A stretch of 64,000 nt of DNA from NCBI GenBank assembly GCA_013265495.1, contig MU058059.1:1488001-1552000 (forward strand), in the 5' to 3' direction. Position 1 is the first letter of the stretch. Every line of letters begins with the position of its first letter. This stretch comes from Vicugna vicugna. Taxonomy: Eukaryota. Positions 1-64,000 of the stretch are shown in pieces. The position numbers were made by a program, and so were the translations under genes. Under the pieces are notes generated by a model that had not been told where the DNA came from, ran no database searches, and worked only from the letters and a program-made list of their open reading frames with translations.

Positions 1-151
1 TGAGAAAAGGTAGGACATTTAACTGACAGGAGAGGTGGTCTCAAATTATACACTAAAAATATATTTTAAACATGCAGCAGACAATATTAATTACAGCACT
101 CTTAGTAGGTGAGACGTGTCGAGCTTTTTTCCCTGGGACAGGGGAAAACAT

Positions 152-316
152 GCAGGCGTATCCGAATCACCTGGAGAGCTACAGATGTCTGAGCCTTGCC
201 CCCAGGGTACCTGGCTCAGTAGGTCTGGAGTGGGGCCAAGGAATCTGCATTTCTAACAAACCCCCAGGTGATGCTGACGCTACTGGTCCAGACCCCCAGC
301 AGAAGAACCGCTGTCC
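152..316. mobile_element. MER5-like hAT-Charlie MITE
   Basis: Characteristic gaatcacctggagagc ... aggtctggagtggggccaaggaatctgcatttctaacaa...caggtgatgctga. Confidence 0.8.
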
Positions 317-984
317 AAGTGTAACTCTGAATATCCAGTACCCTGTCTCCTCAGAGGACGTGACACAGCAAACCCAGACTGCTGAGAGGAGCAGCAGCCT
401 CACAGGCCTCAGACGGGACAGGCCTCCCAAAGCTGGTCCAGGCAACCCCCCAGACAGCAAGCTCCCCAAGATACACTCAGAGCCCTCCCTGCTCATGGAA
501 ATGGTCTATGAGATGAAACCAACTTAGACCTCCAGGGATGGGGCCTCAGCCCCACATGAACCACCCACTTTCAGCGGGGCTGATGCGGCGGAAACAGCGC
601 TAAACACTTGACACAGGCCTGTATTTAACACCTTGAAACTAGCCTCAGGCCAGATCATCGCTTCCAGTCCCACGTGGTGCCCGGGGGCATCAAAAACACA
701 GCTCATTTGGCATCAAAGCAAAGGCTGTGTGACACTGAGTCACTTCACTGACTGCATGACGTGTAAATGCATAACCACAACCCACATGGAGACCCCAAAA
801 CCCACATGCAAGGAAATGATGAGCACACGCTAACGGCCTACCATCCCCAGAACAGTCACCACGAAGGTCTCCCGGTCACGTCCACCCACCCTGCCACTTG
901 TAGGAAGGGATACAAGCAGCTGTCATAAGGAAACAGCACAGGGAACTGGAGGTGTGATGCAATTTACACCTTCTGGCCGCCAAG

Positions 985-1277
985 ACGTTATGATGAGGGA
1001 TTTCCTAGGTGTGATTAACATTCAGAGAGTAGACTCTGAGAAAAGCAGGTTACACACCACAGTGAGGTGGGCCTTGTCCAGTCAGCTGAAGGCCTTGTAA
1101 GAAAAAAGATTCACCTACCCCAAGAGGACAGAATCTGCTTCCAAACGGCCTCGGGACTCAAGACTGCACCATCAACTCTCTTCTGGGTCCCCAGCCTGCC
1201 AACCTGCCCTGGAGACTTCAGACTTGCCAGTCCCCATGACTGCAGCACTCAATTCCTTAAAATATGTCTATCTCTAG
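985..1277 (+). mobile_element. MLT2-type (ERVL) solo LTR fragment
   Basis: gattaacattcag...gtgggccttgtccagtcagctgaaggcctt...ctgggtccccagcctgccaacctgccct...ttcagacttgccagtccccatgac. Confidence 0.75.
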
Positions 1278-1681
1278 ATTAATACATATATATACATATA
1301 ATTCATCACCATCAAGTAGGGACAGAGATTGTGAACAGAGACTATGACAAGGCTGTCAAGTACTCCGACTGGTTCTGATCCTGGCAGATACAACCCTCTA
1401 CAGTTCACAATCTGTTCCTTGCCTGATAAGGATCAATTACCTCCATCTTTCTGAAAGAAAAGGCCCCCTTTCACCTTTAAAATGAAGATAACCTTTTAAA
1501 ATGTACCAGACTTAACAGTACATATATTCTATCCTACTATACATACAACCCACCCGGAAGCAACCCGTTTCGAGTGATTGAAAAAAAACGTCTACTGTGT
1601 TTGTACAAGGTACACAACTGCCCTGTGAACTCCCACTGTGAGCACAGACCAGGAGCAAGGGTCCAGGAGCTCACACCTTAC

Positions 1682-1753
1682 CAAACATCCATCCAGGTCC
1701 AAACGCTCTCTGGAATCCGTATTAAGCTTCCTCTTCCTGCTGGGCTGTTTCAT
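1682..1753 (-). CDS. L3MBTL4: First coding segment of L3MBTL4 (MBT-repeat chromatin reader); 24 codons, phase-0 donor, gene continues beyond the left edge of the window
   Basis: Translates MKQPSRKRKLNTDSRERLDLDGCL, matching the recalled human N-terminus MKQPNRKRKLNMDSKERLDQDGRL. Followed by donor TTG|GTAAGG (GT at 1681-1680). Start context gccATG. Confidence 0.93.
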
Positions 1754-1784
1754 GGCCATGTGAGCACTCCTTAGCAGTGTTTTT
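1682..1784 (-). other. L3MBTL4: L3MBTL4 start-codon exon (103 nt: 31 nt 5'UTR + 72 nt CDS)
   Basis: Minus-strand acceptor ctattttgcAG|AAAAAC (AG at 1786-1785) and donor GTAAGG bracket the coding match. Confidence 0.88.
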
Positions 1785-2124
1785 CTGCAAAATAGTGCCA
1801 CACTGAAGTTGATGGGTCTCTTCCCCTTTAGAATTATGAAAACAAACAAAAACCCCACACTTTCAATTATACTTTTTAATTGGTTGCCATAAATACACTG
1901 ATGAATAAACTGACATAAAAATTCCACTGTTGATTTTATAGCCCCTAGTATAATAATAAAATAATGGGGGGAAAAGATGCGTTTTCTACCTCTTCTAAAA
2001 TTTATATCACAAAAAAACCCAGGTATTTCCTTAGGTCCCACCTCTATGACATTTTTGGATTTTTTGCTTAGCTGACCCAACCAGTTAGGACCAATGCACT
2101 TTCTCTATACAGCTCCGTACTCAC

Positions 2125-2202
2125 ATGGTCTGACCCTCCACAAGTGTCAGGCAGAGGTACTCTTGGTGAGAGGCCCAGTCACACGAGGCACAGCACAGCA
2201 AT
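2125..2202 (-). other. L3MBTL4: Candidate non-coding 5'UTR exon of L3MBTL4 (78 nt)
   Basis: Strong acceptor ccttactttctctgttgcAG (2204-2203) and consensus donor CAT|GTGAGT (2124-2119), ~340 nt upstream of the coding exon. I recall a similarly placed short UTR exon in human. Confidence 0.65.
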
Positions 2203-2899
2203 CTGCAACAGAGAAAGTAAGGCAGCTTTTCCCCAATCCAGTCCATCATGACTGTCCTTTGGTACATCAATAATCAGTAGCAGACATTCTTTAATAAGTT
2301 ACCTGGAATTAGTTTTTTGATGGAGCATTTTGGAGAATCAACCACTAGTATTATACAAGTCCCACTGGCTATAATTCAAAAGGTCATTCATTTTGAATAA
2401 TTTTAACTACAATTTACATGTAATTTTTGAAAAGTTTAATAGACCTAAATCACCTAAAGTCCCCAGTGTTTTGGAATCATGAATCAACTTATTTTATACT
2501 TCCACCCGAACAATGACCCTAAACACTACAAACTGATCATACTCACCACTGAGCTCATCACCCCCCTTCACTGCCTCCCAATTCTACCCTCTCCTCCTAC
2601 TTACACTAATGACATGAGTGGCCACCCATTTGCCCACATCTGCCCGTTACAGTTGTTCTGACTGTGCACTGCACAAGAGCATCAAGACAAGGGACCAATG
2701 GAAGCTGAAATCTATCCTGGGCTCTGCACACAGGCCACGCATCCCACCACAAGGTTTCCATCTGCCAGGAAGAAAATATGTCTTTTTCTAATTCAAACAA
2801 ATACACCTTTTGAGCCAATGACAGCCCTGATTTGCCCAAGCCAGAGACAGAGGAGTGACCAGCATTTCATCCTTACATCCACCGCATGCTCTGTCACCA

Positions 2900-3330
2900 G
2901 GCTGTGCCGCGTGTAACCTATGGAACACGCCTGGAATTCATCTTCTCCATCTACTCTTATTAATGGACCACCTCCAGCCTCATGCCCGTCTGCACACAGG
3001 TCTTGGAGTTCTTGGAGCACGACGTGCACACAGCTTCTCCACCACGCGCCCTTGCTCATCCCATAGCCTCAGGACACTGCCCCTCCTTTGCAGCCTCTCT
3101 AATTCTTACTCATCCTGCACGACTCAACTAAAGGAGACTTCGTGTCCTTGAGAAAAGCTTTCGTTGCTCACAGCCTGCTGCCAAGGGACCAGGTGTATCT
3201 TCCCTAAAATGCATCATACCCATGCTGACCTCTCCCACAGCATCCAACGCTTCAGACATCTCGTGTTTGTATTTGCAGATACGTCTCCCTAGTGAGGCTG
3301 TGGGCATCCTGATGACAAGGCCTGGGAACA
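2900..3330 (+). mobile_element. Degenerate L2 LINE 3' fragment
   Basis: Pyrimidine-rich text with L2-like motifs (aattcttactcatcct..., tctccctagtgaggctgtgggcatcctgatgacaaggcct). Confidence 0.4.
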
Positions 3331-5609
3331 ATTGACCCCAGTTTTCTGCTGTCTCCGTAGTGCCTGGCTCACAGCAGACTCCCACATGCATTTGTTACCC
3401 TGCACTGCAGAAGCACGTCTCCCAGTTACAGAGAAGCCTCCAGTCCAATGGATATTAGTGCTCGATCCACGCACTGTTCCTTTTAGAATGCTACACGAAC
3501 AGAACAAGCAAGCTCTCAGACTTAGTAACTCCTTCCCCTTTCTCCTTCGTATACAAAACCAAAACCCCAAACAAACAAAAAACACTTCCTCATACCGTCT
3601 GCTTCCAGTCAGATAATATTTATGCCCTTAAGACAAGCACTTTCCTGCTAAATTCAATAACATTGCATTCATTTTGTAGGATGTAGATACAGTTTATCAT
3701 GCCTGGCTCCCGGCAATACTCTGAACACTATGCAAATGAGCAGCTTAGACCTGATGCCTTCAGCAAAGCCTCACTGCACCAGGCAAGCAGGGCCAAGGCG
3801 GGCCTGTCCTCCGCGGCTAACAACACCCCGCGGATGGTCAAACTGCAGTCACCAGGCTGCTGGGGATCGTCTCGCTGTCAGAGATCTGTCTTGCTAATAC
3901 TTGGTAATTATCTCACTAGCTCTGGTTTGTTTAAAAAAGAAAGAAAGCCTGAATTTATATTATTATGTATTGGGGAAAAAATGAAATTTTTTAATGCTGA
4001 GGAGATGTTTCCAAATACAATTAAGTAAAAATTAAATTTCCTTTAGACTTAGAAATAAAGCAAAAATATAAAAGGTACCAAACAGTCCATATAAGATTTT
4101 GCTGCCAGACCAAAAAAAAAGAATTAGATACAAATCCCATGAAACACAATACAAAGGAGATGGAGGATCTGTAGACAGATGATAGATGGACAGACAGACA
4201 GGTGGTAGACATGCTGACACACAGCAGAGGTTTTACAGAATCCCTTCGAATGTCAATTCACAGGACACATTCTAAGCAACCGAAGAGAACACTGCTTTTG
4301 ACATAAAATGAACTAGATATCCTTGGCCCAGTATCACAATATCCGGATTATTTTGATTGTCCAGGATACTGGCCTACTCCCAGGGGCACCAAATGTCACG
4401 TCAGCCATATGCCTCCCTGCTGAGCTTTGAAGAAATAAAAAAAAAAATTTAAAAAAACGTAGAGCCGAGGAAGAATAATGTCAGACTCCAAAACACATCA
4501 CAGAAGCAAGGGTGAACAGCTGCAGGGGGAGCTGGGCCCCAGCGTCCTTTAACACTGTTAGCTGCGGCAGAAAAGGTTATTTTAAGTGATTCTAATTAAA
4601 GAAACTTCTAAATAGTATTTCAGATTTAAACAAAAAACAGATGAGTATATATAATGATTTGTATTTCTGTGAAGAAACAGTGCACTGATTTTTCAAATTA
4701 ATCCTCTTAATCATTTTGATTTCCCTTTGTGGTTAATAGAGCTGGCTATCTGTACATTCCCAAACACTTGTCTTACTGACCTCCTGATTAAGCAGAGAAA
4801 TCAGACTTACTTAGAAATCATAAGAACAGTGTCAAGACTTTAAATTAGTCTATAAACAACAAAAATTATGCACAGTTGCTAAAATACGTCCAGTTGCTAT
4901 TTGGTAACTCTTTCAAAAGTAAGTATTGATCACCTACTCTTATCAGGACAGTCACAGGTGCCCTTCAGAACATAAGGATGGTCCATCAGACCTTCTCGAG
5001 GGGGAGGTAACTGAAGAAGCCACACGCCCTGGAGAACCCAGCCAGCTCTGCCTACGCCTCCCACCCTGGCGTAATTATTAACAGCGCTGCCTTTCACTCC
5101 CCAGAATGTTCCCCTTTAAACAATAAATCATATGGTCACTGTGTGGGTAAGAAACATACATAAATTAACAAGAAATATAATAAGAATTACCAGTGGGTAA
5201 TTCATGTGGTGTTCCCAGGACAACACCAGGAGAGACAGAGAGACTGAGAATGTCCAATATAGATCAGAAAATTTGTGTGGAGAAGCATCCTAGCTCCATC
5301 TAGGACACTGCATACAATTTAAAGTGAATTTAGCACCAAAATATCCAACACATATATCCAATTACTGTACTGATTTCCCACTGTTCCAAAGGTGTAACCA
5401 GGCTAAAATGTATTCATCCAGCTGAGGCTCAATACCAGCAATATATAGTAGTAGGTGTTGGAATAAGTTAATAAGTAATTACAACTGCACACATTTTGAC
5501 AACTTCTGCATGAATTGTTGCTCCCTACCCCAAGGGACTGCGTTGACAGTCACAGCTAACATGACCTGAGGACCCACATACACCCGGCACAGCCAGAACT
5601 CCTCTACAA

Positions 5610-5765
5610 ATAGACTTTCATTAATTCTTATTAATTAAATTTAGCACAATGCAACTTTTTTCTTTCCTTTTTTTTTTTTCTACCATTGTCACCACCATTT
5701 CACAGATGAGGAAACACTGCCCAAGGTTACACAACAAACAAGTGCCCAGGACAACTCTAGCCCTT
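5610..5765 (-). mobile_element. MIR SINE fragment
   Basis: ccatttcacagatgaggaaacactgcccaaggttacaca core. Confidence 0.7.
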
Positions 5766-6254
5766 CCTTTAGATGCCAGACTATGCTGAGCTTTCACAAC
5801 TGTCTTGTAACTTCAGTCATCTGAGATGTCACCACAGAGGGACAATAGCCAAACTCTTGCAGCCACAAGGATCTGAGCAAGAAAGGGACAACAGTCCCTG
5901 TCACAGAGCCCACCTCCAGGGCTGATCTGTACTGGCTCTTTACTTACATCAGGGCAGCCACCTACTCTCGTAATTTTTTAAAATTTCACCTTTATTATCT
6001 ATTTTGGAATCTTAACGAATTAACCACAATCGTGTACTGATTATGCACTCAGATATCTGACATGACGCTTTAGGATCACAGCACAGGAAGTCCCAAGATG
6101 CAGGGTCTAAAGGGGGCCTTCAGGGTTGTCTGAATTCAAAATATTACACACAGATACTTTACTAGATATATCTTCAAATTTGAATTCTTTCTGTCACCAT
6201 CACAGGTATAATAAAATCAGATAATCAGAACCATAATCCTTTTCCTTGCGTGCA

Positions 6255-6256
6255 TG

Positions 6257-6293
<37 letters not shown>

Positions 6294-6310
6294 CAAACAC
6301 ACACACACAC
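6255..6310. repeat. Compound microsatellite (TCTCTG)n(TC)n(CA)n
   Basis: Directly visible. Confidence 0.9.
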
Positions 6311-7299
6311 AATTACAGCAGCAGTACCAAACATAAAGGTCCCAGAGAACATCAGCACAGTAATAAGTCTGGTAAGTCTATTTTAAGGCCTACCTGTCTC
6401 AATTCTTTCTAGACCAATATTTAACAATTTACACTCCACTCAAAAGTATCTGGTGGCTAATATACACAGACACTTTCAACAGTATCTCTTAAGAGGTTTG
6501 TTCCCTGCTGAGGTCTCCTAACTTGAACCAGCTAAGTTGCTAAAAATTCCCTCTCAAAACTTCCTGCCAGGATGGAATGGTATATTCTTGCTCTGAGACA
6601 TCCCTTGGCCTTAAACACAGAACAAAGCCATTAAAATACACACCAATTGACCTCCTCTGTAAACCAGCAGCAAATGAGAAACAAAGTGGTGAGTGAAGCT
6701 AATCCTGAGTCCACTGGGCTCCAGGCTCTAGAGCAGGAGAAAGCAGGGGGCTCAGGAGTCCAGCTCCCCGAGCAGGTGTGAGCTGTCAGGTCATCAGGAG
6801 ATGGGAGCCGGAGCCAGGCTTGCCCCTGGAAGCCAAGCAGTGGCAGGAGGCTCCACCAGTCACACATGGAAGCAAAGGGAGCTTCTGGCACAAATGCTGC
6901 GAGTCTCAGGAGGCAGGACGAGCAAACACTGGTCCCAACCAAGAAGTGGGCCCCAGGGAAGTGGGTGAAAACAACCACAAAGTCAAAGAGCCAGGGGATG
7001 GTGGGCCCATACAGGTGAGAAACCAAAGTCCCCCCACCCACAGTGCACCTGCAAATCAAAACTCACAAGTACATAAAGAAAGCAAATGCTAAGGACAGTC
7101 AACAGAATCAGCCAATGGGAGAAAAATTCAGTCCTGATGAAATTTATACTATTTTTAAATAAATTTAAGATGTTCAAAAAGATACAGGAAAAGAGCTTTA
7201 ACAAAAGAGTAAGACTTTATGAACAATAATGCGAGTAAGTTAAAAAAAGAGCTGGATATGAAGAAGTTAAAGATCTTGGAAATTTAAAGGACAGTCAAT

Positions 7300-8230
7300 A
7301 ATATAAATAAGCCTGACATACTTTTAGCTAGACAGACCAAGAAAAAAAAAAACCCAGCAGATTCAAATTACTAAAATCAGAATGAGACAGATTGCATCAG
7401 AACTGATTTACAGAAGTCAAAATGATTACAAGGGAATATTATGAAAACTGTATGCCAACAAATTAGATGACTTAAAATGGAATTCCTAAAGACACAAATT
7501 ACTGAAACTGACTGAAGAAGAAATAGAAACTCTGAATATATCTATAAAAAGTAAAGAGATAAAAGTTATAATTTTAAGACTTCCCTAAAAGAAAAGCCCA
7601 GGCTCAGATGACTTACACCAAATACTCAGAGAATACCCGTCCTTCACAAACTCCTTCAGAGAAAGACAAGAGGAAGGAATACTTTAAACCCATCCTAGGA
7701 GACTAGCAGAATCTCGATCCAAAACCAAAGGTATTACAAGAAAACTACAGACCAATATCCCTTATGAATATAGATTCAAAAATCTTCAACAAAACACTAG
7801 CAAACTGAACCTAGCAACATATAAAATTATCATCCAACGTGACCAGAAATGCAAAGTTAGCTTAACATCAGAAAATCAATGAGTGTACTATACCATATTA
7901 AGAGAATTAAGGACAAAACCACACAATCACATCATTAACACAGAAAAAGCTTTTGATAAAAGAGATACCCTTTAATGCTTACAAAAATTCACAATGAAAG
8001 TAACAGGAATAGAAGGAACTTCCTAAACTGATAAAGAGCATTTATGAGACACCTACAATTAACACCATACTCAGCAGTGACAGACTGAGAGCTTCCCCCG
8101 CGATCACAGACAAGGAAGCCTGCTCTCACCCTTTCTATTTAACAATGTGCTGAGGTTCTAGACAGCGCAGTTAGGCAAGAAAAGGAAACGATGGGCATCC
8201 AGGCGGGAAAGGAAGCAGTAGTCTCTTCTT
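7300..8230 (+). mobile_element. L1 ORF2 internal fragment (post-endonuclease to RT), degenerate
   Basis: Remnants of KSPGxD, ENYRPISLMNIDSKIFNK and LSPFLFNNVL.VL..A.RQEKE..GIQ.GKE motifs. Confidence 0.9.
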
Positions 8231-8239
8231 CTCGGTGTC

Positions 8240-9580
8240 ACGGAAGAGTCTAAGAAGGAATGGCATTAATTCTTATTTAAATGTTTGGTAGAATCCACCC
8301 ATGAAGCCACCTGGTCCTGGGCTTTTATCAGCTGTTTTCTTGTTTGTTTGTTGTTTTGTTTTTTATAGATTTAATCCCCATAATAGTCACAGATCTGTTC
8401 AGACTTATGCTATTTCTTCATGATTTAGTCTTGGTAGGTTGTGTGTTTCTAGGAATTTATCATTTCTTCTAGGTTATCTGGTTTGTTGGTATATAGTTGT
8501 TCCTGGTAGTGTCTTATGATCCTTTCTATTTCTGTGGTACCAACTGTAATGCGTCCTCTCCTTGTTTCTTCTCTCTGAAGTCTTTGACTGTTTGTTAACG
8601 AGTTAAGCTAAGGATCTGTCAATATATTGTTTAGCTTTTATCTTTTCAAAAATAAGTTTTAAGTTTCACTGACTTTTTTTTTTCCTGTTTTCTATCTTAG
8701 TTACTTCTGCCCTAATCTCTGATATTTTCTCCCTTCTGCTAACTTCGGGATTAATTTATTCTTTGTCAGGCACCTTGAGGTGAAAAGTTAGCTTCTTTAT
8801 TTGAGATCTTACTTCTTTTTTAATGTAGGCATTTATCACAACAAACTTCCATCTTGCTACTGCTTTGCCGTGATCCCCTAAGTTCTGGTATATCGTGTTT
8901 TCATTTTCATTTGTCTCAAGGTATTTTTCAGTTTCCTTTTAGAGTTCTCCTTTGACCCAGTGGTTGTTCAAGAGTGTGTTATTCAATTTCCACATATTTG
9001 TGAATTTTCCAGTTTTCCTGCTGCTACTGATTTCTACCTTCACTCCATGGGACCAGCAAAAATACCTGGTAGGATGGTATGACTTCAATCCTTTTAAATT
9101 TGTCAAGTCTTGTTTTGTAAACTAAAATATGACCTATCCTGGAGAAAGTTCCGTATGCATTTGAGAAGAACACGTGCTCTGCTGCTGTTGGGTAGAATGT
9201 TCTGTATTTGTCTGTTAGGTTCATGTGGTCCACAGTGCTGTTCAAGTCCTCTGCACCCTTGGTGGCCTTCTGTCAGATCTTCCATCCGTTACTGACAGCG
9301 GGGTACTGAAGTGTCCTGCTCCTACTGTTACTGCTGCCTATTTCTCCCTGCAGTTCCGTTAATGCTTGCTTTACATATTCAGCTGCTCTGAAGTTAGGTA
9401 CATATATATTTATAATTTTTATCTCTTCCTGTTATTGATCCTTTTATCATTACATAATGTTCTTCTTTGTCCCTTGTGACAATTTCTGACTTGGAGCCTA
9501 TTTTATCTGATATAAATATAGCTACCCTGCTCTGTTTTGCTTACCATTTACATGAACTATCTTTGCCCACTCCCTCACTT
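8240..9580 (-). mobile_element. L1 ORF2 fragment (endonuclease to KSPGP...F..GFYQTF)
   Basis: ORF 9024-9245 gives MNLTDKYRTFYPTAAEHVFFSNAYGTFSRIGHIL (L1 EN). Reverse strand aaaagcccaggaccaggtggcttcatgggtggattctaccaaacattt at ~8280-8326. Confidence 0.92.
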
Positions 9581-10029
9581 TTCTCAGTCTGAATTCTCGA
9601 CTCTCCTGTAACAGAATGATCCATCCTCACTCCTGCCACGGCTCCATCTTGACCAAATGCACTCGACTTGGGCTTGGACTACGACTTGCTCTAGCAATCA
9701 GCAGATGCAGCGTGAGCTGAGCCCTAAAATGTGCTTGTGAATGAGTCTGCACTATACTGCACCTCTCCACCATTGAGCACGCCTCAGTTACACCTGCTCC
9801 TTCTAAGTGGCCCCAGGATGCACACACAGGTAGAGCACCCTGAGCCTGACTCGCAGCCTGCAGCCAAGCCCAGCATACCAAGCCTGAAGCCTTTTACAAA
9901 CCACCAGGGCAAGCCCAGTCTAGATAGGCCAGATCACAAGTCACCCAGCACCTATTATGGTACAAATAAGTATGCGTTGTTTTAAGGCACTGAGTTTCAA
10001 GGAGGTTTGTGAGGCAGTATTTTTGGTAG

Positions 10030-10810
10030 CAACAGCAGGCAGATGTAACAATCCACAGAGGGAAAAAAGGGACAAAACCATGAGTAAGTATTTCACACAG
10101 AATTTCATGGGAAGTTGCTCAACCCTGTTAGTCATCAGGGAAATAAAGACTAAACCCACACGAGATACCAAATCATGGCCACTGAAGTGATAAAAATTGA
10201 GAACTTGGACAATACTAGATGCTGACAAGGTCAAGGAGCACTGGGAACTCACACTCCACTGGCACAAGATTAACTGGTTTGACCACTGGAAAATAATCTG
10301 GCACAGACTCGAAACTGAAGACATTCCAGCAAATCCCACAACCCAAGACTCCAGCAATTACACCCCATTAGGAGACAGGTTCATATTAACGGGCCAGGGG
10401 GAGGGGGGCACTGGAAACAATCCACATATCTGTCTGCAGGAGTCTGAAAAAATAATGTATTATAGTCACACAGTATCACGTTACACAGTGAAAATGAGCC
10501 AACTGCAACTACATTTCGAAGAACAGATCTGAGCAGTAATGCTGAATGAACAAAGGACACCAGAAACCTGCATGCATTTTTTAAACAGGAAACCAAGCAA
10601 AAGCACTCAACATATATTCTTAAGTGGGAAATTATTTTGAAGAAGCAAAGAAACGATAAGCACAAAACTCAGCACAGCAGTTAGACAAGGAAATTAACAG
10701 CATTGTAATGTTCTCATTCTTAACTTGGATGTTGGCTTCATGTATCTTTTTTCTGTTATGCATCATAACTTACTTATAAATTGTGTTGTTTTGTATATAT
10801 AAAATGTCAT
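10030..10810 (+). mobile_element. Old L1 (L1ME-like) ORF2 C-terminus/3'UTR
   Basis: ORF 9957-10190 has CSTLLVIREIKTKPTRD, similar to L1 [15 protein letters not shown]; 3'UTR-like sequence follows. Confidence 0.75.
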
Positions 10811-11329
10811 AGGATTGTTTTAGTCATTTGAAATGGTATACCCTAGTCATGCACTATAAGAGAAAAGCTGATTTAAAAGAACAGATACAGTATTCTCTTT
10901 GCACTGAGTCCATCTTTTCCTGTCTCTAAAGCCTTTCAACGAGACTCGCTGCTTTTCTCTTATATTTGGGGGGGAAAACTCTCTCTAGACCCCTTCTGAG
11001 CACGTTCTGTGTGTGGTTAGCAAGAGGCAGCTCATCCAGGAGCCGCGCTGCTCCCACCCACCCGCAGCAGACCACACTGTTGTCAGGGAAGGAGTCTTAC
11101 CAAACCTGTCATGAAGTCGCCTGCTCAGTCTCCTTGAGGGACACAGGGTGTATGCTGAACCCCAGCATCTCTGCCTCCCGAGTGAAATGAGAGCAGGGAC
11201 AAAAGATGGGCATGCAAATCTCAAGTAAGAGAAACTGAGTCTGGTTCCCTTCAGCAACAAGGCACCTGCTGGAAGACTATCCAGGGCTCAGAGACTTGAC
11301 ATCCACGGCAGGATCAATGAGAGACAAAG

Positions 11330-12015
11330 AAATGCACGTTAAAAATAAGTATCCTCTCACACCCATGAACGCGACTGGCAGAGGTAAGTTTTATCAAGTG
11401 TCAGAGCAAATGTGAAGCGACAGGAACTGTCACGTATCCCTGAACTGTAAACTGGTACAAACACCAATTAGGCTCGGCTGTTTCCAAAGCCAGAGAAAAA
11501 GTATAGCACCTGGGCTCAAGGAACACGTTTACTGTGGCATTATTTGCAGTAAAAAGAGTGTGGTAATACCCCAAATATTCATGGATAAATAAATTGTGAT
11601 ACATTAATAAAATGGATTACAATACAGCATTTAACATAAATGCACCAGAGTGATAGATATTCCATCACAGACACATCTTTAACATACATCTGCACAAAAA
11701 GGTCACGTTGCAGGGTACCGCAGACCATTTACATAATGTCTACTGACAGATCCGCCAGCATCTAAGCAAAATATAAAAACATGACTGAGAATGATACAAA
11801 ACTACAGCCTTGCAGTAACATCTCAGGAGGGGTGAAAATTCATAGGTCTGGGGACAGGAGGGTCCAACTGTAATTACAATGTTTTCATTTCTTTTAAAAA
11901 ATGGAAGCAAATATGGCAAAATATTGTGACTGTTAAATCTGGATGATCAGCATGGAGTTGTTCATTTTCTTACTCTCTATACTTCACTGTATATTTGAAA
12001 TACTTGCAATAAAAA
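11330..12015 (+). mobile_element. Old L1 (L1ME-like) 3' end
   Basis: gtaaactggtacaaacac, ggataaataaattgtgatacatt...atggatta, terminal aataaaaa. Confidence 0.7.
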
Positions 12016-13084
12016 TTCAGCATTCAGGGGTAGTTTTATAGAAGGAATTTTATACGTCCTCCTATTTCCTTCCAGAAGGGTTTCATTTCCCCACGAATAT
12101 TACCACCCACAACAAAGTCACACAGCCCCTCAATATCACCTATTTGTTCGGAACCTTTCACAGCATCTGGGACACAGAGCAGACCACAAACGCCAGCATC
12201 CCCGCGAGCACGGTGGATCCGGCCGGCTCCCCCTGTGCCAGGCGGGCGGGGGCAGCCCCGCACAGCCCGCTGAGACTGCACGTGCCCCTGTGACACGGCC
12301 AGTTGGTGCAAAGCCACAATCTGTCTAACTCCAAAATTCTGCACCTTAACTAACGGCTCCACTTCCAAACACATACTGCGGCTGCCTCTCGCTACAACTC
12401 AGAGGCAAAGCACGTGTTTAATGCATAGCAGTAACAGTGACATACATTTCTGATTGTGAGATGGTGGGCAAATGTGTACGTAAACTTGCCTAAGCTCATG
12501 GGGCTAGCTGAGCGGAGCTGGAACTAGAATCTACGATTTAGGCAACAGAGCACAGCACATCTCACCAAGGAGGACAGACTACACTCATTACAGCAGATTT
12601 TCCAACAGACGCCTCTCTCCAGGCTTATCCAAATTAAATTCCTAGTATCACACCACTAAGCACGTTCCAGTAAGTCTCCCTCCACGAGTATCTTTAATAC
12701 ATGGGCACTCGAATCGTGACAACTAGTACTGCTGCCTAAAACGATCTGCCACATTAAATGCCATGAAAATACATCATTTGCGGAAATAAACTGTTTTGCT
12801 ACTAGAGCATGTCACTATTACGAGCAGTTCAGGACTGCATTAGCTATTTGTGAATTCTACTAATCAGAATTTTCATCAGGCAAATAAAAAACTAATGCTC
12901 CTGAAACTTTCTTTAATCTGATCCAGTGACAGGGACGATGTCAGCCCAGAGTGGCGGACAAGCCGTCCAATCACAAGTTCTCCATCCGACGCCCCAGCTC
13001 GCTGGCTACGAGACCCAGCCTCGTCCACACTGGCCAGACTGCAGGGCTCTCGTGGAAAATGACACCGTGTGCTAGGAAGTGTGC

Positions 13085-13610
13085 TTTTTTTAACTGAAGT
13101 ATAACATACGCACAGAAAAATGCATAAAAGAAAAGTGTGTAGCTCAGTAAATTTTCACACATTTGACACGTGCAACTTGCTCCCAAATCAAGAAACAGAA
13201 TATTACAAGCACGCCCCCTTCCAGTCACTACCCAGCAAGGCCAACATGGACGGGTATCCCAACTTCTTACACAACAAGTCACTTCTGTGCCTTTTACTCC
13301 CATATAGAAGCACTTGCACAGTCCACGTTGTCTGTGTCCAGCTTCTGCTAACACTTCGGTGTTGGTGACAGTCACCCGCACTGTTGCGTGCACACGGGCA
13401 CAGCTCCCTCTTACTGCTGCAGAGCACGTGGACAGTGTCGCAGCCTCCTTCTCTGTCTTGTTTCTGATGGGCATGTGGGTGATTTCCAGGTATGGGGCAC
13501 CACACACAGCGCTACCGGAACATTCTACAGCACGTCTCCTGCTGAAATGCACACTCAGCATGCTTCCGGTCAGTGGCTGGGGCAGAACTGCTGATCACAC
13601 GGTATACGCA
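13085..13610 (-). mobile_element. Old L1 3' end
   Basis: ttttaactgaagtataacatac...atcaagaaacagaatattac...tgggtgatttccaggt pattern of an antisense L1 3'UTR. Confidence 0.7.
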
Positions 13611-13614
13611 TCAC

Positions 13615-14112
13615 TCTCCCGCTGCCCTGGAACCAACTACCGCAGACTCAGTCCCTTAAAACAACACATTTATTTTATATATTTATCATATTTTTTTACA
13701 TAATAAAACTGTAACATCATTGCACAGTTGAGGAGGTCAAAAGTCCTACATGGATCTCACTCAACTAAAATCCAGCTGTCAGCAGGGTGTAGTTCCTTTC
13801 TGGAGGCTCTAGAGGGGACCCATTCTTTTGCTTTTCCCAGCTTCCAGAGGCCACCCACACACCTTGGCTCGAAGCCCCTTCCTCCACCTGTGAAGCCAGC
13901 CGTGGCCAGTTGAGTCCTCCTGATAACCAGTCACCCTGACTCTGACTCCTCTGCTTCTCTCCTCCACATTTAAGAGCTGTGATGGAGTGATCCAGGATGA
14001 GTTCCCTATTTTAAGGTACACTGATTAGCAACCTTAAGTCTATCTGCATCCTCAGTCCCACCTTGCCCTGTTTGACATTCACTCTCACAGGCTTTAGGGA
14101 TTAGGGTATGGA
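13615..14112 (-). mobile_element. MLT1 (MaLR) solo LTR
   Basis: cttaaaacaacacatttatt...ttcctttctggaggctctagagggga...cttttcccagcttccagaggccaccca...attagggtatggac. Confidence 0.85.
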
Positions 14113-14339
14113 CGGTATGCATATGTTTTGAAACCGTTTTTAGAACCTGTAAGTATTACAAACGTTGCATGATGACATGGTGGCAAACTCAAGCAGCAGA
14201 TCTAGTTTCTTCTGCCTGCTTTGTAACCCTCTCCAACTAGAAAAATCTTTTTGCAGTTACTAAGCATAAAAATAAAATTTTCAAAAATTTTAAAATTATA
14301 TACATGGAAATGATATAATTTCAACTATGTGAAAGATAA

Positions 14340-15395
14340 TGTACCAGGGGCTACAGAAATGCAAAACAAGTAGGTGACTTCTGGTCTAAGTGAGTAAATG
14401 CAAGGAAAAAAAGAAATACTGGAAAAATACTTTTTAAAACTTGTGTTAAACAGCTGAGCTCTGAGCTATTAAAAAAAGGAAAACTTTAGATGCCAGAAAC
14501 AAAGAAAGAAATAAGGAAATTAAATCACACATACACATTAGAGCTTTAACTTTTCCTTCCAATCTGGGTATCAGAACTGAAACCATAAGCTGCAGGCAAT
14601 TTGGCTAGAAATTGTCTGTTGTTTGTTTACAGAGCCAAGAGCCAGGAAAATGGGGTCCTGCCTTTGATTAAGGTCTAATAAACCTTCACGCACTGGTCTA
14701 GGTAGCAGCACAGAAGGCCACCTTCACTCAAACGCTCGTGGAAAAATAACCACTGGGAAATCAGAAACCCAAACCGATACCACATGGAGGGCTGGGACTC
14801 CACTGTCCCTACCCAGCAATGCAGAAGCTGAAATCAGGGACAGCAAAACTGCCCCATGGCAACATCTCAACCACCTGGGACACTCTCAGAACTGATATGA
14901 AATTCTCACTGCAGATGAGCTCACAGATGGAAACTACAGAACACACAGGAACACCCATTAGAGTACAAAAAGGCAACTAACCAGAAAATGAACACCCCAG
15001 AAGTCTTCATAAGAGAAAAAGCCTCCAAGGACACGAAAATAAGAATGTGTACACTCTTGAAGAAATAAATGAAAATAGACTCTAAGAACAGAACATTGTT
15101 CAAGTAAAAAAAAAACAGATTTGAAAAATCGGAAAATTTGGAAATGAAATACATAATATGGTAGGAAAACTGCTGTGGTTGTGTTCAGCAAGCACAGTTC
15201 TTACAAGCAAAAACTAGGAAACTGGAGTCCAGAGCTGAAACAATCACCCAAAATAAGGCACAGAAAAGCAGATGCTAAAAATTATGAGAGGGAAGAAGAC
15301 AGTGGATAACGTGAGAAGCCCCAACATGCATCTAAAAGGAGATCCAGAAGGAGAGACTAGGGAAAAAAAAATTAGAGACAAAATGTCTAAAAAGC
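14340..15395 (+). mobile_element. Old L1/HAL1-like 5' region and ORF1 remnant
   Basis: A-rich; ORF 15272 contains RSPNMHLKGDPEGE, similar to L1 ORF1 RRxNIxxIGVPEGE. Confidence 0.6.
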
Positions 15396-15849
15396 AAGAA
15401 CCAGTACAATCCCTGCTGCCCAGGAGCTCCCAACTCTGTCCTCACGCCTCCCGGAAGGATGCTCCAAAGTCCAGGCTCTGCCTCCCTCGCGTGTCCTCAG
15501 CGTCTTGCCCCTTCAGCCTTGACTGACACAGTGTTGAAGTGGGGACATCATGTCACCCTACAAGCCTGACGGAGGCAGAGCTGAGGTTAGAGATCTGTTT
15601 CCATGGGTCTAGCTCCAGGTTCACGATGGTAGTTTTCACTTCCCCTTCTTGTTCAGTTAAGTTCACACGTGCTGAGGGCCCCTGGGTTTCTGCTCACAGT
15701 GACAGTAAGAAAACCTGCCGGTTAGCCGGCCGAACATCCTCCTTCTTTGTCCTGCCACTTGAGTTTCACTGTGGAGAGCCTTGTTCCAAGTCCACGCAGC
15801 TCCAGGGCAGGCAGACAACCCGGAAAAGGACAACTCAATAAAATCCACC

Positions 15850-16202
15850 CTCTTGGCCATGGTAATTGTTTCAGGGGTAAGATATCTAAACTAAGAAAAC
15901 ATAGAGATATTTGATTCCAGGACTCTGACTGGAAATACTGGGCAAAAAAACTTTTCTTCTGAGATTGTTAAATTAGTATAAGTAAGTCTGGAAATGCAGA
16001 GGCCACCAGGTAAAAGAGAGCTTCACTGAGACCAAGAAGGCAAAACCAAGTGCTGACAGTGACAAGCCCCTGGATCCAGCCACACCTGATCCAACACCAC
16101 ACCAGGACTTCTTAGTTCTGTGAGATGACAAAGTTCTTTTTCTACTTAAGCCAGATTGAGCTCGATTTCTGTCATCTACAACCAAAGGAGTCAAGACTAA
16201 TA
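15850..16202 (+). mobile_element. MLT1 (J/K-like) MaLR LTR fragment
   Basis: cccctggatccagccacacctga...cttaagccagattgagct..tttctgtca.ctacaaccaaaggagtc..gactaata terminus. Confidence 0.75.
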
Positions 16203-18359
16203 AAAATTTCAGAAGCAATGAAGCAGCACTGACAACAGCAGCAGCAGGAGGACAGCTGCTCTCTGAACAGTTCCCCAACTTAAAACACTGAGAAAGATTT
16301 GGGTTGCAATCCGAACATTAACTCAACCAATATCGTGCTCTGTGAATCCAATCTAGATTTTATAATGCCTTAGAGCTCTTCCAGCTACCTTAAAAGACAT
16401 CACAAAATTATAAATAACAATTTCAAAACAAAATAATCACTAATTATTTAGAATTTAAGAAAATGACATTTTTAATTTTAGGGAAATTAAGAGATGGCAC
16501 AAAATAAAAGTATCAATTAAAGCTTTAAAAGATTAGGAATCAATCATAATGATAACAAATGGGTTTTGGAAGTTGCAGAGGCAACAGCAGATGAGACTCT
16601 GGTGCAAACAAAACACCTGTTTATGAATAAGAGATTAGCATGTAGGGGGAAGGAAAGGGCGGGGTGGGAGTGATGCTGACATACGTGTTTACATAATGTT
16701 GTGCGTGACTCCAGGTCTATGAGAAGAGACAACAGAAATCTCCCAGGCAAACCAATGGGAACAAGACTTTTTTCCTGTTATCCACTTCCAGAGTCTCTTG
16801 TGCCTCTTTCTGTTCCTAGTCACTCAATAATGTAAAAATGATCTTTCCCATAACCCCTGAATATCAAAGATTAATGTCAAGCAGTGCGCTAAACTCATCC
16901 TTTCTCTCCACTCTGTCTGCCAGAAGACAGGGATATCTGTGGCCAGGAACACAGAACACGTCAGGTACAGGGCAGCCAGATACTTAGTGGTCATAGTGAA
17001 TGCCATGTGTGCCACATGTGATTGAGAGCAAAACACATCCTGTGCGTTTTATCACACCTGAAATCAGATGGTCTCACAGCACGGCCAGCCAGGTAGCAAT
17101 TCTTACGTACTCACGACCGCCCGCCCACGCGCAGGCGTGGCTGTGCTTCCTGGTGTCTAGACGGAACAACTGTGACCCTTTAATGGTCAGAAGTGGTCAA
17201 TAAACAATTTGCAGATCATTTCAGGAAGGAACAGGAGTCCTAGTCGTCAGATAAACCATGTGATGATACCATCAGATGTGCAGAATGTGTGTCAACGGCT
17301 TGGAAGAAAATCCCAGGACAGTGCTGAGACATGCTCTTAAGAAATGAGCCAACGTGAAGACTCCTGCAGCACAAGGCTGACGCGGGGAGAACGGAGGGTG
17401 AAGGAGGAGGCAAAGTGAGTCAGCAGAGCTGGACTCTGCAGGTGATTCATTTTTAAAAAGCCCAATCCAACTTAATAAACTAGTATGTTCTTTTTCGAAT
17501 ATGTACAGTAGTAATAAATAATAAAAAACACATGCTTAAATGAACTCTTTGTGATAAGAAAACATTCTATGACTGTCTGCTCTGGCCTTTCTTTTCCTCA
17601 CCACGGGCCCTTGACACAACAGAGCAGCTCACAAGCAACAGTGCCGGGCATCAGAAGAAACGCGGTCGTTTCTACAAAGAAGTCATCCACAGCAAGTCTA
17701 CCTTCTAGCTCGCTGAAAGCAGGGCTTGTTTGTGGGTAAGGAGCTTTGCTTGTGGCTACCAAAAAGATACGCGCTGACTTCCTTGCAGTGTCACTCATGT
17801 AGTTTTACCTCTCTGCTGACGTGTCGTTGCACTTCGACCTGCCAAAGTTGTGCCTGGGGTTAAATAAGGTCGTTTGACTTATTTCTGAAGTGTCCCCTTT
17901 ATATACATAGGTCAAAGGCACTGAAAGGACAACATAACCTCAATGATGCTAAAAAAGCAGATGCTAGTATCCTTCCTTAACCACTGCCTTTGTCTCTCCA
18001 CAATCTCTCTTTCTAAGGTATCAAGGCTCTCAGAAATCAATTGCTCATTCAAGACAACAATGTGCTCTCACAGCACGCTAATTATACAGGTATTAGAGTT
18101 TCATGACTGCTCAAAAATCAATAGGGGTTGACAAACTAAAATAATGCATCTTCCTTTATTCTAATGAAATGCGCTAAAGATCTATCAAATTTGAGTTATT
18201 CTCCAAACGGCCATATGTTGTCAATATTTAATTCCTAATACTCTGCATTCACTTATTAAATCAAATTTTGTAGTTAAAGGCTTAAATTAAAGCCATAGGT
18301 CAGAACCAGGCTGTCAAGTGGTTCTAAAAGTCATCAAGTTTTGCAAATAAACATTTATT

Positions 18360-20120
18360 GAGGATATCCCAGTGGAATGAACTGCTTTACGACAGACCAA
18401 TACTTCCTTACATAATAACAAGAAAAGCTAAGTAAAATAGTTATTGATAAAGGCACGAGAGACACATGAAGGTAATGAGCACTAGAAAGGCTAAAATTAC
18501 AAAAAAAAAAAAAAGGAAAGAAAGAAAAGAAAACATCAGAGAGATGACTTGTTGACCGGCATCAACACTTTTCTGGTTATACTTGACTATGTGAGGAACC
18601 AGGATGGAGCTTCTGTGTCTTACGGGGCTACAAGGTCAAAACTGGAGAACTGAAGGCCCTCAAACGCATGACCCGTTTCACTCTGGCATGCAGTAACGTG
18701 AAAAGTGGAGAAGCTAAGCCACAAGGATCTGTAAGCAACGTAGAGCTGTCCAGAGGCTCGCAGTACTGTGAAGACAAAGATCAGAACTGAAGACTCAACA
18801 AGGAGAAGAGGTGAAAACAGACTCTCAGTTAAAGCCCTGGAGGGACACGTCTATGGAACAGGCACCAACTAGAGGTAGACTGGACTGTCAGGGCCGACGA
18901 CCCGACTTCAGCTCTGCCAGATTAAGGTGATCAATCCCCACTTCTTCTGCCCTGCAGAAGAGTAATTCCTCTCCAGGGGAAGACAACTTCAATTAGTAAC
19001 ATTCAGAGCTTCTACGACTTTTACACACAGTGTCCGGCATTCAATCAACAATTACTATGAATGATAAGAGATAAGGTAATATGACCAAAAAACCACAACA
19101 GACCCACAGGTGATACACACACTGGAGTTAACAGCCAAGGATATTAAAACAATTATGATGAATATGTTCAAGAAAATTAAGGAAAAGATGTAAAAAAAAA
19201 AACGAAAAGAAACAGAATGTCACCAGATACTCGGAATATATAGAAAGAACCAAGGAGAAACTCTAGAATTGGATAATATAGAAAGCACACTGACAGACAG
19301 GCAGACTGACACTACAAATCAAAAGAAAATATACAGATGGAAGCAACAGAGAGGAAGAGTGAGAAATATAGGAAAAGGGCACAAAAGATAAGTAGAACAC
19401 AGTGAAAGGATACAAAATGTAATCGGGGTCCCGAAAAGGAAGAGAGTAAGAGAACTAGCGAAAAGCAACATTTGTAGAGAAAATTGCCAGAATTTTCCAA
19501 AACTGATGAAAAACATACAACCACAGCTTCTCCAAGTTTTGTGAATCTTAAGACCTAAAAACAACTTTCCCGGAACAGAAATTTATACAAATATTAAGCA
19601 AAAGTCACATATAAGGATTTTCATAGTACCATTTCTGATAACAAAATGTCCATCGACAGTAGAGTGGATACATTACAGGACAGTCATCAAACAGAATGAA
19701 CCAGCAACGTACAGCAGTGACAGTGACTGTAACTGCACGCATCAGCACGGATGAATCTTGCAGACACAATGCTGACTGAATGAAGCCAGAAACAGGAAGA
19801 CGTACCATACAATTCTATTTACATGAAGTGCAACCATAGGCAAAGCTTCCCTAAAGCACAGAAAGTCAAGATAGTTGTCACCTTTGGAAGGTAACACCTA
19901 GAAGGAGACACGAGGGGGTTTCTGAGGGGCAGGTAATGTACATATGGCCACCAAAATGGCTAAAATGAACAAGGAAAGAACATCAAGTGCCAGGTAAGGT
20001 GAGGAGCAATTAGAACTTTCATTGCTACAGGGAGGCATGTGCATTAGTGCAACAACTTTAGAAAACCATCTGGACGTAAATACCAAGATTGAATGGACAC
20101 ATCTCCTGTGACATATTCTC
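18360..20120 (+). mobile_element. Old L1 mosaic (5'UTR/ORF1 remnant to ~19560, then 3' end pieces)
   Basis: gtaatcggggtcccgaaaaggaagagag (VIGVPKRKR), gaattttccaaaactgatgaaa (NFPKLMK), then aaatgtccatcgacagtagagtggata 3'-end motif. Confidence 0.7.
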
Positions 20121-21718
20121 ATGCCTCATAATTACTCAAAAAAGGGGTCACTCTTAAGCACAGTCTTTCAGATCTCTTAAAATTGGGAGCATCTACCCAG
20201 GAATAGCTCAAATGAAGACCTCACACACCATTTTTTCCTTTATTTTGCATACTTTAATTTCAGAACGAAAACAAACACAACACACATCCAAACCCTATGT
20301 CAAATGTGGGAAGGGACAGGGCCTGAGGCCCCTGTATCCTGCCTTAGAAAGACAGGAACAAAACCACCCCTCTAAGCAGTCCTGTCCTCTTACTCAGATC
20401 AAACGCACTCAACCCGAGGAGTGAAACACTGGGCTCAGTTTACAGCTGTTGCTCAGTGCACTCACTTACAACAGTCCACTCCACAAAGAGATGCTCAATA
20501 AATGTTAAATATCATTATCCATTCAAAATTTGTGGAGAACCTATCATGATAAAAAGGAGAAGGTAAAGATTCTCACAACAGCTACGAAAATTTCCGTATC
20601 ATGTGTTCTGTCTTCTGATCTGGAAAAACAAAGTGGCTGACAAAATGAACATGAATTCTGCTGTGATTGTCATTTGTAGTTCCCTAACATTTGGGTAATT
20701 TTCTGCATTACAAGTCTCATCTTCCCCAGGGCAGAGGCCAGAAAACCTTGAACCACAGACCCCCCTGCAAGTAGGATCAGGCAGTGACCTGGCTTCTGCC
20801 AGTAAAAGGCTCAGGGAAGCTTCATCACAGACAGTAAGGCTTTTCCACCTTTCACTTCCTCTGCTGGGTGCTTAAGACTTAAAGGAAAGGAGACTCAGTC
20901 GCTGGCCTCAAAGCTGGAAGAAACTGCAGACAGACTTCTTTCAGGTAATACTTTAAACTGTCCAAGTTATCTTCTTTCTTAGGTTTCATTTTCTCCTAAA
21001 TACCTCCTGTAATCTTCTAGAATAAACCAAACCAACAAAATCACAGTTCTTCGATAAACTGAACTAACACATGTAAATTGTAACTTACACAAATACAACT
21101 TACTGCAGTATCTTTTAAACAGGCACATTCTGTTTCACAAGCTTTCCACACATTTCGCCTCTAATAAACACACACTTGAAAAATTACGATGGAAAATGCA
21201 CTGGCTTGCTGCTGCTGACATAACTCATAGTACGATACAAACCAGCAGGAACGGCTGTTCACGAGGTGGCTCAGAACCTCAGCTTTCAAAAGAACATGAT
21301 GAAAGCAAAAAGGCTATGCACGTGTGTCTGCTGCTCATCACAGACGTATTCTGCTCATTATTTTCAGTAAGCATCCTTCCTACAGAATTTTGATATTATG
21401 CACGATGAGGCTGGGATTCTATGGACCTCACTTAAGCAGATGGGAAGAAATAAATGGTGCGGAAATATGAGTGAGATGGGTCTTTCAAAAACTGAATTTT
21501 GTCAAGAACACACTAAGCAAGTTTCTCAAAATACTTTTAATAAATTAACTCTTTATTCACTCACAATGTTTCTAGTAGACTATGGTAAGACAAGGATATT
21601 TGGGGTTTTGTTTTGTTTTGAAGCCAGAAAGCCAAAACGCTGGGTAACAGTAATCTCTTTCCATTTTGCCTACAGAGCACTTGAGAACTCAGGTAAAAAT
21701 TGGTTATCATAAAAAAGC

Positions 21719-21913
21719 TTACTATATATAAAAATAGATTAAAAACAAGTTTCTTCTGTATAGCACAGAGAACTGTATTCAATATCTTGTAATACCCTTT
21801 AATGAAAGAGAGTATGAAAATGAACATATGTATGTATATGCATGACCAGGACACTGTGCTGTACATGAGAAACTGACACACTGGAACTGACAGTCCTTCA
21901 ATGAAAAAAAAAA
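21719..21913 (+). mobile_element. 5'-truncated cetartiodactyl-type L1 3'UTR
   Basis: ctgtatagcacagagaactgtattcaatatcttgtaata..., A tail, short TSD-like aaaaaagc on both sides. Confidence 0.85.
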
Positions 21914-24189
21914 GCAGCTTCCAACAGGAACAATCCACCGCCTAGAAACAACCACCTGAACATAAACAGCCTGGAAAGAGGAACAGTTCTAAAGAATTAT
22001 CATCTGATTACGTTCAAGAACATAGGGCTTGCTTTAATAAGTTAATTCCAATGACTTACAAATCTACCACCTGTATGCAAGTCAACCTCCAGCGATAATA
22101 AAACTCCATTAACTTACAACATCTATGACTAAACAGTGAGGCAAAGATAAACCTTATTAACCTTACCTTATCCTAATTCGAATTATTTTTTAAATCCACA
22201 TCTATGAAGATCAGAGTGGTGAGGTCTTACTTGAGAAACAGGTGCACACAGAGTGATTCACTGGTACTTGTCAGGGTCACCACCCTGGGTCCTGTTTCAT
22301 GGGACCACGACCAAAGGCCCTGCGAGTGAGCGGCAGGCCTGGGACCTCCGGCCCCTCCACTGCCCCACAGCTGGATCATGGCCCTCAGAAAGCATTCTTT
22401 GTACCTCCCCCCATGCCATCTGCTCCAAGCCTTCTTTCTAGTTACTAATAAAAGCCATAGGAGCCATCTGGACTGTCTGTGTCTATATTTTTTAAATGCA
22501 AAATAGTTAAATGTGTTTGCACAGGACCTGGCGCAAGAAGACAGTAACTCCCCAGGGAAGGCCTGGGGGAGGGCAGAGGACGCTGCCCCCTCTCCAGAGC
22601 CAGCCCCAGGCCGGCCTCGGACCTCACAGAACCTGGCTTTCTGCCAAACCCCGCGTGCACTGCACCTTCAGTGTCTGCAGAACCTTGTGTATGGACACTT
22701 TTTCTGACTTTCTAGATCAATCTCAATACGTTTGATTTTTGCTGTACCTCATTCAAACCATGGATGGCTTATCAAATTAGTTCCCACTTGAAATTTCATT
22801 TTAGCCTAAGTATCCAAAAAATTGCAATTAAGAAACACCATTTATCTTAAACACACATGGTGGTGACAAGCTGGAGTCTTTGAGACTATATTTTGTTACT
22901 TTCTCACCAAACCTGGGAACTTTCTGTGCAATTTCCAAGTCTGTACTGAGTGGAACTTGATAAGAGAAGATGTAACACGTGAGAGCACGAAACAAAATCT
23001 CCTGAGCAGTGAGACGAGGAGTGCCTCTTTCCCTTCTGCAGCTCATCTGACTTTGGTATCTTTTCTATTAAACCATCTCCCCTCATCACCCTCAACCAAT
23101 GAACTATTCTAATTCCAGGTGGTGAAGATTTGAGAGGAAAAGAGATTGCTCTTAATATGAATGCTGGAGTCCTCCAAATGCTGATTGCCTGATTTTAAAT
23201 CGCCCTTATCAAAATGCTGCAAACACATTGGCAATTGTGAACATTCCCCTCAATTCCTGGGCCCCAATTATCACAATCAGTTCTTCTGAGAAAAAAATAA
23301 CTGGAGAAAAGTCAAACCACACGCATGAAGGACAGAGATGGCAGGGCTTTCTGGTCACCTGATGGGTCAGTCAGTTGCCCACCATTACAGGTTATGTAAG
23401 ACGCGTAAGTTGTGATACAGCCATCAAAGAGGAATGACTCACATCCAACCATGAACAGCTTTATCCTCAGGCTGACTTCACCCAGCGCTTCAAAGTTCAG
23501 AACATAATCTCATCTCACTGTTCTCTTGCTGGCCATGGGAAGACACAAAACTGCAGCCACTAAAAAAGTTCCCCTACTCAGCCCTGGTCAGATCCAGACA
23601 GAGCAGGTAAATGGCACTGAAGGTATCCGTCCTCCTCCTCAGCCTCGCCCCCTCTTTCCCCTCCATCAAGGTGGAAAAACTAAACTCACTATGAACTATG
23701 CAGCTTTAAGGCAGGGATGTCACTGCTCTGGGAGTTACGACCTCATTTGTAAAATAAATGGGTTCGCCTACCCTAGAAGATGACCTTAAGACCTTCTAAT
23801 TTATACTTCCGTAACTCTACTTTGGGCAATTTCTTTCATCTTCCACCCTAGCCTGTCCTGTGAAGGTCTGTAATGCGGACAATGCTACAGACATAGCACC
23901 GGGCCTATGAGGCTGACCTCCCGGCGCATTGGGGAGAGAGCGCCCCGGGGGAGGGGGGCTCCGGGGAAGGGCTCTACAGACGCAGAATCCAAAGCTCTCG
24001 TCCAGCCCTGGCTCCACCCCTTGTTCATACTATCAAATTCAGCAAGACACTCAAACTCAAAATTCTCAGCACACTTTTTTTTACAAAATGGAAATAATTC
24101 TTTATCATCATCATTGAAAAATGTAAGAATCAAGTGACACATAACCAATCATGATTCCGTGATTGACTTATTTCTAAGACTTGCTGACG

Positions 24190-24380
24190 TATACCAAGCA
24201 TTTACTAATTTCAAGAAATTTTACAAAATGTTTTATAGGCATTATACAACCGTCAGGGCCCCCGCTTTACAGATGGGAAAACTGAGAGTAAGTCACTTGC
24301 CCAAGATTATATGGCGAGTAAAGGGCTCAGCCAGGATTCAAACTGAACTGTCCCCAAAATCCCACGTTCTTAACCTCAAT
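24190..24380 (-). mobile_element. MIR SINE
   Basis: tttacagatgggaaaactgag...cacttgcccaagat...ccaggattcaaac. Confidence 0.8.
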
Positions 24381-27300
24381 CCTCTAGGACCGGACAACGC
24401 TGAACCCAGGACTCTAGATCCTGCCTCTTGATGAGTTTAGCAAAGTAAAAGTAGTAAGATCTGTAACTGAAAGAAAAGTTTTAACTTTAACACAAACTGT
24501 ACTTCTAATCTTAGTGACAACAAATCCTTTTTTCCCTCAGAGCACCTATTAAATGAATTGATGCTTGATGGAAACACAGTTTATGAAATACTGAGCCAAA
24601 TCAATCCAACCTGCTCATTTCACAGAAAGAGAAACTGAAGCTCAAAGCAGTCAGAGACAAGGTCACACATGCTGGCTGACGAGGGGCTCGGGTCTGGAAA
24701 ACCCGGCCCGAGTCCACTCCGGCCTTCCCGCTCCTGCCCCACCGCCTGGGTAACAGTTCCCTCTAAAAGGCAAGACGCTAGGAATGTTACCACATTTCCA
24801 AAGCAGATTCCTCCAAAACCAACATTTTAGAACACAGCATCGAAAGAAGATTTACCCCCAGAGAGAAAGCCGTAGGCGAAGTCAAGGCCGTGTGGATAAG
24901 AAAGTTACTATGCCGCACACCACACCAGCCACCCTCACCTCCCGCCTCGTCTCCAGGGCAATCCTTGTGAGATCTTACTCAGCTCAAGTTCAAGAAGCCT
25001 ATGGGTAGTGTAAGCTCACAATTTCTATACTCACCAAACTTGGCTTTTCAAATACCCCAGACTGACCTTTTTTCACAGAAAGTGGATGAGAGGACAGTCC
25101 CCAGGGAATTCAGGTGTCGGGGGGGGGGGCACGCTGCGGTGCACCCACGCAGGCCTCCGCGAGGAGGGTCTTTGCACAAAAGCACAAGAGGCAGAGTGAT
25201 ATTAAACTGAATGGGTTAAACCGCAATTTTCATTTCCAGGCTGTAAAATATTCAAGTTGACAGTCCTGGTAGGATTTCAGGTTATGAAAATGCCTTGCAA
25301 AGTAAAGCATCTTGGTCTTTCCATATTTACTGATTAAAATCTATTATTTCCATTTTCTGCCAGTTAGCTCCACAGCACAGTCTTACAACTTAGGGAGCTT
25401 ATTTAATCAGCCATTTAAGACACACTGACATTGTTTTAAAATATAAAATTGTGTGACATCCTTAATTCTCAGGTCAACATGTAAGGATACATCATAACCT
25501 CAAACAATTCCTTACTATATTCCTGAGCTGAAATACAGGTTCACTGAGTTGTTTTGGTTTTTTTTTTCATTTGCATATGTATAACCCTTCAAAACGGGAG
25601 GGGCAAGTCATGACATATTTGGGGGGAAACCACTTTTTACAAAACACTCTAATATAAATCTTTTATTCTTGGGAATTCTGAGAAGGATGTTACAATGAAA
25701 CAGTTTTAATCTCAGAAAGCATCCCCAGAGAACAGGAGCGAATGAGGCCCCAAGGCCATGTTGCAGCACCGGGGGACCAAAGCAGATCGCCATGGAAAAG
25801 GAGAGCTTGAGACTGTTAACGGGCCTACTTTTCCATCACAGAGGCCAGGCCTTCCCTGCATCCCAGTCTCCACACTTTGTCCACGCATGTGGCAAACACG
25901 GCGGGTTAATGGGAAACGTGAACCAGGCGATTGTGAGCTTTCCTTTTTTCATCTGGTTGCGTTTCGTAACCACTGAAGTATGAGTTGATAATTCAGGGCC
26001 ACCAAGTGTCATATTAATAACTTGACAAGGAAAAGGTAATGCTCTATCTCATAAATACAGTACTTAAAACAGAAGCAGAATTCTCGAAGGAGAATGTTTA
26101 AAAGGCCAAATCTGGCAGGAGGTTAAACCAGTCACTCCTCTAGAGGTTTTCACCTTCCTAGGATCTTGTATATCAAACATCCAGAACCTTTACAAAAGCT
26201 AACCAGTGCTCGGAGGGGATTTATCACTTTAATGACATAAAAGGGGAAACTGAGAAATCCAAGGCTGGGTGAAAAGAACGTCATTAGACCACGATAGTGA
26301 TTAAATAATAATACCTTAAAGTGTAGTGCGTGGTTAGCACGCCATCACAACGCGAGCGGACTGAGTGCTCGCAGGAGTGACACCGGGGGGCAGCCAGGAC
26401 GGTGGGGGTGGGCAGCCTGGATGGCAGGGGGAGCCCAGCAACACCGGGAGGAATAAAAGCAGCAGCAGCAGCAGCGAGAGCAACGCCCTTACTGATGTTC
26501 TGACGACGCCCTGTGATACCTCAGCACCTTCCTTCTAGACAAAAAGTTTATAAAAATAACCAAACACATAAAAACAAATGTTTCATATAGGCAAAAAAAG
26601 GAGGCAGAAAGAAAAAGAGACACACAGACAAAAAGACAAAGAGATCAAAGAAACACACTGCCCAGTGGCATGCTGAAGGAGCTGTTCTTTTCCCTTTAGC
26701 TTTGCAAAGTAAAGATACACGTTATAAAGTCAAAAAGAAACGTAGTTAATCATAAACCCACATGATAACACCTATTTAGACTCTTTTAGATGGGCTTAAA
26801 GTATTCTGTCTGCTTCCTGCTCAGGAGAAAGAAGCAGAGGCTTCCTCCTACTGTCACCTTCCTATTTGAGGACATTTAGCCACCTAACAAAGAAAATTAT
26901 TCAGACTCCTCTTACAAAGATAAGGCAGCAACAACGGTTTGAATCACCAGGTCCCACATTTCAGACAGAGAAAACAATGCCCCCAGAGCAAGAAAAGCCT
27001 GTAAAACCGAGGAAAGAACAAACCCAGACCACCGTCTCCTAGTATAAACTGCCTTCCACCTGCTGCAAAAACGCCAGCTTTTACAGTGTTACTTGGAACG
27101 CCGCCCTGTCTGTAGATAAAAAGGTCTTCCACCACATTATCACTAGTTCCTCGAGGGATGTCAGATTTTGCCGTCAGTCACCTGTTTTTTATCATTACTA
27201 GGCTAAATAGGCTTCATCAAGGTTGCTCCCCTGTGTTAAACAACGAGGAGACTGTCCACAGTCTAGCTTTGGAACCGCCACCCACCTCGGCCCAGGACAC

Positions 27301-29232
27301 CCATGGGGGACACCGCCAGGGGCCCTTCTGTTGGGGTGAAAGGCGGTGCGACCTTCTGTGACTTCATTACATACACACAGGGTCTCAACTGAGGAAAGTA
27401 ACCTTCCACCTTTTAACTCTACAGTCTTCCCTTCTCTAAATGTATAAACTTCATAAACTTGGTAACTAAACTGTCATTTCTCCGTACAGGACAGACAAAC
27501 AATTTAATATGTATTTTCTGACAAAGTATTAAGCTGACGTTTCCTGTCCGCAGACAAGCAGTGCAGTCCTCACTGAACAACCGTGAAATGGACAGAACCC
27601 CCCAAAATGCAGCCAGACGCGGGTACAGATAGAGGCCGTCACGTCAGAGCACGACCTGCGGCTACTGTGTCTGCACAAAGGCATCGCATTTTGTCATTCT
27701 CAGGTCATCCTCCAACATCTGAAAGCGTTCACAGTGTCACCGAATTCTTAAGACAGAAAAGTTGAGATTTTAAAACAATGACATTAAGAATAGCTGTTTT
27801 AGAATGAAAAAAAAAGTGCATAGAACAGAGGCTGGGGAAGATTTATGAGTCCTTCTACATAAAACTGATCGCTGGTAAGTTCATGATGCAAGAGAAGTGA
27901 TATTCATAGGTTCCAAAATATCCCAAAGCAAAGTTATAAATATAACTTTAAATGGGTGTCTGATTTCATATGTCCCCCCCAAAGAATATTCCCAGAAAGA
28001 AAATCTAGTTGAATAGATTGTGCTGTGACATTAATATACTGGTGAACACAGAGGTTTGCTTCATGCCCAAGGGAGCCGGGAAGCCGTCAGAATGCTGGAT
28101 TTCCTACCATAGTTTGCCTGTCTTTTTCCAAAAGGTTCAAGAATGTTAAATTATTGTTTTTTGAAGGAAATTCATGAATTAACTGTATCCCTGTAACAAC
28201 GGAAGATCTCATTCCATTTGAGCCAAAGAAACTACTATCTGTGGAGCAAATCTCTGCACTAAACAGAGATGAGGTGGCAGTAAGGGGCGGCGAGGTGGCT
28301 AACAAAGCCCCAGCCAGGCTGAGGCACCGTCCCCCGAGGCCCAGGACAGCAGGCCCAGGCCGGGAGGGAGGCTCACCCAGAGCGGCTGAGAGGACCAGAG
28401 CCCTGGTGCATCCCGCCTGGAGTTCATCCCTCCCATAAAGGTCCTGAAACGCCATCAAGACTTACTCTTCAAGTACATACCCAGAACACCCCTCGGGCTC
28501 CAGTACATTATGGACTGTTTTCATTTCCAAACTCAGGTGAAACAGTCAGTGGGAAGGCCGGGCAAACAGGTGCCCAGAAGCCCCACGCCACTGCCAGTTT
28601 AGCCTCGTCCAAGTTAAACTCTCATACGAGGCCAAGCCCTTGGCCAAGGGGCCCTTCCTGGAAAACGAGTGCCCTCCTGCAGGGAGCAGGTGCCCCTCCA
28701 CATCCACCATCAGGGCACTGCCTCCTCCCGGGTGGGCTCCGTCCTGGTCCAGCAGAGGCAGCGTCACCCCTCGGCCTCTTTGAATCAGACACACGAGTGG
28801 AGCCTTCTCTGCAGAGGGGACACAGGACGATCACTCCCACACCCGACGCTGCCTGTCCCAGGGCAGGACATTCTTGGATAAGGCGCCCTGCGGGCCAGGC
28901 TGCCACCAGGACACCCCCACCATGTCACGACATCTCTGGGAATGCAGGCGAGGCTCGCAGCGGACCCCAGGCTGCCCCTCAACAGCGGCCATGAGCTCCA
29001 CTTACAGAACAAGATGAGTTCGTCCTGACCACAACCTGCAGGGCAGGTGACAGCATCATGTCCCACTTTACACAGGAGCCGAGCTACGCGGTTCACAGAA
29101 CTGGTCACTGGCTAGTAAGCAGTGAAAGCAGAATTCAAATCCAAGCTCTGGGAGCAACACAGAGGAAGGATTTGGTTGGAAAAACTGTTTCTTGAGCTGC
29201 CCAAGGATGCTATATCAGCAAAGTTCCCCTAG

Positions 29233-29408
29233 ACACACACACACACACATAAATACAAAGACTCACAAACACATATACATACACAAACATAAATACACGT
29301 ACACAAACACACATACATACCAGAGGCAAGCACACATACACTCACACATACAAACACACATACCAGAGGTATGCACACATACACATACGTACACACACGC
29401 ACACACAC
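29233..29408. repeat. Degenerate (CA)n/(CATA)n low-complexity tract
   Basis: Directly visible; explains the His/Thr- and Cys/Val-rich spurious ORFs. Confidence 0.9.
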
Positions 29409-30067
29409 CCATGGAGACCACAGGCCTGCCTCCCTCAGGGCGGGCAGCGTGACCTCCCCTCCCCCCACCTCAGCTCCCTGCAGCCCCAGCCCACCTGCCA
29501 ACTGCTTTGTGTTGCTCTTTGGTGACCAGGAGTGAGGTACTTACTTGATACATATTTTTATCCGACGTCACCAGCGCAGTATGTGAGGTCCAAATGTGGG
29601 AGAGAAACACCAAGCCACTTTTGCTCAGGCCACAGCCAACACATTCCCCTCCCGGTCACCCCCCAGAGAAGCAGAAGCAGAACAGCCTGGCCACCCACCG
29701 GGTTACCTGTTCAGCTACAAGCAGCAGGTGTCAGAGACTGAGAGCCCTACACACAATCAGTGTGATCACCACCCTCCAAGAACCCTTCCTTCCAAGCACT
29801 TTACAGGTCAACCTCGAGGAATAAGTTTTATTATTCCCACTTTTCAGGTGAGAAGACTGAGGTATAGAGAGATTGACTTCCTCAAAGCCACAAAAGTACT
29901 ATACCTCATAGTCCCTGACTTCAGGGGCTTATAACCCAGTTATGGAAACAGGATCAATTCACTTAAAACAACTGACAAACAAAAGTGTAACAGAAAGTTC
30001 AGTGCAGCACATGGACAAGCCCTGCAGTGGTCCAGGGAGTGGATGGAGCAGGGCTACGACTCTACGC

Positions 30068-30238
30068 GGGCAGTGGTCCTCAACAGGACAACTGTGTCCC
30101 AGGGGACGGGAGCGGGGGTGCTACTGGGTGGAGGCAGGGATGCTGCTAACATCTGACAAAGCACAGGGCAACCTCCCACGACAAAGAACTGCCTGGCCTC
30201 AAGTGTCCACAGAGCCAAGGTGTAGACGCTCCAAACTA
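30068..30238. mobile_element. MER20-like hAT MITE
   Basis: cagtggtcctcaac...gtgctactgggtggaggcagggatgctgctaacatc...acaaagaactgcctggcctcaagtgtc. Confidence 0.8.
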
Positions 30239-31284
30239 GCAGCACGAAGGGCACTTAGGCGGGGTGATTCCAGGCCAGGGGGTAACAGAGCCATGGCTCA
30301 GACACAGGAAAGAGCTCACTCCACAGGAAACAATATATCGTGGGGACTTGAGGAATTACCATTGCTTAGGATGGCTTCTTGGAGGGCTCTGAAAGCCAAG
30401 CAGAGGAGTTACAGCCTGATTTGGCAGGAAATGGGAATAGGTAATAGACTCATGATGACATTCACAGGATGAGAACCAGGGTCAGGGTGGCCCAGAGCCC
30501 GGTGAGAAGGGCTCATACAGCAGCCCGGGGTAAAGTGACAAGAGGGATCTGAGCAGAGAGGAGAGAACATAGCAAAATACGCTAGAAGGGAAGGACCCAG
30601 CTCACTGTGGACACAGGGGTGCAGGTCAAGGTTCTTCCTGTCCCACCTCTCACCTGTGCACCCAGCGTGGCGCCCAGGACCGTGCCCAGCAGAGAGATGC
30701 GTAAATGTCTGATCCATGCACGTCACAGGGAAGTTGGGTTAAAGGAGAAGTGTAACAGGAAAATGACAGAAGTGCCTCTAAATGAGATCTTCCTCCAGCA
30801 AGGGGAGGCCATGCTGGCTTTTCAGGCGACACCAGAGAGGGCTGGCCCATGTCTGTGGGCCTGCGCAGAGCTCGGGGCCCCAGGCAGGGCAGTGGATTCC
30901 AGCTCCCACCACAGGGGCCGGGGACGGACGACACCCACTACTAGCCAAAAGAGATGAAGTCCCCGAAGGTTAACTTCACGTGTGATGCTGAGGCTCGGGG
31001 GTGTGGGGACAAGAGGAGGGAAGACTGAGGGAGGTGACCGGTGCCTGCCTCCCACCGGCTCCCCAGGTGAGTCATCTGGGCTACGGCACTGCCCCCAACA
31101 AAACCCACCCTTCAGCTGTGTGACCGTGGACCGGGCCTTTCACTAAATGTCATGCTTATCATTCTTTTTTATAAAATAGAGACAAAGCACTTTGTACACA
31201 CAGAGCATTGTGCGCAGGCACATGAGCAGGAGAGACCCAGACACGTCAAGGAGAGCGCTGCCTGGTGCCTTTGCTAACTCAGAC

Positions 31285-31498
31285 CAGGGGTCAGCGAACT
31301 CGTCCTTTACAAGGCCACAGAGTACACACTGAGGCTTTGAGGGCCACGCAGTCCTGCTGCAACCACTCTGCTGATGCTGTGTGAACGGAGCCACAGACAA
31401 CAGGTACACAGGTGGGCATGGCTGGGATCCAATAAAAATATTTACAAAAACAGGCGGTGGGTCAGAGCTGGTCAAGGAGCGCAGTCTGCCAACCCCTG
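31285..31498. mobile_element. MER58A-like hAT-Charlie MITE
   Basis: Terminal inverted repeats caggggtcagcgaac / gtctgccaacccctg, internal ggcatggctgggatccaataaaa...tttacaaaaacaggc. Confidence 0.88.
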
Positions 31499-33194
31499 GC
31501 TTACATGTTTCTGTGAGCAGACTGACCAGAAAACAAACTATCAGAGCACTTGGCAGGTGTACGTGAAGAGCACCCAGCGGCAAAGAACCAGGTGGCCATG
31601 AGGATGCTCAGGCCCGAGGGCAGCGCAGCCTCTGTCAGAAATGAGGGGCACACCCAGGAAACGCAAGCAGAAGGCACTCCACAAGCTAAGGAGCGCTAAC
31701 CCTGCCCAGCAAATAACCCTCTGAAATTTCACCCCGACTATGGCGGATTCCATCACTCTCCAAAGCGTTCTGGCTTGTGTATTAAAATACACAATCACCC
31801 TAGTTATAAACCAATGGATGAATGTACCATTTTATTGCATATATATAAATTGCTTCAATTTTTTGTTTGTGATTTTTTCTTAAAAAAATGGAAAGTGGTC
31901 TGACTTCCCTTCTTTCACTTAAAAACTCTTCTGTGCTAAGAATTTAACCCACTATAATTACATCTTGCAAATAATGGGAAAGAGATTTTAAATTCAGTGT
32001 CCTCCTGCCACAAAACAGAAGGCTCAGTAAGGGCTTTATTGTTACAGAGCATATTTATATATGCACTATTTTTCCTTTTAGGAAACCATCATCTAAAACT
32101 GGAAATGATGCAAAATCCCCTACATTTGATTACATTTTGTGCTAAGATTTAAACATGGTCCCTTCACCCACAATACTGTGGAGAAAAAATCCTTGAAGAG
32201 AAATAATGAAGCCACACCAGGAAGATGTGACTTTGTAGATTCCGGGATGCTGTCCAGGTTCCAAATCTCTGTCTCTGCAGCCCCCTCCCTGCTGGGAATT
32301 GGACAGCCTGTTTCATATGCAGCAAAGAAATAACCTGAACAGAGTGGTCCTTTATAAGCCTTCCCAATGGGCAACCAAAACGTTTCCCCTTTCAGCAGCT
32401 TTCTGCACCCCCTCCTCCAGCCTTAGCAGAGTGAGATCCTTCTGTCAGCTCCTTACACAGAAACCAGGCAGTCACTGGACTCAGTGTCCCTGACAGGACA
32501 TAGGTCCCCCTCCAGTCTGCACACTGCACGGTCAGCATCAGTTCCACCAAACCCCACATCCTTCCACCTGCCCCACAACCCACTCCCCACACACAACCAG
32601 AGCTGAAGACGCGATAGAGTGAAAGAAGTCCCCCTACCCAAAACCATGGTAATTCCTGCCATACAGAAGGAACCAACCCAGTGTCGGCGGAGCGAGCACT
32701 CAGTTAACAGCTGAGTCACTGTACAAAACACATCTTCACAGGGGGCACGGGAAAACCCCAGAGAGCGCAGAGGGAATTACAGCGCAGGGCCCGGTTCACA
32801 AACTGCTTCAGATGTGCCCAAGCGTCAAGCGACTCAATAAAAAAATACACCCACTCCACCATTTCTACAGACTGAAATATTTTTTTAAATAAACTTGAAA
32901 GTAATAGACTAATCAAAGCAGAAACTGTGTGTGTCCGTTTTCCTAGGTGACAGACAAAGCTAAACTATTTTCTTCTTTAAAGGAAGGTCTTAGAAATTCA
33001 CAGCAGAAACAAAAATGTGTCTAAAAGGGGGATTTTTTAAATTGATCTAATCTTTTGTTTTCCACGTGTATCAGTGGTCTCCCAAAGCATGAAAGTAGAA
33101 CCAAAGCCCTACCTGGTCTCCCCATTTACCCCGTGAACACACGCCAGGTGCACGAGGCCTCCTCTCACCCTCCAGCTTTGTCTGCACCCAGCAT

Positions 33195-33390
33195 GTCTGG
33201 GTGTAAATCCAGCTCCACCACCTAAGAGCCCCGTGACTATGGCAAGTTAGTCATTCTGTGTGCAGGTCCATGACGTGCAAAATGCTAGTAATCACGGCAC
33301 AGGTCACGCGCAGAGCTGTCATGAGGATTAAACGGGTCAATATTGGTAAACGTCTTAGAACAAAGCCTGGCACGCAGGTGTCTGTTAAAC
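33195..33390 (+). mobile_element. MIR SINE
   Basis: ctgggtgtaaatccagctccaccac...ggcaagtta...gaggattaaa...cttagaacaaagcctggcac. Confidence 0.8.
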
Positions 33391-33438
33391 AGTTACGAAG
33401 AAGCTACAAAATAAAATCCCTCACAACATCCCCCCTTT
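33378..33438 (-). other. MIR4317: Diverged ortholog of the human MIR4317 hairpin locus (probably not a functional miRNA here)
   Basis: gtgtctgttaaacagttacgaagaagctacaaaataaaatccctcacaacatccccccttt resembles the reverse complement of the recalled human MIR4317 precursor, which lies in L3MBTL4 intron 1. The mature/seed part differs. Confidence 0.55.
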
Positions 33439-34574
33439 AGACAAAAGGCAGGGCTGACGCCTGCTTATTTGCAAAATCCTTACTTTTGTGTAGGGTGGTG
33501 CCTACCACGTGGCATCAGCAAATGCGTGCAGGACAGGTAGATGCAAGAAGCTGAACAAGCACAGAAGCCAGCCAGCTCTTCCACGATTCTGTCTAAAATT
33601 CAAACAGCTGATCAAATTCACATGACCGGGGCAGTGAAGCAGGGGCTGAGTGCTGCGCCACCACGAGGTGACACTTCCCCCACTAACATTCACTCCGGGG
33701 GAGTATAATCACAATTAAACACTGTAAAAAATCGAAATGTGACTATTATCTTGGCTCCACAACAGCTAAATACATTATCATCACGTGGGTATTCTGTAAT
33801 CAGTTTTCCTTCTGATTATTATTATAATTTAACGCCCAGGGATACCATCTGCGATAAAGCAGCAGAAAAGAACAAGGCATCGTACAATTACCTCTTTCCC
33901 AAGGACTCATGACAAATGTAGTAAGCAGAGCAAGACCAGGGCTTGAACCCAAGTACTTCTGCTACTACAACCGGCACAGTCGTAAAATATGTTAATATTT
34001 TTTTCTTTATTTGGGTTAAAAAAAATCTGATCCATATTAAGAAGCATACAATTTTGATGTTATACTAAATGAAGATGGCTCGAATTCTGACACTGAATTT
34101 TTGATGTCTAAGTATTAACTAATGAGAAAGGATCTCCCAAATGAAGATTCAAGCAGAGCCTCCCTTTTCTTAAGATTACTAAATTGTATGAATGACATTA
34201 AAAGAATTGTGTAAACAATCACTGTGCAGCCTTGAGGCACCCATCATGCAAACTGGTTTGGCCTGCCACACTCCCCTAGAGAAATCCTTGACTGCACAGC
34301 GGCTGATGACTCGGACCAGGAGCTGGATGGCACAGCCCTGAGCCAGGTGACACTGGTGGGGAACAGAGCAGCCACTCTGCAGCCCAGACACCCTGCACCT
34401 GGTCTGCACCACCCACCTGGCCGGCCCTCACTGGCATCTCCTGTCCCACCCAGAAGGCGCCAAACTGCTCTCTACAAATAAGGCTCAGACAGTGTGGATT
34501 TCCTGCTCATGCTTCAGCCAACATCAGGATGCAGCCCGTGAGCAAGGGTGAAAACCACTCCTGTGTCAAAAGCA

Positions 34575-36450
34575 AGATGAACCCAGACACCCACACCAAG
34601 ACATATTTTAATTAAATATCAAAAGTTAAAGATAATGAGAGAATCTTAAGAGCAGCGCATGCACACACACACACACACATACACACAGTTATGTACAAGG
34701 AAACTGCCATGAGACTATCAGCTGGTTTTTCAGCAGAAAATCCACAAGAGACTGAAACAATATATTCAAAGTACCAAAAGGAAAAAACTTACAACCAAGA
34801 ACACTATCCAGCAAGTTTATCATTCAAAATTGAAGGGGAGATAGAGTTTCTCAGACAAGTAAAAGCTAAAGTACTTCACCATCATCAAACCAGCCTTGCA
34901 AGAAATGTTAAAGGGATTTCCTTAAAAAGTCCATAACCAGAAACAATTATTAAAGAAAAACTCACTGGCAAAGGCAAATACATAGTAAAGGCAGTGGATA
35001 AACCATCTATAAAGCTGGTATGAAAGTTAGAAGTAGCAAAATGACCTATATTTAAAATAATTACTTAAGCAACACACAAAACACAAAAATGCAAAATATG
35101 ATGTCAAAAACACAAAACATGAAAGAGGGGAGTGAAAGTGGAGTGCTTTTAGAATGCACTCAAACGTAAGCACCCATCAGTATAAAACACACTGCTACAT
35201 ATCTAGGTTGTTACATACGAACTTTGTGGTAACCATAAGCCAAAAATCAGTAACATATACCCAAAAAAGAGCATAATTACAAAAATCACAGTAAAGAGTG
35301 CCATCAAATCACAAGTGAAGAGAACAAGAAGAAAGGAATAGAGAAGAATGACAATAAAAGAAAGAAACCAATTAACAAAATGACAATAAGTACATACCTG
35401 TCAATAATTACTTTAAATGTAAACGGACTAAGTGCTCTAAAGACACAGGATGGCTGAATGGGTAAGAAAAACAAAACCCATATACCTGCTGCCTACGAGA
35501 GACTCACTTCAGATCTAAAGAGAGACAGACTGAAAGTGAAAGGATGGAAACAGATATTCCATGCAAATGAAAACAAAAAGGCTGGGTGGCAATACTAACA
35601 TCAGACAAAACAGACTTTAAAACAAAGACTGTAACAAGAGACAAGGATATTACATAATGATAAAAGGATCAATCCAACAAGAGAATGTAACATTTGTGAT
35701 TATTCGTCTATGCACCCAGCATAGGGGCACCTGAATACATAGGGCAAATATTAACAAATATAAAGGCAGATATTGCCAGTAATACAATGAGAGCAGGGAA
35801 CTTGGACATCCCACTTACATCAATGGATAGACCACCCAAGCAAAAATCAGTTAAGGAAACGCTGGCTTAAATGTAACACATTAGACCAGATAAACTTAAC
35901 AGATAAATACAGAACACTACCCAAAAAGAGCATAATACAACACATTCTTTTCAAGTGCACATGGAACATTCTCCAGGGGAGATCACATGTTAGGCCACAA
36001 AGCAAGTCTCAATAAATACACACACCCACACACAGTGGAATATTACTTAGCCATAAAAAAGAATGATATTTCACCATTTGTGTCACTATGAATGGATCTA
36101 GAGGATATTATACTTAGTGAAACAAATCAGAGAAAGCCAAACAGTATAATTTCACTTATTTGTGGATTCTAAAATACAAAAACAAAACAAAACAGAAACA
36201 GACTCACAGATTCAGGAAACAAGCCAGCAGTTGCCAGAGGGGAGGTGGGTGAGGGATTGAGCAAAATAGGTGAAGAAGGTTTACAGGTACAAACTTCCAA
36301 TTATAAAACAAGTAAGCCATGGGGATGCAATGTACAGCACAAGGACTATACTAAATAATATCAGAATAACTCTGAATGGTGACAGACGATTACATGTTGC
36401 ACACCTGAAACTAACATAATATTGTATGTCAACTATATTTCAATAAAAAA
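34575..36450 (+). mobile_element. Internally deleted L1: ORF1 C-terminus, spacer, ORF2 endonuclease, then 3' end
   Basis: ORF 34691 YKETAMRLSAGFSAE/YPASLSFKIEGEI (ORF1). ORF2 start MTISTYLSIITLNVNGL at 35380. Jump at ~36018 to cagtggaatattacttagccataaaaaagaat. A-tail at ~36445. Confidence 0.92.
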
Positions 36451-37046
36451 GAAAAATAAAACAATACACAGATACATACAACCCAGGAAATTCCACACAC
36501 ACAATTTTACGTAATTCGATTTCTGACTTCGACTGGGGCGAGGAGGGGAGAAAGGAACAGCAGGCCTGGCAACAAAGGACTCAGACTCCCAAAGGCACCA
36601 ACGCATCACACAGACACAGGTGTGCACCAGGGCACCACAAGTACATGACTCCCTCCCATCTTCAACCCAGGCCACTTCACCTACTCAACTGACCTACCTG
36701 CCCTAAGGTTCCTGATCCCTGAAGCGTGCCTTAAGGAACCCTTGAGAGGACCCCAATGTCTGTTCAATAATCAGTTGCTTTTTACTTGTGGGTTAAAGAT
36801 ATGTTTCAGTAACACCTGGGGGCTGGATCTTCTTCACTTAACACTGGTTTCTATCCTACTCTTCCTATTTGTCTTTAATCTGGCTAGATCTAAATGTGGC
36901 CACATGAAACCTCCTTATTTGTTAATTACACTTAGATCTTTGAAAAGAAAAAGGAAATAGTGCCACCTAACTGTATAAGTGGCTTTCTTATTAAGGGTTT
37001 TCTTGCCACATGTTAATTATCAGCCATAGATCATTTATTTCTTACT

Positions 37047-37189
37047 GTATTATTTTTTAATTCTTTTTTGTTTGGGGGGATGAGGTAATTAGGTTTATTA
37101 ATTTTTTTAGAGGAGGTACTGGGAATTGAACCTATGACCTTGTGCATGTTAAGCATGCACTCTACCACTTGAGCTATGCCCTCTGCCCC
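37047..37189 (-). mobile_element. tRNA-Ala-derived camelid SINE (Vic-1-like)
   Basis: Reverse strand atagctcaagtggtagagtgcatgcttaacatgcacaaggtcataggttcaattccc + aataaacctaattacc. TSD tatttcttact at 37036-37046 and 37190-37200. Confidence 0.9.
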
Positions 37190-40100
37190 TATTTCTTACT
37201 CATTTTTATCTTAACTGACTGGATCTAATTTATCAAAGCAAGTTCAGCAGTTGCCATATTCTCAAAAGCTAACGAGATGTCAAGTTTCACTGTTCTTACA
37301 TCTTAGAAAATAACAAACTCTGACTCTTCTAGGTAATATAACTAATGGAGAATTAACACAGTAAATTTTATTCGGTTAACCTTAAAACCTTTTGTATGAA
37401 TTTTCTTTATATGACGCACTGAAATATTCAGAATATTAATCATTTTAGTTTCCTCACATAACCATTTCTTCTATTACAGAAATTCTCAATAGCTGATGAC
37501 CTGTAAAACATAATGTTTTACCCAATTAGAAAAAATTTTAATAAGAACAAAGATATCTCAAATACTCTGGCTTGGAATTAACTGCCACTAATAACTCTTG
37601 ACCTTGAGAAATCACTGTAACAAAATCAGCACGTGTTTTTAAAAAGTAGTAACTGAAATTCATATGGATATGTTCTAAAATTACTAAGTACTGTGGCAAT
37701 ACCAAATAAATTTCAAAAATATACTTTACATAGTGCTAACAAGAAATATGGGGGAACACTAAGTTAGGATGTTCTGCATCTGACCTTGAAAAGTTCTTTT
37801 CTGTTAAGTCTACCAAAAAATATGCTATTGATAAACCTTACAATACAAAGACAGTGAGCCTTAAACAGCTTAATACATCTATTTTCCTCTGGCTCCTTTA
37901 CATATGAAGTTGATAAACCATTGAATGCATTTGCCCCAGGGTTCCCACACTCAGCCTATAGGTACAGAGTGAAACAAAAGACAAAAGTGACAGAAAGGCC
38001 AGAGACGATATCAAAGAAGCATGACTGTAAAAACCTGTGGGTCTGATCTGTGTAAACTGCTTGGGAAGCTGATCAAAAGCTCTGCAATTATGATAATCAA
38101 GAAAATGGACTAATGTTCACCCTCACGTCAATACACAGCTCCTGAGAACTGTTGAGCCAGATGGACAGGTCCTGAGAGACACCAGCCTCGGTGCTCCATC
38201 GTCCCTGCAGACAGAGGCCAAACCCAGCGGCCCACCCTGCCTCAGAGCCCGTGTCTCCTGCCACCCTCTCTGCTGAGGGTCAGAGAGAAGACTCACAATG
38301 TGCCCTCCATCTGCCCTCTGGACTAGGATGCGATTTTAAGTTACCTGATGCGTTGGCCAACTCTCTCCTCCAGCTTGTGCCATTAGAAAAAGACCTCATA
38401 AAACCACATTCCCTACCCTTTAAGCACAACTTCACATTATATCTGACTCTAACCATACCGTGCAACAAACTGAACTTGAAAAGAGCATGTCTTTACATCT
38501 TCACAGACAGTAACAGCTACTAAGTCAATAGCAAACCCCAAGTCGTCATGTACGAGTGTGAGCGTGAGGTGTGTGGCTGTGTAATATCGGTACATGGCAC
38601 CGATTTAACTTTTAGTGCCTCCAAGCTCCATTTACAGACATCACTCTATATTCATTTTATACATTTCTTTTCATTCTCTGAATTTTGACTAGTTTTCCAA
38701 CACCATTAAAACATTACTTTGTGGAAATTTATGTCCCTGTGGCTCCTTATGTCGTATTCAAGCTGTAAGAATGTACTGGAATCCAATCCCACCTCCACTC
38801 TCACCCCCAACCCCAAAACAAGCCCAGAACAACACCTGCACTGGGAAGAACACCGCTTCTAACATGCAGATGATGCGGGAGGAAAACCGGTGTGCACACA
38901 AGGACTAGAGTATTAGCCCACGTGAGGGTAAACCCCACACACTAAAACAAATTCGTTCTCAATTCCTATTTTTAAATTAAAAACATGAAACAGGGTACTT
39001 ACTGCAAAGGCGCTCACTTTTTAAAGGTGATAGTCCCACCTGAGAGTTGTATATGTATTCTATTTTATAAGCCAAATTTCTCGCATCCTCTCATACCTAG
39101 CAAGGCACTGAAACCACCAGCAGAGACACATGCTCCTGGTGACCAGCAGCAGCCGCCAGGGAGGTGTGTGCCTGAGTGCACGTGGCCCCTCCGCCAGAAT
39201 CACACACGTACTGACCTCCCCCTGCTCCTCAGAGCTCCCTGAGAGGCTGCCTCCTGGGCTATGGTCCTCATTTTGCCCCAAGGAAAACTTAGCTGTGCCT
39301 TTTTCTCTCAGTCGACCCAACGAAGTGCAGGAGGGGTCACGAGTCCCAGGGGGGTTGCTGGGTGTCCTCTAATGCACAGGACGGTCCCACAGGACAAAAA
39401 GTTACTTGCTAGGAGCAGACACTGAGAAAGTCTGGATTAGATTCCTTCCAAACTCCCTAAAGTTCAAGAAAACGCTGAGTCTCAGTTGCTAAATGTGAGA
39501 CAAGAGAAGCCTCTTCATAAGCCACCATGGACCTGTGGCAGTAGCTACAGCTGCTCTGAGCTGAAAGTTCTAGAAACCTGAAAGACACCTTACTTGGACA
39601 TAAATCCAGTTTAAAACCAGGCCCAGTGACCTCACACTGTGCAAATCGCGCTGGTGATTCAGGTCTGACTGCACTCAGCACAGCCTCCTTTCTTTTTTCT
39701 CTCTCCATTTACTCCGCAGCAATGGGCACTGTTCGTTCTGGACACAGATGAAAGCTGGTTCTGAAAAGACTGACAAGGATATTCTCCTCGTCCGCACAGT
39801 AAAAGAATAAAGTGACCCGAAAGATCACGAATGATCGACTGCAGTAGGGTGGGTGGGCGTCAAGTTCACACCAAACAGGAAGATGACAACAGCTGGGAGA
39901 GGATGCGTCCACTCTGCACACGGGGTCTGTCCCCAGCACAGACGCCACTGACAGCTGCTGAGTTACATGGGCTGCAGAAGCCGGCGCCAGACTTACCCTA
40001 TGACCTTCCTGAAAAGGACCAAGTATTTGTGGCATTCAATTAACAAAACAAATGAAACATACTCACTGCTCGACACAGACCTCTACCAACCTGGAAATCA

Positions 40101-42559
40101 CCTATAAGTGGAGTTTTCTAAGTACACACTTTGCTCTCCTGTGCTGGTGAAGACATCTCAACTTCTTGGGCTGTTAGCCTCAAGGGTTCCTACTCTAAGC
40201 TCAACTGTATGTGTTAAGCTGCCTGAAAAACATCCACATATCTTCCGGGAGTAAAAATCACAGCAAGCTCAGTGTTTTGGAAGAGAAAAGGGTGAAAAAG
40301 TCTTTGTTCTAAGCATCCTTAGAAATTGAGTACATAAAATATAGATTTGCCTGCACCATGCCAGCATCTCTAATAATTCACCTTGATGATGGCTAGTTCC
40401 AGGACTAAAGGGTGTAATGGTCAGAAATTAAAGAACATTATTTTCCATAAAACAAAGAAAAGAACCTTTACATTTTATCTGATATGTGACCACAATAATA
40501 ATAAAATGAGTGGCTGAATGGTCAGTGCTTACATTTTCAGTCAAACCCAGAGTCTAAGCTGGAGAGCCAAGAATTCCAAAATGCGAGGGATTTTGTGGAA
40601 TTTCTTTCCTGTATGAGCCTGTCCCTAACCGACTCAAAATCACTCAACCTTTATTTACCGGCGTCTAACACGCGTCAGGCTACTGCTGGGCTTTGGAAAG
40701 ACGTAGTGAGCCATCCGTTAACCCAAAAGGTTCAAGGGCACGCAGAGAAGGCAGGCCCTACCCTTCAGAGTGAAACAGCGGAAACGGGCCGTTGTGGTAG
40801 GAAAGCATGCCGTGGGGGCATGGAAGCCAGTTTTGGGGAGACGTGGCAGCTTCCTGGAGGAGGAAAAACCACAAGGAGAAAAGCAGGCACAAATGAACGA
40901 AAGCCCACAAGTGGCAGAAGACACTGTCCCTCCCATCACACAAAAATTAGTGTGCCTAAGTCCCACAAACTCTTAGCTGGGTAAAAAGATACACTTTACC
41001 AAGAGGAATATGTTTTAGAAATTCCACAGAAACACGACTGAAAGCTTTAAAAAGTCCAGGTTCTACCCAAATTTTGAAAACTCTAGCTCCTTATACAAGC
41101 ATGTGCGTTCAAGGGTCCAGGGGCTGCCCAGGCCCAGCTGCCCCCACCTCCTTCCCAGATTTCACCAAGCCAGACCTAACAGGGCAGGAACCAGGCGAGG
41201 AGGAAGCTGGTGTGTCTGCTGGCACTCTGCATCAGGATAAATGAGAGCCGTTCTGACAAGTCAGAGAAACCCACCCGAGTCAAAGCCAGGTGCGGTCAGC
41301 TAATCACGGAGCGGATCCGCCGTCAGAGCCCGCATGCCGTCTCCCGGACCCGCACACGTGCCCTGCATACCTTGGCGGTGTCCCAGCACCTCCAAGGTAA
41401 CCAGCATTTTTAAATAGGGAAGTTTCACACCTTTTAAAAATGCAGATTTCCAACTTAGGTTTTTTTTTATAAAATCGTAACAACCCCTTTAGAACGTATA
41501 AGATGGCTAGTCTGCCAGTCTCTACCAGGCCCTCCTGTCTCCATGGTACCGGGGGGCTGTTCCTCCCCTCACTACACTCGTACTCACAGAACTTCTTACA
41601 CTAAACAAGCACCTGTGCTCAGTTTCCAAAGGTGAGAAAATGAAGGTGAAATCGGGAGACCTCTGCGTTTTCCTCTCCCTGCCGGCCTCACTCAATTCCC
41701 TTACCTGCCTAGCCCCTTTAGACATCCAAACCGGGGACCCTGGATTTAGGCCTGAACCCCATTTACCAGAGCGCCATGCCAAACAGCTCCAAGTCGGGGC
41801 ACCACACATGGCGAGATCTAGAAAACTAAATGCAAGAACAGAACACTTGCTCATCTATGAACTGGGTCTTGGGACTGGACCAGTGCTGACTTGGGTCCAT
41901 GTATACTGGCCTGGAATCATGTCTGTAATCTGCGCCTTCATTTGTATTTAGAAAGAAGTTATAACAATAATAATGATGACCAAGGGCAATTCTGTAAACA
42001 CTGTCACTCCAGAAAGCCCCATTTTTAAGTTTGACGTACTCACAAAAGAAGGAACCATGAAGAGTAAGCCATGGCTCATAACCGCAGGGCCAGAGACCTC
42101 TCAGGGGCTGGGAGAGTCTCCCAGTGCTGAGATCAGTGTGGGATGCCAGGTTGTGGGAAACCGAGTAACAGACAGTCCCCGCAGTATATCGGGTCATTTT
42201 AGACCTTTTTGTTCAGGACTGAAAATGCTTCCCCTCGGGCGGCTGGATGGCCGCACTAAGACCACATGCACTCGGATGCACGTGTTGGTCCACCTGCGGA
42301 CAGACTGACAGCTCAAATTCAGGAGGGCTGTCAGACCTGGTACAAGCTAAGCAGAATACAAAAAAAAAAAACACCCATGGCCACAGAAAAGGGAAAGAAG
42401 TCCACGTTTGTTAAACTCCAAAACCATGTACCAAGCACAAAGCTGGGTGCTCGACATGCAGGTATCAGAAACACACCAAGCTGTCTCCTGGAACATAACC
42501 CACATGCAGCAGATTTCACACTGGCAGCACGATCAAAGCCAAGTTACGAGGTGTGCTTC

Positions 42560-43050
42560 ATCCCAGTCTCTCCCCATCCTCAAAAATTTACCCTCTTCTC
42601 ATGCTAAAATCCAGGGTAGCAACCTTACCCTCTTGTCCATAAGCAATTTTGTCAATTCTACCTCCAAAATACTCCTGAAGTCCCCCGACCTAAGCCCATC
42701 TGCACACCTGCCTCCCCTGCCTGGACACCCACAGAGGCCTCCCAGCAGCTCTGGGCACCTGCACAGTGCTCTGCAGACCACAGCCCAAGGGGGCCCCTCC
42801 CAACACAAGGCAGATCACAGACCATGCTGTGCCTTGCTCAGACTCTGCAAAGCCTTCCTGTGGCAAGAAAAACAGAATGTGAAATGCACAATGTGGCCTT
42901 CCTGGGGTTTCCTCTCTGGGCCTGACTGCCCCCAGCCCCTCGCTTACCCAGGCCGGGCCCTTCCCGTCCCCCGGGCACCAAGCTCTCTCCCACCTCGGGG
43001 CCTCACACACATGCTTCCTTCTCCCTGAACTTTCTGCCCTGCTCCCCACT
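42560..43050 (+). mobile_element. L2 LINE fragment
   Basis: tgtcaattctacctccaaaata...ctgcacagtgctctgcagaccacagccc...gatcac...ccttgctcagactct L2 motifs. Confidence 0.6.
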
Positions 43051-45069
43051 TGGCTGGTGGCTCCTCTCCTGGGAGAAGCCTCTTCTACCCACAAACCCGC
43101 ATTAGGCACTTCTGTGGGTCTTTCCCATAATATACTTAGAGTTCGTCCTTAGACTGGAGGAGTCTTTAACGTCTGTCCGCTTGCTGGACTCTGCGCTCCA
43201 TGAAGGGGGGGTTGTGTCTGTATCAGTCACCCCAGACACACAGCACAGACACAAATGGATGCCCAGCAAAGATGCCTCGGCCCCGTTTAGGTCCCTTAAC
43301 ACACTTCCCTCAGAAAAACAGGGCGCCGGGCAACAATGGCTTAATCTCAAAGGCTATCACAATCGTAAAAGTTATCCTAACACCCACACACCAAAACGCT
43401 GTGTATGACAGTGTCCTGCCGCCCATCTGTCCCTCTAGGTAAATACCTCCTCTCTAGCCAGGTACGGGGACAAGAGACTCAACACTGCTGCTCAGCTCCC
43501 ACATCCCCCACCTGGCCCTCCAAACAAGCAATTAATCAATTATTAATTGTGGCAGCTGCCACATGCTCATCACTTAAGACCCCTCGTCAGAAGGGACGCA
43601 CAAGCCCTGTCCACAACATCAAGTTTCATTAAGAAAACGATTCACACATGAGCTGCAATCAATAGAGCACGGAGAACAGTTCAGCAGGTCTGCTGAGCGG
43701 GGGCCTACTGCAGTGATGTCCTCCCCCCAAAAAGGCGCACGCGGGTGGGGGGTCGGGGGTGGGGAATGAGAGCTCTGACAGGCTCAGAGAAAAGGTTGCA
43801 TTTTCCCACGGCCACTGTGGAAAACTGTATTTGCAAAATAAAATAGGGAAACATTCAGCGCAAGTGCTTAAATAAAAAAATGGTATCACGTGTGTGAATT
43901 AATTGGAGTTTCATTTCTCCCAAGTACATTCTAATTCATTGTTTTTGCTTTATTTTGCCTAGACAAACAAGATAATATCTATATTTGCACTACTTGCTGC
44001 AAGAGCCCTGTGGAAGTACGTCAACAGTCCATGGACCTAAACAGTTTTCTTCAGCTGGAAGTATGCTCCTACAATAAACTATCCCCAAAATGCTCTCCAC
44101 TGCTGCAAGGTGGAAACGCTCTGTAGGCCACAAAACACCACTCAAATGAAAGGGGACATCTCTATATATCAAACAGAAAGCTCACACTGAAGCCTTCCCA
44201 CCGGGAAACCTCTTTCTAGCCAAGTTCAACTTCATCTCCTCTGTTACGGCTTTTCATCAGCAACAGATGAGACCTGACCCGAGGTCCCCCTCTGGTCCTG
44301 CACTGGCTTTGCCCCTTTTCCTCCCGCATCTGACCACTTTCTGGTCTCTCAGGGATCCTTTGCTGGCTGTGGACACAGTCACCAGTCTCGGCCCTGCCCT
44401 TTTCTCTCGGTATCATTTATTCCCTGCATCCTGCTTTTTACCTCCGTCACCCCCGTAGCGGCAGGCTGTTTCCCTGCAGGCTTGTCTCCTGGCCCAGCAC
44501 CAGAGCTCCTCTCTCCAAACTCACCACCTCAGCATCTCTTGAATGTAGGATTTCAGAAACTGAACTCCCCTTCCCAGCTCCACTCTGATCTCAACTCACC
44601 AACCTGGCTCTCCAGCCAACCCCCGCATTTCACAGTAGCAGCATTCTTTAAAATGATTAACTGAAACAATTAACCCGTGTCTAACCGTGGTTTTGAAACT
44701 CTCCTTTAACTCTGAAGAAGAGGACCCTAAGACACAGCTCTTCCTCCTCTTCCAGGTGACAACACCAGGCCTTCCAGCTGAAAACCCTCCTTCATAATCA
44801 GATGGGCTTCCCAGCAGCAGCTGCTTCCCCACCCAGCCTCTGCTCACCCCTGGGTTCAGTCCTGCAGACACCTGCTGAGTATGCTCTTAACTGCCAAGGA
44901 CCAGGTCAGGCATCAGAGGGCTATTAGCATTTCCTTGAAAAGTTCTGACCTCAGCACAAAAACACCCTGAATAAAGAGAACTAAGGACACGTTCCTGCCC
45001 TTGAAGGACCTATATGGGTTACTTACAGACCGAAACTTAAGTCTTGAAAAACATAGCAAACTTTTTCTT

Positions 45070-45282
45070 GATGACTATAGTTAACAAGTGTATTGTATAT
45101 TGGAAACTTACTAAGAGTAGCTCTTAAAAGTCCTCAATCACAAGAAAACAAAATTTAACTGTGAGATGATGGATGTTAATTAAACTTATTGTGGTAATTA
45201 CTCCACATCTATCAAATCACTGTGTTGCACACCTGAGACACAAAACAATGTTATATGTCAACCAAAAACTTAATAAAAAGGA
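45070..45282 (+). mobile_element. L1MA-like 3'UTR end
   Basis: gactatagttaaca..gtattgtatattggaaa...gagatgatggatgttaattaaacttattgtggtaat...gttatatgtcaa. Confidence 0.85.
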
Positions 45283-45589
45283 AATGGCAAAATCTAAGGT
45301 CTGGGCCATTAAAAAAAAAATGTTTATACTTATATGCACCGATAGGTGAACCAAGAAAAGTCTAAGTCAAAAGAAGGAACTTTGGTTGTGAGAATCAAAG
45401 AAGCCTTCACAGAGGAGAAATTATGCTCAATCATGAAAAATGAATAAATGTTTTCTAGTCTATTAGACTAAACAGGAGCTAGTGGGGAGAGCCCATACCT
45501 GGCACGGCAAATAATTTCTCTTAGCTCTAAAGAAATCATCATCAACCCTTTTGAGGCATGAGCCCTGTCTCCCCTCAGGTTCTTGGTGC

Positions 45590-45875
45590 AGGGGATTCAG
45601 GAGTAAGCACACGGATAACAGTTTCTCCCTTCTTTGCTGGAGGGCAACAGTCAATTAGCAAATATAAGTGTTTCACGAAAAATGAGGCAGGCTAAGAGAG
45701 TAGCAAAAGATGGCTCTGGTGGGTGGAGGTGCTGTGTTATGTACAGGCTGGTCAGGGAAGACTTCAGTGAGGTGACATTTGAGCTGGGAGCAAGTGAGCA
45801 AGACCTGGATGTGTGGGAGAAGAGACTTCTAGTTGGAGGGAACAGCCAGGTACCCTAAGGCAGAGTGAGCCCGAT
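45590..45875 (-). mobile_element. L2 LINE fragment
   Basis: ggtcagggaagacttcagtgaggtgacatttgagctg...gagggaacagccaggtac. Confidence 0.75.
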
Positions 45876-46959
45876 GTGTGTTCCCACATTCTTCTTCCAT
45901 CTACACAATAGTCATTCCTCAAGACTCAGCCCAAGGTCTGACTCCTTCTGGGTCCTTTTCTGATCACTCCAAACCCCAAAGACGGTCTCCTTGCCAAACC
46001 CTCTGACCACTGTCTGTTTTATAACGCTGCCATTTTATTTTAGATTGTTTTAGTCTCAGATCCTATTTAGTTCCTTGTCATACTGTTTTCTACTCAAGGG
46101 GCTTGGCTTGTGTGTTTTATCTCTTCAACAAACCAAAAGTCAAGCTGTTAGTGGTTTCTCATATGAATGTATAAACATAAATAGAAGATGGTTTATCACA
46201 GAAGTAACATTTTTTAAGAAAAGTAAAGATGAGTTAGAAGTGTAAGATACAAATCACACAGGTATTGACTGCAATGAAATCTACAAATAGCAGAGCTCAC
46301 CCAAGATTCCTACATGAAATTAAAAATGCACTTAACTTCTCTTTAAAGTGAAAGCACAGTTCCTTAACTTTCCTTAATTCTACCTTCACCAGATCACCTT
46401 CCCACCAATATTCTTTCTCAGGAAACAGAACGGGAGCTCACTGAAGATGCAGACCAATCTCAATACTTCTGACCCCAACACAGTCCAGCAAAGTGCTAAG
46501 TAACAACTCCACAGTCAAGGTCACCTGCAATACAAACCCATCAGTGCGCCTTACAATCTGAGAACATAATAAATAGCAGTTTTAAGCTCATCTTTCTTGT
46601 TACTCAGCAATTACACACTGAGTATAGCAAAATCCAATCCATCTGGATGCTCCGAAAATCTCTACTCTTTCAACCCTTTTTCCAGATTCTTAGCTACAAT
46701 AAGGAGTAACTGAAGTTACTCAGCATCTTATGAAGAGCTAAAGGCATTCGAAGTCTTTATATTACCAAACATCAAGAACAAACCGCAACCCACCACCGTT
46801 TGCCACTTTAACCTTTTTTGAAAACACCAAGAGACCCCACTACACTTATTCTGCCAAGTACTCAAACCAGAGATTGCCAGGGTCATCTTCTGGATCAGCT
46901 CCAAAGACGCGATCCAGAAGACAGTGCCACGGGCAAGTCCTAGTGGAGACAGCGTCGCC

Positions 46960-48260
46960 CTGCAGTTAGACTGAGTCGTGGGCACCGAAACGGCCCAGCC
47001 GAGCAGGTCCGGTCCCCAGGCTGGGATCGCCGGGCTTTCTCGTGCGCTAGTTTCAAAGTAACTATGACCAGACCGTCCTTTTATGCAGTTTCCGCTTGGG
47101 GCATGGACGGATTAAGAATGCCCCTCTAAGTGAAAACAGACGTATGTAAAATAAAGCACATTCTGCGGACTTGCATCAATGTAGGGGACGGAACCCAGCA
47201 GAGCGCCCCGACCTCCCGGCAACGCCCGCGCGGACCCGGCAGGTGACCGCGCGCCGCCCAGGTGAGCCCGGCCCGGCCGCGGTTCCGGGCGGAGCGCGGG
47301 GGAGAGCGGTCAGCTCGTGCTCCAGGGCCCGGCGGGCGGGGGTGCGCGGAAGGCGGGGAGCCGGGCGGAGGGGCTTGGCGCCCGAGCGCCCCGGCCGCGG
47401 ACCCCGCCCGGCTCGCACGACGGTTGCCGGCGGCGGCAGGGAGCGGGAGCCGCGGGGCCCCCGGCCCGAGAGGAAACCGCGCCCCGCGCACGGCGCCCGG
47501 GCCTGAGGGCGGGTCGGACCCCGCGAGTCACGCCGGCCCCCGCGGCCAGCCCGACTCGTCCGAAGTGGGCGACACGTGGGCAGCGTCTCGCGGGGGAGCC
47601 CGGCGCGCGCCCGGCGGCGAAAGAGCGAGAGCGAGAGCAAGAGCCGGCGCCGGGCGAGGCAACTCCCGACCGCCGCCGCCCCCAACCCAGCCCGCAGCGG
47701 GCGACGCACTCCCCCTCGGGCTGCGCGCGGGGCGGAGGCCACCGGCGGCGGCGTCCTCCTTACCCGGAGCAGAGCAGTGCCGTCCGCAACGCCGACTTGG
47801 CGACTGGCGGGGGCGCGAGCCGGAGCAGCCAGGTTTCGGCGGCCCAGCTGCGGCGCCGCGGGCCAGGCGGCGCAGGGCGGGAGGGGCGTGGGGTGTGGGG
47901 CCTCGGGACCGCCCGGCGCGCATGCTCCCGCCGCACCTGCCGCCTGGCGTGCGCTCCCGTGCGCTCCAGGGCAGCACGGGGCACGCGGGGTCCGGCTCTC
48001 CAGTGCGCGAGGGGGCGGGGGCAGCTGCCTCCTGACCCGCTCCCTGGGAAGGAACCCGCAGCCTTGCTCCTGCCCGCCCCGCATCCCGCCCCGCGTCCCG
48101 GGGCTCTCGCCCCTGCCTCACCTGGCTCCCAGGGTCCACGTGCCGAATGTTCTCCCTTCTCCAGGTTCTCCTCCGTCCTGCTGTTCCTTCCGACTTGGCT
48201 ACCTCCTCTCAGATGGCCCTTTCCCACTCTTGGCTACGCACGCGTCGGCGGATATCATTT
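46960..48260. promoter_or_regulatory. L3MBTL4: CpG island promoter of L3MBTL4
   Basis: Very GC- and CpG-rich core 47180-48130. SP/KLF boxes GGGGCGTGGGG (47883-47893) and GGGGCGGGG (~48012), NRF1-like GCGCGCATGCTC (47916-47927), CACGTG E-boxes (47573, 48137), CCAAT (48296). Confidence 0.9.
47764..47870 (-). other. L3MBTL4: Candidate non-coding exon 1 of L3MBTL4 (5' end approximate)
   Basis: Donor CCGG|GTAAGG (GT at 47763-47762) inside the CpG island, just downstream of GC-box/NRF1-like motifs. The TSS position is inferred. Confidence 0.65.
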
Positions 48261-50073
48261 CAAATTGAAAGAATACTTTTTTCAGGTGGCCGCAACCAAT
48301 ATTGAAGGATCCTGTTCTCCTGCTCGAGATGGAGAGGGAAACAAGATTCCGCTGAGTTCCTGTCCTCGTGGAATTTAACAGTCTTAGTGATTAACGTGAG
48401 GCTTTCACGAAGCTTCATCTCCGGTTTGGGGAGGAACTAATTAAATTATTTATTTTGGCACGTAATTAAAAGTAGCCAGTAACTGAAGACTGTATTTTGT
48501 GACTTTTAATGGGATTTTCTTTCATGAAGGTTTCTTGTGTATAAATTCTAGTATGCATATAGTAGCTGGTACTTTATACTAGTTTGTTGCTTTCAGCAAG
48601 TAATTTAACACAATTAACAATAATTTCCAAAATGTTGTTTTGACTTTTTTTTTTTTGGATTTGTTGTTGGCGACCATAAATCAAAAACTAAAACTATTTT
48701 GTTTTCCAGGTGAGACTGGTCCTTTGGTAGACATAATGTAGTGTTATTGAATAGAGAAATATAAAACCCTTTGCTAATGTAGTCTTTAAATTAGGAACCA
48801 TGTTCAGACATTTTAAAGTACAAACACACACACACAAACTGTGCTGTGCTCTAATCAGTTAAGAAAAAGAGATTTGAATCAAAGACAAAAGCAAAGGGAA
48901 GCAGAAAGCATCAGTATAGAGAGAACATTTAAAGTAGATCTAATGAAGTGAGGCACCTGTTTTCATTCCATTCTTCTGTGCTTGTCCTAAAGACCTTATA
49001 GAGTTGTGATGTATTTCTGTGACAACAGGCACACTTCAGGGTAGGACCTTTGCTTACTTACTCACCTGACTGCATAAAATTAGTGTGGGACACAATGGGT
49101 GAATGAGAATCCCCACCCCCTACTACTTGCCTGAGGACAGATAGCATTTTTGGTGAAGGACACGACTTTGATTACTGCAGTGTAACCCAGTCCTTCCCAG
49201 AGGTGATCATTTGTCTTTCAAGAATCTTAAGTCTTCATGATATAAACATCAAAATGTTCCCAGCACAGAAAGAGTTAAGGACACTCCTGGTTTCACTTGT
49301 CTCTTAGAAATACCAATATTAATATTATACAAAATTTAAAAAATCGGATTGAAATCGAAACAGTGAATTTATATCACCTTGTCTACACTTTTGGGAAGAA
49401 ACAGTTATTACATGTTTATTGAATATATTTGCCTTATATTTATGAAAACAGAAACACTTCATTGGCTAGGTTTAAATAAGGGAAAGGATGCACCAATAAA
49501 ACAGGTAACACAGGCAGAGGACCTCATCCTGAGTTACTTAAAAGTAACTCTATGGGTGCACATTGCTGACAACAACATATTCAAAGAAGTGACATCTGTT
49601 TTAAACAATCCTGTTATTCAAATTATATGGAAATATCAGCAGGAATGCATAGCTACACTGATTACAGAATTTTCCAAAAGCTGTTGTAGTAAAATAAAGC
49701 CCTTTATTTTGAACAGCTGCAGATTAAAACGAAACAGCTACATTGTTGATTACTATAACATTACCAATGGTCCGTTACGAGCTATGGGGTTTAGAACACT
49801 GGTGGTTACCAGGTATTTTATTTTTATAATTCAGTTGAGTCTGACAGACTCTTAAGTAGCAAAGCTGATGCTGACCAGATAGATATGGTTGGTTTATTGT
49901 TGGGACAGGACCCTCTGGTGACATGGTAAACACCCAAGAACTCCTTTCTGTAGGTTATCAAAACGTAACAGTCACAGTTCTGTGTAATGTGTCTTTATCT
50001 ATTTTAGGTGGAAACATAACCTTCCCATTTGCTAAGATAGTGACTGGCTTTATTCAAGGAACACTCCATTTTA

Positions 50074-50156
50074 TTTTATTTTTTAATTTAAGTATAGTTG
50101 GTTTACAATGTTGTGTTACTTTCTGGTGTATAGCATAGTGATTCAGTTATACATAC

Positions 50157-50187
<31 letters not shown>

Positions 50188-50684
50188 TCTTTTTCATTAT
50201 AGGCTATTACATGGTATTAAATATAGTTCCCTGTGCTATACAGTAGGATAATGTTGTTTATCTATTTTATATGTAATAGTTAGTATCTGCAAATCCTGAA
50301 CTCCCAATTTATCCCTCCACCCCTCTCTTTCCCCACTGGTAACCATAGGTTTGTTTTCTATGTCTGTGAGTCTGTTTCTGTTTTGTAAATAAATTCATTT
50401 GTGTCATATTTTTAGATTCCACATAAAAGTGATATCATACGGTATTTTTCTTTCTCCTTCTGGCTTCCTTCACTTAGTATGATGATCTCCGGGTCCATCC
50501 ATATTGCTGCAAATGGCATTATTTTACTCCTTTTTATGAATGAGTAGTATTCCATTGTATAAATATACCACAACTTCTTTATCCAGTCATCTGTCGATGG
50601 ATGTTAGGTTGCTTCCATGTCTTGGCTACTGTAAATAGTGCTACTATGAATATTGGGGCCCATGTATCTTTTCAAATTAGAGTT
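50074..50684 (-). mobile_element. 5'-truncated L1 with exact target-site duplication; internal (TA)n
   Basis: Cetartiodactyl L1 3' end. TSD aacactccatttta at 50060-50073 and 50685-50698. Confidence 0.95.
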
Positions 50685-52055
50685 AACACTCCATTTTAAA
50701 ATTTGCTAAATTTATTTTTCCTGATTGGGTGTTTTTATTTCATTTTATATGTTATATATATGTTATTTTTATAAGCATACATGTTATTTTTTCCAATGAA
50801 AATTAAATTACATTGCTGTATTACCTAATCAATAGCAAGATTGGCCTTTGACATAAATTTGTTTTTAAAACTCAAGATTACTTCCTAACTTATACTTGGG
50901 GCCATTTGCAAGAGCTAAGCACAGAGTGAATTCCTTTACACCTGTCAGTGTAATTGAAGAGGTCTTAATCTTAATAGCGTTCTGTGCTTGCTCCCCAAGC
51001 AAACTATCAATTGCAGCTAAAATTGTTTCTGGTCACCATTTATCTTCAGTAGTTATTTCCATAAAGTTTATTTTTATATTAATGCCATTGTTAATCACTT
51101 TACCCACACAGAATTGTATTTTCTCTGTTACATTTTATCTGTTACAGCAATATTTTCCTAAGTGGGCTGTCCGACATTAGACTTCCTTTAATGGCTTTAG
51201 ATATAAGTTATTGCACAGTTCTATTTAAATGTAAACGTTCATTTAGAAAGACATGGTACAAATAGTTTTGAAGAATTAAAACCAATTTTAAAGAAATTAT
51301 ACCAAAAGCTTCAAAAAGAAGATAACATAGACATTATACTATTTTGAAGTAATAACTTAAAATCTGTATAGAAATCTTTTTATTTTTATGTTTGTACTTT
51401 TAGTTGAACAAAGCTATCATAAAGTAGCAGAAAAACACTGTTTCCAGGTATACTCCCTTGAATTTTTAAAAATCCAACTTATACCCAGTATTTCTGGTGA
51501 TGTTTAGAGTCTATATAAACTGAACAAGACAAGGAATCACATCATATGCAAACTTCATTTCCCAGTACAACCATCACTGAGTAAACTAATAGGATCTGGA
51601 GAAGGGCTTGAAAACTGCACAAGGAAAGCTATCAATCCTTTAATCTTATTTTCATAAGTATTGATGACACACTACACCATTTCCAACGTGAGAGACGTAG
51701 AAAAAGAAAAACGGAAAATTCAGAGCTAAGCAGTTCTTATTTTCTTGAATAGCAATGCGCCCAAAGTAACTTGTAGCTGGTCATGCCTTCTCTAAACATT
51801 ACCAGGTGGGAGAGCACGGTGAACACAGGCTAGGTGTCAGGAAAGCTGGTGGTTATTCCCACCTCTGCCTTTGACCCACCTTGGGAAAAACAAGCTGGCT
51901 CCACGGGACGTGTTTCATGGCACAGCACTTACTATGGGGATCATCAAGTTCACGGTCTGGGTCTTGTTCTCAACATTGTAGGTCCATTGTTAATGCTCCT
52001 AGAAGTAAAGGAACCAGCCAAAGACAAGAATGCTGATTATACTGATAGATATAAC

Positions 52056-52185
52056 TGTTACCCACTCGGGGTCCTTGGACTCTTCAATTAATCGAAGTCG
52101 GTAAGATGCCAAATGAGGAATTTAGGCACGGCTTTATTGGGCTTCGTGCCCAGTAGTCATAGGAGGCAAATGCAGCTGCTCATGC
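52056..52185 (-). mobile_element. ERV1-type LTR 3' (R/U5) fragment
   Basis: Reverse strand reads aataaagccgtgcctaaattcctcatttggc...attgaagagtccaaggaccccgagtgggtaaCA. Confidence 0.6.
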
Positions 52186-53101
52186 TTTGCACGGCTGTGG
52201 TCAGCACTGTATTATCACCACTCTCCATGAATGGTCTCTTGAAGTCTGACATCTGCCCCCAGTGCTCTATGAAACAGTTCTCTTAAAGGTTATAAATGGC
52301 CCTAGAATGGTCCAAAATCATTTCATTATCTGGGTATCCACTTCCTGGACTCATCTGTAACTTCTGAGTACATTCAGCCTGACCTCATTCAAATCCTGTC
52401 CTTTGGCCTAGGTCAAGGACAAAACCTCTTTGGGGTCACTTTTCTTTTTAAAAAAGGCAACATCATCAGACAGAATCAGGGGTCTTTCCAGAAATCAAAG
52501 TCCAGAAGCACTGTCTGAGGTTACAATGCACCGGGACCCATCACTCCGGGCACTCTGGTCTCTCGAGTCCTTTCTGCTGTCTGTACACATCCTCTGTCTC
52601 AGCAGATATAACGCAGCTCCCCCTAACCTGCCCCGGCCCCTGGCCCAACTTCACTTCCAGTTCAAGCAGCTAGCAGACTGGCTCACTCTGCTGAATTCCA
52701 GTTTCTCATTCCTGGGAGAGAAAGATTAATTGGCTCATCTTGACTCACAAGTCTACTCTTAACCTTGTAAGGGGGCAGAGACACATGTTCAGAAGGGGAC
52801 AGATGCCCACACCTGGCACAGGTGTAGTATAGGAGGGGCAGACACCCCAAAAGCTGTATCCCTCCAAAGCCTCAAGAAACTTCTCTGGGTCTCTTTGGCC
52901 TACACTTTCAAGTCTAGATATTATCCTAAACCCTTCCAGGTACCACACTTTACCCCAAAAGACACAGCCAGCTCCATCTCCACTCCATCACTGTGACCAG
53001 GACACGCCCTGTCCCAGAATGGCTGCAAGTTCTGTCACTTTGTCCTGGAGCCTTGTATGGGAGCACTCTTCTCTCACAGCTTTTTCTGAATATTGAAATA
53101 A

Positions 53102-53347
53102 TGATTTGCAGATACTAACTATTGTGTATAAAACAGATAAACAACAACGTTCTACTGTGTAGCACAGGGAACTATACTCAGTATCTTGTAATAACCTACA
53201 ATGAAAAAGAATATGAAAACGAATATATGTATGCATATATATGACTGAAACGTGATGCTGTACACCAGACATTGACACACTGTAAAATGACCATACTTCA
53301 GTAAAAATAAATAAACAAACAAAAAGCTAAATAAATAAACAAACAAA
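53102..53347 (+). mobile_element. 5'-truncated cetartiodactyl-type L1 3'UTR
   Basis: gatttgcagatactaactat...gcacagggaactatactcagtatcttgtaataacc..., (TAAA/CAAA)n tail. Confidence 0.92.
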
Positions 53348-54516
53348 TTTACCGTATTTACTGTAGGCTCTCTTACAGACCCTTTTTCAAGTTAAGTAGT
53401 TCCATTCTCTTTTGTTACTAAGTGTTTTTTGTCTCTCTGTTTTTACATAAACAACTTTGGATATTATCTGATGTCCATTCAAGGTCTGTTGAGATAGTTA
53501 ATTTTTTTTTCTTTTTCATAATGACTTATTTTACAGAACTTTTTCTTTTATTTCTGGGAGGATCTGAAACATACTTATTTAAAAGTCATTTTGATGTGGT
53601 TCTCTTATTTGTGCTTTATTACTGGTAGATTCATCTTCCAGTCTGGGGTCGTTGGCGGTTTTTGTCGGTGTTAAGCATCCTCAGAGACTCTGAATGAGAT
53701 CTCTCTCCTCCTCTTCTCACTGCCCTCCCTCTTTTGCCTCTGCCTGAGCCTCACTCCTCATCCAGATTCAGGTCTCCTCTTGGCCTTCCATCCTACAGTG
53801 ATGTGAGGAGACTGCAGACACAGTCATCGGGGCCAAGAGCAACTTGGCGCAGGTCCCAGGCCTTCCTCCTCCTGGCCACCCTGCAAAAATGCAGCAGTAG
53901 CTTTTTCCCGGCTCATTACGGGCTAGGAGAGCTCATCCAGCCCCAGGTTTAGAGACTGACTCTGGCTCCAGACCTCTGCCAGGCATGAGATGTTTCTTTT
54001 TCGACAGAAATGCAACTGCCTTTCATCTCTGATAATTTCCAACCCAGAAACTCCCAGGTTTGGTTCTGGCATCATCCCACCATGTGCGTGTGTCTGTCTA
54101 AAACATAGAAATGACTGCCTTATCATGTTAATTGGTTTCAGGGGCTTTGTTTGGATCAGGATGGGTCCTTCAAAGCTGAGCTCAGTGACTTTCCCAAGTT
54201 CCCATTTCTCAGGTGACTTTACTTCCCACAGTTCTTGGCAGAGGAGAAGTGCTCGAAAAAAAATTTCTGGCGTTGAAAGCACTTCGTCACCTTCAGGGAG
54301 AGGCTCCTTGCAGAAATATCCTGCGGGAGGAGATTCACTGGATACAGGCTTGACCTGGATGAACTTTAGTATGGGTCCACCTGCAAGTGTATTACTTTTA
54401 GTGCTTCTGAAGTTCATGTTAACTTTAAGCCACAGTTTTCCTTCTGTTTATTTATTTTTTCACTCTAGCATCCCTATGAATGTAAATTTGATGACACACA
54501 AAGGTTGAGGGGCAGG

Positions 54517-54795
54517 TCAAAGTTCATAATTTGCTTGCATGGTGTTGGTGTGGAAAATGCAGGTACAAATCTCACAATCAGGGCATATAATCGTGCTGAA
54601 TTCTTCAGTTATTAACAAGCACAGTTCACAAAAAACATGTCCACACTGAAGTTCATGATGGTGAGCGGAAGCTCCGGGCGCCCTTCCTCCACACCAGGCG
54701 CACAGGGCCTCCCTGGTGCCCTGGGCTTGGGCCTGCCTCTCCACCTGCCCGCAGAAAGACAGGGCACCCCGAGCCCTCAACGCCTCAGCCGCCAT
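54517..54795 (-). CDS. Putative 92-aa RING-only microprotein (RNF17-derived 75 aa + 17 novel aa); expression unknown
   Basis: Open frame, strong Kozak aaggcgATGG, C-x2-C...C-x-H-x2-C-x2-C...C-x2-C all retained, TGA at 54519-54517. Confidence 0.4.
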   Translation of the reverse strand: [92 protein letters not shown]

Positions 54796-54805
54796 CGCCT
54801 TTCTG
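54571..54805 (-). pseudogene. RNF17: Processed (intronless) partial copy of RNF17: short 5'UTR plus codons 1-75 (RING finger)
   Basis: MAAEA...CAWC...[31 protein letters not shown] is colinear without gaps with recalled human RNF17 (MAAEAS...CTRC...[31 protein letters not shown]). A GC-rich to AT-rich switch at ~54666 marks the expected exon1/exon2 junction, with no intron. Clear homology stops at CPDCE. Confidence 0.88.
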
Positions 54806-55518
54806 TGTCAAGGATCGCAAGATTTCATCCCTGTTTACGTGCATGGAGTGGCTCTGAAGAGGGGTGGGCACATTCAAACCACTGCCAGAAAAAACAATTA
54901 CCAACTGCTCATAAATACTTGAGGGTGACCAGGGTGATACCAGAGGAGTTGCCTTGTCTACAATTCAACCCTAAGGAGGCTACTTAATACACCCTATGTA
55001 TGTTTTCATTATTATCTTCAGATTTTCCTGTCTGCCTTCACTAATCACTGTTATGGTAAAATATATGCAAGTAACCAGCCTATTCCTCTGGGGTTATCAT
55101 CCACTCTTTAATCATCATCTCACATCCCAGGCTAAAGTAACCTCCCCTCCTGCCCACTTCTTACATCCTTTTACTTTAGTTCTTATCTCAGTTTAGTGCC
55201 AAGTCTTTGGACTCTGACATTATAAAATGACCCAGAGAGGCTATTAAATAGAGCTCTAGACATGCAACTTGATAACCTCCATCTTCAACAACAACAAAAA
55301 CAAAAAATCTGATTACCCTTTTTAATCCTGTTATCTTACCTTGGGTTCCAACTCAACACATAAATCTTGACACTCACGCTGGTTTCTATTATAGAGTTCC
55401 AATTCATAGGCCAGTCCTCTGTTCTCATCTTTCTTCCACAGGCTTTAATTTAAGCCTGGAAATGAACCACCACCAAGATAAATGAACAGCGAACATGAAT
55501 CAAAAGGTGGGGCTTCTT

Positions 55519-55629
55519 GGGGGAGGGTACAGCTCAGAGGTAGAGCATATGCTTAGCATGCACAAGGTCCTGGGTTCAATCCCCTGTACTTCCATTAAAT
55601 AAACCTAGTTACCCACCCCACAAAAAAAG
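55519..55629 (+). mobile_element. tRNA-Ala-derived camelid SINE (Vic-1-like)
   Basis: A box tacagctcagagg, B box ggttcaatccc, tail aataaacctagttacc. TSD aaaggtggg(g/a)cttct at 55503-55517 and 55630-55644. Confidence 0.92.
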
Positions 55630-56644
55630 AAAGGTGGGACTTCTGCTTTGTCACTAGCAGTCTTAATAACCAAACTAAACTTTTCATGTGTACAACTACC
55701 AATAAACCAGAGCCTGGGTGTTGGTTTGTGTCCACTGAATTGCTTCACTGTCTATGCAGTGGGTAGGCAAGGTCTTACCCTCCACTTACATTTTGCTGCA
55801 CTTGTACTATATCCCAATAGTATTTTCAAATTTTTTGTGCAGTAATCTTCATCAGAGGCTTCGGTCAACCTTTATCCATGTGGCTCTTCTTTATCGTTGT
55901 TCCATTCCATTTTAAGCTCAGAGGGGAACATTTTAAGTAGCAAATGATGCAAATTACAGTTGCACAATATTGGCTTTTTGTCATACTGTCAATGCCACCT
56001 TTTGTGCGTTTTTCTAAGTATTTCACTCACTCTTAATATAATCTCTCACCACACTGAGTAATTAGTATCATTCTTCTCAGTTTATAAATGGAAAAATAAT
56101 TATTATTTCTATGGTTTTTCTTTTTTTTCCTACAGTATCATTAATTGGGTTTCACTGATTTCTGACAACCCAGCCTTGAGAACATCCGATCTTAAATAAC
56201 CGGATATCTGATAGGAAAACATTTAGTGGATTTTTTTTTTGTAGAACAACAAATAAGGTTATTATAAAGCAAAACTTAATACTATATATTATTTTTCACC
56301 AAGTGTGAGTCTAATGTTTGGAAAAGAATTTATTAAACTACGTACAAACTCCTTTCTAATAATAAGTATATACATCCTTTACCTTGAAAAAGATTAACTG
56401 ATTTCATTTTCTTTTTGAAATAAAACAAATTTAAGTGCAGAGCAAACATCAGCCTGTCTCCCTCTTTTCACGACTTTAATGCCCTTATCCAAAACCTCCT
56501 GCTCAGATGAGCCCTGTTTCACAAATGGAGGTTACTTCCCCAACCCAGGAGTGGGCAACCGCGGGGCATTTTCCTGGAACATTGGTTTGTCTATAGCTTT
56601 GGCAGGTGGGAAAATTAAATTATTTTGCTGATGATTAAAAAGAT

Positions 56645-58318
56645 GAGACTGACAAGGACTTAATTTCTGGAATATATAAACAGCTCATACAACATAATAA
56701 CAAAAAAAAAACTACCCAATTCAAAAATGGTCAGAAGACCTCAACAAGCAATTCTCCAATGAAGACATACAAATGGTCAACAGGCACATGAAAAAATGCT
56801 CAATATTGCTAATTATCAGAGAAATGCAAATCAAAACTACAATGAGGTATCACCTCACATCTGTCAGAATGGCTAGCATTCTAAAGTCCACAAACGATAA
56901 ATGCTGGAGAGGCTGTGGAGAAAAGGGAACCCTCCTGCACTGCTGGTGGGAATATAGTTTGGTGCAGCCATTATGGAAAACTGTATGGAGATGTCTCAAA
57001 AGACTAAAAATAGACTTACTACATTATCCAGCAATCCCACTTCTGGGCATATATCCAGAGGAAATTTTAATTCAGAAAGATACATGCACCCCATTGTTCA
57101 CAGCAGCACTATTTACAATAGCCAAGACATGGAAACAACCTAAATGTCCACTGACAGATGACTGGATAAAGAAGTTGTGGTATATTTATACAATGGAATA
57201 CTACTCAGCCATAAAAAATAATAAAGTAATGCCATTGGCAGCAACATGGATGTCCCTGGAGATTACCATTCTAAGTGAAGTAAGCCAGAAAGAGAAAAAT
57301 ACTGTACGATATCACTTATATGTGGAATCTAAAAAATAAATAAATAAAAAGAAGACAAAAGAAATTAAATATGAAACAGAAGCAGACTCACAGACATAGA
57401 ATACAAACTTGTGTTTGCCANNNNNNNNNNNNNNNNNNNNNNNNNNNNNNNNNNNNNNNNNNNNNNNNNNNNNNNNNNNNNNNNNNNNNNNNNNNNNNNN
57501 NNNNNNNNNNNNNNNNNNNNNNNNNNNNNNNNNNNNNNNNNNNNNNNNNNNNNNNNNNNNNNNNNNNNNNNNNNNNNNNNNNNNNNNNNNNNNNNNNNNN
57601 NNNNNGTATGGAGATGTCTCAAAAGACTAAAAATAGACTTACTACATTATCCAGCAATCCCACTTCTGGGCATATATCCAGAGGAAATTTTAATTCAGAA
57701 AGATACATGCACCCCATTGTTCACAGCAGCACTATTTACAATAGCCAAGACATGGAAACAACCTAAATGTGCACTGACAGATGACTGGATAAAGAAGGTG
57801 TGGTATATTTATACAATGGAATACTACTCAGCCATAAAAAATAATAAAGTAATGCCATTGGCAGCAACATGGATGTCCCTGGAGATTACCATTCTAAGTG
57901 AAGTAAGCCAGAAAGAGAAAAATACTGTACGATATCACTTATATGTGGAATCTAAAAAATAAATAAATAAAAAGAAGACAAAAGAAATTAAATATGAAAC
58001 AGAAGCAGACTCACAGACATAGAATACAAACTTGTGTTTGCCTGGGGGTTGGGAGTAGGAAGGGACAGACTGGGAATGTAAGATTTTTAGATACTGACAT
58101 GTATATATAGAATAGATAAACAAGTTTATACTCTATAGCACAGGGAAATATACACAAGATCTTGTAGTAGCTCATTATGAAAAAGAATATGAAATACTTT
58201 TTCAATTCAATTTTTCTGAAAAAATTGAAAAATTGTGCTGTACACCAGGAATTGATACAACACTGTAAACTGACTGAAACTCAAAAAAAATTTTTAAATA
58301 ATAAAATAAAAATAAAAA
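56645..58318 (+). mobile_element. Young 5'-truncated L1 (open ORF2 C-terminus + 3'UTR), interrupted by an assembly gap
   Basis: ORF 56773-57339 HMKKCS...[14 protein letters not shown]...[18 protein letters not shown]...WKQPKCP is uninterrupted; 3'UTR and A-rich tail follow. Confidence 0.96.
57421..57605. other. Assembly gap (185 N)
   Basis: Run of N. Confidence 1.
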
Positions 58319-60259
58319 TCAGGAAACTTCACGCAAAAAAAGCATTTTTATGTTATTTTTATGTTAAAATAAACATGGCTCTATTAAGGAGTAGAGACAA
58401 AATGTGCCTGAATTTTTAAGACCAAACAGGTGACTTCAAAAATAATTTTGTTCTTCTAAAAAATTATCCACCTCTTCTGTATGCTAGAGAGTTAATTTTA
58501 TTTTCTAATAATAATTTTTTTTATTATTTTTTGTTAGAATTTTACTTCCTCCATAATTTCTTTCATGTATTCACTTATAACAAAAGATTTCTAGGAGGGG
58601 GACTGAGCTGGATTGTTGGTGAGTTATTTGCTCCTTTGACTTTATGTATCCTGACCCGGGTGGAAGATCGACCTTAACTTGGCCTAAGAATGACCTACAG
58701 AATCGTACCTGAAATACAGGTTTGTGGTTCATGGTGACATGATTGTTATAAACTATTCTAGCTGCATATGAATGGATTTAATATATGATTGTGTATCAGC
58801 TATACTCTTTACAAAATAAGAAACTAACAAACAACTATTACCATTGTAAAAATTTAACATGCTTCAGCCTGAGTGTATCTATCAGGGAGAAGTGTTGTCC
58901 CAGTACATCACGTGGTCACTTGCCCTGAGGATGAACCATGTCAGAAGAGAAAAGGCAGGTGGTTTCTAATCACACCACACGGGCACAGACGTGTCTGTTT
59001 ATTCATAAAATCATGTGCTGCTGATAAAATCCCAGCAGTCTTGTTTTATTAATGAATACAGGTCAACTTAGGCAACTCTAAGGGAAAGAATAAGAATCCA
59101 ATGAACCCAACTCAATTCATATATTTCCCTTCAAATTTTCTTCTAATCTTTGCCAGATATTGCTGTTTTTTCACAGAAGAAATCGGGAAGTGGTGTGTTC
59201 TGTTCTTTCAAATTAATTTTAATTTTTATTTCCGTAAGTCAACATGGTTTTCACAGTTGACATTTTCATCACTCTGCTTTATCAGATTAATTTTATTCCA
59301 TATTTTCATGCATCAGCCACACAGTTGATACTTTTATAGCTCCACAGTTATCTTCTGGCGTAATGGGACAGATTTTGCTTAGCCATCTCCTATTCTTAGC
59401 CACATGGGTTTTCCCAGTTATGTTTTTGTTTTTGCAATCATAAATAACAGCATTACTATAAATATTTCTATTTAATCGATTTATTTCCTAGGAGAATATT
59501 GTATAGAGTAGGATATTATGCCAAATCATATCCAATAGTTTCATAGTTCACCATGTCTTTTTTTTCCCCAGAGAAACTAAAACAATTGAAAATGTGAACA
59601 GAACATTTAAAATTTAATGTCATGTGAAACATTTTAAATTTATGTCATTCTCAGATCCAGTAGATCCCAAAATTGACATTTTGTAATTTCTATTTATTTA
59701 GTAAATAGGTGTATAAGGGTATCTTAATGTTGCTAAACTTTATATTTATTAAATAATGTGAGAGAAGCAGATTAATCAGTGTGATGATTTCTTAAGTGTA
59801 GTTCCCTATTATTGAATTCTCAATTTACTTCCGTTAACCAATTGTCAAATGCAATTTGCATTAGCTGTTATAACTTTGTCCCAATTATCTGCATATTTTA
59901 GAACACAAATTTTAAAAAAAAGTATCAAATCTATCAAGCATATGGAAACGTACAGAAAAAAAAAATACACAATATACCCTGCAAACACCACATGGAGGGG
60001 AAATAAAATACAACTGAAGTCACTGAAGCCCATATGTACCCTCCTGGACTCTTGTCCCATCCCTCCCTCTCTAGAGTGAACCATCACTCCCATCATGTGC
60101 ATTTTTACACTCTTCCTGCATATGTATGTAAACATAACACATACACATTTCCCATCTTGTCTTAAGTATGTTCTGTGTTTTGGGTATCCCTTCTAAAAAA
60201 CTTGAGGTCCTAAAGCTTCTTTCCCATGTTTGAGTTTTCATGCTCAAGTGTTGAATCCA

Positions 60260-60656
60260 CATGTGCTGAATTGTGTCCCCAGGGATTCCTATGTTGAAGT
60301 CCTAGCCCAGTATCCCAGAATGTGACTGCATTTAGAGATGGGGCCTTTAAAGAGATAATTAAAGCAGAATGAGTTCATACAGTGGACCCTAGTCCAGTAT
60401 GACCAATACCCTTGAAAGAAGAGGTCAGGAAACATCACACAGACCAACTGGTGACCACGTGAGGACAGAGAGAAGGTGGCCATTTGCCAGCCTCGGGAGA
60501 AACCTACCGTGTGACATCTTCTCTCCCTGTTTCGTGCTCCCTGGGTTACGTTATCGGATGGAATTCCAGCCGCCAGATCTGTGGAGAAAAGAAATTCGTT
60601 ATTTTAGCCACCCAGTCAGTGGTATTTTGTTACAGCAACTCTGGTAAACTAATACA
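60260..60656 (+). mobile_element. MLT1A/B-like MaLR solo LTR
   Basis: tgaattgtgtcccc...tatgttgaagtccta...gaatgtgactgcatttagagat...gtggtattttgttacagca...aaactaataCA. Confidence 0.9.
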
Positions 60657-60829
60657 GTGCAAGTCCTTAAAGTAGCAATCCCACTGCATGTGACCGATAA
60701 ACTCTTTTCCTAGGGCCCACCTTCAGAGCTGGGCCTGCAAGACTGCCCCCAGGCGGTGTTACGGAAACCCCCCGAGAAGTTCAGGAGGGAAATAAACATT
60801 CACAAAATGCCTATTTTCTGCTGGATGCT

Positions 60830-61000
60830 AATAAGAGTTAACATTTATTGGGAACTTATGTGTTCAGCTAAGCACCTTACAGAGATTATTTCATTAAATC
60901 CTCCACTGAAACCTGCAAGGAAAGTGATCTGCTAAAGTCCCACAGCTTAGAAAGTCGTGGAGCCAGATTTGAAGGCAGGCAGTCTGAGGGCACAGCCCCT
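60830..61000 (-). mobile_element. MIR SINE
   Basis: aacatttattg...ctaagcaccttaca...tcattaaatcctc...gtcccacagct...ggagccagatttgaa. Confidence 0.75.
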
Positions 61001-62596
61001 GCGCAGTGATGCCCCTCCCACCTCCGCTCTCCCTGGGAGGCTCTCGGGTTGCCATGTGTGCCCCCTCCTCTGCTGTGGACTGTGTCCTCCCACTGCGCAT
61101 CCTTACACTAGCCGCCTGCCTTGCTGTCTGCCCTGCTCCTTCTTTCACAAAGATGCTCCTTCACCCGCTGAGTAGGGGGCAAAGGGCTTTGCTGTTTTAG
61201 AAAAGATGCGTCTTGCATTCAAACTGTTGTCTCCTTGGCAGGACACATCCTTTCCATCATTTGAAATCCTTGAACTCTTTCCTCTCCAGCTACGTATGGG
61301 TTATCGTTACTCAACATTTACAACTTTTGGAAGTATGATAACCATCTCAGAAACCTCACTACCCATCAGCTCCCCGGAGCTGCTCACAGCATTTCCAATT
61401 TTCGTACATGTAAATAGAATCCTCCCTCCCATTTTTTTTTCAAACAAGTGGATTTATGCTTCCGGAGTTACATTATCGGATATGCTTCCAATTCTTCCAG
61501 AAATAATGATACTGTAATGCACGGTCCACTCCTCAGTCTCAGAGCTGCCTCACGGGATTTTTCAAAGTGGATGAAAACATCAAATAGCTCAATCTAGTTT
61601 ACTTTCATGTCTGGAGAAAATGAAAATGACTCAATTTTGTTTTACTATAGGCTCTGCTTTTAAAAATACCATTAAGTACTTATCCTATCTTTTCTACAGA
61701 CCGGGAATATGTCTCAGAAAGGCCGTGAACCATATTTCTGAGGAATTTTTTGTCAGTGGAATAATACACGGCTGCCAAAGCATGCTAATAAATTGGATTC
61801 TGTCCCAATTTTAAGTCCTCGCATCACTACTGTTTTGGCAGATATATTCAGACATACCTTGAACAACATTTCCTCATAAATAGCATCCTACCTCTGGTAT
61901 AAGAGGCAGCACAGGGAAATAGAAGATCTTGGTTTCTGAACAGCCTGGGGCAAGTCATTTAAATTCTCTGACCTTCAATTTATCCTATCAAATTAGAAAA
62001 TGAGAACTAAAAGATTTAAAGGCTCTGCTAACTCTAAAGTTGTTCAGCATGACCAAAACTATGTTTTTAAAAGAAACACTAAATTATATGCATTAAATAC
62101 AATGCATCTGTCCACCCCTCCATCCCCAGGCCCATGACTCCTCAGCCCACTTGAGAATGGACGGTCCCTTAGAAAGAAAGTAAAATCACAACTCAGCTGA
62201 AGTTTAAATCTGAGTTACTAGCGAAATGGCCACCATTTCTGTCATGAGGCAGAATGATGTCTGGAACAGTAGGTTAAGTCTCATGATTAGAAAAATAATG
62301 AAAGTTGTACATGTGGACATACCTGCAGATGTGGGATGTAGACACTGCACACAAGGTACAAATGTATGTTGTCTGCACAGCTCTGGAGACAAATTCTAGA
62401 ACTTGAGTGGCTATCTTAAGGACAGATTTTTATCCAATGGTGACAACAACCATGACGTAAGGAACATGCTTTTGTGAGAGTCTTTTGGAGTTTTAACCAT
62501 TAGATGTACATCTCTCTCATCATAAATTAACAAACCATAGTTTTTAGATTTTGATTGTACTAGTTTGCCAGGGCTAAGTGAAATAAACAAGTTATA

Positions 62597-62877
62597 AAGG
62601 GACAAATATTACACAATTCTATTTAGTATGTCTCTGCCTGAAGTAGAGACATAAGGTAGGGTGGTGGTGGCCAGGGGCTGGGGAGAGTGGGGAAAGTTAG
62701 TGTTTAATGGGAACAGAGTTTCAATTTGGGGAGATGAGAAAGTTCTGGAGCTGGATGGTGGTGATGGTTGCACAATGATGTGAATGTACTTAATGCCACC
62801 GAACTGTACACTGTAAACTTAAAAATCATCAAAATGGTAAATTTAATGTTACATATAGTTACCACAATAAAAAAAAA
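62597..62877 (+). mobile_element. L1MB-like 3'UTR end
   Basis: gtgtttaatgggaacagagtttcaatttggggagatgagaaagttctggagctggatggtggtgatggttgcacaa...accacaataaaaaa. Confidence 0.9.
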
Positions 62878-64000
62878 GGACTTGGCATAGAGAGGTTCAG
62901 CAAATCTTTACACAGTTATAAATTCTAGAGACAAATTTAGAAGTCATTTTCTTTGAGGGGGTGGTTTTGAGCCTGATCACAAGGAAAATTTGTATTTTGA
63001 AAATTCCACTTTCGAACATCTGTGAGCAGTGGAACGGTGAGGTTCTCCTCCAAATATTGGTCAGAACCAAAGGGCAATCTCTCAGCCACCCAACAATGCA
63101 GGGAAAGCAATGGGCCTGAGTCTACATGCTGTTATAAACTCATTTGGAAGGTATCACCTTCACAACGTGACCACATCGCACTTAATTATGAGCACAGCAC
63201 ACGATCAGGAAAGCAGAGGCTGACTGGGGAATATCTAACTCGGCGGTTTTGTCTTTTTGGAAGCAAGGACATCCACAAACTTAAGAATGTTTTGAAAACT
63301 ACTAGTTATTTCCTCAAACAAATGCTTATCTGCATACACACAGCACAAGCTGCATCTGATGTTATGAGGGTCACAGAGCCCAGTGGCTCCCCACCTGCCT
63401 GGGTCCTCTGAAGGCCTATGTACCCCACTGTAAGAACCTTTGGTCTTATGATCTTGCAGATGAAGGGACATTTTAAACAAAATATCAGACTACAAAATGA
63501 AATATTTTTTTAAAAAAGCTGAAGTCCAACATACAGAAAGGCTGCGTTATGTTAGAGCACCAGATTTAGAGGAAAGAAACAGGTTTAAAATGAGGCTCAG
63601 CATTATGGCCCTTATGCTGACCACGTAGCCCTAGTTTTATGCCTAAAGGAAATCACGTGTGTGAAAAGGTTTTATGAACTGTAAAGCGTAATACAATCTT
63701 GGCACCGTACTTAACTGTGTTCTAGCTTCATTACCAAAAAGAAACATAAGCATGTGCTACTTCTGAGAAGCACAGGGATAAACTAGCTGTCCAAGGTGAG
63801 TGAAAAATTCAGTCCATGTATTGTACATTTCAAATATATATATTTTTTCTGAATTAGGTACATATTTGATATGAAATAAGTGTTTTGGATTTGAATTCAA
63901 TAGGCAATTGAACTACCTTTCCACTTTACTTTGTATCTATTATTTCAGTGTCAATCCCACATATTAGAAATATTTTTCCTAGAGGTTATCATCCTAAGTG

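Follow-up and report, generated by a model that had tools for sequence, protein, structure and literature searches.

We report that the minus-strand segment 54450..54799 of a 64,000-nucleotide stretch of Vicugna vicugna DNA (contig MU058059.1, positions 1,488,001 to 1,552,000; the window) is a processed copy of a short RNF17 splice form in which exons 1 and 2 are followed by a cryptic exon from intron 2 of the parent gene (exon 2b). The 350-base copy harbors an open reading frame (ORF) with all eight zinc ligands of a RING motif. In our assessment it is nonetheless quite probable that the locus is an ordinary processed pseudogene, old and fixed, whose short ORF has survived by chance.

Results

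An intact ORF with a RING motif

The ORF extends from ATG to TGA over 92 codons on the minus strand (window 54517..54795, stop included) and, as judged from its translation and from Pfam, consists of a RING C3HC4 motif followed by a 17-residue tail. Its start codon resides in the context ggcgATGG, with G at both −3 and +4, and an in-frame TGA is located five codons upstream of the retrocopy ATG. A 92-codon minus-strand ORF with a good start context had been proposed in the original prediction and is borne out, the more distant end given there (54805) merely adding upstream context. Likewise, all eight of the proposed RING zinc ligands can be read in the translation (C32, C35, C51, H53, C56, C59, C71 and C74), and their spacing, C-x2-C-x15-C-x-H-x2-C-x2-C-x11-C-x2-C, is that of a canonical C3HC4 RING. 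Across 32 aligned sequences, seven of the ligand columns are invariant and H53 nearly so.

The RING models of Pfam all scored below their cut-offs on the ORF, zf-RING_UBOX being the best (19.3 bits; cut-off 25.2). On RNF17 proteins this model falls below the cut-off as well, with 19.5 bits for the alpaca RNF17-like protein P0001, 17.0 bits for Camelus ferus and 17.1 bits for hippopotamus, and human RNF17 reaches at most 13.2 bits, on zf-RING_5 (cut-off 27.9). Because the alpaca parent and the copy score alike, the sub-threshold RING score of the copy is not a sign of decay. An AlphaFold2 model of the ORF product, computed from the 32-sequence alignment, had a mean pLDDT of 55.2, with values of ~59-74 for residues 31-80. 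When this low-confidence model was compared with the PDB using Foldseek, the best matches were RING domains (TRIM2, TRIM32), all of them weak (E ≥ 0.049, TM ≤ 0.46), and none was returned at E ≤ 0.001. The predicted structure is consistent with a RING without proving it.

Parent gene and copied splice form

Searching the ORF against proteins of 162-2000 aa identified alpaca and Camelus ferus RNF17 as the top matches (76% identity over 96% of the ORF); the 93 matches in this size range were all RNF17 or RNF17-like, with the exception of one ‘tudor domain-containing protein 1’ and one ‘hypothetical protein’. A DNA search of the genome's own assembly (2.03 Gb in 12405 contigs, with the window as contig C1337), using window 54400-54900 as the query, recovered one locus besides the window itself, on the minus strand of contig C9623, where the match is split into three collinear pieces. 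These correspond to exon 1 (C9623:2404623-2404754, 92% identity), exon 2 (C9623:2402181-2402274, 95%) and exon 2b (C9623:2401766-2401888, 95%). In a protein search with alpaca P0001, later RNF17 exons were found on the same contig, down to position 2381906, and the search revealed no third RNF17 locus in this genome; the C9623 locus is therefore the parent gene. Canonical RNF17 exon 3 is situated at ~C9623:2399186-2399341, ~2.4 kb downstream of the exon 2b stretch. The parental exons match the alpaca protein nearly residue for residue and show the alpaca state wherever alpaca and C. ferus differ, which marks the genome as that of an alpaca-like (Lamini) camelid.

Exon borders were read directly from the parental DNA and fixed by script. 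The 130 coding nt of exon 1 are followed by a 2345-nt GT-AG intron (GTGAGG...CTGTAG). Between exon 2, which is 95 nt long, and exon 2b lies a 294-nt intron with canonical GT-AG borders (GTAAGT...TAATATTCCTTTCAG, ending in TTTCAG). Both introns are gone to the base from the window copy, which aligns without gaps to the joined exons 1, 2 and 2b. The RNF17 exon borders that had been proposed near c.130 and c.225 are both exact, and so is the loss of intron 1 at ~54666 from what had been proposed to be a retroposed, spliced RNF17 5′ fragment.

The whole retrocopy (54450..54799, minus strand) comprises 4 nt of 5′ UTR and exons 1, 2 and 2b up to the T that follows an A-run. Counted from the ATG, 24 of 346 positions deviate from the spliced parent, an overall divergence of 7%. 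As had been claimed, no indels separate the two, here over 346 nt and with a parent from the same genome. The exon-1 part (c.-4 to c.130; window 54666..54799) matches C9623:2404621-2404754 with 12 differences over the 130 coding nt. The exon-2 part (c.131 to c.225; window 54571..54665), which contributes RING ligands 3 to 8, matches C9623:2402181-2402275 with six differences in 95 nt. Finally, the exon-2b part (window 54450..54570) provides codons 76-92, the stop codon and another 70 nt, and matches C9623:2401766-2401886 with six differences in 121 nt (5%). Similarity to the parent is confined to this segment, starting 4 nt before the ATG and ending after the A-run, with no homology in the flanks or to the promoter.

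Given that a cryptic exon in intron 2 of RNF17 supplied codons 76-92 and the 70 nt beyond, the copied RNA was a short alternative transcript of this gene. Two elements of the original prediction are revised by this result. The ORF is not ‘chimeric’: its 17-codon tail, the stop and a further 70 nt all stem from the RNF17 locus (115 of 121 nt identical), and no part of it was supplied by the insertion site. Nor does the similarity break exactly at the end of exon 2, as RNF17 homology runs 121 nt beyond codon 75, to window 54450.

In the present-day parent, the frame through exons 1, 2 and 2b predicts a RING-only protein of 110 aa. No annotated protein with the exon 2b tail was found among proteins of 50-161 aa and 162-2000 aa, and the junction of exon 2 with exon 2b had 0 matches when metagenome contigs were scanned for it. 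The parental acceptor of exon 2b (exon at C9623:2401766-2401886) is canonical and preceded by a polypyrimidine tract. We also considered, and rejected, an origin of exon 2b by duplication of canonical exon 3, as 983 of 1000 shuffles aligned equally well; the protein similarity that carries the tblastn match to residue 85 was likewise dismissed as weak and due to chance.

The 3′ end and the insertion

Reading the sequence and its alignment, the copy terminates in an A-rich stretch of 14 nt (A6 T A3 T A3; window 54447..54460, minus strand). The corresponding genomic position of the parent carries ten consecutive A and then a T. None of 13 poly(A) hexamers scanned for in the parent occurs in the 76 nt ending at this A-run, and neither AATAAA nor ATTAAA is present in the 300 nt after it. 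Possibly, the internal A-run of a longer RNA served as the priming site for reverse transcription; alternatively, a weak polyadenylation site may have been used. A candidate target-site duplication, consisting of ACAGAA and, after a one-base indel, GG, is shared between the 5′ side (54798..54806) and the 3′ side (54440..54447) of the copy, both read on the minus strand in the same flank test; it is not significant, since an equally good or better alignment was obtained for 627 of 5000 flank pairs drawn at random from the window.

Mammalian retrocopies are generally made by the LINE-1 machinery. The starting RNA here was an RNF17 transcript joining exon 1, exon 2 and the cryptic exon of intron 2. 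In the scenario that we propose, the LINE-1 machinery would have reverse-transcribed it, priming on or beside the A-run, and inserted the product on another contig. The copy arrived with 4 nt of 5′ UTR and no promoter, and drift since insertion would account for the 24 substitutions relative to the parent, many of them at CpGs, and no indels. The RING-only 92-codon ORF corresponds to what the splice form encoded, possibly shortened by one nonsense change. Its survival is within the range of chance, and transcription of the copy would be incidental at most.

Substitution pattern and neutrality

Over the 75 RING-bearing codons, copy and parent are separated by 12 non-synonymous and six synonymous differences, with 63 of 75 residues identical. 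Pairwise dN was 0.073 and dS 0.124, resulting in an omega of 0.59 (binomial test against the site ratio, p = 0.40; 18 changes and hence very little power), about the value expected for a neutral copy compared with a weakly to moderately constrained parent. The dN/dS comparison, which had been suggested as a check, is thus not distinguishable from 1 and lends no support to function.

Exon 1 contains 15 CpGs in the parent and eight in the copy, of which seven are common to both. In a count over 350 positions with 28 differences (four of them past the end of homology), ten differences fall in parental CpG dinucleotides. The loss of CpGs in exon 1 is the signature of methylated, non-promoter DNA. 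The CpG persistence initially noted for the GC-rich first part of the copy holds insofar as seven of the parent's 15 exon-1 CpGs are retained, but about half have been lost.

In a neutral simulation on the parental 225 nt (20000 trials), the frame and the eight ligands survived in 27, 17, 11 and 7% of cases at 9, 12, 15 and 18 changes, respectively. As 7-27% of simulated copies retain both frame and ligands, the intact RING ORF is unremarkable under neutrality.

Translating both sequences, the TGA stop of the retrocopy (54517..54519, minus strand) is a TGC in the parent (c.279 C>A), where the exon-2b frame continues for another 18 codons to a TGA that the copy has, too. Judged from these two sequences, either the copy would have gained a nonsense change at c.279 or the parent would have lost a stop.

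Polarity of the changes and age of the copy

To polarize the 12 amino-acid differences between copy and parent, the first 75 residues were aligned with the RNF17 proteins of alpaca, C. ferus and 23 non-camelid species. At five sites the copy has the commonest outgroup residue, placing the change on the parental line: A at site 11 (10/23 outgroups), L at site 12 (11/23), G at site 26 (19/23), L at site 58 (23/23) and I at site 62 (15/23). The change maps to the copy's line at sites 14 and 23, where the parent's residue is found in 14/23 and 15/23 outgroups, and at sites 34 (R, 15/23), 44 (G, 23/23), 54 (A, 18/23) and 66 (Y, 18/23). The G at site 10 of the copy occurs in 0/23 outgroups and is unique to it. 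In sum, the line of the copy accumulated about seven amino-acid changes and that of the parent about five.

The derived state at positions 11, 12, 26 and 62 is common to alpaca and C. ferus RNF17, and these four parental changes therefore predate the alpaca/camel divergence. By parsimony, this is suggestive of a copy older than the split between Camelini and Lamini (camel/llama), but suggestive only; the change at position 12 is a CpG transition, for which an origin in the copy is just as possible. At commonly assumed mammalian rates, an age before the split is compatible with the divergence of 5% in exon 2b and 7% overall. Given the 7% divergence and the four ancestral residues lost in both alpaca and camel RNF17, the earlier description of the locus as a possibly ‘young’ pseudogene is doubtful.

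One of the polarized positions also bears on RNF17 itself. Codon 58, within C-E-R-C, encodes R in the parent of this genome and in alpaca P0001, and L in C. ferus, the retrocopy and all 23 non-camelid mammals. R58 represents a change particular to this lineage, at a RING position that is otherwise invariant.

Presence in sequencing runs

An index of sequencing runs was queried with 65 sampled 31-mer words of window 54300-55000. Sixteen DNA-type runs from four organisms and seven studies (including one, X3, of unstated kind) contained 0.92-0.97 of the words. The insertion is fixed or common among these close relatives. Two RNA-seq runs of a single study, labelled reproductive system (X17 and X18), contained 0.32 and 0.29 of the words, and two further runs of unstated kind 0.12 and 0.11. 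Because just 27 of the 671 31-mers of this region are also present in the parent, whether unspliced or spliced, a word share of ~0.3 cannot come from it. RNA or contaminating DNA from this locus, be it from the copy or its flanks and from either strand, is present in those two libraries.

Discussion

Pseudogene or gene

That the segment arose through an RNA is hardly in dispute: a DNA-level duplicate, or contamination of the assembly with cDNA, has a negligible chance of being correct. We found no evidence in favor of either, and two introns have been removed exactly, the flanks share no homology with the parent, a divergence of 7% rules out fresh cDNA, and the stretch is present together with its flanks in the 16 DNA runs from seven studies. 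The more consequential alternative is a working RING-only retrogene, whose 92-aa product in germ cells or the reproductive tract would function either as a small E3-like module or as a decoy that binds the partners of the N-terminal part of RNF17. A constrained gene would look much like what is seen, with an open frame, eight of eight ligands, no indels in 346 nt, a good start context and a RING score equal to that of the parent. The copy is carried by all 16 high-share DNA runs from four organisms, as expected of something fixed or common, and the two RNA runs hold ~30% of its words, beyond what the parent can supply. If the copy is old yet still open, the intact frame becomes somewhat more notable; moreover, with 18 changes the omega test is weak, and the difference at c.279 may be a stop loss of the parent. 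Against this reading, omega does not differ from 1, the otherwise invariant G44 has been replaced along with the conserved A54, Y66 and R34, and about half of the exon-1 CpGs have disappeared, as expected of methylated non-promoter DNA. The copy carries just 4 nt of parental sequence before its ATG and no parental promoter, the region upstream shows no evident promoter either, the frame closes 18 codons earlier than that of parental exon 2b, and chance alone preserves frame and ligands in 7-27% of simulations. Low-level transcription in testis is common for dead retrocopies, which we count against the retrogene as well. Searches of a 5.8-billion-protein set gave no match to the ORF closer than 76% among proteins of 50-161 aa or 162-2000 aa, and in the smaller size class the sole match was a canonical RNF17 N-terminal fragment (53%). 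On balance, a functional retrogene strikes us as unlikely, and the RING-only function envisaged in the original prediction is not supported, as omega does not differ from 1, the copy brought no promoter and no annotated protein matches the ORF.

Alternatively, the copy might act at the RNA level, being transcribed, perhaps antisense from a host transcript, and acting on RNF17 mRNA through small RNAs or as an antisense partner (93% identity). Words of this locus do occur in RNA runs, a CpG island at 47.0-48.5 kb of the window could drive antisense transcription on the plus strand, and the parent is described as a germ-cell gene (PMC10359003). On the other hand, only 27 of 671 31-mers are identical to the parent, and the idea is otherwise a generic one; we hold such a role to be very improbable. 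All things considered, we favor the processed pseudogene, with the neutrality of the copy inferred from the substitution pattern; an undecayed pseudogene was also the alternative offered in the original prediction.

Somewhat less probable than a working retrogene in general is its most elaborate version, in which a RING-only splice form of RNF17 would have been captured before the camel/llama split and the open, fixed copy, transcribed in reproductive tissue, would, as a small RING protein, compete in germ granules for the partners that bind the N-terminus of full-length RNF17. RNF17 restrains piRNA ping-pong. If such competition were real, the copy would be a camelid lineage-specific modulator of the piRNA pathway. 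The copy would merit interest as a lineage-specific germ-line gene only if it were shown to be transcribed, translated and under constraint.

Comparison with known systems

RNF17 (TDRD4), a testis-specific RNA-binding granule protein, is described as occurring in a large and a small isoform (PMC10359003). The retrocopy resembles this parent in having 75 collinear codons at its start, an identical RING ligand pattern and a tail that derives from RNF17's own intron 2. It differs in having no Tudor domains, no promoter and no introns, and in covering 346 nt as compared to coding sequence for ~1600 aa. With processed pseudogenes it shares the absence of introns, a spliced parent elsewhere, the missing parental promoter, an A-rich end, drift and CpG decay. 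Unlike the typical case, however, its source is not the main mRNA but a rare short splice form with a cryptic intronic exon, the parent has a genomic A-run where the copy has its A-tail, and a target-site duplication is not demonstrable. TRIM5-CypA is an example of a chimeric or domain-only retrogene. As in that type, a retroposed fragment encodes a single domain; in contrast, no host exon is fused to the RNF17 fragment, and the selection test is not significant.

Within the library searched, no paper pairs RNF17 with retrocopies, and the papers returned for RNF17 and ‘retrogene’ deal with other subjects according to their titles and the beginnings of their abstracts. As a processed pseudogene, the locus is of minor importance and should be annotated as an RNF17 retrocopy, its 92-aa ORF not to be called a gene without expression data. 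The copy does constitute a fossil record, documenting that RNF17 has produced a transcript joining exon 1, exon 2 and a cryptic exon, for which the splice sites in the parent are canonical still. In addition, it retains residues since changed in alpaca and camel RNF17, which helps to reconstruct the fast-evolving RNF17 N-terminus in camelids.

Genomic surroundings

From 44 kb onward, the window contains a single CpG island, at 47.0-48.5 kb (GC 0.71-0.80). Long open frames cross it in several frames, ATG-started ORFs among them, but they have no Pfam match and their translations look non-coding; the island is probably the promoter or non-coding first exon of some gene. Because it lies downstream in the orientation of the copy, it cannot drive sense transcription of the latter, but it could give rise to antisense read-through of the copy on the plus strand. 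Directly upstream of the copy, 700 nt are single-copy, with no repeat able to lend a promoter.

Among 18 long ORFs of the window, none matches a Pfam family above cut-off (Importin_rep_3 scored 16.6 bits, below its cut-off of 26.9). Immediately downstream of the copy, window 53923-54508 contains two overlapping frames on opposite strands, 174 and 182 codons long from stop to stop. DNA and protein searches revealed neither a Pfam match nor a second genomic copy of these frames, and the minus-strand frame had no homologue among proteins of 95-305 aa; both are probably open by chance. On the other side of the copy, a short interspersed repeat of ~110-130 bp is located at ~55504-55632, for which a first look at the genome yielded 4750 candidates, with scored copies being 80-95% identical.
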